64,000 bases of DNA, taken from Lachnotalea sp. AF33-28 (lineage in GTDB: Bacteria > Bacillota > Clostridia > Lachnospirales > Lachnospiraceae). The stretch's first letter is position 1; each line of letters starts with the position of its first letter. A program made the position numbers and the translations under genes. Where the stretch lies: positions 111,628 through 175,627 of the forward strand of contig NZ_QUEE01000006.1 of the NCBI RefSeq assembly GCF_003477885.1, given 5' to 3'. This document shows positions 1 to 64,000 of this stretch, in pieces. The notes under the pieces were generated by a model, which was not told the origin of the DNA, searched no databases, and worked only from the letters and a program-made list of their open reading frames with translations.

Positions 1-1395
1 GGAGGTGTGGATCAGCATCTCATCCACGGCGGCTTCGTATTCATCCCATTTGGCCCGGTTGCGCCAGTCCTCATCGGTGATTTTCCACTGCTTTTCAGGG
101 TTTTCCTGGCGTTCCTTAAAGCGGCGCTCCTGTTCGTCCTTATCGATGTGCATCCAGAACTTGATCACAACGGTGCCGTGGCTGGCCAGCGCACTCTCCA
201 TCTCATTGATTTCGCGGTAAGCACGTTTCCATTCTTCCTCGGAACAAAAGCCTTCTATGCGTTCCACCATCACGCGGCCGTACCAGGAACGGTCGAAGAC
301 CGCGATGTGCCCGTCCTTGGGAAAGTTCTGCCAGAACCGCCAGAGATAGTGATGGGACTTCTCAATATCGTTGGGCGCACAGACAGGATTTACCACATAA
401 CCGCGGGGATCCAGCTTTTCTGTCAGGCGCTTGATGGCTCCGCCCTTGCCGCCTGCGTCCCATCCTTCGAAAGCCAGCACAACGGGAACGCGCTTTTTAT
501 AGAGCTCGCTGTGGAGGATGGCGATACGTTTCTGAAGATCGTTCAGCTTTTCCTTATATACCTCTTTGGATAAAGATCTGCTTAAATCCACACCGCCCAG
601 AACGGAAGTGGCATAGGGAAGCTTCAAAGCTTCGGGGCTGTCTTTTGCCGCATCCTGTTCCTTTTCCAGGATCTTCTGCGTCTGCTTTTCTTTAAGAGCA
701 TCCTCCAGCCGGGCTGCAACTGCGGAGAGAATCTTGGCAGCTGCGTATTCTCTGTCGGTGGATTCCACAATGGTCCAGTGGGCATAGGCCTGGTCGGTGC
801 GTTCCAGCATCTCTTCGTTCATCTGGAGATATTCGTCATAGTGTTTGTTTCTCTTAATATCGTTTTTGGAAACCCGCCAGGAGGTAGCTTTGGAGTCCAG
901 CAGCTTTTTAAAGCGGGCTTCCTGCTCCTTCTTGGAGATTACCAGGAAAAATTTGATGATGATGGTCCCGTCATCCGTAAGCTGACGTTCGAAGCTGTTG
1001 ATCTCCTCAAAAGAGTCATTGAGTCTCGCGTCATCGGTCAGGCCGTCAAAGCGGTCCACCAGCACACGGCGGTACCAGCTGCGGTCAAATATGGTGATGC
1101 GGCCCTTTTCAGGAAGCCTTGTCCAGAAGCGCCAGAGAAAGGGATGGAATTTTTCTTCTTCGGTTTCTTTCTGTGTGGTGAACACCTGAAAGCCTCTGGG
1201 GTCCAGCGGCCCTATGAGCTGGCTGATCAAAGTCCCCTTGCCGGCGGCATCCAGCCCTTCAAATACGATCACTACCGGAATCTGTGCAGATCTGCAGGCC
1301 CGCTGCAGCCGGGACAGCCGGGGTTCCAGCTGCTCCATCGCCTCTTTATACTCTTTTTTCCCCATCTTTTGGTTCAGCGCTACTTTTTCCAACAT
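1..1395 (-). CDS. Two-domain polyphosphate kinase 2 (PPK2) family polyphosphate:nucleotide phosphotransferase, C-terminus beyond window edge
   Basis: My translation of the minus strand starts at ATG 1395 (MLEKVALNQKMGKKEYKEAMEQL...). It contains two PPK2-type domains, each with a Walker-A-like EG(L/W)DAxGKG motif and an FDRSWY motif. The frame stays open to position 1, so it is not in the ORF track. The plus-strand ORFs 7..573 and 778..1521 are antisense artefacts. Confidence 0.8.
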   Translation of the reverse strand, partial: MLEKVALNQKMGKKEYKEAMEQLEPRLSRLQRACRSAQIPVVIVFEGLDAAGKGTLISQLIGPLDPRGFQVFTTQKETEEEKFHPFLWRFWTRLPEKGRITIFDRSWYRRVLVDRFDGLTDDARLNDSFEEINSFERQLTDDGTIIIKFFLVISKKEQEARFKKLLDSKATSWRVSKNDIKRNKHYDEYLQMNEEMLERTDQAYAHWTIVESTDREYAAAKILSAVAARLEDALKEKQTQKILEKEQDAAKDSPEALKLPYATSVLGGVDLSRSLSKEVYKEKLNDLQKRIAILHSELYKKRVPVVLAFEGWDAGGKGGAIKRLTEKLDPRGYVVNPVCAPNDIEKSHHYLWRFWQNFPKDGHIAVFDRSWYGRVMVERIEGFCSEEEWKRAYREINEMESALASHGTVVIKFWMHIDKDEQERRFKERQENPEKQWKITDEDWRNRAKWDEYEAAVDEMLIHTS

Positions 1396-1531
1396 AAACG
1401 TTCCTCCTCTCACTGTAGGACCACATATTCTGTTAGCTTTAGTATGGCATATCCTGGGAGAATTATCAATCAAAATGTAACAGTTCAGACGGCGGGAAAA
1501 GTGATGCTATACACTGTTTGATCAGTTGCTG

Positions 1532-1560
1532 TTGACTAAATTGGTCAATGATAGTACAAT
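1532..1560 (+). promoter_or_regulatory. Putative sigma-A promoter of the TetR gene (TTGACT-17-TACAAT) overlapping a TTGAC-N7-GTCAA palindrome
   Basis: TTGACT at 1532-1537, a 17-nt spacer, then TACAAT at 1555-1560, about 40 nt upstream of the TTG start at 1603. A GAGGAGG ribosome-binding site follows. Confidence 0.45.
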
Positions 1561-1565
1561 GATGA

Positions 1566-1582
1566 TTGACTGATCTGGTCAA
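1566..1582. promoter_or_regulatory. Second TTGAC-N7-GTCAA palindrome, a candidate TetR operator
   Basis: ttgactgatctggtcaa is the same TTGAC-N7-GTCAA architecture as ttgactaaattggtcaa at 1532-1548. Both lie between the promoter and the tetR start. Confidence 0.4.
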
Positions 1583-1602
1583 AGAAGAGGAGGCGGATCA
1601 TA

Positions 1603-2271
1603 TTGAACGAAAAATTTTACGCTTTGCCGTTTGCAAAACAGAATGCAATCATAAACGCCGCGTCGAAGGTATTTTCAAAATCCGATTACAAACACGCCAC
1701 GACGGATGCGATTGTAAAAGAGGCTGGCATTTCCAAAGGGCTGCTGTTTCACTATTTTGGAAATAAGAAAGGGTTGTATCTGTTTCTGTACCGATACTGC
1801 ATCGATTTTTTGCGCAGGGAAATTCCTAAATATGCCAATTCACAGGAAACAGACTTTTTTGATATTCTCTTTCAGACACAGCGGGCGAAAGTCGCAATCA
1901 TGAAACAGCACCCTTATATGATGCAGTATCTGATGACCGCCTATTTTGAAAAAGATGAAGAGGTGGCGGAAGATCTGGGCCTGCAGAATACGGATATCAT
2001 AGGGCAGAGCATCGAGGCTGTGCTTCGCCGCACGGATTATACAAAGTTTAAGGACGGCGTGGACGTCAGAAAGGTGCTTAAGATGATTGTCTGGACTTCG
2101 GACGGCATGGTCAGAGACGCCATCGCGTATGCAGAGAATGAAGCGCCGAGATTTGCAGTGCCGGATGAAATGGAAACAGTGCCGGATGCAATCGATGTGG
2201 AAAAGCTGAATGAGGAGCTTCTAGGCTATCTGGAGATGCTGCGGAAGTATCTGTATAAAGAAGAGGGATAA
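1603..2271 (+). CDS. TetR/AcrR family transcriptional regulator
   Basis: N-terminal HTH typical of TetR (KVFSKSDYKHATTDAIVKEAGISKGLLFHYFGNKKGLY). TTG start with an upstream GAGGAGG. Confidence 0.8.
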   Translation: MNEKFYALPFAKQNAIINAASKVFSKSDYKHATTDAIVKEAGISKGLLFHYFGNKKGLYLFLYRYCIDFLRREIPKYANSQETDFFDILFQTQRAKVAIMKQHPYMMQYLMTAYFEKDEEVAEDLGLQNTDIIGQSIEAVLRRTDYTKFKDGVDVRKVLKMIVWTSDGMVRDAIAYAENEAPRFAVPDEMETVPDAIDVEKLNEELLGYLEMLRKYLYKEEG

Positions 2272-2278
2272 TTAATGA

Positions 2279-2390
2279 GGAAGCACGCAAAAAGCGTGCG
2301 CAGGTCATCAACCTGCGGTTGGTGACATTAAAGCGGAAGCACGCAAAAAGCGTGCGTAGGTCATCAACCTGCGGTTGGTGACATTAAAGA
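2279..2390. repeat. Tandem direct repeat (2 x ~56 bp, 1 mismatch), each unit holding two palindromes
   Basis: Unit: gaagcacgcaaaaagcgtgcg[c/t]aggtcatcaacctgcggttggtgacattaaag. It contains GCACGC-aaaaa-GCGTGC and TCATCAACC-tgc-GGTTGGTGA, and sits in the tetR-to-ABC intergenic spacer. Confidence 0.8.
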
Positions 2391-2402
2391 GGAGGGTGAA
2401 GG

Positions 2403-3302
2403 ATGGATGTAATTGAAATAAGCCATATTACCAAGGACTATGGGCAGAATCGGGGTGTTTTCGATGTCAGCTTTGCTGTCAGGCAGGGAGAGGTCCTGGG
2501 ATTTCTGGGCCCCAACGGCGCCGGAAAGACAACCACGATCCGGCAGCTCATGGGCTTTATAAGGCCGGACAGCGGTAAGGTATCCATACAGGGGATGGAC
2601 TGCTTCCGGGATGCGGATAAGATACAGGGACATCTGGGATATCTGCCGGGGGAAATCGCTTTTATAGATTCTATGAACGGTATGGAGTTCATCCGTTTTG
2701 CTGCGGATATGAAGAATATGAAGGATCTGAAGCGCGCCAGGGAACTGATGGAACTGTTTGAGCTGAATGCAGCCGGTAAGCTTAAGAAGATGTCAAAGGG
2801 GATGAAGCAGAAAATCGGAATTATCTGCGCATTCATGAATCCGGCGGCGGACATCTATATATTGGATGAGCCAAGCAACGGCCTGGATCCGGTGATGCAG
2901 AACCGCTTTATCGATCTGATCCTGTCGGAGAAGAAAAAGGGCAAAACGATTCTGATGTCCTCGCATATGTTTGAAGAAATTGAGAGGACCTGCGACCGTG
3001 CGGCCATTATCCGCGAAGGCAGGCTGGTCGCAGTGGAGGATATGGATAAACTGAAAGAGGGACGACAGAAGATCGTGGAGATCACATTCGGGGAGGCGGC
3101 CATGGCCGAAGAATTTGCGGCAGGATGCAGGGAAGCTGTTTATGAGGCCGGCAGCAGGACGGTGACAGCCAAAGTGGGGAAGAATCTGGATGCATTTATA
3201 AAACGAGCGGGCGGATATACCGTGGCGGATCTGGATGTGCGCACACAGAGCCTGGAGGAATTCTTCCTGCATTTCTACGGAGAGGGGGGCAAGAAACAAT
3301 GA
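2403..3302 (+). CDS. ABC transporter ATP-binding protein
   Basis: Walker A GPNGAGKTTT, Walker B ILDEPSNGLDP. Directly followed by a permease gene with a 4-nt overlap. Confidence 0.9.
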   Translation: MDVIEISHITKDYGQNRGVFDVSFAVRQGEVLGFLGPNGAGKTTTIRQLMGFIRPDSGKVSIQGMDCFRDADKIQGHLGYLPGEIAFIDSMNGMEFIRFAADMKNMKDLKRARELMELFELNAAGKLKKMSKGMKQKIGIICAFMNPAADIYILDEPSNGLDPVMQNRFIDLILSEKKKGKTILMSSHMFEEIERTCDRAAIIREGRLVAVEDMDKLKEGRQKIVEITFGEAAMAEEFAAGCREAVYEAGSRTVTAKVGKNLDAFIKRAGGYTVADLDVRTQSLEEFFLHFYGEGGKKQ

Positions 3303-4096
3303 ACTTTACGCTGTTTAAAAAAGAAAGTAAATCCAATTGGCTGCTGCTTGTCATATTTTTAGGCGTGCTCAGCGTATATGGCAGCATGATCACAATGATG
3401 TTTGATCCCAAAATGGGAGACAGCCTGAAGGCAATGGCGGACAGCATGCCGGATCTGTTCGCAGCATTCGGCATGCTCAACGTAGGCACAACGCTTCTGG
3501 AATTTGTATCCGGATACCTCTACGGGGTGCTGTTTATAGCGTTTCCCGGCGTATTTATCATAATCTTAACCAACCGGCTGGCGGCCAGATATGTGGATAA
3601 CGGCTCCATGGCATATCTGCTGGCCGCGCCGGTGAAACGCCGCCGCATCATGCTGACACAGGCTGTGTTTTTGCTGCTGTGCCTGCTTGTCATGGTGGGC
3701 TTTGTCACCGGGCTCATACTGGCCTTCGGTGAGATGCTATTTCCGGGTGAGCTTGATATACCGGCCTTTCTGCGCCTCAATGCGGGGCTTCTGGGCCTGC
3801 TCATCTTTTTCGGCGGAGCATGCTTCTGCGCCTCCTGTTTCTGTAATGAGTCGAAGACGGCCTCCGCGGTCGGTACAGGGGTTGTTGTATACTCACTGCT
3901 GATGCAGATGCTTTCCAGAGTGGGGGATAAGTTTGAGTTTCTGAGATATGCGACTCCCCTGACGCTGTTTGATGTGGACGGGTTATGTGCGGGGGACGCG
4001 AAGGCATGGCTGGGATGCGCTGCCCTGTATGCGGCCGGAATTGCGTGTACGGTGATTGGGATTGTACGGTTTGACAGGAGGGATCTTCCGCTCTGA
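3299..4096 (+). CDS. ABC-2 family transporter permease
   Basis: Multi-pass hydrophobic protein, translationally coupled to the ATPase. Confidence 0.75.
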   Translation: MNFTLFKKESKSNWLLLVIFLGVLSVYGSMITMMFDPKMGDSLKAMADSMPDLFAAFGMLNVGTTLLEFVSGYLYGVLFIAFPGVFIIILTNRLAARYVDNGSMAYLLAAPVKRRRIMLTQAVFLLLCLLVMVGFVTGLILAFGEMLFPGELDIPAFLRLNAGLLGLLIFFGGACFCASCFCNESKTASAVGTGVVVYSLLMQMLSRVGDKFEFLRYATPLTLFDVDGLCAGDAKAWLGCAALYAAGIACTVIGIVRFDRRDLPL

Positions 4097-4140
4097 TTCA
4101 TGCGGAAAAGCCGGCAGATGGCCGCAGTACAAAGAATGCA

Positions 4141-4192
4141 GATAACAGGCCCGGATACAGTCATTACACAGACTGTATCCGGGCCTGTTATC
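4141..4192. terminator. Bidirectional hairpin terminator between convergent genes
   Basis: Perfect ~21-bp stem gataacaggcccggatacagtc / actgtatccgggcctgttatc with the loop attacacag. It lies between the plus-strand permease stop (4096) and the minus-strand URO-D gene stop (4217). Confidence 0.6.
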
Positions 4193-4216
4193 TGCGCCTG
4201 GCGCTGTTCATCCGTT

Positions 4217-5194
4217 TCAGCGCCGGTGATTTACAGCATACTCCTCACATGCTTCGATCACATACCGCACCTTTTTCGGGTCCTGGTCAGTCTGAACCGA
4301 ACAGTCGCCGCAGAGGATGGTGCCAGTCTGTCCAGCCAGTGTTAGCTGTGCGGCGGTATGTTCTTTGATCTGTTTTTCGTCCCCGAGGTATAATATACCG
4401 TTGGGAGTGTTGTCAAACCCGCCCATCAGAGCGGTATTCGGCTTGAAAAATGAACGTGCCTGCCGTAAATCCATATCTTTTTCAATCCCTGCCGACCAGT
4501 TCACGGTTTTGTAATCGTAGTTCTTCCAGAGCTCGAGATTATTGGGCACCCCGGTCCAGGAACACAGGTGGGTGATATTGTAATCGGACAGGGAATTAGC
4601 GTGCGCGAGAAGGCGGCGGTCCCAGGGGCTTAGATATTCCTCATACTCTTCTTTCGAAAAACGCCAGTCTTCGCCGTTCTGCAGGGCCACAAAGATGCCG
4701 GTGATGCCCGTTTCCCGCATTAACAGGTCACAGAGCAGAAAGGTATTTTCCTCAATCACCTTCATGGCTTCGGTCAGTATATCCCTGTTTTCCCGGTACA
4801 GCTCCATGATGCGCGTTTCACCGCCTATGGTATGTTTGATGGTGGTGAATGGGGTGAAGACCATATAGTAGGTACATCCGCCGTCCTTTATCCCCTCCGT
4901 GATGCGGGCCGCCCGGTCCAGCTGTCCCGTGAAATATCGGTCGTTCCTGCTATAGCCCTTCAGGTCCTTCCAGTCCGCCAGATTCTGCACCGGCACACCT
5001 TTCCGGTATTCCATATATCCGTCAGGCTCGATACATAGGAAATCCATATTGCAGTCATGATACCATTTCAGCTGTGCCGAAACGGCATTGTCTTCCAGAT
5101 CTTCTTTTGTCATACAGTGAGTATAAAAGGTGACCGGCACCCGGTCCACCGGCTTACAGTCCATAGCGTTTAACAGGCGCGTGCGCTTATCCAT
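4217..5194 (-). CDS. Uroporphyrinogen decarboxylase (URO-D) family protein (MtaA-like methyltransferase fold)
   Basis: 325 aa. Overall similarity to URO-D/MtaA family proteins common in Lachnospiraceae. Sits downstream of the araC-type gene on the same strand. Confidence 0.6.
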   Translation of the reverse strand: MDKRTRLLNAMDCKPVDRVPVTFYTHCMTKEDLEDNAVSAQLKWYHDCNMDFLCIEPDGYMEYRKGVPVQNLADWKDLKGYSRNDRYFTGQLDRAARITEGIKDGGCTYYMVFTPFTTIKHTIGGETRIMELYRENRDILTEAMKVIEENTFLLCDLLMRETGITGIFVALQNGEDWRFSKEEYEEYLSPWDRRLLAHANSLSDYNITHLCSWTGVPNNLELWKNYDYKTVNWSAGIEKDMDLRQARSFFKPNTALMGGFDNTPNGILYLGDEKQIKEHTAAQLTLAGQTGTILCGDCSVQTDQDPKKVRYVIEACEEYAVNHRR

Positions 5195-5292
5195 GGGTAT
5201 ACCTCCGTTTATAAAATGATGGAGCCATTATAGCATCTGCTGTCCTCCTGTTTCAAACTGAAAACATACAAAAAAAGTTAAAAATCGACCAT

Positions 5293-6081
5293 TCAGCCGC
5301 AGGGGAATATGGAAAACGCCATGTCATTTTTAGTTACGGAACGGCTCTTTTTGCGCCACTGCAGGGGCGTGGTGCCCATGATCTGCGTGAAGTTCCTGTT
5401 GTAGCTGGTATTGCCGGAAAACCCTACCTGCAAGGCGATATCCAGCACGGTATCCTCGGTGCTATATAAGAGCTCACAGGATTTATTGATGCGTATGCGG
5501 TTGAGGTAATTTAAGGGGCCTTCCCCCATGATGGATTTAAACAACCTCCTGAAATGCGTGAGACTTAGACAGCAGCGTGCGGAAAGCTCTTCGATGCGGA
5601 CCGGCTCCATGTAATGGCTGTCGATGTACTGGATCGCGGGATAGATCACCAGCTTGGATCTTAAATTTGAAAAATGGGATTCGGATTCCCTCGGCAGAAA
5701 GCGCAGCAGCTCGATCAAAAAGGAGATGCACAGACAGGCGGCGCTGATGCGGTAATTTTCACGTTTTCCTTCCATTTCATGCAGTATCTGCTGCAGCAAT
5801 AGCCTCATATGCGGATAGCTTTGGACGGAGATGATGTTGGGAAAATCCGGCGAATCGAACATCAGGAGGGAGGCGTTTGGCAGTTCTCCGTGCAGATATT
5901 CCTTAAACAGGCGCTGCGTGTCAATATAGAGATATTCCCACTGGCTGTCCGTCCCATCGCAGCTCTTGGTTATGTGCATGGTGTTGGGGCAGACGATATA
6001 GAGATCGCCTGCAGTAAATCCGCAGGTCTTCCCCTCCACGAGAGCGATGCCTTCCCCCCGGTTGCAAAGGCCGATCTCCAA
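5293..6081 (-). CDS. AraC family transcriptional regulator (cupin + AraC HTH); 5' end appears truncated, TTG start
   Basis: C-terminal AraC HTH (HFRRLFKSIMGEGPLNYLNRIRINKSCELL...LQWRKK). The reading frame is open upstream to a stop at 6172-6174 with cupin-like residues (DFPVIAFTDEWNIPDDEITFLHCHNC) but no ATG there. Confidence 0.6.
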   Translation of the reverse strand: MEIGLCNRGEGIALVEGKTCGFTAGDLYIVCPNTMHITKSCDGTDSQWEYLYIDTQRLFKEYLHGELPNASLLMFDSPDFPNIISVQSYPHMRLLLQQILHEMEGKRENYRISAACLCISFLIELLRFLPRESESHFSNLRSKLVIYPAIQYIDSHYMEPVRIEELSARCCLSLTHFRRLFKSIMGEGPLNYLNRIRINKSCELLYSTEDTVLDIALQVGFSGNTSYNRNFTQIMGTTPLQWRKKSRSVTKNDMAFSIFPCG

Positions 6082-6149
6082 ACAGTTATGGCAATGCAGG
6101 AACGTGATTTCATCATCCGGTATGTTCCATTCATCCGTAAATGCGATGA

Positions 6150-6788
6150 CGGGAAAATCAGCGCGGTACGGTCAATCTTGCATCCGATGAAATGATCAGG
6201 GCAGCACAGACCCTGAAGGCCATGATCGATGCCGGAATCATGATGGATTTTCCGGATGAATGGAACGACCGTATCACCGCATTAAACAACGGTCAGATCT
6301 GCACGCTGCCATATCCGGCATGGTATAACATTGTGATGAAAGATTCTGTGGCGGATCAGAGCGGCCTGTGGGCCTATGCGCCCATGCCCGCATTTGAGGG
6401 CACGTCCGGCAATGTGAGCCTGGGCGGTTCCGTGGCGGCAATTTCCGCCTCGACAAAATATCCGAAGACCGCGAAAGCATTTGTGGAATTCTCTCTGATG
6501 AATGCAAATCAGGCGGACATCCTCTACGGGCAGAGCCAGTTTGAAGCTTATAAGCCCTACTATGATGCGGAATGCTATAAAGAAGTGGATGCATATTTCG
6601 GTGTGGCAATCGGTGAGACCTTTGCCAGGTGGGTGGATTCGCCTAAGATTGATTTCGGATACTATTTCACCGATGTGGCGGATGCGCTGGCGACGGCGAT
6701 CGGAGAGATATTCATTAACGGAACCGATCCTGCCCAGGCCCTAAGTGCGGCCAATGAAGCGGCACAGAGGGCGATTGACAGTTATTGA
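6150..6788 (+). pseudogene. 5'-truncated ABC sugar transporter solute-binding protein (family 1 SBP) remnant
   Basis: ORF 6192..6788 encodes only the C-terminal ~200 aa of an extracellular solute-binding protein. The frame is open back to 6150 only, with no signal peptide or N-terminal domain. The 5' ends of this remnant and the divergent araC abut. Confidence 0.6.
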
Positions 6789-6862
6789 TGTGGATGGGGC
6801 CGCCGCAGCCGGTTTGCGGCGGTCCCTTTTTAGATGACAGGCAGAGCCTGACGGAGGTTTTT

Positions 6863-7735
6863 ATGAGAAGGTCAATTTATCATAGGTCGGTACCGTATCT
6901 GTTTCTATTGCCGTTTATCGCATTCTTTTTTGTATTTATGGCTTATCCCATTGTGTTTTCGCTGATGCTCTGTTTCGGCAAATATAAGAGCGCTTCTTTT
7001 ACATTTACCGGAATTGGCAATTTTTCCTTTGTTCTTTCCGATCCTCTCTTTTTTAAAGCGCTTTTCAATACCTTTCTCATGATGGTGATACAGGTGCCGG
7101 TGCAGACCGCCCTTGCGCTTATCCTGGCGAGCCTTCTCAATGTGAAAAAGCTCAAGGGCAAAGGGATCATGAGAATGGTGGTTTTTATGCCGGTTTTGCT
7201 GGATGCGGTGAGCTATTCCATTGTTTTCGGGATGTTCTTTAATTATGAAAACGGTATCGTGAACAATGTGATACGCCTGCTGGGAGGGGACGGGCTGCAG
7301 TGGCTGAATTTGGGATGGCTGGCGAAAACTGTGCTGATCATCGCCATCACATGGCGGTGGACGGGATATAATACGGTGATCATGTTAAGCGGGCTGCAGA
7401 ATATACCGGAAGACCTGTATGAAGCGGCTTCGATTGATGGGGCGGGGCGCATCCGGCAGTTCTTTGCCATCACGGTGCCCGGGTTAAAGCAGGTGCTGAT
7501 TTTTGCGGTGATCCTGTCTGTGAACGGCATGCTGCAGCTTTTTACGGAGCCGTATCTGCTTACCGGAGGGGGGCCGGTTAATGAGACGCTGACCATCGTG
7601 CAATACCTGTATAAGAAAGGCTTTAAATCCTTTGATTTCGGCGTCGCTTCCGCAGGCTCTTACATACTGGTCCTGATCATTGCCGCTCTGACCTTCCTGC
7701 AGATAAAAGTGACAAAGGAGGATAAAGGCAGATGA
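6863..7735 (+). CDS. Carbohydrate ABC transporter permease (MalF/UgpA-like)
   Basis: Start MRRSIYHRSV with a GGAGG site; the track ORF begins upstream at 6785. Binding-protein-dependent inner membrane component. Confidence 0.8.
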   Translation: MRRSIYHRSVPYLFLLPFIAFFFVFMAYPIVFSLMLCFGKYKSASFTFTGIGNFSFVLSDPLFFKALFNTFLMMVIQVPVQTALALILASLLNVKKLKGKGIMRMVVFMPVLLDAVSYSIVFGMFFNYENGIVNNVIRLLGGDGLQWLNLGWLAKTVLIIAITWRWTGYNTVIMLSGLQNIPEDLYEAASIDGAGRIRQFFAITVPGLKQVLIFAVILSVNGMLQLFTEPYLLTGGGPVNETLTIVQYLYKKGFKSFDFGVASAGSYILVLIIAALTFLQIKVTKEDKGR

Positions 7736-8553
7736 AAACAAAAAGAAACGGTTTCGCTTATGGCATCCTGTTAGTGAGCTGCGCCGTCGCGCTGTTCCCG
7801 TTTTTGTGGTCGGCGTTTGCGGCCACTCATACCAACACACAGATTTATCAGATTCAGTGGGCACTGCGCCCCGGCACCAGGCTGCTGTCCAATCTGAAAG
7901 ACCTGACGGCCTCCTTCCCTCTTGGCAGGAATATGTTCAGCAGCCTTTTTATCGCTCTTGTCTATACCCTGGGAATACTGCTCATCGATTCTATGGCGGG
8001 CTTTGCCTTTGCAAAGTATGAGTTTAAAGGGAAGGGATTTCTGTTTGCGCTCTGCCTGATGGCTATGTTCATACCGACCCAGGTCACATTGATCCCTCTG
8101 TTTATTGAGATGACGGCGTTTCACATGATTGATACCTACTGGTCGGTGATCCTGCCCGGATTTGCCTCCATATTCGGCGTGTTTCTGATGCGGCAGAATT
8201 TCATGGCATTCCCGGGGGAACTGATGGAGTCGGCCAGGATTGACGGGGCGGGGGACTTCCGGATTTTTGCCAGAATTGTGATTCCGACCATGAAGCCGGC
8301 TCTGGCCTCTCTCGGAATCCTCTCGTTTGTAAATCAGTGGGGGAATTTCATGTGGCCGCTGATCACGCTGAATACGAAGGAAAAATACACAATGCCTCTG
8401 GTCCTTTCTCTGATGGTACAGCCGGGATATGTGACAAACTATGGCTCCGTGATGGCCGGGGCCATGCTGGCGCTTCTGCCCGTGCTGGTATTCTTCCTGC
8501 TTTTCCAGAAAAATTTTATAGACGGCATGCTATGCGGGGCGGTTAAAGGATAA
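7732..8553 (+). CDS. Carbohydrate ABC transporter permease (MalG/UgpE-like)
   Basis: 4-nt overlap with the upstream permease. Typical permease signature region (RIDGAGDFRIFARIVIP). Confidence 0.85.
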   Translation: MKTKRNGFAYGILLVSCAVALFPFLWSAFAATHTNTQIYQIQWALRPGTRLLSNLKDLTASFPLGRNMFSSLFIALVYTLGILLIDSMAGFAFAKYEFKGKGFLFALCLMAMFIPTQVTLIPLFIEMTAFHMIDTYWSVILPGFASIFGVFLMRQNFMAFPGELMESARIDGAGDFRIFARIVIPTMKPALASLGILSFVNQWGNFMWPLITLNTKEKYTMPLVLSLMVQPGYVTNYGSVMAGAMLALLPVLVFFLLFQKNFIDGMLCGAVKG

Positions 8554-8635
8554 GAGCGTCAGGAAAATCCCCCGATTCCGGATTTTATACCGCATTTTCG
8601 ATTTTCGGAATTTACACCGAAAACCGGTTTGCGGT

Positions 8636-10954
8636 ATGATAAAAGGAAAATGGGGGGAGAATGCTATGCGGCGAAAATTTCGGTTGAACTGGATGAAGGA
8701 CAGAAAGCTGTTTGTGAAGTTTCTTGTATTCATGGTTTCGGCAAATATCCTGATCATGGCGGTCATGTCCGTCCTATTTCATTATGAGTACAAAAAGAGC
8801 ATCATGAAGAGCTTCGGTGAATCCGGTGAACAGCTGCTGCTCGAAGTGAAAAATTCAGTGGAGCTGGTTTTTGACAACATCATGCGCAGCAGCATACAGG
8901 TCTATAACGACCGGTCGGTGAAGCGCTTTATGGATGCCGACGCCTCAAAACTCGGCAGCTATGATATTATGCAGCCGGTGAAGGAGAAGCTGCAGCAGCT
9001 TAGGCTCTCCTGCAATTATGTGCATTCCGTATACCTGTATGCGCAGCGCAGCGGCAGGGTGTTCTCCACCGCCTATGGCCTGGCGGACGCAGAAGAACTG
9101 CCGGATCAGGCATTCCTTGCATGGTATGAGGCGAAAACTCCGACCATACAGATTATGAACACCCATCCGATGCGCCTGTCCCGTTATACAAAAGAATCGC
9201 TGGATGCCATTTCGGTATTCACGCTGCTGCCGATCAGCGGCTATGAGAGCGCACAGGGGGCGATGGTGGTGAACATCGACCAGAAACAGATCTATGAGAA
9301 GATCCTGGACAAACTGGCCATGGATGAACGGGCGCCCTTCTACATACTGGATGACAGCGGCCAGATCATTATGGCCAAGGACAGCGGCCAGCTTTACCGC
9401 AATATAGAAGAGTTGGATTTCTATAAAGAAAGGACTGAAGAGACATCCCGCCATTTTCTCGTCACCATAGAGGGTGGGGAGTATATGGCTATCACGGACA
9501 GCCTGCCTGAATACGGATGGCAGATTCTGTCCTTTTATCCCCTGGAATCCGTGCATACATCGACGGTCCGTATGGGACGCTTTCTGATCCTTTTCGATCT
9601 GGCCGCTATACTGATCTGCTTTGTAATGGCATGCCTGTTCTTTAATGAGAATACGAAGGATATCGATCAGCTGCTGACCAGGATGAATGAGCAGATATCC
9701 GGAAGCGGCCGGCCGGTTGACAGGGGCCGGATCTACCAGCAGGTGCGCAGGACCATATCCGAAAATGCGGATCTGACCAAGAGCCTGAATGAGACCAGAG
9801 GTCTGCTCAAAGAGAGGGTGCTGGTCAGCCTGATCCACGGCACGAAGAGCCGGGAAGAAACAGATGCGGACCTGGAGCATTATGAGATCGCTATGGCAAA
9901 AACAGATCTGCTGGTGGCGATCATAGTGCTGGAGGAGTTTGATGAGACTCTGAAAAAGCAGGATATAAAGCCGGATCTCGCATCCCTAAGCGTCACCAAC
10001 ATACTACAGAAAAACCGATTTGAGAATTCCCAGACTGTATATACGGATATCTCCGAAATCGTGCTTTTTATAGACGGAAGCCGTTATAAGGTATCCGAAA
10101 TCAATGCGGGGCTTCTGGAGATCATCCGCCTCCTGCATCAGAATCTCGGAATCCGCGCGTTTGCCGGGATCTGTGATGAAAAAACAGATGTCTATCATAT
10201 CCGCCAGGCCTATAAAAATGCCAAGGAAGCGGTCCGAAGCAGATATTTCTGTCAGGGCGATGTGGTGTATTACAGCGATATCAGAGGCGGAGACCAGACA
10301 CAGTTTTATTATCCCTTTGAGTTAGAGAAATATTTTGAACAGGCAGTCTGTCTGGGAGATACAGGGGAGGCGATGCGGCTTCTGGATGAATTCATGGAGG
10401 ATGTGGCGGGGCGCGCATATGCCAGACATTCCGGCAATATCAAGTTTCTGCTGCTGCAGTTTAACAGCTTTCTGATCAATACGGCCAATAAACTGAACAT
10501 CCCCATGGATCAGATTTACAGCAATGACAATGTCATTAAAAATATCTTCTTTATCCGCGGCAAGGAGGACGCGAAGTTTTTCTTTTCCGCGCTGCTTAAA
10601 AAGATGATTCGGGTCTATGAACAGACGCGCAGCGACAAGACCTCCCGCTATTATGAGAGAATCATGGAGTGCATCCGTGAAAACTACCGGGACAGCGCGT
10701 TTAACATGGACCGCTTAAGCGATTCTGTCGGGATCAGCCCCACCTATATCAATCAGATTTTAAACGGGAGGGAGAACCGGCCCTTTAACCAGCTGGTCAA
10801 CGAGATGAGGATTAACGCGGCGGTAGAGTGCCTGGAAAGCGGGGAATATAAGATCCAGGAGATCGCGGAAATGGTAGGCTTCAGCAGTTCCAAATATTTT
10901 ATCAGCGTATTTAAAAAGATCATGGGAGTGACGCCCGGCAACTATCAAAAATAG
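8636..10954 (+). CDS. Membrane-anchored AraC-family regulator: two TM helices, an extracytoplasmic sensor domain and a C-terminal AraC HTH (YesN-like one-component system)
   Basis: N-terminal TM helix (FVKFLVFMVSANILIMAVMSVLF), ~250-aa periplasmic region, second TM (FLILFDLAAILICFVMACLFF), C-terminal AraC HTH (ISPTYINQILNG...GFSSSKYFISVFKKIMGVTPGNYQK). The start may be the internal M at 8666. Confidence 0.7.
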   Translation: MIKGKWGENAMRRKFRLNWMKDRKLFVKFLVFMVSANILIMAVMSVLFHYEYKKSIMKSFGESGEQLLLEVKNSVELVFDNIMRSSIQVYNDRSVKRFMDADASKLGSYDIMQPVKEKLQQLRLSCNYVHSVYLYAQRSGRVFSTAYGLADAEELPDQAFLAWYEAKTPTIQIMNTHPMRLSRYTKESLDAISVFTLLPISGYESAQGAMVVNIDQKQIYEKILDKLAMDERAPFYILDDSGQIIMAKDSGQLYRNIEELDFYKERTEETSRHFLVTIEGGEYMAITDSLPEYGWQILSFYPLESVHTSTVRMGRFLILFDLAAILICFVMACLFFNENTKDIDQLLTRMNEQISGSGRPVDRGRIYQQVRRTISENADLTKSLNETRGLLKERVLVSLIHGTKSREETDADLEHYEIAMAKTDLLVAIIVLEEFDETLKKQDIKPDLASLSVTNILQKNRFENSQTVYTDISEIVLFIDGSRYKVSEINAGLLEIIRLLHQNLGIRAFAGICDEKTDVYHIRQAYKNAKEAVRSRYFCQGDVVYYSDIRGGDQTQFYYPFELEKYFEQAVCLGDTGEAMRLLDEFMEDVAGRAYARHSGNIKFLLLQFNSFLINTANKLNIPMDQIYSNDNVIKNIFFIRGKEDAKFFFSALLKKMIRVYEQTRSDKTSRYYERIMECIRENYRDSAFNMDRLSDSVGISPTYINQILNGRENRPFNQLVNEMRINAAVECLESGEYKIQEIAEMVGFSSSKYFISVFKKIMGVTPGNYQK

Positions 10955-10969
10955 CCGGCGCGCTTTGCA

Positions 10970-11016
10970 GCGGTCGGACAGCATCTCATAAGAGAGATGA
11001 TGTCCGGCCGCTTTTT
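10970..11016 (+). terminator. Rho-independent terminator after the AraC-sensor gene
   Basis: Imperfect long stem gcggtcggacagcatctc / agatgatgtccggccgc followed by TTTTT. Confidence 0.55.
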
Positions 11017-11293
11017 GCTGCCGCTATGCGGCCGCAGGCGGAGAATCCCGCTTGCCGGATTTTTTTCATCATGACTGTGGTGGAAAACAGTACATATTTT
11101 TGATTTGTGCCATATACAATTACTGGGATTTTCTATTGATTTCTGATAATTAGAATTTACGGCATATATTTTCTGCACTACAATAGAGCCAGTACAGCAC
11201 CGGCGCAGCGGATGCAACAGATCCGCATACCGGCATATCACAGCAGGCGGCATGAAACCGCAGCATAAAAAGAAGGAGAGGGTAAGGCAGAGG

Positions 11294-12241
11294 ATGAAAC
11301 CACAGGGGCTTACAGCAAAAAGAAAAAAGCCGGGCGGCGGATACTTCCGCAAATACGCGTTTCTGCACCTTATGGTGCTGCCCGGGCTGATTTATTTTCT
11401 GGTATTTAAGTATACGCCGATGTATGGGCTGATCATTGCGTTTAAGAATTACAGAGGTGCGGCCGGAGGGCTGCAGGGGATCTTTCAGGCGGATTGGGTG
11501 GGGCTTGACAATTTCATTACGTTTTTTAAGTCCGTATATTTTACAAGAGTGCTGCGCAATACGCTGCTGATCAGCTTTTACCGCATTATTTTCATGTTTC
11601 CGGCTCCGGTGCTTCTGGCGCTCATGATCAACGAGATCGGAAACAGGCATGCAAAAAAAACGGTGCAGACCATCACTTATATGCCGTATTTCCTGTCATG
11701 GGTGGTGGTGGCGGGACTGATGAACATCCTGCTCTCACCGACCAGCGGCCCGATCAACGCGATTTTGGAAAAGATCGGATTGGAACCCATATATTTCATG
11801 GGGGATTCCCGGTATTTCCGCAGTATGCTGGTAATCAGTGAAATCTGGAAAAATATCGGATACAGCTCCATCGTGTACCTGGCCGCTATATCCACCATCG
11901 ACCAGGAGCAGTTTGAAGCAGCGCGCGTGGACGGCGCGAACAGGCTGCAGCAGATCCGTTATATCACGCTGCCGGCCATCAGCGGCATCGTGGCGGTCAT
12001 GCTGATCCTTTCCGTGGGAAGGATATTGGACGATAACTTCGAACAGATCCTGAACATGTACAGCCCGGCCGTATATGAAGTATCGGATGTGTTTGAAACC
12101 TACATATACCGGTCCGGCATCGTGGACGGAAACTTTTCCTATACGGCGGCGGTGGGGCTGTTTAAGTCATTTATCGCGCTGCTTTTGATCTGGGGCACGG
12201 ATCGGGTGACCAAAAAGCTCGGTTCCGACGGACTGTTTTAG
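11294..12241 (+). CDS. Polysaccharide ABC transporter permease (LplB-like)
   Basis: Permease with an N-terminal extension typical of LplB/YtcP-type permeases. The start may alternatively be ATG 11252. Confidence 0.75.
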   Translation: MKPQGLTAKRKKPGGGYFRKYAFLHLMVLPGLIYFLVFKYTPMYGLIIAFKNYRGAAGGLQGIFQADWVGLDNFITFFKSVYFTRVLRNTLLISFYRIIFMFPAPVLLALMINEIGNRHAKKTVQTITYMPYFLSWVVVAGLMNILLSPTSGPINAILEKIGLEPIYFMGDSRYFRSMLVISEIWKNIGYSSIVYLAAISTIDQEQFEAARVDGANRLQQIRYITLPAISGIVAVMLILSVGRILDDNFEQILNMYSPAVYEVSDVFETYIYRSGIVDGNFSYTAAVGLFKSFIALLLIWGTDRVTKKLGSDGLF

Positions 12242-12244
12242 GGG

Positions 12245-13135
12245 GTGGATGAATTGAAGAAAAAAGGTTTAAACGGGGACCAGGTGTTTAAGGCGGCAAA
12301 CAGCGTACTGCTTCTCGTTGTCTGTCTGATCATGCTGTATCCGATGTTTTATGTGCTGGGACACTCGCTGATGTCGGACGTGGAACGTGCATCCAATCCT
12401 CTGCGGCTGGTGCCGAGGGCATTGGACTTATCCGGTTACCGGTTTGTCCTGTTTTCCGGGACGAGCATCGGGACGGCCTATAAGATAACCATACTGCGGA
12501 CAGCCGCGGGAACGCTGTTTAATGTGGCGGTCACAGCGCTGTTAGCCTACCCGCTGTCCAGGAAATACTATCCCGGCAGAAAGGCGCTGACGAAGATCGT
12601 TGTATTTACGATGTGGTTCAGCGGCGGCATGATACCGACCTTTCTGCTGATTAAGACGCTGAAGCTGACAAATAACTTCTGGGTCTATATTCTTCCGGGA
12701 CTGGTAAATCCATTCAACCTGATTATCTTGCGCAATTTCTTTATGCAGCTGCCGCCTTCCCTGGAGGAATCGGCAAAGCTGGACGGCGCCAACGATTTTG
12801 TGGTATTTACAAGGATCGTATTGCCGCTGTCCAAGGCGTCCATCGCGACGATCGCCCTGTTCTACGCCGTAACGCACTGGAATTCCTGGTATGATTCCAT
12901 GCTTTATGTGGGCGATAAATCCCTTTGGTCGCTGCAGTATGTCCTAAAGCAGATCATCTCCAGCGCCAGCGTGACCAACATGGCCACGGCCAGCACCGTG
13001 CTGGAGAACATACCGCCGGCGGAGACGGTGAAGATGGCTACGATCGTGGTCTCCACAATCCCGATCCTGTGTGTGTATCCTTTCCTGCAGAAATACTTTG
13101 TCAAAGGTGTTCTTGTGGGTTCGATAAAGGAGTAG
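12245..13135 (+). CDS. Carbohydrate ABC transporter permease (LplC-like)
   Basis: GTG start. Permease signature (KLDGANDFVVFTRIVLP). Confidence 0.8.
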   Translation: MDELKKKGLNGDQVFKAANSVLLLVVCLIMLYPMFYVLGHSLMSDVERASNPLRLVPRALDLSGYRFVLFSGTSIGTAYKITILRTAAGTLFNVAVTALLAYPLSRKYYPGRKALTKIVVFTMWFSGGMIPTFLLIKTLKLTNNFWVYILPGLVNPFNLIILRNFFMQLPPSLEESAKLDGANDFVVFTRIVLPLSKASIATIALFYAVTHWNSWYDSMLYVGDKSLWSLQYVLKQIISSASVTNMATASTVLENIPPAETVKMATIVVSTIPILCVYPFLQKYFVKGVLVGSIKE

Positions 13136-13142
13136 GGTATTA

Positions 13143-13333
13143 TTCACAGTTACCGAAAAGTTCCCGCACAAGAGAGGGCAGGGTATGGCCCTCATTGGGA
13201 CACGCTCTCGCTCCGTGAAGCGCGCAGCGGTTCTAACGCTGCACATTACGCAGCGAAAGAACCGGCGGGCTTCAAGGATCCCTATGAGGGCCATACCCTG
13301 TCCTCTCTTGCGCTGCTTTATCGGCAGCTTTGA
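13143..13333. repeat. Copy A of a ~190-200-bp structured repeat (33-bp inverted repeats around a conserved hairpin core)
   Basis: agagagggcagggtatggccctcattgggac ... ggatccctatgagggccataccctgtcctctc flanks the core gctctcgctccgtgaagcgcgcagcgg...ccggcgggcttcaa. The second copy is at 34638-34838 in inverse orientation. ORFs predicted inside it (12944..13537, 13272..13586) are spurious. Confidence 0.85.
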
Positions 13334-13446
13334 ATAATAGTAGGTGTAACAAGGAGTGAAGCGAGAGCTGCAAAAAAGAAATGCGCATAATAGCGCGCCT
13401 GCCATCAGCCTTTGGCTGGTGACAAAAGAAAGGAAGGAGAAAGAGA

Positions 13447-15051
13447 ATGAAAAAGAAACTATTGGCATTACTGCTGGCGTTAACCGTGACATGTGCACTC
13501 GCCGCATGCGGTGAAAAGGGCAGCGGCGCTGAAACAACGGCCGGGACAGACGGCAATGCGGGGACAGTTAAGACGCAGCAGTCCACAGAGGGAGAGGTAA
13601 AAACGGCAGACGAAGATCCCGTGATATTCGTGACCCGCGGCTACAACAATGTGGAAAACAAGGCGGATAATGAGGAAATCAGGCAGGCCATCATCGAGGC
13701 ATCCGGCATAAATTTTGAATATGTGATTGTGCCAAGCGAAAACTGGGATGACCTGGTGAATATTAAGATCGCGGCATCGGAAGAGTTTGATATGCTCAAT
13801 ATCATTAATGACAACGGCGACTGGTCCAAGTATTCCAAAAGAAACGCCCTGGTGCCGATGAATGACCTGATCGAACAGTACGGACAGAACATTCTGAAGG
13901 TTATGGGCGATTTTGACAGCCCGGTGTGGAAATCCTGCAAGGATGCTTCCGGCAATATCTACGCGCTTCCAAGGCAGGAAAGCTGGACGAAAGGCGGAGT
14001 GCCCTTTATCCGTGCGGACTGGCTGGAGGCGCTGGGGATGGAGACGCCGGCCACGATTACGGAGCTGGAGGCCTATTTTGAAGCGGTGAAAAATACGGAC
14101 TTAAACGGAAACGGTGAGAATGACGAGATTCCCTATATACCTTATGCATCCAGCCTGCTGTCCACCTTCCGTCCATATTTTCTGGGATTTCACGGAGAAC
14201 GGTACCTGGCGGATGACGGAACTGTTATGCCCTGGTACATGGATGAAAACGCGTACCAGATGCTGGAAACTTTCCACAGATGGTACGAAAAAGGCTGGCT
14301 CTATAAGGAGTATCTGACGATTACAACCGAACAGATCCAGGATCTGGTGATGGCGGACCGCATCGGCTGCGGCGCCGGCTGGTACAACGCGCCCATGGCG
14401 CCTACGGACACGGTCAGAAAATCCAACCCTGATTCAAAGATGGACTGGATTTCTCTGCCGAACCTGACGGATTTCCCAGAAGGCGGCATGCCGGCCTGGA
14501 CCACCAATCCCATCAATGTGGCGGCCGTTGTGATGTCGGCCACCAATCAGAATCCGGAGACCGCGGTCAAACTGGTGGACTGGATGTTTGCTTCCACAGA
14601 GAACTACATGCTCTGCACCTACGGAATCGAGGGAAAGCACTGGGAATGGACCGACGATTCGCATAAAACATTCCGCCGGCTGGATACGGAAAACTATAAC
14701 ATAGGATTTTATCAGTTCGTGGAATGGTTTGATACCGATATCTTCCCGAAAGAAGAAATCGACCAGGATAATTACCGGAACAACGCTATAGAGAAGATGC
14801 AGCAGGCGATTAACCGGATGGAAGTGGCGGAGACCTTTGACTATTATATCCCCTATGACTTTACAGGTACGGAGGCGGAGATGCTCAACAACGACGCGGA
14901 TACGATTATTGAAGAGGCCGCGGCCAAGGTAGTCTCCGGGGAATTCGGACAGAGCGAATGGGAAAACGCGGTGAAGACGGCCTGGGATACGGATGGAACC
15001 GTACGTTCAAAGGTCTGGACGGAGCAGTATAAGGCATTTACAACCGAGTGA
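13447..15051 (+). CDS. Extracellular solute-binding lipoprotein (LplA-like, family 1 SBP)
   Basis: Signal peptide with lipobox (LTVTCALAACGEKG), 534 aa. The size and position are typical of LplA-type binding proteins. Confidence 0.8.
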   Translation: MKKKLLALLLALTVTCALAACGEKGSGAETTAGTDGNAGTVKTQQSTEGEVKTADEDPVIFVTRGYNNVENKADNEEIRQAIIEASGINFEYVIVPSENWDDLVNIKIAASEEFDMLNIINDNGDWSKYSKRNALVPMNDLIEQYGQNILKVMGDFDSPVWKSCKDASGNIYALPRQESWTKGGVPFIRADWLEALGMETPATITELEAYFEAVKNTDLNGNGENDEIPYIPYASSLLSTFRPYFLGFHGERYLADDGTVMPWYMDENAYQMLETFHRWYEKGWLYKEYLTITTEQIQDLVMADRIGCGAGWYNAPMAPTDTVRKSNPDSKMDWISLPNLTDFPEGGMPAWTTNPINVAAVVMSATNQNPETAVKLVDWMFASTENYMLCTYGIEGKHWEWTDDSHKTFRRLDTENYNIGFYQFVEWFDTDIFPKEEIDQDNYRNNAIEKMQQAINRMEVAETFDYYIPYDFTGTEAEMLNNDADTIIEEAAAKVVSGEFGQSEWENAVKTAWDTDGTVRSKVWTEQYKAFTTE

Positions 15052-15062
15052 GCAATTGAAAG

Positions 15063-15105
15063 CCTGGGGCGGGGCGGTTGAACGGCATACCGCTTACCCG
15101 CCCCG
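15063..15105 (+). other. GC-rich intra-operon stem-loop (GGGGCGGG...CCCGCCCC) without a U-tract
   Basis: ggggcggggcggttgaacggcataccgcttacccgcccc, immediately after the SBP stop. It could be an mRNA stabiliser or processing site. Confidence 0.4.
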
Positions 15106-15121
15106 AAAGAAGGAAACGAAA

Positions 15122-16129
15122 ATGGAACAGGTTAAGATCTATACACTGGAAAATGAAACGCTTGGAGTGTCGGTGAGCAATGCGGGCGCGACGGTTCTGT
15201 CACTGGAACTAAAGGAGGACGGACGTCCCCCCTGTGATGTGCTGCTGGGCACGCCGGATCCGGGGAGCAGACTGCTCCCTGGCCCGATGTTCGGCGCCAC
15301 ACTGGGGCGGACGGCCGGCAAGACGATGCCGCCCGCTTACCGCTGTCAGGGAAAAGAGATCCGGCTGGATCCGAACCGGCAGACCTATCACTGCCATGGC
15401 GGTTTCAAAGGATTTGACAAACAGATCTATGAAGTAAAACAGGAGAGCGCGGCATCCATAACCATGTGCCGCATGAGTCCGGACGGGGAAGGCGGTTATC
15501 CGGGAAATCTTCAGGTGAAGATCCGATTTTCGCTGGAACATCGGGCCTTGTGTATCGGGTACATGGCGAAATCCGACAGGGATACCGTTGTCAGCATCAG
15601 CAACCATCTCTATTTCAACCTGAATGGGCAGGGAAACGGGGACGTGCTGGGGCATACGGTCCGGATCCCGTCCGGCAGGGTGCTGCATATCGACGGGCAG
15701 GGCGTTTCCGACGGCGGCATCCGGCAGACTGCGGGGACGCCCTTTGACTTTACAAGGCCCTGCCGGATCGGTGAACAGATGGCAAAGGAAGATGAACAGC
15801 TTAAGTTTGCCGGAGGCTTCGATCATACCTATCTTCGGGAAGTAAGTGCTGCAGAACCTGTGCTGGAAGCATGGGGGGACCGTTCGGACATCCGGATGCG
15901 GGTATATACGGATCTGCCTGCCATTCAGTTTTATGTGGCAGATTTTGAAGGAACCGGCATCATGGGCAAGGGCGGCCGCTCCTATCGCGGCAGGGACGGC
16001 TTCTGTGTGGAACCGCTGTTCCCGCCAAATGCCATGAATACGGATTTGTCGCCCAAGCCCGTGCTCAAGGCGGGGGATACGTGGCACTACACGGTCAGAT
16101 ACGCGTTCGATATTGGAAATGAGGGATGA
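15122..16129 (+). CDS. Aldose 1-epimerase (galactose mutarotase)
   Basis: Start MEQVKIYTLENETLGVSVSNAGATV with an upstream GAAGGAAACG site; the track ORF starts earlier at 14993. Mutarotase family. Confidence 0.7.
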   Translation: MEQVKIYTLENETLGVSVSNAGATVLSLELKEDGRPPCDVLLGTPDPGSRLLPGPMFGATLGRTAGKTMPPAYRCQGKEIRLDPNRQTYHCHGGFKGFDKQIYEVKQESAASITMCRMSPDGEGGYPGNLQVKIRFSLEHRALCIGYMAKSDRDTVVSISNHLYFNLNGQGNGDVLGHTVRIPSGRVLHIDGQGVSDGGIRQTAGTPFDFTRPCRIGEQMAKEDEQLKFAGGFDHTYLREVSAAEPVLEAWGDRSDIRMRVYTDLPAIQFYVADFEGTGIMGKGGRSYRGRDGFCVEPLFPPNAMNTDLSPKPVLKAGDTWHYTVRYAFDIGNEG

Positions 16130-18437
16130 GATGAGAGAAAAACTATTAATGGATTATGGATGGAAATTCCATCCGGATGATCTTAAATATCCGGAACCGG
16201 TGAATTTCAGCCATTATTACAACCGGACAAAGGCGGAATCCGGCAAGGGGCCGGCCAATCCCTGCTTTTATGATCTGGATTGGCAGGAGGTGGATCTGCC
16301 CCATGACTACGCGGTGGAATCCGCGCCTGACCCGTCCTATACCAACGCTCTGGGATTTATGCGAAGGCAGAACGCCTGGTACCGCAGGCTCTTTTCCCTG
16401 TCGCCGGAGGATGAGGGGAAGAGGATCTGTCTGCAGTTTGACGGCGTGGCCACCCACTGTACGGTATGGGTCAACGGACAGCTGCTGATGCGTAATTTCT
16501 GCGGTTATACTTCTTTTACAGTGGATATCACCGACGCCGCCAATTATGGGGAGCTGTTAAATCTGGTGGCGGTTTATGTGGATACATCGGAATTTGAAGG
16601 CTGGTGGTATGAGGGCGCCGGTATCTACCGGCATGTATGGATGATCAAAACGGCGGATGTTTCCGTAGGGGAATGGGGCACTTTTGTAAAGCCCGTCCGA
16701 AAGGAAGACGGCAGCTGGGAGGTGGAAACGGAAACCCGGCTGCGCAATGACAGCCTGCGGGAACGGACGGTGAAGCTGACCACCGCTTTGGACGGTCCGG
16801 GCATGGCATCATCCGAGGTGACGCTCCCTGCAAAGGAAACGGTGACCGTGCGCCAGACCTTCTGTGCGGGGAATCCGCGCCTCTGGTCCTTGGAGGATCC
16901 GTACCTGTATCAGGCCGTATCTTCGGTGGAGGAAAACGGCAGACTGCTGGATCGGACAGAGACAGAGTTCGGGTTCAGGGAGATCCGTTTTTCTGCGGAG
17001 GAAGGTTTCTTCTTAAACGGAAAGCCGGTGAAGCTGAAAGGAGTCTGCAGCCATGAGGACCAGGGGAACCTGGGCACAGCGCTGCCGGATGATATCCGCA
17101 GGCAGAGGCTTGCCATGATCAAATCCATGGGCTGCAACGCTCTGCGCTGTTCCCATAACCCTCCTGCGCCGGAGACGCTTTCGCTCTGTGACCGGCTGGG
17201 AATCCTGGTCATGGATGAGAACCGGTGGTTCGGCAGCTCGGCGGAGGTCCTGGGAGAGCTTGAGAGCATGATCCGGCGGGACAGGAACCATCCCTGCATC
17301 ATCATGTGGTCCATGGCCAATGAGGAAGCGCTGCAGACCACGGCCAAGGGGCGCAGAATCTTAAATTCCATGCGTGTGTTCGCGAGAAAGCTTGACGATA
17401 CAAGGCCGATCATGATGGCCATGGATAACGGGCTGCTCTCCGATGCCACCACTACTTCGGCGGATGTCATCGGCATCAACTACAATGAAGGATTATATGA
17501 CAGCATACACAGCATGTTTCCCAACCAGCCCATGGTGGCCTCTGAGATCGGCGGAAAGATTCTGGAGTACGGAGTGATGGGAGATGCCAGCGGCGAGGAC
17601 TGGGAGGCGGTCAATACCCGGCCGTTTATGATGGGGATGTTTAAATGGGTGGCCTTCGGCTACCGCGGTGAATCCAGAGGATGGCCGCGCATCTATTCCA
17701 GGAGCGGTATCATAGAGATGAACGCCAGACCTAAGGAAAATACCTGGTTTTATAAACAGATGTGGGGGGAGCAGGAATTCACGAAGATCTACCCGATCCA
17801 TTGGAACTGGCAGGGGAAAGAAGGGGAAACTATTCCTGTCCGCGTCTATACGGCCGGTGAGGAGACGGAACTGTTCTTAAACGGAGTATCCCTGGGGCGC
17901 CTCACGGTCAATCCGACCCGCAGAACCACCTGGCAGGTGCCCTATCGGGAGGGCGTCTTAACGGCGGTTTCCTACCGGTCCGGGAGGGCGGTCAGCGAGG
18001 ATTCGGTCATGACAACAGAAGCTCCGGCAAGGGTGCGTCTGACTCCCGACAGGGATGCGCTGCATGCCGACCGGAGGAGCGTTGTCACTTTTGACGCTTC
18101 GCTGGAAGACGGAAAAGGCCGTCCGGTTCTGTGGGAGAATGCCTGTGTGGAATTTGAGGTGGAAGGGCCGGCCGTGCTCCTGGCTGCAGGTAACAGCGAT
18201 CCATACGAACATCTGGGAGCCAGAGTGCCCAGACGGAAACTGCATAACGGAAGCTGTCAGCTGATTTTAAGGGCGGGCAGCACGGCGGGAGCGGTGAAGG
18301 TGACGGCGTCCTGCAAAGGCCTGGAGCCGGCGGAATATACGCTTCCGATACTGCCCTGCGAAAGAGAGCCCCATGTGCCTGTGGAGATCGAGACGGATGC
18401 GCTGACCTATTTTGCCCGCATGACGGAACAGAATTAA
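16113..18437 (+). CDS. Glycoside hydrolase family 2 beta-galactosidase/beta-glucuronidase-like
   Basis: 774 aa. GH2 sugar-binding, immunoglobulin-like and TIM-barrel regions. Confidence 0.8.
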   Translation: MEMRDEMREKLLMDYGWKFHPDDLKYPEPVNFSHYYNRTKAESGKGPANPCFYDLDWQEVDLPHDYAVESAPDPSYTNALGFMRRQNAWYRRLFSLSPEDEGKRICLQFDGVATHCTVWVNGQLLMRNFCGYTSFTVDITDAANYGELLNLVAVYVDTSEFEGWWYEGAGIYRHVWMIKTADVSVGEWGTFVKPVRKEDGSWEVETETRLRNDSLRERTVKLTTALDGPGMASSEVTLPAKETVTVRQTFCAGNPRLWSLEDPYLYQAVSSVEENGRLLDRTETEFGFREIRFSAEEGFFLNGKPVKLKGVCSHEDQGNLGTALPDDIRRQRLAMIKSMGCNALRCSHNPPAPETLSLCDRLGILVMDENRWFGSSAEVLGELESMIRRDRNHPCIIMWSMANEEALQTTAKGRRILNSMRVFARKLDDTRPIMMAMDNGLLSDATTTSADVIGINYNEGLYDSIHSMFPNQPMVASEIGGKILEYGVMGDASGEDWEAVNTRPFMMGMFKWVAFGYRGESRGWPRIYSRSGIIEMNARPKENTWFYKQMWGEQEFTKIYPIHWNWQGKEGETIPVRVYTAGEETELFLNGVSLGRLTVNPTRRTTWQVPYREGVLTAVSYRSGRAVSEDSVMTTEAPARVRLTPDRDALHADRRSVVTFDASLEDGKGRPVLWENACVEFEVEGPAVLLAAGNSDPYEHLGARVPRRKLHNGSCQLILRAGSTAGAVKVTASCKGLEPAEYTLPILPCEREPHVPVEIETDALTYFARMTEQN

Positions 18438-18552
18438 GGTGTGACCGGCAGCCTGTGGGATGCTGCGGAACATGGACAGAACAAAGGTGCGCTTTGCGCA
18501 CATATGGGCGTATTCTGCCTGCATAACAGAAACAAGGAAGCGAGGAAAAGGA

Positions 18553-19533
18553 ATGAAATATCGCAGTTTAGGAACAGACGGGCCGAAGGTGTCGGCGGTG
18601 GGCCTGGGAACCTGGGCCATGGCGGGGAATTCCTATGGGAAGGTGGACGATGCGGAGAGCATACGGGCGATCTGCCGGGCGCTGGAAGAAGGCATCAATC
18701 TGGTGGATACGGCGGCCAGCTATGGAGGCGGCTATTCGGAAAAGGTGGTGGGGATGGGATTAAAGGGCAGGAGGCAGCAGGCTTTCCTGTGCACGAAATG
18801 CGGCATCCATCCCAATAAAGAGCGTACGGCCCTGGAATATGACCTGAAGCCCGAAAGCATAAGAGGAGAACTGGAAAATTCTCTGAAGAATCTGCAGACG
18901 GATTACATAGACCTTTACCAATTCCACTATCCGGACCCGTCCACCCCCATTGCCGAAAGTCTGGGGGAACTGAAGCGGCTTAGGGAAGAAGGAAAAATCC
19001 GGTATATCGGGCTGTCCAATTTCAGCCTGGAGCAGATCCGGGAAGCGGTTTCGGTTTGGAAACCGGACAGCGTGCAGGTGCAGTTTTCTCTGCTGGAACA
19101 GTCAGGGCGTGAGATCCTGCACTACTGTAGGGAGCAGGAAATCGGGGTTTTAACTTACGGCTCCATCGCGGGCGGTATGCTTAGCGGTAAGTTTCAGGAG
19201 CCTCCGGTTTTTCAGCCGCAGGATACAAGAGAGCGTTTTTATCCGTATTTTAAGGAACCGGCGTTTAGCCGCTGCCGCAGGCTGGTGGACGTGCTGGAAG
19301 AGATCGCAGGATCCCACGGATGGCCTGTTTCGGCCGCCGCCATCGCCTGGGTGAATCAGCAGGAGGGTGTTACCTGCGCGCTGGTGGGAGCGAAAACTCC
19401 CCTGCAGGCTTCGGCCAATGCCGGGGCCGGGGACTGTGAGCTTAAAGAAGAGGAGCTTAAGAAGATCGAAAGGGCCTGGTTAAGGTTACAGGACGAGTCT
19501 GCAGAAACCGTAAAAGAGGGAAATGAAACTTAA
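18553..19533 (+). CDS. Aldo/keto reductase
   Basis: MKYRSLGTDGPKVSAVGLGTWAMAG...LVDTAASYGGG. AGGAAAAGG site upstream. Confidence 0.85.
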   Translation: MKYRSLGTDGPKVSAVGLGTWAMAGNSYGKVDDAESIRAICRALEEGINLVDTAASYGGGYSEKVVGMGLKGRRQQAFLCTKCGIHPNKERTALEYDLKPESIRGELENSLKNLQTDYIDLYQFHYPDPSTPIAESLGELKRLREEGKIRYIGLSNFSLEQIREAVSVWKPDSVQVQFSLLEQSGREILHYCREQEIGVLTYGSIAGGMLSGKFQEPPVFQPQDTRERFYPYFKEPAFSRCRRLVDVLEEIAGSHGWPVSAAAIAWVNQQEGVTCALVGAKTPLQASANAGAGDCELKEEELKKIERAWLRLQDESAETVKEGNET

Positions 19534-19550
19534 AGACAGGAGGAGACGGC

Positions 19551-20921
19551 ATGTTTGTTTTGGGAGTGGCCCCTACCAGGAGGGATACGAAGGATTTTGA
19601 GCTTTGTTATGCACATGAGCGCAAGGCTGCAGTGCTGGAAGCTATACGAAAGTTTGCACGGGAGCAGGGGGATATCCGGGTCGTGGATATCGATTTCCTG
19701 AATGAGGAAGGACTGATGATCGATCCGGAGGATGCGGACCGGGTATACCGGCATTTCCTGGAGCAGGGGGTGGACGCCGTGATCGCGCCCCACTGTAATT
19801 TTGGAGCGGAGGAGCCGGTGGCGCGCTTAGGGAGGCTGATGGGAAAGCCGTTTCTTTTGTGGGGCCCCAGGGATGAGGCGCCTCCCGCATCCGGACCGCG
19901 CCAGACCGACACCCAGTGCGGCTTGTTTGCCAGCGGCATGATGTTAAACCGCTATAACGTCAGATATACATATCTGGAGAACTGCCGGCTGGATTCTCCC
20001 GTCTTTTATGAGGGGCTGGATCATTTCATCCGGGTGGCCAATGTGGTGAAAGCATTTTTAGGCTTAAGGATCGCGCAGATCAGCCTGCGCCCCAGGACTT
20101 TTTTGTCGGTGAAAGTGAATGAGAACCAGCTGCTGGAGAAGTTCGGCATCGATATCGTGACCGTTGATTATACGGAGATTACATCGGAAATCCGCCGGGT
20201 GCTGGAGGAGGAAGCGGATGCGGTGAAAGAAAGGGCGGGCGGAATCCGCAGCCGGTATGACGCATCCTCCATGCAGGAGGAGACCCTGCACAATATGGCG
20301 GCCATGGAGCTTGGCATCCGGCATCTGGCAGACAAATACGGCTGCAGCTGTGTGGCCAGCGAATGCTGGAGGACCTTCAGCGTGCCCTTCGGCATCATGC
20401 CCTGCGCCGGATTCGGCGATCTGATTCAGGAGGGGCTGCCCGTCGCCTGTGAGGGGGATATCCACGGAGTGATTTCTTCCGTGCTGCTATCGGCGGCCGC
20501 TATGGGCAGAAAGCCGCATTTCCTGGCCGATATTACAATCCGCCATCCTAAGAACGACAACGCGGAGCTGTTGTGGCACTGCGGACCGTTTCCTTCCTCC
20601 CTGGCAAAGAAAGGGGTGAGGCCCGTGCTCAATTCCTGCCTGGGACAGTTCGAACTGGAGAGCGGGGCGCTGACTCTGTGCCGGTTTGGGGATGACCATG
20701 GGCGGTACCGGCTGTTTGCGGATGAGGCGGTCACCACCGACGGGCCGCCCACCAACGGCAACTATGTGTGGATCGAAACAAAAGACTGGCCGGCCTGGGA
20801 GAGAAAACTGGTAACGGGCCCTTATATCCACCACATATCCGGCATACACGGCCGTTACGCTTCGGTGCTAAGGGATGCCTGCGGATATCTGGGAATTGAG
20901 GCGGACCGGGCGGAGTGTTAA
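19551..20921 (+). CDS. L-fucose/L-arabinose isomerase family sugar isomerase (FucI C-terminal-domain-like)
   Basis: 456 aa. Resembles the short L-fucose isomerase-related proteins of Clostridia. Sits between a reductase and aldolase/kinase genes. Confidence 0.5.
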   Translation: MFVLGVAPTRRDTKDFELCYAHERKAAVLEAIRKFAREQGDIRVVDIDFLNEEGLMIDPEDADRVYRHFLEQGVDAVIAPHCNFGAEEPVARLGRLMGKPFLLWGPRDEAPPASGPRQTDTQCGLFASGMMLNRYNVRYTYLENCRLDSPVFYEGLDHFIRVANVVKAFLGLRIAQISLRPRTFLSVKVNENQLLEKFGIDIVTVDYTEITSEIRRVLEEEADAVKERAGGIRSRYDASSMQEETLHNMAAMELGIRHLADKYGCSCVASECWRTFSVPFGIMPCAGFGDLIQEGLPVACEGDIHGVISSVLLSAAAMGRKPHFLADITIRHPKNDNAELLWHCGPFPSSLAKKGVRPVLNSCLGQFELESGALTLCRFGDDHGRYRLFADEAVTTDGPPTNGNYVWIETKDWPAWERKLVTGPYIHHISGIHGRYASVLRDACGYLGIEADRAEC

Positions 20922-20991
20922 ACCCGTCTGAACTGTTACGAAATGACAGCAGATATATGAAAAAGAGAAAGCGAAAGGAGAGCTGAATAAA

Positions 20992-21831
20992 ATGGCTTTG
21001 ATAAAAGCATGCGATATTATGAAAATGGCGGATCAGGGAGGTTATGCGGCGATCGGATTCGACGCGTTTAATCTGGAGAGCATCATGTATATCATTGAGA
21101 CGGCAGAGGAGCTTAACACGCCGGTCATCCTCATGATCTATCCGGCGATGAAGGCCAATATGCCCTACAGCACCTTTGCGGCAGTGACGAAGGATCTGGC
21201 CGAAAAGGCGTCCGTGCCGGTGGGTCTGATGCTGGATCACGGCCCTGATTTTGAGGATGCGATGGCGGCTGTAGCGGCGGGATTTACCAGCATTATGATC
21301 GATTATTCCCATCTGGAATATGAGGACAATGTCAGGCTGACGCGGGAAGTAGTAAAGACCTGTCATGCGCTGGGCATCGATGTGGAAGGGGAGCTGGGCC
21401 ATGTGGGCATAGCGGCCAATGAAGCGGATTATACGGATGCAAAGAATTTTACGGAGGTGGATAAAGCGCTGGATTATCTGGAGCGGACGCAGGTGGATGC
21501 GCTGGCGATCTCTATCGGGACAGCCCACGGAAATTACGTTTCGGCGCCCAATCTGGATATGGAGCGGTTAAAAGAGATTAACGCTGTCACCGATGTCCCG
21601 CTGGTGCTGCACGGCGGCACCGGTGTGCCGGAGGAGCAGATCCGTGAAGCCATTTCGCTGGGCATCAACAAGCTGAATATGGCCACAGGCTATAACCTGA
21701 AAATGTATGATGTCATGAAGAAGTATATCGTGGAGGGAAAGGGCAGGCCACGCGCCACGGATCTGCTGCTGGGAACGAAGGAAGAGATTAAGGAATATAT
21801 ACGGCACGCGATGAAGCTGGCACGCCCCTGA
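20992..21831 (+). CDS. Class II ketose-bisphosphate aldolase (fructose/tagatose-1,6-bisphosphate aldolase family)
   Basis: 279 aa. Motifs LMLDHG and LVLHGGTG of class II aldolases. Confidence 0.8.
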   Translation: MALIKACDIMKMADQGGYAAIGFDAFNLESIMYIIETAEELNTPVILMIYPAMKANMPYSTFAAVTKDLAEKASVPVGLMLDHGPDFEDAMAAVAAGFTSIMIDYSHLEYEDNVRLTREVVKTCHALGIDVEGELGHVGIAANEADYTDAKNFTEVDKALDYLERTQVDALAISIGTAHGNYVSAPNLDMERLKEINAVTDVPLVLHGGTGVPEEQIREAISLGINKLNMATGYNLKMYDVMKKYIVEGKGRPRATDLLLGTKEEIKEYIRHAMKLARP

Positions 21832-21851
21832 CGGTATGGAGGAAAAGCGGC

Positions 21852-22859
21852 ATGGATGTGATTGGAATCGGAGAGTTATGCCTGGATATGGTGATGGAAG
21901 TCGGCCGTATTCCTGCTACGGACAGCTTTGTCCCTATGCTGGATATGAGCTGGCAGGGCGGAGGGAAGGTGCCTACCGCCCTGGCCGCCCTGACCAGGCT
22001 GGGAGCGGAGGCGGGGATCATAGCGATTACCGGCGATGACAGTTACGGCAGCTTCTGCCGGAAAGATTTCGAGAAAAACGGGATCGATACCTCCCGGCTT
22101 ATAGTACAGGAACAGGCCGCCACAAATTTCTGCGTGTGCCTGGCGGAACAGGAGACCGGCGGCAGAAGCTTCATCGGCCGCCTGGGAAGCGTCAGGGAAC
22201 TGACAGAGGAGGATCTGGATTTACATTATATTGAACAGGCGTCCATCCTGCATATATGGCAGATCAATCCTGTGATACTCACCGCAGTTTCCGGGGCCAG
22301 GGCGAAAGGCGTGAAGATCTCCATCGATGCGGACCGCTATTCGGACAGCATCCGGGACAATCTGGCGCAGATCGATTATTTTATCGGATCGGAATTTTTT
22401 TACCGCGGCATGTTCCGTGTGCAGGAAGCGGATGAGGAAGGACTGGAGGCGAATCTGAAGCTGCTGTATGACAGCGGGCCGGAGATTGCGGTGATCACAC
22501 TGGGCAGCCGCGGCTGCGCGGTATACAGTGAGGAGGGCTACCACCGTGTGGAGGCCTTCCATAATATTCAGGTGAAAGATACCACCGGGGCGGGAGATGT
22601 ATTCCACGGAGGATATCTGTATGCGCTGCTTAAGGGCAGGAATGCCGTGGAGGCGGCCAGGTTCGCGTCGGCGGTATCCGCGCTGAAATGTACGGTGCTG
22701 GGAGGCCGGGCCGGCATACCGGATCTTGAAGAGACCGAGCGTTTTTTAAAGGACGGCAGCGTGAGTAAAGACCGGTGCCGGGAATGGATCGAATTTTACC
22801 GTAAGGGGCCGGCAGGGGAATCGATGTGCGGAGGGAGCTATGAGACCGGAAGAAATTAA
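21852..22859 (+). CDS. PfkB family carbohydrate kinase
   Basis: TTGAGDVFHGGYL near the C-terminus, the PfkB signature 2. Confidence 0.8.
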   Translation: MDVIGIGELCLDMVMEVGRIPATDSFVPMLDMSWQGGGKVPTALAALTRLGAEAGIIAITGDDSYGSFCRKDFEKNGIDTSRLIVQEQAATNFCVCLAEQETGGRSFIGRLGSVRELTEEDLDLHYIEQASILHIWQINPVILTAVSGARAKGVKISIDADRYSDSIRDNLAQIDYFIGSEFFYRGMFRVQEADEEGLEANLKLLYDSGPEIAVITLGSRGCAVYSEEGYHRVEAFHNIQVKDTTGAGDVFHGGYLYALLKGRNAVEAARFASAVSALKCTVLGGRAGIPDLEETERFLKDGSVSKDRCREWIEFYRKGPAGESMCGGSYETGRN

Positions 22860-24285
22860 AAAAGCAGTATTTCAGAAAATAGATGAAAATCGGGATACAA
22901 TCACAGGCTGGGCCAATGACCTGCTGCGGATGCCGGAGCTGGGCTTTCGGGAGGTGAAGACGGCCGGCTATATGAAGCGGCAGTTTGCCGCTCTGGGGCT
23001 TTCGGATATACGGGAGGGGCTGGTGCTTACCGGCGTCAGCGGCCGTTACGCCGGCGCAGAGCATGCCGGAACCGTGGGTGTTATGGGAGAGCTGGACGCG
23101 CTGGTATGCGAGGGCCATCCGTATGCGGATCCGTCCACCAATGCCGCGCATGCCTGCGGCCACTATGTACAGCTGACCTCTGTTCTGGGCTGTGCCCTGG
23201 CGCTGCGGGATTACATGCAGTATCTGGGCGGGGATGTGGAGTTTATCGCCGTTCCGTGTGAGGAGGGCGTCAGTCTGGATTACAGGGATTACCTGGAAAA
23301 AGAGCGGGGACTTAGGCTCTTTGGCGGAAAACAGGAGTTTATACGCCGCGGCTATGTGAATGATTTGGACGCTGTGGTCATGATGCACACAGCTCCGGTG
23401 CCGGAAACCGTGATCGATCTACCGACAGGCGGCAGGACATTCGGAGGAAAGAAGATTACCATAGAAGGGAAAGCCGCCCATTCCGGCGGTGAGAGCCATC
23501 TGGGAGTCAATGCGCTGCAATGTGCGAACCTGATCATAAGCGGCATCAATGCCATACGGGAAACCTTCCGGACAGAGGATCTGCTCAATGTCAATGTAAT
23601 ACTCACGGAGGGGGGAACCTCTGCAGGAATCATCCCCGGCCGTGCGGTGCTGGAAGTGAACATACGGGCCGGCAGCACGGACGCGGTTGAGCGGGCCGGC
23701 AGCAGGATCGACCGTATTGCAGAGGGCTGCGCCTATGCGCTGGGGGCCGATGTAAAGATCAGGGATTATCCGGGCTATCTGCCTCTGCATGATGCGGGGT
23801 ATCTGGTGGATGTGATGCGGGAGAACGCGGAAGCGCTGATCGGAAAAGAGCATGTCAGCGTAACGGGGGGAACGCCGGCGATTATGACGGACACCGGCGA
23901 TCTAAGTCATTGTCTGCCGGCGGTGCAGGCAAGTATCGGCGGAGGGTTTTATGGAATGCATCACTGCAGGGATTTTGTGATGAAGGATGAAGAAGCAGCC
24001 TATATTCTTCCTGTAAAGCTGCTGGCCGGCGCCGTGGTGGATCTGTTGGCAGACCGGGCGGAGAAACTGAAACGGGTGAAGGAATCCTTTGATTACCCCT
24101 TCGGGCAGGAACCGGCCGAAGAATATGCCAAAAGGTACGGCGTATCTGTTCCCGCAAGCAATAGAGGCAGTCAGAAGCTGCCGGATAGGAGCTGTGGCAG
24201 CCAGGCGCCGGACAGGCGCTGTTCTGCCGGTACTGCGGAAGAAAGCCGCGGCACCGATGCATCGGAAAGGGGCGGCGGAAGATGA
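22840..24285 (+). CDS. M20-family metallopeptidase/amidohydrolase with a low-complexity C-terminal tail
   Basis: 481 aa. Overall M20/amidohydrolase-like. The C-terminal ~50 aa are low complexity and overlap the MFS gene start. Confidence 0.5.
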   Translation: MRPEEIKKAVFQKIDENRDTITGWANDLLRMPELGFREVKTAGYMKRQFAALGLSDIREGLVLTGVSGRYAGAEHAGTVGVMGELDALVCEGHPYADPSTNAAHACGHYVQLTSVLGCALALRDYMQYLGGDVEFIAVPCEEGVSLDYRDYLEKERGLRLFGGKQEFIRRGYVNDLDAVVMMHTAPVPETVIDLPTGGRTFGGKKITIEGKAAHSGGESHLGVNALQCANLIISGINAIRETFRTEDLLNVNVILTEGGTSAGIIPGRAVLEVNIRAGSTDAVERAGSRIDRIAEGCAYALGADVKIRDYPGYLPLHDAGYLVDVMRENAEALIGKEHVSVTGGTPAIMTDTGDLSHCLPAVQASIGGGFYGMHHCRDFVMKDEEAAYILPVKLLAGAVVDLLADRAEKLKRVKESFDYPFGQEPAEEYAKRYGVSVPASNRGSQKLPDRSCGSQAPDRRCSAGTAEESRGTDASERGGGR

Positions 24286-25508
24286 AACATGCAAAAAACA
24301 CGGCGGTGTTTGCTTACGCGTTTTCATTTGCGCTGTTCTATACGGTGTCCGGCATCTTTCTGCCGTATTTCAGGGAGACCTATCAGGTCTCCCTGTCGCT
24401 GTCGGGAACGGTTGTGTCACTGCAGAGTCTGGGGGAGCTTGCCGGCATGGCATTAGGCGGACTGCTGGGGAAACGGATGGACGGAAAAAAAGGGCTGTGC
24501 CTGTCTGCCGCGCTGCTGGCGCTATTGTTGCTGCTGATCGGTATCAGGCCGCCCTTTCCCGTGTTAATGGCCGCATTTTTCCTGACCGGAATCTGTTCCG
24601 GCATCTATATCTTAAGCGGGAGCCTTACTATTACACAGGCTTATCCGAACACTATTTCCCGCCATATGAATCTCCTGTATGCGTCATTTGGAGCGGGCTC
24701 TTTTTTGGGACCGTACCTGCCGGCGTTTTTGTTTGGGCGCGGACTGCTGTGGGCCGGCGTGTACAGGATATACGGGATCTCCTGTGTCCTCATCGCTGTT
24801 GTGTTATATGCAGCTGTCGGCAGGGAAAATGAAGGTGCAGAGACCGGCGGCCGGATTTGCTCCCGGCTGGAACATGAAAAGGGGACAATTGGGGAGAAGA
24901 AAACTGGAAAGAACAAACCTGGGAAGAACAAATCCGTACCCGCAGGAAAGCTGGTCCATCCATCCTTTCTTTTACTCTGCCTGGCCGGTTTTCTCTACAT
25001 CGGCCATCAGATCGGAGCGATATCCTGGATTCCTTCTTACTTCCGGGATTTAAGAGGGATGGGACAGGGGGCGGTCAGCATGCTTCAATCCGCTTATTTT
25101 TTAGGTATGATTGCGGGGCGCCTGCTCTGCAGCGTGCGTTTCACCGGAGAAACCATGCAGAAATACTGCCTGACTGCCGGCAATATCGCGGGTGGGCTCT
25201 GCTTCGCGGCAGCGGTTTACCTGCAGACACCCATAGCCTGCGGAGGACTGCTGTTTTTAGCAGGAACCATGACCGGAGCCACGTATCCTCTGCTAATTAG
25301 CAGCGGATGTGCCGCACATCCGGACCAGGCCGCCAGAATCACATCGATTTTAGGCGTAGTAAGCTCTTTGGGCGGAGCTGCCGTGTCCGCCACAGCGGGC
25401 ATGGTGGCACAGAGATTTACCTATACTCCGGCAATGTTATTTATCGGAGCGCTGCCTGTACTGTGCGGTTGCTGTATGCTGATTAGAAAGCGGATATCCG
25501 GCAGTTAG
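24282..25508 (+). CDS. MFS transporter
   Basis: 408 aa, 12 predicted TM segments, MFS-like. Confidence 0.75.
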   Translation: MKHAKNTAVFAYAFSFALFYTVSGIFLPYFRETYQVSLSLSGTVVSLQSLGELAGMALGGLLGKRMDGKKGLCLSAALLALLLLLIGIRPPFPVLMAAFFLTGICSGIYILSGSLTITQAYPNTISRHMNLLYASFGAGSFLGPYLPAFLFGRGLLWAGVYRIYGISCVLIAVVLYAAVGRENEGAETGGRICSRLEHEKGTIGEKKTGKNKPGKNKSVPAGKLVHPSFLLLCLAGFLYIGHQIGAISWIPSYFRDLRGMGQGAVSMLQSAYFLGMIAGRLLCSVRFTGETMQKYCLTAGNIAGGLCFAAAVYLQTPIACGGLLFLAGTMTGATYPLLISSGCAAHPDQAARITSILGVVSSLGGAAVSATAGMVAQRFTYTPAMLFIGALPVLCGCCMLIRKRISGS

Positions 25509-25607
25509 GCCGGTCCACAAATTATAGACTTCCTCTGCAAACGCATCCCTGCTATAATCGGGAGAAGAACGTGTTATGGAATTATGAGAAGCAGGAGGAG
25601 ATGTGAG

Positions 25608-26657
25608 ATGTTTCAGCCGGATTACCGCAATTTAGTGGACTGTGCCAGAAATAAGGAAGCGGCGAGACTGCCGCTGTACGAACACAATGTTTCGTTTGAA
25701 AAGATCGGTGAGATCATGAATGCCGATATGATGTCTTTGTATCAGGGGGATGAAAAGGACATCCATGAGTTCTTTCGGGTATATAGCCGCTTTTTTAAGG
25801 AGTACGGATATGATGCGGTGACCTTTGAGATATGCATCGGAGAGGCTATGCCGGGATCGGGAGCCCTGGGAGACTGCAGGGTGACACCGGTGATTCAGAG
25901 TGAGGAAGATTTCCGAAACTATCCGTGGGAAGAAGTGCCGGAATATTATTTTGAGAAGTTCGGCAAATATTTCCGGGCTCTGCGGGATGAAATGCCGGAA
26001 GGCATGAAAGCGGTCGGAGGCGTGGGAAACGGGATTTTTGAATGTGTGCAGGAACTGACCGGCTATCAGAACCTCTGCTACATGTCTGTGGATGAGGAGG
26101 AGATGTATCAGGGCCTTTTCCGGAAGGTTGGAGAGACAAACCAAAAGATCTGGAAGCGCTTTATGAAGGAGTATGGCGACATTTACTGTGTGTTAAGGTT
26201 CGGGGATGATCTGGGCTATAAGAGCAACACTCTCCTGTCCACGGATGATATCAGACAACTCATTTTGCCGGAATACAAGCCGATTGTGGATCTGGTGCAC
26301 AGCTATGGGAAACCGTTTCTGCTGCATTCCTGCGGCAGGATATTCAGTGTGATGGAAGATCTGATCAGCTGGGTGGGAATAGACGCGAAGCACTCCAACG
26401 AGGACCAGATCGCTCCGTTTTCGGTATGGGTGGAGAAATACGGAGACAGAATCGGTAATTTCGGAGGTATAGATGTGGATGTGGTCTGCAATTACACAAA
26501 GCCGGAATTAAAGGAATATATACTGGATGTTATTGCAAAAAGCCGGAATCACGGAGGGTTTGCCATTGGAACCGGCAACTCCATCCCCTCCTATGTGCCT
26601 ACGGACAATTATCTGAATATGATTGAGATTGTAAGAGAGTACAGGGGAGATTTCTAA
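25608..26657 (+). CDS. Uroporphyrinogen decarboxylase (URO-D) family protein, second paralog
   Basis: Start MFQPDYRNLV with AGGAGGAG 8 nt upstream; the track ORF starts at 25584. URO-D/MtaA-like fold. Confidence 0.6.
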   Translation: MFQPDYRNLVDCARNKEAARLPLYEHNVSFEKIGEIMNADMMSLYQGDEKDIHEFFRVYSRFFKEYGYDAVTFEICIGEAMPGSGALGDCRVTPVIQSEEDFRNYPWEEVPEYYFEKFGKYFRALRDEMPEGMKAVGGVGNGIFECVQELTGYQNLCYMSVDEEEMYQGLFRKVGETNQKIWKRFMKEYGDIYCVLRFGDDLGYKSNTLLSTDDIRQLILPEYKPIVDLVHSYGKPFLLHSCGRIFSVMEDLISWVGIDAKHSNEDQIAPFSVWVEKYGDRIGNFGGIDVDVVCNYTKPELKEYILDVIAKSRNHGGFAIGTGNSIPSYVPTDNYLNMIEIVREYRGDF

Positions 26658-26663
26658 ACGATT

Positions 26664-26727
26664 GACAAAATCATTCAACAGGCCCGCCCGCTTTACCGGC
26701 ATAGCTTCGGTAAAGCGGGCGGGCCTG
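26664..26727. terminator. Hairpin element copy 1 (bidirectional terminator-like), directly repeated at 30703-30765
   Basis: gacaaaatcattcaacaGGCCCGCCCGCTTTACCGgcatagcttCGGTAAAGCGGGCGGGCCtg, a ~20-bp stem starting 6 nt after the URO-D stop. Confidence 0.6.
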
Positions 26728-27052
26728 TTCTGGCCGGAGCTGTAACAAAAGAGGTAACGGGAGTAATCACCCCCTATACGATAAGAATGTCAATAAACGC
26801 CACCAAATATCATTTTTAGCCATATATTTGATTGTTAAAAAGTGTTATTATAATATGGATAAATACTAAATTTTTGTTATATATGTATAGATTGAGCGGA
26901 ATATAAATATTCAAAAGCGATTACCTGTAAGGAAATCTATATTGGTACTAAGCAACTAATCTATGGAACGAACCGCAGTAAAGTCTGATTTCAATATCAA
27001 TTGTGATAATAAAATCAGACTTCCGGAAGATCAACAGCAGGAGAAGGAGAAT

Positions 27053-28816
27053 ATGAATAAAGGTGTAATAAACAATATGTGGTATGTACTATTCAAAGCA
27101 TGGAAATATGAGAAAAGGCTGTTGATCGTTATTGTTTTACAGACCGTGATCGGCGTGATCCTGCCTCTTGCCGCTGCGGCGCTTCCGGCATGGGTGGTTG
27201 ATGGTATCGGAAATGGCATGGATCATATGTCAGCAGTAAAGATTGCTGCGGTACTCGTATTATTATTGGTCAGCAATACCGCGATAACATATCTTTTAAG
27301 TATGCATGGAACATATTTACTTAACAGTAAGATGGGGTTCCTATCCTCTTTATTCAGAAAAGAGATGGAAATAAATTATGCATATGCAGAAAGTCCGGAA
27401 GGTCAGAATAAGTTTCAAAATGCACTTATGTCAATATTAAACGATCATCAGGGAATCCCGGGGATGCTTTCTTTGATCGCTCCGCTTACAAGTAACATTT
27501 TAGGGTTGATCGTAAATATGATCATTATTGTTGAATTTAATGTGTGGATCGTCGTTGTGCTTACTGCTACGGCGTTCATCCATCTTTTGATAGCGGCTGC
27601 GGTTCGCAAAAAACAGGATACCCTGAGAGAGCCTCTTGCAGATTCATCACGAAAGCTGGGCTATCTCTATGAATATATGTGCGGAAATATAAGCGCCAGG
27701 GAAATAAAGATCTTTGATATGCACAAATGGATCACAACGGTCCTTGATAATGTGACGAAAAGACGTCTCGGGTTAGCCAAAAAAAGTGCAGGATTTAACT
27801 TGTTCCTATCTGTTTCGGACTGTGTCATGTTGGCGCTAAGAGATGCTTTTGCATATTTTGTAACATTTTGGGCCGTCTATACCGGGAAGATAGAGGTTTG
27901 GGAATTTGTTTTTTATTTTGGGATTATAACCTGTATATCTTCTTTTTTTACAGGGTTGACCAATACATTATCTTCTTTTGGACAGAGGAATCTGGAGGTC
28001 CATACGTTCCGGGAATTTATGGATCAGGACTGCAAGGATGAAGGAATCGGACCGGATGAGAGGAAACCGGTCACAATTGAACTTAGGGATGTATCCTTTC
28101 GGTTTAGTAATGAGGGGCCTTACATATTAAGGCATATAGATTTGACGCTGCATGAGAAGGAGAAGATCGCTTTCGTCGGGGAGAACGGGGCAGGAAAGAG
28201 TACATTGGTCAAGATCATCTGCGGGCTGTATAAACCCACGGAAGGGAAGGTGCTGGTCAATGGGGTCAATCTTGAAGAAATAAGATTGTCAGAGTATCAC
28301 AAGCTTTTGGCAACGGCTTTCCAGGATATACATATAATGCCGATGACAATTGGTGAGAATATCGCTTTTGGAGAAGCGGATTCTTATGTGGAAGAGATTC
28401 GAAGATGTTTGGAAGCGGCCGGCTTAGGCAATGAATTTTTGGATGTCAAAAAGCCCCTTACAAGAATATTGGATGCAGACGGATTGGTGCCATCCGGCGG
28501 ACAGGAACAGAAGCTGATCCTGGCAAGGGTAGCGTTCAAGCTTTTATATAAAAATGCACAGGTCCTGATTTTGGACGAACCGACGGCGGCGATGGATGCA
28601 ATATCCGAAAAAGCGTTTTATGAAAAATATCTGAGTCTGTCGCAAGATAGGAGTTGTATATTGATCTCTCATCGATTGAAGTCAACAAGCTTCTGTGACG
28701 TTATTGTCGTTATGGAAAAAGGTCAGATCGTAGAGCGTGGAACGCACGGGGAACTCATGGATGGGGATACGCGGTACAGAACGATGTATGAACTTCAGAG
28801 CAGTTATTACCGGTAA
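27053..28816 (+). CDS. ABC exporter, fused transmembrane and ATP-binding domains (heterodimer partner 1)
   Basis: Start MNKGVINNMWY with an AGGAGAAGGAGA site; track ORF from 26963. Six-TM domain plus nucleotide-binding domain: Walker A GENGAGKST, signature PSGGQEQK, Walker B ILILDEPTAAMD. Confidence 0.85.
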   Translation: MNKGVINNMWYVLFKAWKYEKRLLIVIVLQTVIGVILPLAAAALPAWVVDGIGNGMDHMSAVKIAAVLVLLLVSNTAITYLLSMHGTYLLNSKMGFLSSLFRKEMEINYAYAESPEGQNKFQNALMSILNDHQGIPGMLSLIAPLTSNILGLIVNMIIIVEFNVWIVVVLTATAFIHLLIAAAVRKKQDTLREPLADSSRKLGYLYEYMCGNISAREIKIFDMHKWITTVLDNVTKRRLGLAKKSAGFNLFLSVSDCVMLALRDAFAYFVTFWAVYTGKIEVWEFVFYFGIITCISSFFTGLTNTLSSFGQRNLEVHTFREFMDQDCKDEGIGPDERKPVTIELRDVSFRFSNEGPYILRHIDLTLHEKEKIAFVGENGAGKSTLVKIICGLYKPTEGKVLVNGVNLEEIRLSEYHKLLATAFQDIHIMPMTIGENIAFGEADSYVEEIRRCLEAAGLGNEFLDVKKPLTRILDADGLVPSGGQEQKLILARVAFKLLYKNAQVLILDEPTAAMDAISEKAFYEKYLSLSQDRSCILISHRLKSTSFCDVIVVMEKGQIVERGTHGELMDGDTRYRTMYELQSSYYR

Positions 28817-28838
28817 GAGGATGAGAGGCAGGTAGATT

Positions 28839-30680
28839 ATGAAGGAAGTAAAGCTTTATATGAATCATCTGACAAGGATGTTTTCCCGCTTGTTTTGTTT
28901 AGTTCCGCAGGCGTTCGTCGCAGTACTGTTTATAGCTGTGTTTGAGGCAGTACTGCCCTATGTAAATGTGATTGCTATGCAATTGATGATTGACGGTCTT
29001 ATGGGTAAAGAACCGGTTAAATCATTAATGACCATTGTGCTTGTCACGATAGGAATCAATGTGTTCCTCAGACTGGTCCTGGGAGAATTGAAAAGACGGC
29101 GCGAGATTTTGGTAGTCCGGTTAGAGCTGAAATTTCAGAAGGAACTTAGTATTCACGAATCGAATTTATCGCTTGTGGATGTTGAATCTGCAAGAGTCAA
29201 GGAACTGAAAAGAAATATTGAGCAGGCCAAGATGAGAAGCGGCGGGGTGGAGAATGTTATTTTTGATTTTGAAATACTCGTAAGGAATGCGGTGTCGTTG
29301 ATAACGGCGGCTGCTGTCTTTTCACGTATATTCCTTATGCAGACAAATGCGGGAGAAGTATCCTTCTGGACATCTCCGTACCCGGTGTTCATTTTAGTAT
29401 GTATCGTTATCATCAGTACATTGGTCACCTTCCGGCTGCAGTCGGCGCAAAACATCCGTGTGTCTGAGTTGAATGATGAGGTAAACCGGACAAATGGAAG
29501 TGCTTTTGCGTATATGCAGTTTATTTCCAATTATCATTTTGGGAAAGACATCCGTGTGAACGGCCTGAAGGATTATCTGTGCGGTTTTTTTGATGGCCTT
29601 TGGACGTCCTCGATCGGATATACGCTTTGGCAGAAGCTTGGAAAAGAAAAAGCAAAGATACCTTGTATCACCGTTGTCTGCAACGGAATCTTAAACATTT
29701 TCATATATATGCTGGCCATAGGAAAAGCCTGTGCCAAAGAGATCTCTGTTGGTAATGTCGTAGTATATATCAATAGCATCCAGTCATTCATCCAGTCCAT
29801 TGTTGAGCTGATCGGGTCGGGTGGAGAAATCGTTGGCCATGGCATGCTGATGAAGCCATTTCTTGAGCTTTTAGATATGGAAGAAGAATTGCCGGTGGAA
29901 AAAGGGAGAACGGTTCCGCCAAATTTCCGGGAACTGTCTTTTGAACATGTTTATTTCAAATACCCGGAGCAGGATCAGTGGGTGCTTGAAAATGTCAGCT
30001 TTACTTTAAAAAGGGAGCAAAGGATGGCTCTGGTAGGAGAAAACGGTGCGGGAAAGAGTACGCTGATCAAGTTGATCTGCCGGTTTTACGAACCGAATCG
30101 GGGCAGCATCAAGATCGACGGCGTTGATGTGCGCGAATATGATAAAAGGCAGTATTGGAATTTAATCGGAGCTGTTTTTCAGGATTTTTCGCTGCCTGCC
30201 CTTGGAATTGGGAATGTAATCTCCTGCATGAACGATTTTGATGAGCAAAAAGAGCGTGCTATTCTGCAAAAGGTCGGTATGGATAAATGGCTGTCAAAGC
30301 AGGAACTTACATTTGACCGATGCGTCTACAATGATTTTTCTGATAACGGCATAGAAATATCGGGGGGCGAAAGCCAAAAAATAGCGATTGCCCGCGCCGT
30401 ATACAAGGATGCGCCTATTATGATCCTGGATGAACCCACCGCGGCGCTTGATCCTATTTCCGAGGCGTCTATTTACCGGGATTTCCATGAGATCTGCAAA
30501 GATAAGTCCTGTGTTTTTATTTCACATAGACTGTACAGCTGCAGGTTATGCGACTTTATCCTGGTACTCCATAACGGGAAACTAATCCAGCAGGGGACAC
30601 ATGAGGAACTGGTAGGATATGCCGGAAAATATAAAGAACTTTGGGATTCGCAGGCGGGATTGTATAACGAAATAGGGTGA
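28839..30680 (+). CDS. ABC exporter, fused transmembrane and ATP-binding domains (heterodimer partner 2)
   Basis: GENGAGKST, ISGGESQKIAIARA, IMILDEPTAALD. Confidence 0.85.
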   Translation: MKEVKLYMNHLTRMFSRLFCLVPQAFVAVLFIAVFEAVLPYVNVIAMQLMIDGLMGKEPVKSLMTIVLVTIGINVFLRLVLGELKRRREILVVRLELKFQKELSIHESNLSLVDVESARVKELKRNIEQAKMRSGGVENVIFDFEILVRNAVSLITAAAVFSRIFLMQTNAGEVSFWTSPYPVFILVCIVIISTLVTFRLQSAQNIRVSELNDEVNRTNGSAFAYMQFISNYHFGKDIRVNGLKDYLCGFFDGLWTSSIGYTLWQKLGKEKAKIPCITVVCNGILNIFIYMLAIGKACAKEISVGNVVVYINSIQSFIQSIVELIGSGGEIVGHGMLMKPFLELLDMEEELPVEKGRTVPPNFRELSFEHVYFKYPEQDQWVLENVSFTLKREQRMALVGENGAGKSTLIKLICRFYEPNRGSIKIDGVDVREYDKRQYWNLIGAVFQDFSLPALGIGNVISCMNDFDEQKERAILQKVGMDKWLSKQELTFDRCVYNDFSDNGIEISGGESQKIAIARAVYKDAPIMILDEPTAALDPISEASIYRDFHEICKDKSCVFISHRLYSCRLCDFILVLHNGKLIQQGTHEELVGYAGKYKELWDSQAGLYNEIG

Positions 30681-30702
30681 AGATCCGAAGGACTGACAGA
30701 CG

Positions 30703-30765
30703 ATAAAATCATTCAAAAGGCCAGCCCGCTTTACCGGTATAGCTTCGGTAAAGCGGGCTGGCCTG
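30703..30765. terminator. Hairpin element copy 2 (bidirectional terminator-like)
   Basis: gataaaatcattcaaaaGGCCAGCCCGCTTTACCGgtatagcttCGGTAAAGCGGGCTGGCCtg. It differs from copy 1 by a compensatory C-to-A / G-to-T change in the stem. It sits between the ABC gene stop and the convergent cotF-like stop. Confidence 0.6.
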
Positions 30766-30773
30766 CCCTTAGC

Positions 30774-31028
30774 TTATGCTTTGGCCTGCATGGAGAACTT
30801 TTGTTTCATCTGTTCTACCTGTTGCTGTGGTGCCTGTTCCATAGGATACCATCCTTTGGCCGACATTTCCTTATACAGTTGATCCTGCATTTTAAGCGAA
30901 TCGTTTAAAGCACATTCAAATGCCTGATGAACATTCTGGGTGGAAGATTCAATGGTGCCGTGCATAAATAAATCACAGACACCTTTTTCCAGTAATAAAA
31001 TATCCTGCATTAAATTTTTGTCATCCAT
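30774..31028 (-). CDS. Spore coat protein CotF-family (coat F domain) small protein
   Basis: Start MDDKNLMQDILLLEKGVCDLFMHGTIESS with a GAGGAGG site; track ORF from 31043. Coat-F-like helical pattern. Confidence 0.5.
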   Translation of the reverse strand: MDDKNLMQDILLLEKGVCDLFMHGTIESSTQNVHQAFECALNDSLKMQDQLYKEMSAKGWYPMEQAPQQQVEQMKQKFSMQAKA

Positions 31029-31100
31029 GGACAGCCTCCTCACTTTAGATCACCTGCCGTCTGACCGGTGATACTTTCACGCATCCGTGTATTTTCTTCC

Positions 31101-31274
31101 TTACAGTAAATTATAAAACTGGCCGAACATTTTCTGATGTTCCTGCGCCATCTGTTCCACGCAGTTCTTCAGGTTCTGATCCTGAAGCTGGCTTGCTGTT
31201 TCTTTACATTTGGTCTGAAAGTACTGTTCATGTCCTAATGCATCTTCAATATAGAGAAGTTCTTTGCTGGTCAT
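31101..31274 (-). CDS. Small (57 aa) CotF-like spore coat protein, absent from the ORF track
   Basis: My translation gives MTSKELLYIEDALGHEQYFQTKCKETASQLQDQNLKNCVEQMAQEHQKMFGQFYNLL. Strong GGAGGTGA site 7 nt upstream of the ATG. Tandem with the downstream CotF-like gene. Confidence 0.45.
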   Translation of the reverse strand: MTSKELLYIEDALGHEQYFQTKCKETASQLQDQNLKNCVEQMAQEHQKMFGQFYNLL

Positions 31275-31383
31275 CGCTTATCACCTCCGGGCGTATTGAA
31301 GGTCTGTGAAATCCTTCTGTAATAGAATAACCGGAGAGTGCAGATGGCATACTGATGAGTATAAGGTAAGAATGTTAAAATTT

Positions 31384-31421
31384 TGAAAAAGTCCAGAAGA
31401 TGCGCCATCTGGACTTTTACT
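31384..31421 (-). terminator. Rho-independent terminator of the SPFH gene
   Basis: Minus-strand aagtccagatggcgcatcttctggactt followed by TTTTcaaaaTTTT. Confidence 0.6.
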
Positions 31422-31451
31422 CAAAGTTACCGATTACAAAATTGTGCATAT

Positions 31452-32549
31452 TTAGCTGGACATGAGTTCCTTCAGCTGCTCCAGCACGCCGTGGCCTCCT
31501 GTGATGGAGATGGTGCCGACCTTATCGCAGATGCGCTCCAGATACTCCAGCTCCTTGAGCTGATAAAGCGTCTTGTTCTCCTCCATCAGCCGTGCAGTGT
31601 TTAACAGGCTTCTGGTGGATGCCACTTCCTCCCTGCGTGTGATCACGTTGGCCTGGGCCTTCTTTTCCGCCACCAGCACTGTGTTCATGATATCGCGGAT
31701 CTCACCGGGCAGGATGATATCCTTGATGCCTGCCTGCAGGATTTCCACGCAGTAATCCTCCTGGACCTCTTTTAAGCGGTCAAAGACGTACTGTCCGATC
31801 TCTTCTTTCTGTGCCAGCAGATCATCCAGGCGGAAACGGCCGATATACTCGCGCATCACCAGCTGGGCGCAGGTGTAGAGCTGGTCTTTTAGGCCGTCTA
31901 TCTTCTGGACAAGCTTTAGAGGATCGGTGATCCGGTAGGAGAGGATGACATTTAAACGGATCCCCACCTTATCGGCTGTCAGGATCTCCTGCCCGTTTAT
32001 TTCCAGGCGCTGCATCTTCATGTTAAAGATTTTACAGGATACCTTTGCAGCATAGTTCCAGAAATAATAGGTGCCGGTTGCCAGCTGCTTTTCAAACCGG
32101 TTGTCGAAATACAGAAGGCCGGTTTCGCCCTCGCCGATCTCGATTTTTTTGTACAGCCTGGAAGGCATCAGATCACGGTAGATCTTGGGCAGCGTATCGT
32201 CCATATAGGGCGCGGTGATATCGATCAGGCGGAATTCGTTCTTTTCGAATACATTCCAGCACAGGGCTTCCCTGTCGGTCAGAACCGCCTTATAGGTATC
32301 GTTTACAAAATGCAGGGCGATGCAGTTGTCCGGAATCTGTACGCGCATAACCCTGGAAGCGAAATCTTCATGCTTCATCAGCAGCTCCACAGGGATGTCG
32401 CAGGTTTTGACATATCCGGTCATGGGAACGGTCTTCACATCATAGCCAAGAGCTGCGGGATAGCGGTACTTTCCCGCGGTCAGCAGTTTCTGATATACTC
32501 CGTTGCGGCACAGATAGCCGCATTCATTTTCTTTAATTATGTATTTCAT
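31452..32549 (-). CDS. SPFH/band-7 (slipin-like) domain protein
   Basis: Start MKYIIKEN with a GGAGG site; track ORF extends to 32612. SPFH domain signature through the central region. Confidence 0.7.
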   Translation of the reverse strand: MKYIIKENECGYLCRNGVYQKLLTAGKYRYPAALGYDVKTVPMTGYVKTCDIPVELLMKHEDFASRVMRVQIPDNCIALHFVNDTYKAVLTDREALCWNVFEKNEFRLIDITAPYMDDTLPKIYRDLMPSRLYKKIEIGEGETGLLYFDNRFEKQLATGTYYFWNYAAKVSCKIFNMKMQRLEINGQEILTADKVGIRLNVILSYRITDPLKLVQKIDGLKDQLYTCAQLVMREYIGRFRLDDLLAQKEEIGQYVFDRLKEVQEDYCVEILQAGIKDIILPGEIRDIMNTVLVAEKKAQANVITRREEVASTRSLLNTARLMEENKTLYQLKELEYLERICDKVGTISITGGHGVLEQLKELMSS

Positions 32550-32929
32550 ATGTTCCTCCATACTGCCTCTTCCCGGTGTACCGACACATATATATGCAGT
32601 CAAACAGCACACTGGAGGCTTAAAAATTGATGTTGCAGTCCGCTTCGCACAGGAAATGCGGATGATACCGGGGATATCAGCCGTTCACGGCCGCCGGAAC
32701 CGGACGGGACAGGGCTGCATCGCGCTTTTTTGTTTCAAGCGCGTTCCCGGGCGGTCTGGGCGGCTTAGAAGGGCCGTCCGCAGCATCATGCTGGCATTTT
32801 CCCGTGCTTCTGTCAGAGGCGTCCCCGGTACCGCGCCTTGCGGCGGGAACCGGGAGGCGGTGCAGAGTGTGCACCGGCTGCCTTTTCAGAAGGAAGCTTT
32901 CTGCGTTTTGCTGGTTCCATTCCTTTGGG

Positions 32930-33005
32930 GAGATGGATCATAGAATGATTGCTATACCACTTAGCTATCTGTCTTTTCTGACAGAGGAGGATTCGAACCT
33001 CCGAC
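32930..33005 (-). ncRNA. Candidate tRNA-like (permuted) RNA module: T-arm, closed acceptor-like hairpin, D-arm-like hairpin; possibly a Y-RNA/YrlA-like tRNA mimic
   Basis: Minus-strand read: GGAGG-TTCGAAT-CCTCC (canonical T-loop), then TCTGTC-agaaaa-GACAGA, then TA-GCTA-AGTGGTA-TAGC-A (D-arm-like with GG), then a short ATCA/TGAT hairpin. There is no anticodon arm. It sits in a 665-bp ORF-free GC-rich gap directly downstream of rtcB. Confidence 0.35.
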
Positions 33006-33224
33006 ACATCATGAGCGCCCGGCTGCCTGGAATACCGCATCGGCAGAGCCGCCGGTACCGCGGAGGAAGCGTGGAAAAGGTTTCATACGAACCTGATCCA
33101 TGCATAATCCCCGGCGCACAGGCAGTGTTCCCTCTGTTTTAGCAGAGGGAGAGCACGCCCGAAGAACAGCCGCGCATATATAAAAAACTGTATTCGGCCG
33201 TCAGATATTCCGGCCGGCAGTTCT

Positions 33225-34457
33225 TTATCCTTTCACAACGCCCGCTGTGCGCAGACGTTTCACCGGTATGACCAAGTCGCTCTGACAGGCCATCACCGCA
33301 TCAATGTCTTTGTAAGCGAAGCGGCTTTCCTCCGCCACATCCTGCTTATTTTTCTTCCCGAGCACCACGCCCCGGCTGTTTAAATCCAGCATCACCTGCT
33401 CGCAGGAGAAGGCGGCCATGGCGCCTTTTCTGGAAAAGCGCCTGCCGGCGCCGTGCGAGGAGGAGCAGAAGCTCTCTTTATTGCCCGTTCCCATGACGAT
33501 ATAGCTGTAAGAGCCCATGGCGCCCGGTATGACGGTGATTTCACCGTTGTTCGCCCGGGTGGCTCCTTTTCTGTGTACCCAGACATCCCTGTCATAGTGA
33601 TGCTCCAGCGCGGCATAATTGTGGTGGCAGTTGATCTCGCCGGAGAATTCCAGAGTCAGATCGGTATATTTGCCGATCCACTTTTCAAAGACGGATTTTA
33701 CGGACAGCATCATCTTTTCACGGTTTTCCCTGGCAAATTCCAGGCAGAGATTCATCCAGTTTAAGTAAGCCCGGCCCTCTTTGCTGTCTGTAGGTAAAAA
33801 AGCCAGACGGTATTCATCAGGCACATCGCTGTACCATCTGCGGTTTAGCTCTCGGGCTTTCGTATGGAAATAATCGCATACGCTCTTGCCGAAGTGCCGG
33901 CTGCCGGAATGGATCATAATACCCAGGTATCCTTCGTCATCCACCTGTACCTCGATGAAATGATTGCCTCCGCCCAGCGTCCCAATCTGGAAATAACCGG
34001 CATCCAGCTGGCCTAAAAGCTCCCCGTCCTTTTCATACAGATCGAACTCCTCAAAGGCTTTATCCAGCGTGTAGCAGGGCATCGCCGTCTTATGATGGGC
34101 AAACCCCACAGGGACATTGCGCAGTATATCGCCGATGATGCCCTGCAGCAGGGTACCGTTTCCGGTGGTGATCCCCTCAATTTCCTCCAGACGGATGTTG
34201 GTCTGGGTGTAGGCCATGCCACAGCCGATATCCACGCCCACAGCGTTAGGTATAATGACATCGCAGGCAGCGATGACGCCCCCGATGGGCATGCCCATGC
34301 CGGCATGGGTATCCGGCATCAGGCAGACCCACTTATGGAGGAAAGGAAGCCGGGAAAGGTGGTATGCCTGTGTCAGACAGGTCTCTTCCAGATCCTCTTT
34401 TCCGTTCAGCCAGACCCGTATCGGGTATTTCGTAGATTCATCAGAGATAACAAACAT
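33225..34457 (-). CDS. rtcB: RNA ligase RtcB (3'-phosphate/5'-hydroxyl nucleic acid ligase)
   Basis: 410 aa. Start MFVISDESTKYPIRVWL; the conserved RtcB core includes CLMPDTHAGMG. Track ORF from 34505. Confidence 0.9.
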   Translation of the reverse strand: MFVISDESTKYPIRVWLNGKEDLEETCLTQAYHLSRLPFLHKWVCLMPDTHAGMGMPIGGVIAACDVIIPNAVGVDIGCGMAYTQTNIRLEEIEGITTGNGTLLQGIIGDILRNVPVGFAHHKTAMPCYTLDKAFEEFDLYEKDGELLGQLDAGYFQIGTLGGGNHFIEVQVDDEGYLGIMIHSGSRHFGKSVCDYFHTKARELNRRWYSDVPDEYRLAFLPTDSKEGRAYLNWMNLCLEFARENREKMMLSVKSVFEKWIGKYTDLTLEFSGEINCHHNYAALEHHYDRDVWVHRKGATRANNGEITVIPGAMGSYSYIVMGTGNKESFCSSSHGAGRRFSRKGAMAAFSCEQVMLDLNSRGVVLGKKNKQDVAEESRFAYKDIDAVMACQSDLVIPVKRLRTAGVVKG

Positions 34458-34637
34458 ACAAATCACTTCCTTTCCTAATATATTAGCCGCGATCCGGCAG
34501 CTCATTTCCCATCCGGGATTAATTTGTTTGTTGTTTGCTATGGCTATATCATACAGGAAGATAATGGATGAATCATTTAAAAAAAGTTGCGAACATTAGA
34601 AGCCGGCTGTAGCTTTACGGCATCTATGAACAGATTA

Positions 34638-34838
34638 CTGTTCACACGCTGCCGATAAAGCAGCGTATGAGAGGACAGGGTATGGTTCTCATAGGGATCC
34701 CTTGAAGCCCGCCGGTACTTATTGCTGTGTATTTTACAGCATTAGTACCGCTGCGCGCTTCACGGAGCGAGAGCGGGTCCCAATGAGGACCATACCCTGT
34801 CCTCTCATACGCGGGAAGTTTTCGGTAACTGTGAACAG
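34638..34838. repeat. Copy B of the ~200-bp structured repeat (inverse orientation relative to copy A)
   Basis: Outer inverted repeat ctgttcaca/tgtgaacag. 33-bp inverted repeats tatgagaggacagggtatggttctcatagggatccc / gggtcccaatgaggaccataccctgtcctctcata. The central hairpin carries compensatory substitutions relative to copy A. Spurious ORFs 34642..34905 and 34734..34925 overlap it. Confidence 0.85.
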
Positions 34839-34923
34839 TAACAGCCTGGACCATTCGCAGTTGCGCCATTCTGTAATGTGCGTTAAGATGGATACATTGA
34901 TACAAGCTTTAAGGAGGAAATCC

Positions 34924-36177
34924 ATGGCGGAGTTTCAGGAACTGATTAAAAATTTTGAGAAGATCAGAGACTATATGAGAGAATTCTTTGTCTACGGCTG
35001 CAAAGTGCGCCAGGACTTCACCGGCAAGAGCCTGCGCACCTATGATAATGAGCGCCGGAGAATCGAATGTTTCCTGGGAGATTACATCCGTTCCGAATAT
35101 ACATCCAAGGGGAAACAGATCTACATCAGCGTGGACAGCAAGAACATCGCCCAAAATCCGCTCTATGCGGCCTGGAAGGCGAAGAGCTTTACCGATAACG
35201 ACATCATGCTTCATTTTTTTATCACGGACATCCTGTGGGACGGCAAAGAAAGAACGGTAACCGGCCTGACCGACCGGATCCTGGAGGAGTACGGGGTGGA
35301 ATTTGAGGAACAGACCGTGCGTTTGAAACTGAAAGAATACGAAGAGGAGGAGATCCTGCAGAGCAGGAAACAGGGAAAAGCCCTGTATTACCGCTTGGCT
35401 GAGCCGGAGGCATTTGAATCCTCCCCGCTCTATGAACACCTGATGGACGCGGTTAAGCTGTTTCAGGAGATATCGGCCTTCGGTTTTATCGGCAGCACCG
35501 TTTTGGACCGGGAGAGAACCGGCAACGATCTGTTCAGTTTTAAACACCACTATCTGGTCCACACGCTGGAGGACGGCGTGCTCAATGAACTGCTGGAAAC
35601 CATGCGCAGGCGCTGCAGAGTGCGGTTTGAGAACCGGAGCGCCCGTTCCGGCAGGGTCACACAGCAGGAGGGCGTTCCGCTGTCCGTATTTGTCAGCACG
35701 CAGACCGGCCGCCGTTACCTCTGCATATATTTGGAAGCAAAGCGGCGATTTGTCAACATGCGGCTGGATGCGATCTGCAGGGTGGTCAGGCTGGAGGAAT
35801 ATCCGGATTATGAAAAACGGCAGGAGGAGCTGCGCCGGAACCGAAAAGCCTGCTGGGGAGTATCCTTTTCCGGGAGTTCACGCAGCCTGCGCATGGAGGA
35901 AATCTGTCTGAAGCTGCGCATCGACGAAAAGAGGGAGGAATATGTGACGGACCGCCTGCGGCGGGAAGGCAGGGGAGGGGAAGTGCTGCGCATAGATGAG
36001 CATACCGTCCTGTACAGCGGAACCTTTTTCGACTGCAATGAGATGCTGCCCTGGATCAAAACCTTTACCGGAAGGATATTGGATATACAGGTGAGCAATC
36101 CGGCAGTTGCGGATAAGCTGACGAACGATCTGGACAGAATGTATCAGATGTACACAGACACTGCTAAGGAAGGATAG
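34924..36177 (+). CDS. WYL domain-containing protein (putative ligand-responsive transcription regulator), first of a tandem pair
   Basis: Start MAEFQELIKNF with an AGGAGGAAAT site; track ORF from 34702. WYL-type motif RRYLCIYLEAKRRFVNMRLDAICRVVRL and a C-terminal WCX-like region. Confidence 0.55.
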   Translation: MAEFQELIKNFEKIRDYMREFFVYGCKVRQDFTGKSLRTYDNERRRIECFLGDYIRSEYTSKGKQIYISVDSKNIAQNPLYAAWKAKSFTDNDIMLHFFITDILWDGKERTVTGLTDRILEEYGVEFEEQTVRLKLKEYEEEEILQSRKQGKALYYRLAEPEAFESSPLYEHLMDAVKLFQEISAFGFIGSTVLDRERTGNDLFSFKHHYLVHTLEDGVLNELLETMRRRCRVRFENRSARSGRVTQQEGVPLSVFVSTQTGRRYLCIYLEAKRRFVNMRLDAICRVVRLEEYPDYEKRQEELRRNRKACWGVSFSGSSRSLRMEEICLKLRIDEKREEYVTDRLRREGRGGEVLRIDEHTVLYSGTFFDCNEMLPWIKTFTGRILDIQVSNPAVADKLTNDLDRMYQMYTDTAKEG

Positions 36178-36179
36178 AG

Positions 36180-37178
36180 ATGGATTTATTTTCTAAGACA
36201 TACAGCTGTTATTATCAGGTGGTGGGCCGTATCCTGGAAGCGTCCCGAAAACGCCCCGTCAGCAGAAAAGAGATGGAGGAACTGGCGGGCCGCTGGGGCT
36301 TTTCTGAAAGTGCGCTTTACATAGTGCCCAAGCTCATGTCCGGCCAGTGGGCGCTTCTTCGGGAGGAGCCCAAAGGCTCTTATCTGTCCCGCTGCGGCAG
36401 CGACGTAAAGCTGCCTCTCACAGCCCTGCAGAAAAGCTGGCTGAAATCCGTCCTGCAGGATCCGAGGATATACCTGTTTTTTTCAGAGGAGGAAGTGTGC
36501 CGGCTGCAAGAGGATCTTAAGGAGGAACCGCTGCTCTTTAAATCCGGCGATTTCTATTATTTCGACCGCTGTCAGGACGGCGATCCGTACGGTGAAGACA
36601 CATACAGAAGAAATTTCCGCACCATGACCGAAGCAGTCCGCAGCCGCCATTTGATCGAAACGGATTACCGGCCGGCGGACGGCCGCCGGCGCAGCATCCG
36701 CCTTTTCCCGTTCCGCATCCAATATTCCGCCAAAGACGATAAGTTCAGAGTGGAGGGGATGCGCCTGAAGGAAAACGGCGGAGGCTATTCACAGGCCATA
36801 ACCCTGAACATGGCCAGAATCGTCTCCTGCCGGGACGCGGGGCCGGCTTATACCCTTCCGGATACGGAGGCCCTGATCGCCTCGATGAGAGCGGAAGAAC
36901 CGGTGCTCATCGAGATATCCGGCGAGCGCAATTCCATGGAACGCTGCATGCTGCATTTCGCCAGCTATGAAAAGCGGACGGAGTATATCGAAGAACGGGG
37001 AGTATACCGCTGTGAGATCTATTATGACAGGCAGGATGAGACAGAACTCCTGATCCAGCTTTTGTCCTTCGGTCCGGTCATACGCGTCCTGGGCCCAGCT
37101 CCATTCCTGCGCCAGGTAAAAGAGCGGGTGAAGAGGCAGTATCACCTGCTGCACGATATCATCCCGTCATCAGACTGA
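36180..37178 (+). CDS. WYL domain-containing protein, second of the tandem pair
   Basis: WYL-like segment [28 protein letters not shown]...TLNMARIVS and a C-terminal WCX-like [37 protein letters not shown]. The start is 3 nt after the upstream stop. Confidence 0.55.
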
Positions 37179-38792
37179 AGGGGCGCAGTGTTTGAGCGCC
37201 GCCTGGACGAATCCCGCAAAGAGCGGATGGGGTCTGTTGGGCCGTGATTTGAATTCCGGATGTCCCTGCGTTCCGATAAACCACGGATGGTCCGGAATCT
37301 CACACATTTCCACGATCCTGCCGTCTGGGGACAGTCCGGACAGCCTCATCCCGTGATCGGTCAGGGCCTTCCGGTAATCATTGTTCACCTCATAGCGGTG
37401 CCTGTGACGCTCGCAGACGGTTTCCTGTCCATAGACCTCATAGGCTCTGGATCCCTTCTCCAGCACGCAGGGATATGCGCCAAGCCGCAGAGTTCCGCCG
37501 ATATCCTCTATGCCGTTCTGGTCCGGCATCAGGTGAATCACCGGATGGGAGGTGCCGGGCGCCAGCTCACTGCTGTGAGCGTCCGCATATCCGACCACAT
37601 CCCTGGCGTATTCGACGATGGACAGCTGCATGCCCAGGCACAGGCCGAGAAACGGGATCCGATGCTCTCTGGCATAGCGGATCGCCTGGATCTTGCCTTC
37701 AATCCCCCTGTCTCCAAAGCCGCCGGGCACGAGGATGCCCTGCATGCTGCCCAGAATCTCTCCCGCGTTATCGGCATTCACAGATTCTGAATCCACCCAG
37801 TGGATATGAACCTTAGCGCGGTTGGCACAGCCGGCCGCCCGCAGCGCCTCCACGACGCTGATATAGGCATCGTGGAGCTGGATGTATTTGCCTACCAGGG
37901 CGATGTGCACATCGTGTTCAGGCTGTTTCCATCTTTCGATCATGGCGGTCCATTCGGACAGATCCGGTTTGGGGCAGGACAGATTCAGGCATTCACAGGC
38001 GACCTCCGCCAGATGCTCCTTTTCCATGGCCAGAGGCGCTTCATACAGGATGTCCACATCCAGATTCTGAAGCACGTGGCTGCTGGGCACATTGCAGAAA
38101 AGGGCGATCTTATCCTTAATATGGGCATCCAGAGGATACTCCGAGCGGCATACGATGATATCGGGCTGGATTCCCATGCCCTGCAGCTGTTTAACGCTGG
38201 CCTGGGTCGGTTTGGTTTTCATTTCTCCGGAGGCTTTCAGATAGGGGATCAGAGTCACATGGATCATGATGGCGTTTTCCCTGCCCACCTCGTGCTGAAA
38301 CTGGCGGATGGCCTCAAGGAACGGCTGGCTTTCAATATCGCCCACCGTGCCGCCCACCTCGATGATGGCGATTTCTGTTTTATCTGCCTGATCCGCGGAA
38401 TAATTGCGGTAAAAGCGGTTTTTAATTTCATTTGTAATATGGGGGATTACCTGTACTGTGCCGCCGCCGAAGTCGCCGCGGCGTTCTTTTTGAAGCACGG
38501 ACCAGTAGATTTTACCGGTGGTGACGTTAGAATTTTTATTGAGACTTTCATCGATGAACCGTTCATAATGTCCGAGATCCAGATCTGTTTCGGCGCCGTC
38601 GTCGGTGACAAAAACTTCACCGTGCTGGATGGGGTTCATGGTGCCTGGGTCGATATTGATGTACGGGTCAAACTTCTGCATGGTGACGGCATAGCCCCGC
38701 GCTTTCAAAAGCCGCCCGAGTGAAGCGGCAGTGATGCCCTTGCCGAGTCCGGATACAACGCCGCCGGTTACAAACACGTATTTCACAGCCAT
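37170..38792 (-). CDS. pyrG: CTP synthase
   Basis: [27 protein letters not shown]-terminal glutamine amidotransferase domain GLCLGMQ. The start follows the track frame (M20 of ORF 37170..38849). Confidence 0.95.
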
Positions 38793-39090
38793 GGTATTTA
38801 CCTCCTGTTTTTTCTTGCCCCAACCTTTCGTGTGCTGGCGGGCTGACATGTTTACGTTTAGTCTGACAGCACAACGGGGTGACGGCCTGCGCGCACATCC
38901 GTGCGCATCTTTTCAATAGTATGGGCAGATTCATGGGATTTAAATAGATATAAATAAATCTGCTTGCAAAAAATAACTAATATATTATACACGATTAATA
39001 GTTAGCTGACTAGAGGCAATCTGCAGAAATTTGTCCGCATGAATTTATAAAACATTAATATTTGTGATGAAGATTTCACAGAGAACCTGC

Positions 39091-39119
39091 TTGATTTCTT
39101 GACGAACTATCTCTATAAT
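39091..39119 (+). promoter_or_regulatory. Putative sigma-A promoter of ftsH (TTGATT-17-TATAAT)
   Basis: TTGATT at 39091-39096, 17-nt spacer, TATAAT at 39114-39119, in an AT-rich region. Confidence 0.45.
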
Positions 39120-39184
39120 GAAAAAGAACACTATGGCGGGCGCTGCGTTTTGTCAGGCCCGTGTTGTGATAAGGGAGAAAGCGA

Positions 39185-41161
39185 ATGAATGAACAGAATC
39201 AAAACAACGGCGGAGGCCAGAATAACGGAGGCGGAGGCAAGTTCCCGAAGAACAGCCAGACCGTAATTATACTGGTAATCACCGCGCTCATGACTTTGTT
39301 CAGTGTGTCGATGCTAAGCAGCTGGTTTCGCAGCTCGACGACGGAACAGATCACATACAGCGATTTTATGAAGATGCTGGATGAGCATAAAGTGGCGGCG
39401 GTGCAGATTGACCGCCAATCCTATAAATTTGTAATTGAACCGGCGGAGGATAAGGATGAGGAATCCAAGAATCCGCTGGCTCCCAAGATGACCTATTATA
39501 CCGGCATTGTGGAGGATGAAAGCCTGGTTCCCCGCCTGATGGATGAGGGGATCATTGTGGATGGAAAAATACCCGAAACCGGCTCCTCCATCATCGATTT
39601 TATCCTGATCTATGCGGTTCCCGTGCTGCTTGTCTGGCTGGTGATGGGTTTTTTCCTAAGAAAAGCAGGCGGTGGCGGCGGCATGATGGGCGTGGGCAAA
39701 TCCAATGCCAAGGTCTATGTGCAGAAGGAAACCGGCGTTACGTTCCGCGATGTGGCCGGACAGGATGAGGCGAAGGAGTCTCTGACTGAAATCGTGGATT
39801 TTCTGCATAATCCCGGACGCTACGGAAGAATCGGCGCCAAGCTGCCAAAGGGAGCGCTCCTTGTGGGGCCGCCCGGCACTGGTAAGACATTGCTTGCCAA
39901 GGCGGTTGCCGGCGAGGCGAAGGTGCCGTTCTTTTCACTGTCCGGTTCCGATTTTGTGGAAATGTTTGTCGGCGTCGGCGCATCCCGTGTGCGCGACCTG
40001 TTCAAACAGGCGCAGCAGCAGGCGCCCTGCATCATATTCATCGATGAGATCGACGCCATCGGCAAGAGCCGTGACAGCCGTTACGGCGGGGGCAATGACG
40101 AGCGGGAGCAGACCTTAAACCAGCTGCTTTCGGAGATGGACGGTTTTGACACTTCCAAGGGCGTATTTATTCTGGCCGCCACCAACCGGCCGGAGATTCT
40201 GGATAAGGCACTGCTGCGTCCGGGCCGTTTTGACCGCCGGATCATCGTGGACCGTCCGGATTTAAAAGGGCGTATTGATATCCTGAAGGTCCATTCCAAG
40301 GATGTGCTGCTGGATGAATCCGTGGATCTGGAAGCGATTGCGCTGGCCACTTCCGGCGCCGTGGGCTCCGATCTGGCCAACATGATCAATGAGGCTGCGA
40401 TCAATGCCGTAAAGCACGGCCGCCAGGTGGTATCCCAGGCGGATCTGTTTGAAGCCGTGGAGGTGGTGCTGGTTGGCAAGGAAAAGAAGGACCGCATCAT
40501 GAGCAAGGAAGAGCGCAAAATCGTCTCCTATCATGAGGTGGGCCATGCGCTCGTCAGCGCGCTGCAGAAGGACTCGGAGCCTGTGCAGAAGATTACGATT
40601 GTGCCCAGAACCATGGGCGCGCTGGGTTATGTGATGAATGTGCCGGAGGAAGAAAAATATCTGAATACGGAAGCGGAGCTTCGGGCGATGCTGATTCAGT
40701 TTTTGGCCGGCCGGGCGGCGGAAGAGATCGTGTTTGACACTGTCACCACCGGCGCTTCCAATGATATAGAGAAGGCGACTTCCATCGCCAGAGCCATGGT
40801 GACTCAGTACGGCATGTCCAAGGAATTCGGTCTCATGGGGCTTGAAACTGTGGAAAGCCAGTATCTGGAAGGCCGCAGCGTGTTAAACTGCGCCGATCAG
40901 ACTGCCGCCGGTGTGGACCGGGTGGTTATGGAGATGCTGAAAGAGTCCTACGAGAAGGCAAAGGCGCTGCTTCGGGCAAACCGTATTGCGCTGGATCGGA
41001 TCGCGGCATTTCTGATTGAAAAGGAAACCATTACCGGCAAGGAGTTCATGAAGATCCTCCATGAAATCCAGGAGGATACAAGGCGTGCCGAGAGCTTTCT
41101 GGATACGTCTGATCCGGGCCCTGTGCCGGATGACTGGGAGGAAGGCCCCCTTCCAATGTAA
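39185..41161 (+). CDS. ftsH: ATP-dependent zinc metalloprotease FtsH
   Basis: AAA module [13 protein letters not shown], zinc-binding HEVGHAL, N-terminal TM helices. Confidence 0.95.
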
Positions 41162-41170
41162 ATAAATGAA

Positions 41171-41212
41171 GACAGACCCCGCTCTTTCCGAAATGCGGGG
41201 TCTGTTCTGTGA
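41171..41212 (+). terminator. Rho-independent terminator after ftsH
   Basis: gacagaccccgc / gcggggtctgttc stem followed by a T-rich tract. Confidence 0.6.
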
Positions 41213-41225
41213 ATGGGAGGAGAAT

Positions 41226-43091
41226 ATGTTTCAGCTGGAAGAAGAATTAAAAAAGCTGCCCGGCAAGCCGGGTGTCTATCTGATGCATAACGATCAGGAT
41301 GAGATCATTTATGTGGGCAAAGCAATCAGCCTGAAAAACCGTGTGCGGCAGTATTTTCAGAGCAGCCGTGGAAAGTCCTCCAAGATAGAGAAAATGGTAT
41401 CCCATATCGCGTGGTTTGAATATATTATTACTGACTCGGAGCTGGAGGCGCTGGTGCTGGAATGCAATCTGATCAAAGAACATCAGCCCCGGTATAACAC
41501 CATGCTCAAGGACGACAAAACCTATCCTTATATCAAGGTGACGGTGCAGGAAGACTTTCCGCGGGTCCTGTTTTCACGGGATATGAAAAAGGATAAATCC
41601 CGGTATTTCGGGCCGTATACCAGCGCGGGCGCGGTGAAGGACACGATCAACCTGATCCACAGGCTCTATAAGATCCGTACCTGCCACCGCGCGCTGCCGG
41701 AGAACATAGGCAAGGAGCGCCCCTGCCTGAACTATCACATCAAGCAGTGCGACGCTCCCTGCCAGGGCTATATCTCCAAAGAGGAGTACCGAAAGAACGT
41801 GGACCAGGTCCTGGACTTCTTAAGCGGTAATTACAACGCTATTTTAAAGCGGCTGGAGGCACAGATGAATGAGGCTGCAGAGGAGCTGGATTTTGAATCG
41901 GCCGCCGGCTACAGGGAGCTTTTATTCAGCGTGCAGAAGGTGGCTCAGAAACAGAAGATTACCGACAGCGGCAATGAGGACCGGGATGTGATCGGACTGG
42001 CTGTGGACGGAAGCGATGCGGTGGTGCAGGTATTTTTCGTCCGGGAAGGGAAGATGATCGGAAGGGACCATTTCCAGATCTCGGTGGGTGACGGGGATAC
42101 CCCGTCCCAGATACTGACCGGCTTTGTCAAGCAGTTTTACTCGGGCACGCCCTTTATCCCCAAGGAGCTGTTTCTGCAGACGCCCATTGAGGATGAAGAG
42201 CTGATCGTGAAATGGCTGGAGGCCAAACGGGGCCAGAAGGTGACAATCCGCGTGCCGCAAAAGGGCGAAAAGGCGCGCCTGGTGGAGCTGGCCGAGAAAA
42301 ACGCCGGCCTGATCCTGTCACAGGACCGGGAAAAGCTGAAGAAAGAGCATGTAAAGACCGTCGGCGCCATGAACAGCCTCGCAGAGATACTGGGGCTTAA
42401 ACAGGTCCGCCGCGTGGAGGCATTTGATATTTCCAATATCAGCGGATTTGAATCGGTGGGCTCCATGGTGGTGTTTGAAGATGGGAAGCCGAAGCGCAAC
42501 GACTACCGTAAATTTCGCATAAAATCGGTGATAGGCGCCAACGACTATGCGTCCATGGAGGAAGTTTTAAGCCGCCGGTTCCTGCACGGCCTCGAGGAGA
42601 TGCGCCGCATGAGAGAAGACGGTCAGGATGAAAAAATGGGCGGATTCACCAGGTTCCCGGATCTGATTATGATGGACGGCGGCAGGGGCCAGGTCAATAT
42701 CGCCCTTAAGGTCATGGACCGGCTGTCGCTTACAATTCCGGTCTGCGGTATGGTGAAGGATGACAACCATAGAACGAGAGGCTTGTATTACCAGAACGTG
42801 GAGCTGGAGATTGATACTCATTCCGAGATGTTCCGGCTGATCACCAGGATACAGGATGAAGCGCACCGTTTCGCCATCGAGTATCACAGAAGCTTGAGAA
42901 GCAAAGGTCAGGTGCATTCCATCCTGGACGATATAGAGGGGGTGGGCCCCGTACGCAGAAAGGCGCTGATGCGTCATTTTCAGACAATTGATGAGATAAA
43001 ATCGGCCAGTGTGGAAGATTTAAAAAGTCTGCCGGAAATGAATGAAAACGTGGCGGAAAATATTTACAGATTTTTTCATGCCCAGCAATAA
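41226..43091 (+). CDS. uvrC: Excinuclease ABC subunit C
   Basis: GIY-YIG N-terminus ([26 protein letters not shown]), UvrC central and RNase H-like/HhH C-terminal regions. Start at the internal M with a GGGAGGAG site. Confidence 0.9.
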
Positions 43092-43237
43092 GTCTTGTCA
43101 CCGGGCTTTTCCTGTGTTAGTATATTTAATAATCCGGAAACGCGGCCTGCGGATCCGGAAGAATATGTGAAGAAATCCGCCGGAGCTGATGCACAGAGGG
43201 CTTTGTGCCGGCTGCGGTGAGGAAATGGAGGAGCGAA

Positions 43238-44176
43238 ATGGCAGGTGTTAGGGTATCAACATTGATCGAAAAATTCGGGCTGCGCCATCTGACCGAATCG
43301 ATCGACACCACAGAGATCATATTAACTCATCCGGATATCAACCGTCCGGCTCTGCAGTTAACAGGCTTTTACGATCACTTTGACAGCGACCGCGTACAGA
43401 TTATCGGTTTTGTGGAACAGGAGTATTTAAAGCAGCTGACCAGAGAGCAGAGAAAGGACTGTTATGAGAAACTCTTTTCCAACAATATCCCCTGCCTGAT
43501 CTGCAGCCGCAGCTATCAGCCGGGAGAGGATATGCACAGCACGGCGCTCAAATACGGTGTGCCGCTGCTGGTATCCGATAAGACCACCTCAGATCTGATG
43601 GCGGAGGTGATCCGCTGGCTGAAGGTGCAGTTAGCTCCTACCATCAGCATACACGGCGTGCTCGTGGATGTATTCGGCGAGGGCGTACTGATTATGGGCG
43701 AGAGCGGCATCGGCAAGAGCGAGGCTGCGCTGGAACTGATCAAGCGCGGCCACCGTCTGGTCAGCGATGACGTGGTGGAAATCCGTAAGGTCAGCGATGA
43801 TACCTTGATCGGCAGCGCTCCCGGCATCACCCGGCATTTCATAGAGCTGCGCGGCATCGGAATCATTGATGTCAAAACGCTTTTTGGCGTAGAGAGCGTA
43901 AAAAATACTCAGAGCATCGACATGGTGATCAAGCTGGAAGAGTGGGACCGCGATAAGGAATACGACCGTCTGGGTCTGGATGACCAGTATACGGAATTTT
44001 TGGGCAATAAGGTGATCTGTCATTCCATACCGATCCGTCCGGGCAGAAATCTGGCGATCATAGTGGAGTCGGCGGCCGTCAATTACCGTCAGAAAAAGAT
44101 GGGCTATAATGCGGCCCAGGAGCTGTATAAGAGAGTTCAGGACAATTTGGCAAGAGGTGCGGTGGATATCATATAA
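43238..44176 (+). CDS. hprK: HPr kinase/phosphorylase
   Basis: Walker A GESGIGKSE and the HprK signature region. Start MAGVRVSTLIEKFGL with a GGAGGAG site. Confidence 0.9.
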   Translation: MAGVRVSTLIEKFGLRHLTESIDTTEIILTHPDINRPALQLTGFYDHFDSDRVQIIGFVEQEYLKQLTREQRKDCYEKLFSNNIPCLICSRSYQPGEDMHSTALKYGVPLLVSDKTTSDLMAEVIRWLKVQLAPTISIHGVLVDVFGEGVLIMGESGIGKSEAALELIKRGHRLVSDDVVEIRKVSDDTLIGSAPGITRHFIELRGIGIIDVKTLFGVESVKNTQSIDMVIKLEEWDRDKEYDRLGLDDQYTEFLGNKVICHSIPIRPGRNLAIIVESAAVNYRQKKMGYNAAQELYKRVQDNLARGAVDII

Positions 44177-45087
44177 TGGAAAGATTAGAACAGATTTTGT
44201 CAGAGATCGCCGGAAGAGAAAATGTACGCGAAAATGAACCTATGAAAAACCATACAACTTTTCGGGCCGGCGGAGCGGCAAGACTGTTTGTCACGCCAGA
44301 GGATGAAGACGCTCTGGTACGGCTGGAAAAAACCTGTCAAAGTGCGGGGGTTTCGTATACTGTGGTCGGAAACGGCAGCAATCTGCTGGTTTCCGACAGC
44401 GGATACGACGGAGTGATCATACAGCTGGGGAGCCGCTTTGCCCACTGCAGACGGGATGGAGACGTGCTGGAAGCCGAAGCCGGGATACTCCTGTCAAAGC
44501 TGGCGCGTTTTGCCTGCGATCAGGGGCTGTCCGGCCTGGAATTCGCCTCCGGCATCCCGGGAAGCCTTGGCGGCGCAGCGGTGATGAACGCGGGAGCCTA
44601 TGGCGGCGAGATGGCCCATGTCCTAGTGGACGCGCTGGTGCTGACAGAGAGCGGCGAGCGGATGGTGATCCCTGCGGAACAGATGGAGCTTGGATACCGC
44701 AGCAGCCTGATTATGAAGCGGGGCTATACGGTCCTGAAAGCCCGGGTGAGACTTGTGCCGGGCGATAAGCGGCAGATTCAGGACAGGATGGATGAGTTAA
44801 ACCGGAGACGGAAGGAAAAACAGCCTTTGGAATACCCCAGCGCCGGCAGCACCTTTAAGAGGCCGGCAGGATATTTTGCGGGCAAATTGATCCAGGACTG
44901 CGGCCTTGCGGGTTTTCAGATCGGAGGAGCCGCCGTTTCTGAAAAGCACTGCGGGTTTGTGATCAATAAGGATCAGGCCAGCGCTCGGGATATCTATCTG
45001 CTGTGCAGGGAAATACAGAAAAGAGTTTATGACCGTTTTCAGGTCCCCATGGAAATGGAAGTGAGGCTCCTGGGGGATTTTTCGTAA
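44176..45087 (+). CDS. murB: UDP-N-acetylenolpyruvoylglucosamine reductase
   Basis: FAD-binding and MurB C-terminal domains (HTTFRAGGAARLFV...AGSTFKRP). Confidence 0.9.
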   Translation: MERLEQILSEIAGRENVRENEPMKNHTTFRAGGAARLFVTPEDEDALVRLEKTCQSAGVSYTVVGNGSNLLVSDSGYDGVIIQLGSRFAHCRRDGDVLEAEAGILLSKLARFACDQGLSGLEFASGIPGSLGGAAVMNAGAYGGEMAHVLVDALVLTESGERMVIPAEQMELGYRSSLIMKRGYTVLKARVRLVPGDKRQIQDRMDELNRRRKEKQPLEYPSAGSTFKRPAGYFAGKLIQDCGLAGFQIGGAAVSEKHCGFVINKDQASARDIYLLCREIQKRVYDRFQVPMEMEVRLLGDFS

Positions 45088-45100
45088 CACGGAGGTTAAC

Positions 45101-46060
45101 ATGTCATTTTCAGGTAATGTAAAAGAGGAACTTTCCCGGCAGACAGGAACTGCCAGGCATTGTCAGATAGCGGAAATTGCGGCACTGCTTTCCATGTGCG
45201 GGCACATCAATGCCACCGCAAACGGCGGCTTATGCCTGATACTTCATACGGAAAACGCAGCAGTTGCAAGAAAGTACTTTACATTACTGAAAAAAACATT
45301 TAGTATAAATACTGAAATATGCGTCAGACGCAATGCCTACCTGAAAAAGAGCCGCACCTATGTGCTGGCGGTGAACCGGCAGGAGGATGTGAGGCGGATC
45401 CTGCAGGCTGTGAAGATGGATGCCATGCGGGGGAGCCTGGCGGAGCAGGACACTCTGGTCAGCAGCCTTCTGGTGATGAGCTCCTGCTGTAAGCGCGCGT
45501 TTATACGCGGGGCTTTTCTGGCATCTGGCTCCATGAGCGACCCCAACAAGGCATATCATCTGGAAATTGTATTGAGTTCCAGGACGAAGGCGGAGCAATT
45601 GCGGACCCTGATCGCTTCTTTTGACATCGATGCAAAAATCGTTGTGCGAAAGAAGTACCATGTGTTATATATAAAAGAAGGCGTGAAGATTGTAGAGCTT
45701 TTAAATGTGATGGAGGCTCATGTAGCGCTCATGGAATTGGAAAATGTGCGCATACTAAAGGAAATCAGCGGATCGGTGAACCGCAAGGTGAACTGTGAAA
45801 CCGCGAACATCGGAAAAACGATATCAGCTGCTGTGGAGCAGATCAATGATATAAATCTTATACGCGATACCATTGGACTTTCCGGATTGCCGGAGCAGCT
45901 TGAAGAGGTTGCGCTGGCCAGGCTTGCTGCGCCGGAGGCGACGCTTTTGGAGCTGGGGGATTCGCTGAATCCGCCGGTGGGAAAATCCGGAGTCAATCAC
46001 AGGCTAAGGAAACTGAAAGACTTAGCAGACAGTATCAGAAAAGATAGGGAGGATATGTAA
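45101..46060 (+). CDS. whiA: DNA-binding sporulation/cell-division regulator WhiA
   Basis: MSFSGNVKEELSR N-terminus, LAGLIDAGG-like repeats and a C-terminal HTH (GKSGVNHRLRKL), in the conserved hprK-...-whiA-crh context. Confidence 0.9.
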   Translation: MSFSGNVKEELSRQTGTARHCQIAEIAALLSMCGHINATANGGLCLILHTENAAVARKYFTLLKKTFSINTEICVRRNAYLKKSRTYVLAVNRQEDVRRILQAVKMDAMRGSLAEQDTLVSSLLVMSSCCKRAFIRGAFLASGSMSDPNKAYHLEIVLSSRTKAEQLRTLIASFDIDAKIVVRKKYHVLYIKEGVKIVELLNVMEAHVALMELENVRILKEISGSVNRKVNCETANIGKTISAAVEQINDINLIRDTIGLSGLPEQLEEVALARLAAPEATLLELGDSLNPPVGKSGVNHRLRKLKDLADSIRKDREDM

Positions 46061-46317
46061 TGGCAACGAAAACAATCACCATTGGAATTCCGACAGGGCT
46101 TGAGGCAAGGCCGGTAGCGGTATTGGTTCAGGTGGCAAGTCAGTTCGAGAGCTCGATCTATGTGGAGACGGAGGACAAGAGGGTGAATGCCAAGAGCATC
46201 ATGGGTATGATGACCCTTGGGCTGACATCCGGCGAGCAGGTTACGGTTTCCGCATCCGGTTCGGACGAGGAAGAGGCGTTAAATCAGATTGAAAAGTACT
46301 TAAGCAGCGACAAATAG
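46060..46317 (+). CDS. crh: HPr-like phosphocarrier protein (Crh-like: Ser46 present, His15 replaced by Glu)
   Basis: 85 aa, HPr fold. GLEARPVAV replaces the GIHARPA of HPr; the KSIMG Ser46 motif is retained. Confidence 0.65.
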   Translation: MATKTITIGIPTGLEARPVAVLVQVASQFESSIYVETEDKRVNAKSIMGMMTLGLTSGEQVTVSASGSDEEEALNQIEKYLSSDK

Positions 46318-46377
46318 CCGAAGTCTTAGGATATGGGGATTAGACGGTGAACTTATAGATTACTGACGGGGATGCAT

Positions 46378-46422
46378 CCGGAAATGGGGACAGGGTATAT
46401 TATGACTGTCCCCATTTCCCCT
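46378..46422 (+). terminator. Stem-loop after crh (terminator-like, weak U-tract)
   Basis: gaaatggggacag ggtatattatgact gtccccatttc. Confidence 0.4.
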
Positions 46423-46454
46423 ATATGGGCCGTGATACAAAAGTGAGGAAAGAC

Positions 46455-49400
46455 ATGGCATTTACCCATTTACATGTTCATACGGAATACAGTCTGCTGG
46501 ACGGTTCCAGCAAGATAGAGGAGCTGGTGCACAGGGCCAAAGAGCTGGGGATGGACAGTATGGCCATCACCGACCACGGCGTCATGTACGGCGTGATCGA
46601 CTTCTACCGTGCCGCCAGAAAGGAAGGCATTAATCCGATCATCGGATGCGAGGTATATGTGGCCAACGGTTCCCGTTTTAACAAAGAGGCGGGACAGGGG
46701 GAGGACAGATACTACCATCTGGTGCTTCTGGCTGAAAACAATACCGGATACGCGAACCTGGTGAAGATCGTCTCCAAGGGTTTCGTGGAAGGCTTTTATT
46801 ATAAACCCAGAGTGGATTACGAGGTGCTCCGGGAGTATCATGAGGGAATCATCGCCTTAAGCGCCTGCCTGGCCGGCGAGGTTCAGCGCTACCTTGCCAG
46901 GGGCTTCTATGAAGAGGGCAAAAAGGCCGCCCTGCGCTATCAGGAGATATTCGGCAGGGACAACTTTTTCCTGGAAATCCAGGATCACGGCATACCGGAT
47001 CAGAAGACGGTCAACGCTGCGCAGCTCCGGCTGTCCAAAGAGCTGGGCATTGATCTGGTAGCCACCAACGATATCCACTATATCTATGCGCAGGACGCCG
47101 AACCCCACGATATCCTCCTATGCCTGCAGACCGGCAAGAAGCTTTCGGACGAGAACCGCATGCGCTACGAGGGCGGGCAGTACTACTGCAAGTCGGAGGA
47201 AGAGATGCGGGAGGTATTTCCCTATGCGCCCGAGGCCATCGAGAATACCCATAAGATCGCAGAGCGCTGCCATGTGGAAATCGAGTTCGGCGTTACGAAA
47301 CTGCCGAAATTTGACGTGCCCGAAGGCTTTACCTCCTGGGAATATCTCAACAGGATGTGTGAGGAAGGTTTTGAAAAAAGATATCCGCAGGATGACGGGA
47401 CACTGCGTGAACGCATGAATTACGAGCTGGACGTCATCCATACCATGGGCTATGTGGATTATTTCCTGATCGTTTCGGACTTTATCAAATATGCCAAATC
47501 AAAAGATATCATGGTCGGCCCTGGCCGCGGTTCGGCCGCCGGCAGCATCGTGTCCTACTGCTTGGAAATCACCGATATCGATCCGGTGAAATACAGCCTG
47601 CTGTTTGAGCGGTTTTTAAACCCGGAACGCGTGTCCATGCCGGATATCGATATAGATTTCTGCTTCGAACGGCGGCAGGAGGTCATTGATTACGTGGTGG
47701 AGAAATACGGCAAGGACCGGGTGGTTCAGATCGTCACCTTCGGTACGATGGCCGCCAAGGGCGTGATCCGGGATGTGGGACGGGTCATGGACCTGCCTTA
47801 TTCCCTCTGCGATTCCATCGCCAAGATGATTCCCGCAGAGCTCAATATCACGATCGAAAAGGCGCTGAAGACCAACCGGGAATTAAAGAGCCTGTACGAG
47901 ACGGATGAGACGGTAAAAACGCTGATCGATACTTCACTGCGCCTGGAGGGCCTTCCCAGGCATACCTCCATGCACGCGGCGGGTGTTGTGATCAGCCAGA
48001 AGCCGGTGGAGGAGTATGTGCCTTTATCCAGAGCACAGGACGGCACGATCACCACCCAGTTCACGATGACCACGCTGGAAGAGCTGGGTCTGCTCAAGAT
48101 GGATTTTCTGGGACTGCGCACCCTGACTGTAATCCAAAATGCCGTGAAACTTGTGAACCGACAGGGGATCGGTTTTAAACTGGAGGATGTGGACTACAGC
48201 GATAAAGCGGTGCTGGCCAGCATCAGCACCGGCAGGAACGACGGTGTGTTTCAGCTGGAAAGCTCCGGGATGAAGAGCTTTATGAAAGAGCTCAAGCCGG
48301 AGAGCCTGGAAGACATCATCGCCGGCATCTCCCTTTACCGTCCGGGCCCCATGGATTTCATACCGAAATATCTGAAAGGCAAGAATAATCCGGAATCCAT
48401 CACCTATCACTGCCCGCAGCTGGAGCCGATCCTTAGCCCGACCTATGGCTGTATCGTCTATCAGGAGCAGGTAATGCAGATTGTGCGGGATCTGGGCGGC
48501 TATACACTGGGACGAAGCGACCTGGTGCGGCGCGCTATGAGCAAGAAAAAAGGCGATGTGATGGAGCGGGAACGCAAGAACTTCATCTACGGCAATCCCG
48601 AAGAGAATGTGAAGGGCTGTATCAATAACGGAATACCGGAGGAGATCGCCAGCATCATCTATGACGAGATGATTGATTTTGCGAAATACGCCTTTAACAA
48701 ATCCCACGCGGCAGCTTACGCCGTGGTATCCTACCAGACCGCTTATCTGAAATACTATTATCCGGTGGAATTTATGGCTGCGCTGATGACCTCGGTCATC
48801 GACAACAGCGCCAAGGTTTCGGAGTATATACTGACCTGCAAGCAGATGGGCATCGATATCCTGCCTCCGGACATCAACGATGGAGAATGGGATTTCTCCG
48901 TTTCCGGCGGTAAAATCCGCTATGGGCTGTCGGCGATTAAAAGCGTGCGCCGCAACATCATAGATACTGTGGTGGAAGAGCGGAATCAGGGAGGGCCTTT
49001 TACCAGCCTGCGGGATTTCATATACCGCCTGACAGCCAGAGAGGTGAACAAGAGGACGGTGGAAAGCTTCATCAAATCAGGCGCGCTGGACAGTCTGCCG
49101 GGCACCAGACAGCAGAAGCTGCTCATATATGCGGATCTTCTGGAGCAGAAGACCCAGGAAAAGAAATCCTCTGTGGAGGGCCAAATGAGCCTGTTCGACC
49201 TCATGGGCGAAGAGTCCAAAGAGTACGATATCAAATTCCCGGATGTGGGCGAGTTTCCCAGGGAGGTGCTGCTGGCCTTTGAAAAAGAGGTGCTGGGCAT
49301 CTACATCAGCGGACATCCGCTGGAGGATGACGCGGCGCTGTGGAAGAAAAATATTACGGCCAAAACCTCTGATTTCTATGTAAACGAGGAGGAGGGCATT

Positions 49401-49922
49401 GCTTCCGGCCTGACGGACGGCAGAAAATATGTGGTGGGCGGCATGATCAATGCGATCAGTGTCAAGACTACCAAACAGAACCGAATGATGGCATTTCTCA
49501 CGCTGGAGGATCTGGTGGGCAATATGGAGGTCATGCTCTTTCCGAGAGAGTATGAGACATACAGGCCTTTGCTTATAGAGGACAGCAAGGTGTTCATTTC
49601 CGGCAGAGCGGATTTCAGCAACGAAGAGGCGGGCAAGCTGATCTGTGAAAAAATCATACCGTTTGCCGATGCCCCGAAGGAGCTGTGGATTCAGTTCGAC
49701 GACAAAGAAGCCTTTGACAGAAACCAGAACAGATTAAGCCGGCTGATACAGGATTCCGACGGACGGGATCCCGTTGTGATCTACCTTAGCAGAGAACATG
49801 CGGTCAAACGGATGCCGCCTTCTTACAGCGTACTGATACAGCCGCAGCTGCTTGAAATGTTGAATAAAAACTTTGGTGAAAAAAATGTCAAAGTTGTAGC
49901 AAAGAGTATTGAAAACTTTTAG
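46455..49922 (+). CDS. dnaE: DNA polymerase III alpha subunit
   Basis: PHP domain N-terminus MAFTHLHVHTEYSLLDG; polymerase core; about 1155 aa. Confidence 0.95.
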   Translation: MAFTHLHVHTEYSLLDGSSKIEELVHRAKELGMDSMAITDHGVMYGVIDFYRAARKEGINPIIGCEVYVANGSRFNKEAGQGEDRYYHLVLLAENNTGYANLVKIVSKGFVEGFYYKPRVDYEVLREYHEGIIALSACLAGEVQRYLARGFYEEGKKAALRYQEIFGRDNFFLEIQDHGIPDQKTVNAAQLRLSKELGIDLVATNDIHYIYAQDAEPHDILLCLQTGKKLSDENRMRYEGGQYYCKSEEEMREVFPYAPEAIENTHKIAERCHVEIEFGVTKLPKFDVPEGFTSWEYLNRMCEEGFEKRYPQDDGTLRERMNYELDVIHTMGYVDYFLIVSDFIKYAKSKDIMVGPGRGSAAGSIVSYCLEITDIDPVKYSLLFERFLNPERVSMPDIDIDFCFERRQEVIDYVVEKYGKDRVVQIVTFGTMAAKGVIRDVGRVMDLPYSLCDSIAKMIPAELNITIEKALKTNRELKSLYETDETVKTLIDTSLRLEGLPRHTSMHAAGVVISQKPVEEYVPLSRAQDGTITTQFTMTTLEELGLLKMDFLGLRTLTVIQNAVKLVNRQGIGFKLEDVDYSDKAVLASISTGRNDGVFQLESSGMKSFMKELKPESLEDIIAGISLYRPGPMDFIPKYLKGKNNPESITYHCPQLEPILSPTYGCIVYQEQVMQIVRDLGGYTLGRSDLVRRAMSKKKGDVMERERKNFIYGNPEENVKGCINNGIPEEIASIIYDEMIDFAKYAFNKSHAAAYAVVSYQTAYLKYYYPVEFMAALMTSVIDNSAKVSEYILTCKQMGIDILPPDINDGEWDFSVSGGKIRYGLSAIKSVRRNIIDTVVEERNQGGPFTSLRDFIYRLTAREVNKRTVESFIKSGALDSLPGTRQQKLLIYADLLEQKTQEKKSSVEGQMSLFDLMGEESKEYDIKFPDVGEFPREVLLAFEKEVLGIYISGHPLEDDAALWKKNITAKTSDFYVNEEEGIASGLTDGRKYVVGGMINAISVKTTKQNRMMAFLTLEDLVGNMEVMLFPREYETYRPLLIEDSKVFISGRADFSNEEAGKLICEKIIPFADAPKELWIQFDDKEAFDRNQNRLSRLIQDSDGRDPVVIYLSREHAVKRMPPSYSVLIQPQLLEMLNKNFGEKNVKVVAKSIENF

Positions 49923-49975
49923 GATATCGATTAGAATAGGGAATGTGGCTTGAATCAGTTGGAGGAGTGACGAAT

Positions 49976-50950
49976 ATGGCAAAAGAGGTAAAAACCATCG
50001 GTGTGCTGACAAGCGGCGGAGATGCGCCGGGCATGAATGCGGCGATCCGTGCGGTTGTGAGAACAGCACTTTTTAACGGTCTGAAGGTAAAGGGAATTAT
50101 GCGCGGCTATGCCGGTTTGCTCAATGAAGAAATTATTGATATGTGTTCCACCAGCGTATCAGATATCATCAACCGCGGCGGTACCATCCTGTACACGGCC
50201 AGATGCCAGGAATTTACCACGGCAGAAGGGCAGAAGCTGGGCGCGGAAATCTGTAAAAAGCATAATATAGACGGGCTGGTGGTGATCGGCGGTGATGGCT
50301 CTTTCAGAGGGGCGCAGAAGCTGGCCGCACTGGGTATCAATACCATCGGACTTCCCGGCACCATCGATCTGGATATCGCATGTACGGACTATACGATCGG
50401 TTTTGATACGGCTGTGAACACGGCCATGGAGGCCATCGATAAGGTGCGCGATACCTCCACTTCCCATGAGAGATGCAGCATTATTGAGGTGATGGGCAGA
50501 AACGCCGGCTACATCGCGCTCTGGTGCGGCATTGCCAACGGTGCGGAAGATGTGCTGCTTCCCGAGCGGTATGACAATGATGAGCAGGCGCTGATCAATA
50601 AGATCATAGAAAACCGCAAGCGCGGCAAGAAGCACCATATCATCATCAATGCCGAGGGCATAGGCCATTCGGCCAGTATGGCCAGAAGGATTGAAGCCGC
50701 CACAGGAATTGAAACCAGAGCAACAATTTTGGGCCACATGCAGAGAGGCGGTACACCTACCTGCAAAGACCGCGTATACGCATCCATCATGGGCGCCAAG
50801 GCGGTGGAGCTTTTGCTGGCAGGCAAGAGCAAACGCGTGGTCGGTTATAAACACGGGGAATATGTGGATTTTGATATCGATGAAGCGCTGGCTATGGTGA
50901 AGGACATACCGGAAGACCAGTACGAAATTTGCAGACACCTTGTGAGATAA
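49976..50950 (+). CDS. pfkA: ATP-dependent 6-phosphofructokinase
   Basis: IGVLTSGGDAPGMNAAIRAVV, GGDGS, MGR motifs. Confidence 0.95.
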   Translation: MAKEVKTIGVLTSGGDAPGMNAAIRAVVRTALFNGLKVKGIMRGYAGLLNEEIIDMCSTSVSDIINRGGTILYTARCQEFTTAEGQKLGAEICKKHNIDGLVVIGGDGSFRGAQKLAALGINTIGLPGTIDLDIACTDYTIGFDTAVNTAMEAIDKVRDTSTSHERCSIIEVMGRNAGYIALWCGIANGAEDVLLPERYDNDEQALINKIIENRKRGKKHHIIINAEGIGHSASMARRIEAATGIETRATILGHMQRGGTPTCKDRVYASIMGAKAVELLLAGKSKRVVGYKHGEYVDFDIDEALAMVKDIPEDQYEICRHLVR

Positions 50951-50978
50951 ACAGCGAATCAGAGCGAATACTTTATAT

Positions 50979-51070
50979 GTGGGGACAGACTCCATGGGGC
51001 ATAAAACGGCAGTACGTTTTGTCCGCCCGCGGAGGACTGTCCCCGCGTCGGATTATATATTGATTTTTTT
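50979..51070 (+). terminator. Long stem-loop plus T-tract terminator after pfkA
   Basis: ggggacagactcc ... ggaggactgtcccc enclosing an inner hairpin, followed by a TTTTTTT run. Confidence 0.5.
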
Positions 51071-51088
51071 GTAATAACTCACTATAAT
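51060..51088 (+). promoter_or_regulatory. Putative sigma-A promoter of relA/spoT (TTGATT-17-TATAAT)
   Basis: TTGATT at 51060-51065, 17-nt spacer, TATAAT at 51083-51088. Confidence 0.45.
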
Positions 51089-51142
51089 GTTAATTACATA
51101 CATTGTGAAGAGAACCGTAATCAGAGAACAGGTGGGAAAAGC

Positions 51143-53434
51143 ATGCCGGACAGCAAATATGATTTTAGTAAAGAAGAATTAAATATCGGCGAGACATCAC
51201 CGGATAAACCGGCGGATTTTTCTGACCCGGACGATCTGTTTGATTTACTGATAGAAAAAATCAGGAAGTATCATCCGTCCGACGACACCACGATGATCAG
51301 CAAAGCCTACGAGGTGGCCAGAAACGCGCATGCAGGCCAACTGCGAAAGTCAGGCGAGCCCTATATCATCCATCCGCTGTGCGTGGCGATCATACTGGCG
51401 GATCTGGAGCTGGATAAGGAGAGCATCATCGCCGCTATCCTCCATGATGTGGTGGAGGACACCGTGATGACCAATGAGGAAATCACCGCGGAGTTCGGCG
51501 AAGAGGTGGCCAACCTCGTGGACGGCGTTACCAAGCTGACGAGGCTGTCCTGGTCGGCGGATAAGGTGGAGATCCAGGCGGAAAATCTTCGGAAGATGTT
51601 TCTGGCCATGGCCAAGGATATCCGTGTGATCATCATCAAACTGGCGGACCGGCTTCACAATATGCGCACCCTGCAGTATATGAGGCCCGAGAAGCAGAAG
51701 GAAATCGCCAAGGAAACGATGGAGATTTACGCCCCCATCGCCCAGCGCCTGGGCATTTCCAAGATCAAGATCGAGCTGGATGACCTTTCCCTGAAATATT
51801 TAAAGCCGGACGTATACTACGACCTCAAGCAGAATATCGCGCTGCGAAAAACTGCCAGGGAAGCTTTTGTCCAGCAGATTGTGGACGAGGTGTCCTCCCA
51901 TATCAGCGAAGCTGGTATCAAGGCGGAAGTGAGCGGAAGGGTGAAGCACTTCTTCAGCATCTATAAGAAGATGGTCAACCAGGATAAGACCCTGGATCAA
52001 ATTTATGATCTGTTTGCGATCCGCATCATTGTGGACACGGTGAAGGACTGCTACGCGGCCCTGGGGGTGATCCATGAGATGTATAAGCCGATTCCGGGGC
52101 GGTTTAAAGACTATATCGCGATGCCCAAACCCAATATGTATCAGTCCCTGCATACAACGCTGATCGGCAGCAACGGCCAGCCTTTCGAGGTGCAGATCCG
52201 TACCTATGACATGCACCGCACGGCGGAATACGGCATCGCAGCCCACTGGAAATACAAAGAGGGCGCCAACGGACAGAAGGTCCCGGAAAGCGAAGCGGAA
52301 AAGATGAGCTGGCTGCGCCAGATCTTGGAATGGCAGCGGGATATGGATAACAAGGAATTCATGAATTCCCTGAAGAACGACCTGGACCTGTTTTCGGACA
52401 GCGTTTACTGCTTCACTCCTACAGGTGATGTGAAGAACCTGCCGAGAGGTTCAACACCGGTGGACTTCGCCTACAGCATTCACAGCGCGGTGGGCAACAA
52501 GATGGTGGGCGCCCGTGTGAACGGCAAACTGGTTCCCATCGATTACGTGATACAAAACGGTGACCGGGTGGAGATCATCACCTCCCAGAATTCCAAGGGC
52601 CCCAGCCGCGACTGGCTGATGACGGTGAAGAGCTCCCAGGCGAGAAATAAAATCAATCAGTGGTTTAAGAGCCAGTCCAAAGAGGACAATATCTTAAAGG
52701 GCAAAGAGCTGATCGATAAGTACTGCAAAACAAAGGGGATCGTATTCAGCGATCTCTCCAAACCGGAGTTTATGGATAAGGTACTGCGCAAATACGGCTT
52801 CAGGGACTGGGATGCGGTGCTGGCGGCCATCGGCCACGGCGGCATGAAGGAAGGCCAGGTCATCAACAAGCTCCTTGAGGAGTATGAAAAGAAGCACAAG
52901 AAGGAGATCACCGATGAGGCAGTGCTGGAAGCTGCTTCCGACGGCAAAGAAAAGGTGACCGTACAGAAATCCAACGGCGGCATTGTGGTCAAAGGCATAC
53001 ACGATCTGGCCGTGCGATTTTCCAAATGCTGCAGCCCTGTGCCCGGCGATGAGATCGTGGGATTTGTCACCCGGGGAAGAGGCATTTCCATTCACCGTAC
53101 GGACTGCGTGAATGTGATGAACCTGCCTGAGATAGAGCGGGCCAGGCTGATTGACGCCGAGTGGCAGGTGCCGGAAAATAAAGTGGCGGATGAAAAATAC
53201 TCCACTGAAATTAAGATATATGCCAATAACCGCATCGGTATCTTCGTGGATATTTCCAAGATATTTACCGAGCGGCAGATCGATATCACTTCCATGAATG
53301 TCAGGACCAGCAAACAGGGGTTAGCCACCATCACCATGACCTTTGATATCAGAGATAAAGAGGAGCTGGGGCGTCTGGTTGAAAAGCTGCGCCAGGTGGA
53401 GAGCGTGCTGGACATTGAAAGGACCAGGGGCTGA
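51143..53434 (+). CDS. relA: Bifunctional (p)ppGpp synthetase/hydrolase RelA/SpoT (Rel)
   Basis: HD hydrolase (HDVVED), synthetase domain (RIKHFFSIYKKM...), TGS and ACT domains. 763 aa. Confidence 0.95.
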   Translation: MPDSKYDFSKEELNIGETSPDKPADFSDPDDLFDLLIEKIRKYHPSDDTTMISKAYEVARNAHAGQLRKSGEPYIIHPLCVAIILADLELDKESIIAAILHDVVEDTVMTNEEITAEFGEEVANLVDGVTKLTRLSWSADKVEIQAENLRKMFLAMAKDIRVIIIKLADRLHNMRTLQYMRPEKQKEIAKETMEIYAPIAQRLGISKIKIELDDLSLKYLKPDVYYDLKQNIALRKTAREAFVQQIVDEVSSHISEAGIKAEVSGRVKHFFSIYKKMVNQDKTLDQIYDLFAIRIIVDTVKDCYAALGVIHEMYKPIPGRFKDYIAMPKPNMYQSLHTTLIGSNGQPFEVQIRTYDMHRTAEYGIAAHWKYKEGANGQKVPESEAEKMSWLRQILEWQRDMDNKEFMNSLKNDLDLFSDSVYCFTPTGDVKNLPRGSTPVDFAYSIHSAVGNKMVGARVNGKLVPIDYVIQNGDRVEIITSQNSKGPSRDWLMTVKSSQARNKINQWFKSQSKEDNILKGKELIDKYCKTKGIVFSDLSKPEFMDKVLRKYGFRDWDAVLAAIGHGGMKEGQVINKLLEEYEKKHKKEITDEAVLEAASDGKEKVTVQKSNGGIVVKGIHDLAVRFSKCCSPVPGDEIVGFVTRGRGISIHRTDCVNVMNLPEIERARLIDAEWQVPENKVADEKYSTEIKIYANNRIGIFVDISKIFTERQIDITSMNVRTSKQGLATITMTFDIRDKEELGRLVEKLRQVESVLDIERTRG

Positions 53435-53470
53435 CGGCCGGGAGTGTGAACGCTGCAGGAGGGATTCCGG

Positions 53471-54112
53471 ATGATGAAGATGGAGATAACGGGTTGTACC
53501 GTTGGAGAGATTGGAACGAATTGCTACCTGGCCGTCAACAGGGACACGAAAGAAGCTCTGATTGTGGATCCCGGGGACAATGCCATGCTGATCATGACCA
53601 GATGCGGGGAGCTGGGGATTAAGCCATCAGCGATCCTGCTGACCCATGGGCATTTTGACCATGTGCTGGCCGTACCCGAGCTGCGTCAGGCGCTGAAGCT
53701 TCCGGTCTACATGATGGAAGAGGAACAGAATGTGCTGGGGGATGCCAGTATGAATCTGTCTGCGATCATGGCCTCGTCGCCCATACGTCTGAAAGCTGAT
53801 CATCTGCTGAAGGACGGGGATCAGATTGAACTCGCGGGCTTTTGCTTCCGGGTGATTCATACGCCCGGCCATACGGTGGGGAGCTGCTGTTATTACGAAG
53901 AGGAAGAGCAGGTGCTGTTTTCCGGCGATACGCTGTTTGAAGGTTCCTATGGAAGAACCGATTTCCCTACAGGAAGCATATCTGAGCTGATCCGTTCCAT
54001 CCAGGACAAGCTTCTGATCCTGCCGGATGAGGTGAAGGTATATCCCGGTCATATGGGGGATACCACGATCGCTGTGGAAAAACGTTATAATCCGGCGGCG
54101 GCCCGTTTTTGA
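53471..54112 (+). CDS. MBL-fold metallo-hydrolase
   Basis: THGHFDHV metallo-beta-lactamase motif; 213 aa. Confidence 0.8.
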   Translation: MMKMEITGCTVGEIGTNCYLAVNRDTKEALIVDPGDNAMLIMTRCGELGIKPSAILLTHGHFDHVLAVPELRQALKLPVYMMEEEQNVLGDASMNLSAIMASSPIRLKADHLLKDGDQIELAGFCFRVIHTPGHTVGSCCYYEEEEQVLFSGDTLFEGSYGRTDFPTGSISELIRSIQDKLLILPDEVKVYPGHMGDTTIAVEKRYNPAAARF

Positions 54113-54127
54113 TGAGGTATATGTATG

Positions 54128-54156
54128 AGGGTGCTTGAAGCACCCTTATTTATATC
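54128..54156 (+). terminator. Rho-independent terminator after the MBL hydrolase gene
   Basis: gagggtgc ttgaa gcaccctt followed by ATTTATAT. Confidence 0.55.
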
Positions 54157-54272
54157 ATAGAAAATTATATAATAGGAAATCACAGCCTATGAAATAAAAA
54201 ACGTTCCGGATGAATACTGCGTATCCGGCCGTTAAGATGGCGCATTAACGCAGGCGCAGACAGGTTTAGAGC

Positions 54273-55721
54273 ATGATACGGTTAATATTAAATGACACCA
54301 GTTTTGAATATGATATCCGGGGGCTTTTGATGGCATTTTATCCCGGAGAGGAGATCACGGTTAAAGAAGAGCCGGCGGATCGGATTGTGGAGGCGGATCT
54401 GACAGAAAGCGGCCAGCGCATCACTGTCTCTTATTCCGACAACAGCCGGGATAAGACGGAGCAGTATGCCTCCGGCGTGCCGGCAGAGCGCCAGCAGCAG
54501 AAAAATCAGCTGAAGAGGCTGCTATATGAGGCGCTGTCCAAGGATACCGGCCGGCAGCTTCCCTGGGGCACTCTGACCGGCATAAGGCCCACCAAGATCC
54601 CCATGGGTCTTCTGGAACAGGGCGCGAGAGAAGAGGAGACCGCACGGTATATGCAGGAAACCTATCTGACCGGGCCGGAGAAAACAGCGTTAAGCATTGA
54701 GATCGCAAAGCGGGAAATGGGGCTGCTGAAACAGCTGGATTATGAAAACGGCTACAGCCTGTATGTGGGAATTCCGTTCTGCCCTACCACCTGCCTGTAC
54801 TGTTCTTTCACCTCCAACCCGGCGGGCGCCTGGATGCCGCGGATGGAGGAATATCTGGAGGCGGTATTTCAGGAAATCGACTATGTGAAAGAGGCTTTCC
54901 GCGATAAGAAACTGAATACGGTCTATATCGGCGGGGGCACGCCGACCACGCTGACCGCCGGACAGCTGGACAGGCTGCTGGGCAGAATTGAAGAGAGCTT
55001 TTCCCTGGAACATCTGCTGGAGTTTACGGTGGAAGCGGGGAGACCCGACAGCATAACCGCAGAAAAGCTGGAGGCGGTCCGCCGGCACAGAGTCAGCAGG
55101 ATATCCATCAATCCGCAGACCATGAAGCAGGAGACGCTTAAGATCATCGGCCGGCACCATACCGTAGAGGATATCGTCGATGTATTCCATATGGCCAGAG
55201 CCATGGGCTTTGACAATATCAACATGGATCTGATCCTGGGGCTGCCCGGCGAGGGGACGGAGGATGTCCGGCGCACCATGGAGGAGCTGAAGAAGCTGAA
55301 GCCGGACAACATCACGGTTCATTCTCTGGCCATCAAGAGGGCATCGCGGCTGAATCTGCTCTGGGAACAGTATGAACATATGGATATGGTCAATAATCAG
55401 GAACAAATGAAGATTACCGAGAATGCGGCCAGAGAGCTGGGCATGTCCCCGTACTACCTGTACCGGCAGAAAAATATGGCCGGCAATCTTGAAAATGTGG
55501 GCTACGCGCTGCCGGGAAAGGCGGGCATATACAATATCCTGATCATGGAGGAGAAACAGTCCATAGTCGCTTTGGGCGCGGGCTCCATCACAAAGGCGGT
55601 TTATCCGGGCGGCCGTATCGAGCGCGCGGACAATGTGAAGGATGTGAATCAGTATCTGCAGAGGATTGACGAGATGATTGAGAGGAAGAGACGGCTGTTT
55701 GATGGAGAAAGGGCGCTCTGA
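54273..55721 (+). CDS. hemZ: Radical SAM coproporphyrinogen III oxidase-like protein (HemZ-type)
   Basis: CxxxCxxC radical SAM motif GIPFCPTTCLYCSF; ~480 aa with an N-terminal extension. Located upstream of hisS as in other Firmicutes. Confidence 0.6.
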   Translation: MIRLILNDTSFEYDIRGLLMAFYPGEEITVKEEPADRIVEADLTESGQRITVSYSDNSRDKTEQYASGVPAERQQQKNQLKRLLYEALSKDTGRQLPWGTLTGIRPTKIPMGLLEQGAREEETARYMQETYLTGPEKTALSIEIAKREMGLLKQLDYENGYSLYVGIPFCPTTCLYCSFTSNPAGAWMPRMEEYLEAVFQEIDYVKEAFRDKKLNTVYIGGGTPTTLTAGQLDRLLGRIEESFSLEHLLEFTVEAGRPDSITAEKLEAVRRHRVSRISINPQTMKQETLKIIGRHHTVEDIVDVFHMARAMGFDNINMDLILGLPGEGTEDVRRTMEELKKLKPDNITVHSLAIKRASRLNLLWEQYEHMDMVNNQEQMKITENAARELGMSPYYLYRQKNMAGNLENVGYALPGKAGIYNILIMEEKQSIVALGAGSITKAVYPGGRIERADNVKDVNQYLQRIDEMIERKRRLFDGERAL

Positions 55722-55754
55722 CACCGGCAAAAGAGTATAAAATAAAAAATGCAC

Positions 55755-55782
55755 TTGCAAAATCTGTGCGGTCTATTAAAAT
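55755..55782 (+). promoter_or_regulatory. Putative sigma-A promoter of hisS-aspS (TTGCAA-16-TAAAAT)
   Basis: TTGCAA at 55755-55760 and TAAAAT at 55777-55782. The leader is too short (~60 nt) for a T-box. Confidence 0.4.
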
Positions 55783-55840
55783 GTATATAGAATGTCACCG
55801 GCTGGGTGGCTGATCGCATTAAACTCTGGAGGAAATAAGA

Positions 55841-57094
55841 ATGGCATTAACGAAAAAGCCGGTTACCGGCATGAAGGATATCCTGCCTGCGGAAATGCAG
55901 ATCAGGGATTATGTCACCGGACTGATTAAGGAAACTTATAAGGGCTTCGGTTTTTCACCGATTGAGACCCCCTGTGTGGAGCATATTGGCAATCTGTGCA
56001 GCAAGCAGGGCGGAGATAATGAAAAGCTGATCTTTAAGATATTAAAGCGCGGCGAGAAGCTGAATCTGGATGCGGCGCAGGCGGAGGCCGATCTGGTGGA
56101 CAGCGGATTGAGATATGATTTGACCGTGCCGCTGTCCCGCTTTTATGCAAACCATGCCAATGAGCTGCCGTCCCCTTTTAAGGCACTGCAGATCGGCAGT
56201 GTGTGGCGCGCGGACAGGCCACAGAAGGGGAGGTTCCGCCAGTTCGTGCAGTGCGATATCGATATATTGGGGGATCCGACTTATCTGGCGGAAATCGAGC
56301 TGATCCAGGCTACGACCACGCTGCTTGGCAGGCTGGATTTTAAAAATTTTAAGATCAGGATCAACGAGCGCCGCATCTTAAAGGCGATGGCGGCCTACAG
56401 CGGTTTTGCGGAGGAGAACTTTGATCAGGTATTTATTATCCTGGATAAGATGGACAAGATCGGCCTGGACGGTGTGGAAAATGAACTGGTGGAATCCGGA
56501 TTTGCCAGGGAAAGTGTGGATAAATACCTGGATCTGTTCAGAAAACTGGAAAAGCAGGAAGACGGCATCGGCTTCTTAGGCGAAAAGCTGGCGGACTGTC
56601 TGCCGAAGGAGGTTTCCGACAGCCTGAAAAACATTATCCGGAGTGTGGAGGCCACAAAGGCGGCGGAATTTGAGATCTGCTTTGACCCGACCCTTGTCAG
56701 GGGAATGTCTTACTATACCGGCACGATCTTTGAGATAGAGATGGCGGAATTTAACAGCAGTGTGGGCGGCGGCGGCCGTTATGATGAGATGATCGGGAAA
56801 TTCACCGGCCTGAATACGCCGGCCTGCGGTTTTTCCATCGGTTTTGAGCGCATCATCACGATTCTCCTGGACCGGGGATTTGAGGTTCCGAAAAGCGCGC
56901 AGAAGAAAGCATATTTGATCGAGAAGGGAACCTCCGATGAAAAGCTCTGTGAGATATTGAAGGAGGCCCGCGCGGAGCGCGAAAACGGCAGCCAGGTGCT
57001 GATCGCGTGGATGAATAAAAATAAGAAGTTTCAGAAAGATAAGCTGACCCAGGAGGGCTGCACCGAGTTTAAGGAATTTTTTAACCGGGATTAA
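55841..57094 (+). CDS. hisS: Histidine--tRNA ligase
   Basis: MKDILPAEMQIRDY, class II aaRS motifs, 417 aa. Confidence 0.95.
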   Translation: MALTKKPVTGMKDILPAEMQIRDYVTGLIKETYKGFGFSPIETPCVEHIGNLCSKQGGDNEKLIFKILKRGEKLNLDAAQAEADLVDSGLRYDLTVPLSRFYANHANELPSPFKALQIGSVWRADRPQKGRFRQFVQCDIDILGDPTYLAEIELIQATTTLLGRLDFKNFKIRINERRILKAMAAYSGFAEENFDQVFIILDKMDKIGLDGVENELVESGFARESVDKYLDLFRKLEKQEDGIGFLGEKLADCLPKEVSDSLKNIIRSVEATKAAEFEICFDPTLVRGMSYYTGTIFEIEMAEFNSSVGGGGRYDEMIGKFTGLNTPACGFSIGFERIITILLDRGFEVPKSAQKKAYLIEKGTSDEKLCEILKEARAERENGSQVLIAWMNKNKKFQKDKLTQEGCTEFKEFFNRD

Positions 57095-57143
57095 AGCGGC
57101 AGATGGGATAGACGGAACAAAAAATTACCAGGAGGAACAGATT

Positions 57144-58934
57144 ATGGCAGAGTCCATGAAGGGGCTTCACAGAACACATAGATGTACGGAGGTATCCAGC
57201 AGAAATATCGGAGAGACGGTTACCGTCATGGGCTGGGTGCAGAAAAGAAGAAATCTGGGGAGCTTGATTTTTATCGATTTGAGAGACCGCTCCGGTCTTT
57301 TGCAGCTGATTTTTGATGAGAATGATGTGGGAAGCGAAGGCTTCGCAAAGGCGGAGCAGCTGCGCAGCGAGTACGTGATCGCAGCGGTCGGCCGTGTGGA
57401 GGCCCGCTCCGGAGCGGTGAATGAGAATCTGGCCACCGGAGATATTGAGATCCGCGTAAAGAGTGTGCGGATTCTGTCCGAATCACAGACACCTCCGTTC
57501 CCGATTGAGGAGAACAGCCAGACGAAGGAAGAGCTGCGGCTGAAATACCGTTATCTGGACCTTCGCAGGCCCGATATACAGAGGAAGCTCATGGTGAAGA
57601 GCCGTGTGGCCGTGATGGCCAGGAATTTCATGGCCAATGAGGGATTTCTGGAAATCGAGACGCCGATGCTGACGAAGAGCACTCCGGAGGGTGCCAGGGA
57701 CTATCTGGTGCCCAGCCGCGTGCATCCCGGCTCTTTTTATGCGCTGCCCCAATCCCCGCAGCTGTTTAAGCAGCTGTTGATGTGTTCCGGCTATGACCGC
57801 TACTTCCAGATCGCAAGATGTTTCCGCGATGAGGATCTGCGCGCGGACAGACAGCCCGAATTCACTCAGATGGATATGGAGCTGTCCTTTGTGGATATAG
57901 ACGATGTGATCGATGTGAATGAAAGGCTGCTTAAGGCGCTGTTTAAGGAGATCTGCGATGTGGATGTCAAGCTGCCGATCCGCCGTATGCCTTATGCGGA
58001 GGCCATGGACCGTTTCGGTTCGGATAAGCCGGACCTTCGTTTTGGCATGGAGCTGAAGAATGTGACGGATGCGGTGCGCGGCTGCGAATTCGCGGTCTTT
58101 AAAAATGCGGTGGACAACGGCGGCTCCGTCAGAGGCATCAATGCCAAGGGACAGGGCGCGATGCCGCGCAAGAAGATCGATGCGCTGGTGGAATTTGCTA
58201 AGGGATATGGTGCAAAGGGACTGGCCTACCTAGCGGTCAACGAGGATGGCACCTATAAATCCTCCTTTGCGAAATTCATGAAGCCGGAAGAGCTGGACGC
58301 AATTGTGGCCGCTATGGAAGGCGAGCCGGGAGATCTGCTGCTGTTTGCGGCGGACAGAAATAAAGTGGTATTTGACGTGCTGGGCAGCCTGCGCCTGGAA
58401 CTGGCTAAAAATATGGGGCTGCTGGATAAAGAACGTTTTGAATTTGTATGGATCACGGAATTCCCTCTGCTGGAGTACTCGGAGGAAGAGGGCAGATATA
58501 TGGCCATGCACCATCCTTTTACAATGCCCATGGAAGAGGACCTGCCTATGATCGACACCGATCCCGGAGCGGTGCGCGCCAAGGCATACGATATTGTGCT
58601 GAACGGCTGTGAAATCGGCGGAGGGTCCGTCAGAATCCACCAGGAAGAGATACAGGAAAAGATGTTTGAGGTGCTTGGATTTACGAAGGAGAGGGCACAC
58701 GAACAGTTTGGATTTCTGCTGGATGCCTTCCAGTATGGAGTGCCGCCCCATGCAGGGCTGGCCTACGGCCTGGACCGCCTGGTAATGCTGATGACCGGCG
58801 CAGAGAGCATCCGTGAAGTGATCGCCTTCCCGAAGGTAAAGGATGCCTCCTGCCTGATGACGGAGGCGCCCGGCCGGGTGGATGAAAAGCAGCTGGAGGA
58901 ACTGGAAATCTCTGTAGCGGAACAGGGCGTATGA
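57144..58934 (+). CDS. aspS: Aspartate--tRNA ligase
   Basis: OB-fold N-terminus, GAD insertion, class II motifs (FQIARCFRDEDLRADRQPEFTQ). Confidence 0.95.
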   Translation: MAESMKGLHRTHRCTEVSSRNIGETVTVMGWVQKRRNLGSLIFIDLRDRSGLLQLIFDENDVGSEGFAKAEQLRSEYVIAAVGRVEARSGAVNENLATGDIEIRVKSVRILSESQTPPFPIEENSQTKEELRLKYRYLDLRRPDIQRKLMVKSRVAVMARNFMANEGFLEIETPMLTKSTPEGARDYLVPSRVHPGSFYALPQSPQLFKQLLMCSGYDRYFQIARCFRDEDLRADRQPEFTQMDMELSFVDIDDVIDVNERLLKALFKEICDVDVKLPIRRMPYAEAMDRFGSDKPDLRFGMELKNVTDAVRGCEFAVFKNAVDNGGSVRGINAKGQGAMPRKKIDALVEFAKGYGAKGLAYLAVNEDGTYKSSFAKFMKPEELDAIVAAMEGEPGDLLLFAADRNKVVFDVLGSLRLELAKNMGLLDKERFEFVWITEFPLLEYSEEEGRYMAMHHPFTMPMEEDLPMIDTDPGAVRAKAYDIVLNGCEIGGGSVRIHQEEIQEKMFEVLGFTKERAHEQFGFLLDAFQYGVPPHAGLAYGLDRLVMLMTGAESIREVIAFPKVKDASCLMTEAPGRVDEKQLEELEISVAEQGV

Positions 58935-60370
58935 GAAATAGAACAAGACCCATTGCATGGGTGAACTGGGCGATCGTAGTTTTAAACGTGGCTTACTTTA
59001 TCGTGCTGGAATTGGGCGGTTCCAGCCTGAATGCGGACTATATGGTGCAGATGGGGGCGGTCTATCCGCCCGCCATCCTGGAAGGACATGAATATTACCG
59101 GCTTCTGACCAGCGTGTTTATGCATTTTGGCATATCCCATCTGTTTAATAACATGCTGGTGCTGGTATTTTTGGGAGACAATCTGGAACGCGCGCTGGGA
59201 CATATCAACTATCTGCTGTTTTATTTGCTGGCAGGGATCGGTTCCAGCCTGGTTTCTGTGTTTTATTATGCTGAAGTGGGGCGCAATGTGGTTTCTGCCG
59301 GCGCTTCCGGCGCCATATTTGGCGTTGTGGGAGGCTTGATCTGCATTGTGGCGATGAACCGCGGCAGGCTGGAGGATCTGACCAGCCGGCAGCTGATTTT
59401 CCTGGCAGCGCTTTCCTTATACCACGGTTTTACGAGTATCGGCGTCAGCAATGTGGCCCATGTCAGCGGACTTGTTCTGGGACTGATTCTGGGATTTATC
59501 CTGTATCCCCGCAGCCATATGCGGGAAAATCTGCGGCGCAGGGAGGAAGAGCGGGCGCTGAAGGAGCGGGTTGCACAGGAGGGCGCCGGTTATCTAAGCC
59601 CCCGGGCCAGGGAAATCCTCGCAGAGGAGCAGCGGACCGTATCCAGAATGCGGATTTTCCAGGGAGCAGCCCTGGTGCTGATGGCCGCTTCCTTTCTGAC
59701 CGGCTGGCTGGTTTTTCTGGTCATGTCGGCCGCCATTTACATGCTGATGCGGAAAAATATTGAGAAATACCGGGGCGAGCGTATCGTGAAACTGCTGACA
59801 GATGAGTGCGACCCGGCTGCCTTCCGCGAGCTGATGGTATTTGCCGGCCGCAGCGGGTTTCGCACACCGCAGGAGATGCAGGCGAATCTGCTTAACATCT
59901 GCGCAGCCGATATTGAACTGGGAGATTTTCGGGAAGCGGAGACCATACTGGAAAAGATCAGAGAAGACTCTCTTTCTCCGGCGCTTAAGATCTCCTATTG
60001 GTACCGCGTGCTCCAGATCGACTTTGAAAAGGGCGGTACGAACGCCTATGATTTCCATTTAAAGACCTTTATGGAGCTTCCGGACAGGGTGGTGCTCACA
60101 GGCAAGACAAAGGCGGCCTATGAGGTACAGAAGGCGTATGCCCTCTATTACCGGGCATATATGGAGGGCGATCTGAAGCTTCAGAAAGTGCAGCTGGCGA
60201 AGATACAGCTGGCGGTCAAATGTCCCAGGGATCAGGTGGCCTATCAGTACTGGCTGGGATGCACCAGAAAGCAGGAGGGCGATCTGGCGGGAGCCAGACA
60301 GTGTTTCTCCTATGTTGCTTCCAGCGGAAACCGGACGCGCTTTGCACAGCTGGCGCAGAGGAAGTTATAG
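58931..60370 (+). CDS. Rhomboid family intramembrane serine protease with a C-terminal TPR-like domain (GluP-like)
   Basis: Rhomboid catalytic GASGAIFG and a downstream His in TM6. C-terminal ~230 aa helical-repeat domain. Confidence 0.8.
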   Translation: MRNRTRPIAWVNWAIVVLNVAYFIVLELGGSSLNADYMVQMGAVYPPAILEGHEYYRLLTSVFMHFGISHLFNNMLVLVFLGDNLERALGHINYLLFYLLAGIGSSLVSVFYYAEVGRNVVSAGASGAIFGVVGGLICIVAMNRGRLEDLTSRQLIFLAALSLYHGFTSIGVSNVAHVSGLVLGLILGFILYPRSHMRENLRRREEERALKERVAQEGAGYLSPRAREILAEEQRTVSRMRIFQGAALVLMAASFLTGWLVFLVMSAAIYMLMRKNIEKYRGERIVKLLTDECDPAAFRELMVFAGRSGFRTPQEMQANLLNICAADIELGDFREAETILEKIREDSLSPALKISYWYRVLQIDFEKGGTNAYDFHLKTFMELPDRVVLTGKTKAAYEVQKAYALYYRAYMEGDLKLQKVQLAKIQLAVKCPRDQVAYQYWLGCTRKQEGDLAGARQCFSYVASSGNRTRFAQLAQRKL

Positions 60371-60400
60371 AGGGCAGGGATATTATTTTTGAAAGAATAT

Positions 60401-60432
60401 GGCGTAACCTTAAAATGAGGTTACGCCGTTTT
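60401..60432 (+). terminator. Rho-independent terminator after the rhomboid gene
   Basis: ggcgtaacct taaaatg aggttacgcc followed by GTTTT. Confidence 0.65.
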
Positions 60433-60522
60433 AGTTAATAGAAATATTCCCATATTGGAATAACTAATGCGTATTGAATTAATATATGCTATAATGGGAA
60501 TAATTGTACAGGAGGTGTTGCC

Positions 60523-61740
60523 ATGATTCAGAGAAAAGAATATCTAAGCCAGCTTGCTGCCTGGAGAGATGAGCAGGTTATAAAAGTTATTACTGGTATC
60601 CGGAGGTGTGGAAAATCTACGCTCATGCTGCAATTTCAGGATTACCTGAAGGCGGACGGTGTAGAGGAAAGTCAGATTATCGCTGTGAACTTTGAAGAAT
60701 TGGAATATGAAGAACTGCTGGATTATAAAAAGCTATACGCCTATTTGAAAGAACGGATTGACCCGGAGAAGAAAAATTATATTTTTCTGGATGAAATCCA
60801 GCGGGTTTTGTCCTATGAAAAGGTTGTGGACAGTCTTTATATAAAAGATTATGCAGACATTTACCTCACTGGTTCAAACTCTTATATGCTTTCGGGAGAC
60901 TTGGCAACTCTGCTGACCGGCAGATATGTTGAGATTAAGATGCTGCCTTTATCATTCCGGGAATTCTGTGAATTTACAGGCATGTCCTCTGACTCCGCTT
61001 TTGCTGAATATATAAAAGTAGGCGGTCTGCCTTATGTGGCAGCGATGGACAGACGGATAGAAAAGGCAGATACCTATTTGGAAGGAATCTATAATACCGT
61101 TATTGTCCGTGATATCGAAGAACGGCAGAGCAGAAAAGATTCGGATGCCGGGAAACGCAAAATCAATGATATCGCACTCCTGAAATCCATTGCAAAATAC
61201 CTGGCAAGTGTGATTGGAAGTCCTGTGTCGATCAAAAGTGTTACGGATTATCTGATTTCAAGCGGCAGAAAAGTTTCTCCTAATACCGTTGATGACTATA
61301 TTGATGCATTGACGGAAGCATTTGTTTTTTATGAGGCAGAACGGTTCGACATCGTCGGCAAAGAACTTCTCCGGACAAACCGTAAATACTACATGGTAGA
61401 TTTAGGGTTACGCAATCATGTATTTGCAAAGCGGAGATACGATCTTGGCTTCACAGTGGAAAATGTTGTGTATTTTGAATTGCTTCGGAGAGGCTATAAG
61501 GTCAATATCGGCAAGGTGGGAACTACGGAGGTGGATTTTGTGGCAAGTAAGAATGGGGAATTTCAGTATATTCAGGTAACTGCTGATATGACCGCAGAAG
61601 AAACCTTTGAGCGTGAAATGCGTTCACTTCGGCTGATTAAAGATAACTATGAAAAGATGATTCTTACACTGGATCGGTATTCCGTCGGAAATTACGAGGG
61701 AATACGGGTGGTAAATATTATTGATTGGCTGATGGGATAG
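60523..61740 (+). CDS. AAA+ ATPase (COG1373-type, DUF4143 C-terminal domain)
   Basis: Walker A GIRRCGKST, Walker B YIFLDEIQ. Lower-GC gene in an AT-rich intergenic context. Confidence 0.75.
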   Translation: MIQRKEYLSQLAAWRDEQVIKVITGIRRCGKSTLMLQFQDYLKADGVEESQIIAVNFEELEYEELLDYKKLYAYLKERIDPEKKNYIFLDEIQRVLSYEKVVDSLYIKDYADIYLTGSNSYMLSGDLATLLTGRYVEIKMLPLSFREFCEFTGMSSDSAFAEYIKVGGLPYVAAMDRRIEKADTYLEGIYNTVIVRDIEERQSRKDSDAGKRKINDIALLKSIAKYLASVIGSPVSIKSVTDYLISSGRKVSPNTVDDYIDALTEAFVFYEAERFDIVGKELLRTNRKYYMVDLGLRNHVFAKRRYDLGFTVENVVYFELLRRGYKVNIGKVGTTEVDFVASKNGEFQYIQVTADMTAEETFEREMRSLRLIKDNYEKMILTLDRYSVGNYEGIRVVNIIDWLMG

Positions 61741-61746
61741 ACGATG

Positions 61747-62016
61747 ACGGCGGCCCTGTGCTGTGAACTTCACCGACCTCGGCCGTTGGTGGGGTACGAA
61801 TCCTAAAACGAAAACGCAGGAAGAAATTGATATCATGGGAACAGACAAGGACACTGCCTTGTTTGCTGAATGCAAGTGGATAAACGAAAAAGTTGACCTC
61901 GGTGTGCTTGAAACTCTTGCGGAGCGCAGCAGAGCTGGGCAATGTAACGCTTGTACCCTATGAGGATATTTTGAAGGAAGCATCTGTGAATGAAATTGGC
62001 ATACCAGAATTCGTGT
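61747..62016 (+). pseudogene. C-terminal remnant of an ATPase gene (DUF234-type), N-terminally truncated and frameshifted
   Basis: Frame open from the TGA at 61744-61746: NFTDLGRWWGTNPKTKTQEEIDIMGTDKDTALFAECKWINEKVDLGVLETLAE. Homology continues in another frame (ELGNVTLVPYEDIL). It abuts the stop of the upstream ATPase gene. Confidence 0.5.
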
Positions 62017-62745
62017 TTATTTTTTTTGTTTGTTTTCGGTCAGTTCACGGATTTCCTCTACTGTCAGGGCTCGGTACTCTCCTGGCGCAAGGGTGGGGTC
62101 AAGTTTCAGGCTGCCCATAGAAATTCGTTTCAGATACAGCACTTTTTTACCTTTCGCTTCGAACATCCTTTTTACCTGGTGGAAACGTCCCTCGGTGATG
62201 GTGAGTTCAATTTCCGATTCCGGACCGGAGGAGAGAATCCGCAGGTCGGCCGGGAGCGTGGGCTTTGGATCTCCGATATCCACGCCTTCCCTGAACGCGG
62301 CAGCGTCCTCTTCGGTGACGGTGCCGTCGATTCTGGCATAGTAGGTTTTGGATACATGTTTTCCGGGAGCCAGAAGATTATGCGCAAGAGGACCATCATT
62401 GGTGATCAGAATCAGCCCTTCTGTATCCTTATCCAAACGGCCTGTGGGAAAAAGATCCTTCCGCTTTTTGGAACGGATCAGATCCAGAACGGTTCTTTCA
62501 CGGCTGTCTTCAGTGGCCGTGATGACTCCGGCCGGTTTATTTAAGAGATAGTACTCGTATTCCGTATAGGAGATCTCCTCATTGCGGCACACCACATGGT
62601 CCGTTTCCGGATTCACTTTATAATCCGGGCTTTTTACAATCACGCCGTTGACCGCAGTCCGGCCTTTTCGGATGAACTGCTTTACCTCTGCCCTCGAGCC
62701 GCATCCCATGTCTGCAAGAAATTTATCAAGTCGGATCATATTCAT
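62017..62745 (-). CDS. Pseudouridine synthase, RsuA/RluB family (S4 domain + catalytic domain)
   Basis: N-terminal S4 domain (MIRLDKFLADMGCGSRAEVKQFIRKGRTAVNG), catalytic Asp in FPTGRLDKDTEGLILITNDG. Confidence 0.85.
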   Translation of the reverse strand: MNMIRLDKFLADMGCGSRAEVKQFIRKGRTAVNGVIVKSPDYKVNPETDHVVCRNEEISYTEYEYYLLNKPAGVITATEDSRERTVLDLIRSKKRKDLFPTGRLDKDTEGLILITNDGPLAHNLLAPGKHVSKTYYARIDGTVTEEDAAAFREGVDIGDPKPTLPADLRILSSGPESEIELTITEGRFHQVKRMFEAKGKKVLYLKRISMGSLKLDPTLAPGEYRALTVEEIRELTENKQKK

Positions 62746-62752
62746 ATCAGCC

Positions 62753-63424
62753 TCATTTTTTCAGGATTGTATCCACAATACCGCACAGTATTCCGCCTAT
62801 GGGAAAAACAACCCATGCCGGATGCCAGGCGCTCAGGAGAGAACCGCTTAAGAAAAAGACCAGCGTTGCGATACACATGATCAGGCTGCAGATCTTGTCG
62901 GATGTTTTTTTGCGCCGTTTGGCAATAGCCTTTGGATCCGTCTCTATGCGCATGGATGCCTTCACATCGGCGAATTTGCTGTTCGAGATATTTGCCACGA
63001 TGATGATGGCGACGCCCAGCATCATAAACAGCAGCATTGCGATGACGGGCATATTGGAATCCGCACCGAAGAAGGTTTCTAAAAAGAGCAGCGAGATGAT
63101 TCCCAGAAAAAACATGCACACTCCGGCCGCGATTGCCAGCGCATATTTGGTTTTAAAGGCCCGGTATTCCTCTAACGGCGTGGGTGCCAGAGGGTCCTGA
63201 TACCAGATTGCCGGGTCCACGCCCAGGCTGGCTTTCAGCTCTTCCACGTTGCCGAACTGTGAGACCACCAGCCCGAATGCTTCATCTTCATTTTTTCCTT
63301 CGGACAAAAGCCTCTCATAGTGCGTTTTCATAAGGGACTGGAGGTTGGATTTTGTTTTAGTTACGACCTCCGCTTCCGGCCATCCGGAAAATACATTTTG
63401 AATATAAGTTTCTATCTTATCCAT
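62753..63424 (-). CDS. Membrane protein with an N-terminal DUF1700/HAAS-like cytoplasmic domain
   Basis: N-terminal MDKIETYIQNVFSGWPE...EDEAFGLVVSQFGNVEEL pattern, followed by 3-4 TM helices. Confidence 0.45.
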   Translation of the reverse strand: MDKIETYIQNVFSGWPEAEVVTKTKSNLQSLMKTHYERLLSEGKNEDEAFGLVVSQFGNVEELKASLGVDPAIWYQDPLAPTPLEEYRAFKTKYALAIAAGVCMFFLGIISLLFLETFFGADSNMPVIAMLLFMMLGVAIIIVANISNSKFADVKASMRIETDPKAIAKRRKKTSDKICSLIMCIATLVFFLSGSLLSAWHPAWVVFPIGGILCGIVDTILKK

Positions 63425-63508
63425 AATCAGCTCTTAAAGTCCTTTCTGCTGTCACCAGCCTTAAGCGGATGACCTGCGCACACATCAGTGTGCTTCCTCT
63501 TTCGTCTT

Positions 63509-63793
63509 TTAGCTCGGCTGTCCGAAGGCAAGATAAATCAGCACGGCGGCCCCAAGCTCAAGTAACAGGATGCAGGGGATCCCCGCGGTAAATTTTTTAT
63601 GCTTTGTTTTGTGACGGAAATAGTACATGCCCATGAGACTTCCTGCGCTCCCTCCGGCTGCGGCGATCAGGAGCAGTGTTTTCTCCGGAATCCGCCACTT
63701 CCCGCGGCGGGCCCGTGATTTATCAATGCCCATACTTATAAAACCGGCCAGGTTTGCGGCAAGAAGCCATAATATCAGCCATTCCATTGGCAC
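63509..63793 (-). CDS. DUF1294 small membrane protein
   Basis: 94 aa, two TM helices flanking a basic loop (IDKSRARRGKWRIPEKTL). Confidence 0.5.
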   Translation of the reverse strand: MPMEWLILWLLAANLAGFISMGIDKSRARRGKWRIPEKTLLLIAAAGGSAGSLMGMYYFRHKTKHKKFTAGIPCILLLELGAAVLIYLAFGQPS

Positions 63794-64000
63794 ACCTTTT
63801 CAAGCAGCCCGGCGATCTTTTCCAGACCGCGCCGGTCCGTTCCGTCGAACCGGCTTTTTACAGGACTGTCGATATCCAGAACCCCTATGGGCATTCCGCC
63901 GCCGTCATGCAGCGGTATTACTATCTCAGAGCGGGACGCGCTGTCACAGGCGATGTGTCCGGGAAACGCCAGGACATCCTCCACCAGTTCCGTCCGGTTC
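63775..64000 (-). CDS. GAF domain-containing protein (free methionine-R-sulfoxide reductase-like), N-terminus beyond the window
   Basis: C-terminal GAF motif EIVIPLHDGGGMPIGVLDIDSPVKSRFDGTDRRGLEKIAGLL. Confidence 0.55.
   Translation of the reverse strand, partial: NRTELVEDVLAFPGHIACDSASRSEIVIPLHDGGGMPIGVLDIDSPVKSRFDGTDRRGLEKIAGLLEKVCQWNG

Follow-up and report, generated by a model that had tools for sequence, protein, structure and literature searches.

Two inversely oriented structured repeats of Lachnotalea sp. AF33-28 very probably belong to one family of hairpin-forming, non-autonomous DNA transposons

Introduction

The Correia elements of Neisseria, RUP of Streptococcus pneumoniae and the ERIC (IRU) sequences of enterobacteria are bacterial MITEs which fold into long hairpins. 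Correia elements duplicate TA and RUP duplicates a short target. REP/BIME sequences and the PATEs of IS200/IS605 have neither terminal inverted repeats nor a target duplication, are shorter, and depend on HUH enzymes, the REP hairpin carrying a 5' tetranucleotide. Template switching within a quasi-palindrome is an established mutational mechanism, by which one mutation can be turned into a compensated pair in a single step.

The DNA analysed here, hereafter called the window, is a stretch of 64,000 nucleotides from contig NZ_QUEE01000006.1 of Lachnotalea sp. AF33-28 (assembly GCF_003477885.1, positions 111,628 to 175,627 of the forward strand). It contains two copies of a structured repeat, A and B. 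With high confidence, both are assigned here to one family of hairpin-forming, non-autonomous DNA transposons (MITEs) in Lachnospiraceae. The family is apparently undescribed and of a known kind; full-text literature searches gave no description of a MITE in Lachnospiraceae, of a MITE in Clostridium with the features of this element, or of its core sequence.

Results

Two copies of one element in the window

A first-pass annotation of the window, made from the letters alone, had reported two inversely oriented copies of a repeat at approximately 85% identity, and this was borne out: copies A and B were 85% identical over the whole element and 87-92% identical in ungapped blocks. The copies were found where they had been placed (13143-13333 and 34638-34838), but homology extended slightly further, to 13138-13341 and 34634-34842. 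The inverted arms were likewise real, but their length of 33 bp had been slightly underestimated, the repeat search giving 35 nt in copy A and, in copy B, two arms of 38 nt that are 92% complementary and separated by 74 nt. The copies and their parts were as follows.

34634-34842, + strand: putative MITE copy B, full length, 209 bp (nhmmer with a 35-copy family profile, E = 3e-67; homology with other copies ends exactly here)
13138-13341, - strand: putative MITE copy A, 204 bp, with degenerate ends and no clean target duplication (nhmmer, E = 6e-65)
34634-34645, + strand: left terminal inverted repeat of copy B, ATTACTGTTCAC (family consensus GTTACTGTTCAC)
34831-34842, + strand: right terminal inverted repeat of copy B, GTGAACAGTAAC
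34647-34665, + strand: conserved subterminal segment CGCTGCCGATAAAGCAGCG, nearly invariant across 35 copies
34663-34700, + strand: 5' arm of the long stem of copy B, hypervariable in sequence between copies with pairing kept
34775-34812, + strand: 3' arm of the long stem of copy B (repeat search)
34694-34781, + strand: asymmetric conserved core, approximately 88 nt, near-invariant in 35 copies
34713-34750, + strand: apical two-helix hairpin with compensatory changes, a swappable module
34598-34633, + strand: 36-nt relic of the right end of another copy (…GCTTTACGGCATCTATGAACAG), from the alignment with sister-lineage locus L130 and the family right-end consensus

The terminal repeats of copy B matched those of the family at 11/12 and 12/12 positions. 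The subterminal segment, together with 34812-34830, forms an imperfect extension of the terminal repeat, and it is a putative transposase-binding region. The core consists of helix P1 (GGGATCC/GGGTCCC), helix P2 (TTGAAGC/GCTTCA), the apical stem and a bulge on the 3' side (CACGGAGCGAGAGCG, 34761-34775). In the alignment of A with B, the conserved core flanks and the paired substitutions of the apical hairpin were as originally described, the hairpin reading TTCT..CGCTGC/GCAGCG..AGAA in copy A and TACT..TGCTGT/ACAGCA..AGTA in copy B, and the long arms showed further compensated differences. Folding of the + strand of copy B gave -132.3 kcal/mol, compared with -66.1 +/- 4.3 kcal/mol for shuffled sequences (z = -15.3), and the - strand folded almost as strongly (z = -14.2).

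No coding capacity was apparent. The ORFs that cross copy B run on into unique flanks, and the arms differ among copies by paired substitutions and 1-nt indels that are incompatible with a conserved reading frame. The 36-nt relic directly adjoins copy B, so that the window holds two copies and one relic.

A 64-nt direct repeat, separate from the element, was also present in the window (26664-26727 and 30702-30765, 92% identical). Each of its copies follows closely on the end of a long ORF and contains a perfect 20-bp GC-rich hairpin (CAGGCCCGCCCGCTTTACCG...CGGTAAAGCGGGCGGGCCTG), which could be a terminator-like or a REP-like palindrome.

Ends, target-site duplications and dispersal of the family

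For definition of the ends, 36 copies were aligned with 160-nt flanks. Homology stopped sharply at GTTACTGTTCAC on the left and at GTGAACAGTAAC on the right, which constitute 12-bp terminal inverted repeats (30 or more copies), with approximately 20 bp of imperfectly repeated subterminal sequence inside each. The 8-bp flanks were identical at 8/8 positions in 8 of 28 scorable copies and at 7/8 positions in 4 of the 28, several being offset by 1 nt; by chance, a given copy would show an 8/8 match with a probability of about 1.5e-5. Examples of perfect 8-bp duplications are TGTGTTTT, TAGGTTAC, TTTTATAC, ATTACCAT and GTACCGGT. The size of the element was approximately 207-209 bp in the family, or 204-209 bp if copy A is included.

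The family was searched for by scanning public collections with a pattern derived from the conserved core, which detected two species-representative genomes and approximately 45 true copies in metagenome contigs. The metagenome scan gave 118 matches, most of them chance matches in GC-rich soil genomes, and the true copies were recognised by an extended motif. A human-gut assembly, OGGQ01, contained at least 35 copies dispersed on different contigs, in addition to truncated and internally deleted ones. The profile search also recovered solo ends, truncated copies, and derivatives of 67-104 bp that had lost internal sequence but not their two ends; extra solitary matches to the terminal repeat were dismissed as truncated copies or chance.

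Every copy was intergenic. With four redundant same-species loci excluded, the neighbouring genes were both on the strand of the element for 12 copies and both on the other strand for 8, and they were divergent for 8 copies and convergent for 6, showing no bias of orientation. Metagenome contigs of the same species ended inside both window copies (L128/L129; L138-140), in keeping with assemblers stopping at multi-copy repeats. Copy B was 95.7% identical to copies in the OGGQ01 organism, compared with 85% to copy A. The only ORF pair compared across the two organisms was 57% identical, so that sub-families of the element are common to distinct hosts.

The terminal repeats, the flank matches and the many dispersed, intergenic and unoriented copies together argue for a MITE with an 8-bp target-site duplication, and speak against the initial interpretation of a selected structure rather than a transposon. 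The counting of copies and the definition of ends or target-site duplications, proposed in the first-pass annotation, thus yielded ends, 8-bp duplications and the numerous OGGQ01 copies, but neither window copy has an intact duplication: the target-site duplication is a property of the family. In copy B, which adjoins the relic of another copy, repeated hits or rearrangements at the rtcB/WYL site account for the lack of a clean one; in copy A, the ends are degenerate.

No autonomous element with matching ends was found in approximately 0.4 Mb of element-bearing contigs, and when the ORFs of 150 aa or more from the 44 loci bearing the element were compared all against all by BLASTP, no repeated protein that could be a transposase was revealed. 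A phage or plasmid origin was rejected, as blastn gave no matches in plasmid and phage collections, and pattern scans of viral contigs gave only GC-rich or coding chance matches.

Being strongly palindromic, intergenic and present in many copies, with arms whose structure is kept more than their sequence, the element could also be taken for a palindrome of the REP/BIME type or one derived from IS200/IS605 (PATE), which an HUH (Y1) transposase or a RAYT would move in the form of single-stranded DNA. This is extremely unlikely, since those systems produce neither the 8-bp duplications nor the 12-bp terminal repeats of the family; moreover, the element of approximately 209 bp is far longer than a REP unit, and no repeated ORF resembling RAYT, TnpA or TnpB was present in the element-bearing contigs.

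The orthologous loci with and without the element

Copy B was confirmed to lie between rtcB and a WYL-like gene, and copy A lies antisense, on the - strand, within an ABC-transporter (sugar-transport) operon. The genes and the motif adjoining the two copies were the following.

33225-34505, - strand: rtcB (RNA ligase), left neighbour of copy B (Pfam RtcB, PF01139, E = 7e-110)
34924-36177, + strand: WYL-like putative regulator, 417 aa, right neighbour of copy B (Pfam WYL, 20.9 bits, just under threshold)
36180-37178: protein of 332 aa without a family match, in tandem after the WYL-like gene
34573-34593, + strand: intergenic motif TCATTTAAAAAAAGTTGCGAA (given also as TCATTTAAAAAAAGKTGCGAA), outside the putative MITE
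12245-13135: permease gene; copy A lies 3 nt after its stop codon
13447-15051: binding-protein gene of the ABC operon, downstream of copy A (product identical to WP_118556552.1)

Homologues of the WYL-like protein are named 'WYL domain-containing protein' at NCBI. The arrangement of the WYL-like and 332-aa genes, divergent from rtcB, was kept in Lachnospiraceae relatives, and the two proteins had no detectable similarity to each other. By analogy with two-subunit WYL regulators, they may form a regulator pair for the RNA-repair ligase. The motif at 34573-34593 was the only intergenic sequence common to the rtcB/WYL loci of relatives at approximately 60% identity (L131, L132) and of a sister lineage (L130), and it may be an operator or promoter element native to the rtcB/WYL pair. 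The first MITE-derived base lies 5 nt to the right of it. A possible sigma-70 promoter of the WYL-like gene, TTGCGC-17-TAAGAT (34861-34889), was a visual guess; the promoter scanner made no call there, and it was not retained.

All same-species contigs with rtcB or the binding-protein gene had the same spacing as the window, indicating that both copies are fixed in the species. Relatives with a WYL-like protein of about 60% identity kept the divergent rtcB/WYL arrangement with 152-308 bp of intergenic DNA and without the element. At the other locus, the gap between the permease and binding-protein genes was 5 nt in relative L150, the binding protein of which is 61% identical, compared with 311 nt in the window.

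The sister lineage, with a WYL-like protein of 96% identity and flanks of 97-100% identity, retained only remnants of both copies. A 67-bp two-ended scar, consisting of 35 nt of the left end and 32 nt of the right end, occupied the site of copy B (L130:2853-2919), the arms and core being gone; the stretch corresponding to the adjoining relic (34598-34633) was also missing. Its copy A (L151:1280-1524) had undergone a 112-bp deletion between GAGGGC direct repeats, with loss of the core and one arm. Neighbouring genes were intact at both loci, and the structured part of the element is thus dispensable at both. The independent internal deletions in the two copies illustrate the instability of the palindrome. 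No precise empty site with a single target copy was recovered at either orthologous locus, and the status of the window copies as transpositions rests on family membership and the element-free relatives rather than on such a site.

These comparisons bear on the proposal that copy B encodes an sRNA or takes part in regulating rtcB and the WYL-like gene, whether as a cis-regulatory element such as a leader of the WYL mRNA or as a ligand or decoy of the WYL regulator. Copy B does lie in the divergent control region, 5 nt from its sole conserved intergenic motif, the + strand of the copy is co-oriented with the WYL-like gene, and all sampled same-species contigs carry it. The proposal is nevertheless very unlikely to be correct: relatives have the same gene pair without the element, the sister lineage keeps just the scar, an 85%-identical copy lies antisense in an unrelated sugar-transport operon, and dozens of copies are found at unrelated loci. 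Neither a sigma-70-like promoter nor an intrinsic (T-tract) terminator was detected inside copy A or copy B, which speaks against an independent sRNA gene, a cis-regulatory leader and a terminator function alike, the first two also on account of the random orientation of the copies, the loss in the sister lineage and the absence from relatives, and terminator or leader function also for lack of an orientation bias.

The Rfam search, likewise proposed in the first-pass annotation, revealed no family. At gathering thresholds, Rfam 15 had no match to the element in the window or in related loci, and at E <= 10 it gave only generic long-hairpin matches to plant miRNA precursors. No tRNA-like gene was found. 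A bacterial Y RNA (YrlA-like, considered because of the adjacent rtcB), a 6S-like RNA, a retron ncRNA and a ribozyme were rejected, there being no Rfam or tRNA-like signal for any of them and no Ro or RT gene nearby, and the copies being at unrelated loci. A host RNA or rtcB/WYL regulatory role for the element is therefore not supported. The sole Rfam match in the fetched loci, a COG2827 RNA (72 bits, L007:3076-3176), was unrelated to the element.

Extent and origin of the covariation

The compensatory changes noted between the two window copies held as a feature of a real structured element throughout 35 copies: 96.6% of cells were standard-paired and 33 of 64 pairs were altered on both sides (177 cells), to which none of 500 shuffles and no slid register came close. 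Non-Watson-Crick cells in the arms of the window's family, hereafter type 1, were strand-symmetric (17 G.U and 14 A.C), and the mean folding energies of the two strands were equal (-130.8 and -129.5 kcal/mol). Many swaps were of the transversion type (CG<->GC, UA<->AU), for which no wobble intermediate is possible, and single-sided wobble states were rare.

In one copy (L111:5842-6049), the asymmetric 3' side of the core, including the bulge, was gone and the exact complement of the 5' side stood in its place, resulting in a perfect palindrome. This is likely to have been a template-switch correction event. Taken together, the strand symmetry, the transversion-type swaps and this templated correction argue against taking the covariation as a sign of an RNA gene. 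Template switching would be one source of the paired changes in this family, and selection for fold-back in copies that are still transposing is a candidate alternative or additional cause. In our view, the paired changes arise from the nature of the element rather than from any function in the host.

The conserved core and related longer elements

The core was near-invariant and asymmetric in 35 copies, with a stretch of 8-10 nt in each arm taking many mutually complementary sequences. The same core was present in three OGGQ01 copies which lack the GTTACTGTTCAC ends and have unrelated arms, and in hairpins of approximately 330 nt (type 2/3 elements) from Clostridium transplantifaecale, an uncultured Clostridium and another metagenome. 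The arms and ends of the type 2/3 elements were unrelated in sequence, while the core helices P1, P2 and P3 covaried and the 3' bulge was kept. Long relatives (L001:1-800, L002:3200-4090, L064:540-1250) were rod-like and often arranged as head-to-head pairs around a spacer of about 150 nt that holds the palindrome CAGGAGGCATTCTCCTG; the L002 pair, a single case, was flanked on both sides by a CTTTTTA duplication. The MITE model needs an extra constraint on the core, for example a protein-binding site or a fold.

It is conceivable, though unlikely, that the core, consisting of P1, P2, an internal loop, P3 with its apical module, and a 3' bulge that holds a GNRA-like mini-hairpin, functions as a single-stranded module which at least three mobile hairpin scaffolds of different architecture have spread across Lachnospiraceae. 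Such a module might act as a structured RNA produced by the elements, or as a single-stranded DNA form used in mobilisation. The transposon would then be a vehicle, and the core either its payload or an essential single-stranded recombination structure, which would explain a fixed core amid turnover around it. The near-invariance of the core among 35 copies that differ at many paired positions of the arms, and its recurrence among elements with other, unrelated arms, where P1, P2 and P3 covary and the 3' bulge is retained, are in line with this possibility. So are the loop of the bulge mini-hairpin, four of the five distinct variants of which were GNRA-like when read on the B+ strand (GAGA, GGGA, GAAA, GCGA), and the fixed wobble pairs of the core, all of which were G.U on one strand. 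The G.U pairs of the type 2/3 elements were also strand-biased (77 versus 25 over seven elements), a hint that, at least in that branch, the functional form is single-stranded. The strand hints conflict, however, since the loops and fixed G.U pairs of type 1 and the arms of types 2/3 favour opposite strands, and the type 1 arms have no strand asymmetry. Absence of an orientation bias and of a promoter, loss of the core from both window loci in the sister lineage with neighbouring genes unaffected, loss of the bulge by templated correction in L111, and the lack of anything similar in Rfam also count against it.

The apical hairpin was modular, a different two-hairpin unit taking its place in three variants of the element (L036:6488-6714, L056:10507-10728, L074:3255-3481). 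The same unit, of approximately 50-56 nt and with the structure GGAAGCACGC-AAAAA-GCGTGCGC AGGTCATCAACC-TGC-GGTTGGTGAC, forms a second small repeat family in the window, with these copies.

2271-2326, + strand: two-hairpin unit
2327-2382, + strand: two-hairpin unit
13385-13432, + strand: two-hairpin unit
63445-63495, - strand: two-hairpin unit

The window units were always sense and 15-25 nt upstream of a start codon, the genes that follow being an ABC ATPase (2403), the binding protein (13447) and an ORF of unknown function ending at 63424. The pattern CATCN7GGNTGGTGAC occurred exactly four times in the window, compared with 0.12 matches expected at up to one mismatch. The unit had no Rfam match.

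Discussion

The most probable explanation for copies A and B is a MITE family which would be mobilised in trans. A DDE-type transposase supplied by an insertion sequence would bind the ends and make cuts staggered by 8 bp; insertion produces the 8-bp target duplication. The whole element is a quasi-palindrome, the arms diverging widely between sub-lineages and yet remaining complementary, which may be upheld by hairpin-templated correction, by fold-back selection in transposing copies, or by both. Copy B would be an old insertion, fixed in the species beside the relic of an earlier copy, at a site with a history of repeated hits or rearrangements.

The insertion adds approximately 245 bp between the conserved intergenic motif and the WYL-like gene. 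The effects at both loci are likely to be incidental, such as a change in the spacing of the divergent control region. If transcribed, the element would place a very stable 38-bp stem in the RNA; copy A must be transcribed with its neighbours, provided that the genes of the ABC operon form a single unit.

Even where the helices of paralogous repeats covary strongly, this need not mean a host RNA gene, and repeats of this kind should be filtered out of structured-RNA screens by means of their ends, target duplications and orientation. The family also fragments metagenome assemblies, is found within operons and in regions of divergent promoters, and decays through deletions mediated by its palindrome.

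The family shares with the Correia, RUP and ERIC elements a length within 100-300 bp, the lack of coding sequence, terminal inverted repeats, a target-site duplication and many intergenic copies in either orientation. The whole-element quasi-palindrome and the internally deleted variants are also common to them, and the known families are often co-transcribed with their neighbours. It differs from them in its 8-bp duplication, its gut Lachnospiraceae hosts and its near-invariant asymmetric core with a swappable apical module; furthermore, no partner insertion sequence was found here, nor any similarity in plasmid and phage collections or Rfam.

The 8-bp target duplication and a short terminal repeat containing CTGTT are also features of the IS6/IS26 family. 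The ends of IS26 (GGCACTGTTGCAAA) and IS257 (GGTTCTGTTGCAAAGT) have CTGTT near the tip as does GTTACTGTTCAC, although agreement is limited to approximately 7 of 11-12 terminal bases. Near the copies in the element-bearing contigs there was no transposase gene of the IS6 type, and an IS6/IS26-type insertion sequence as the source of the transposase is a lead only.

REP/BIME sequences and IS200/IS605 PATEs are similar in being intergenic palindromes with structure conserved over sequence, but their defining features are at variance with the terminal repeats and 8-bp duplications present here. Finally, the head-to-head hairpin pairs of types 2/3 resemble foldback-type elements with long structured terminal repeats, whereas each window copy is one short hairpin with ends of 12 bp, and composites were seen solely in other genomes.
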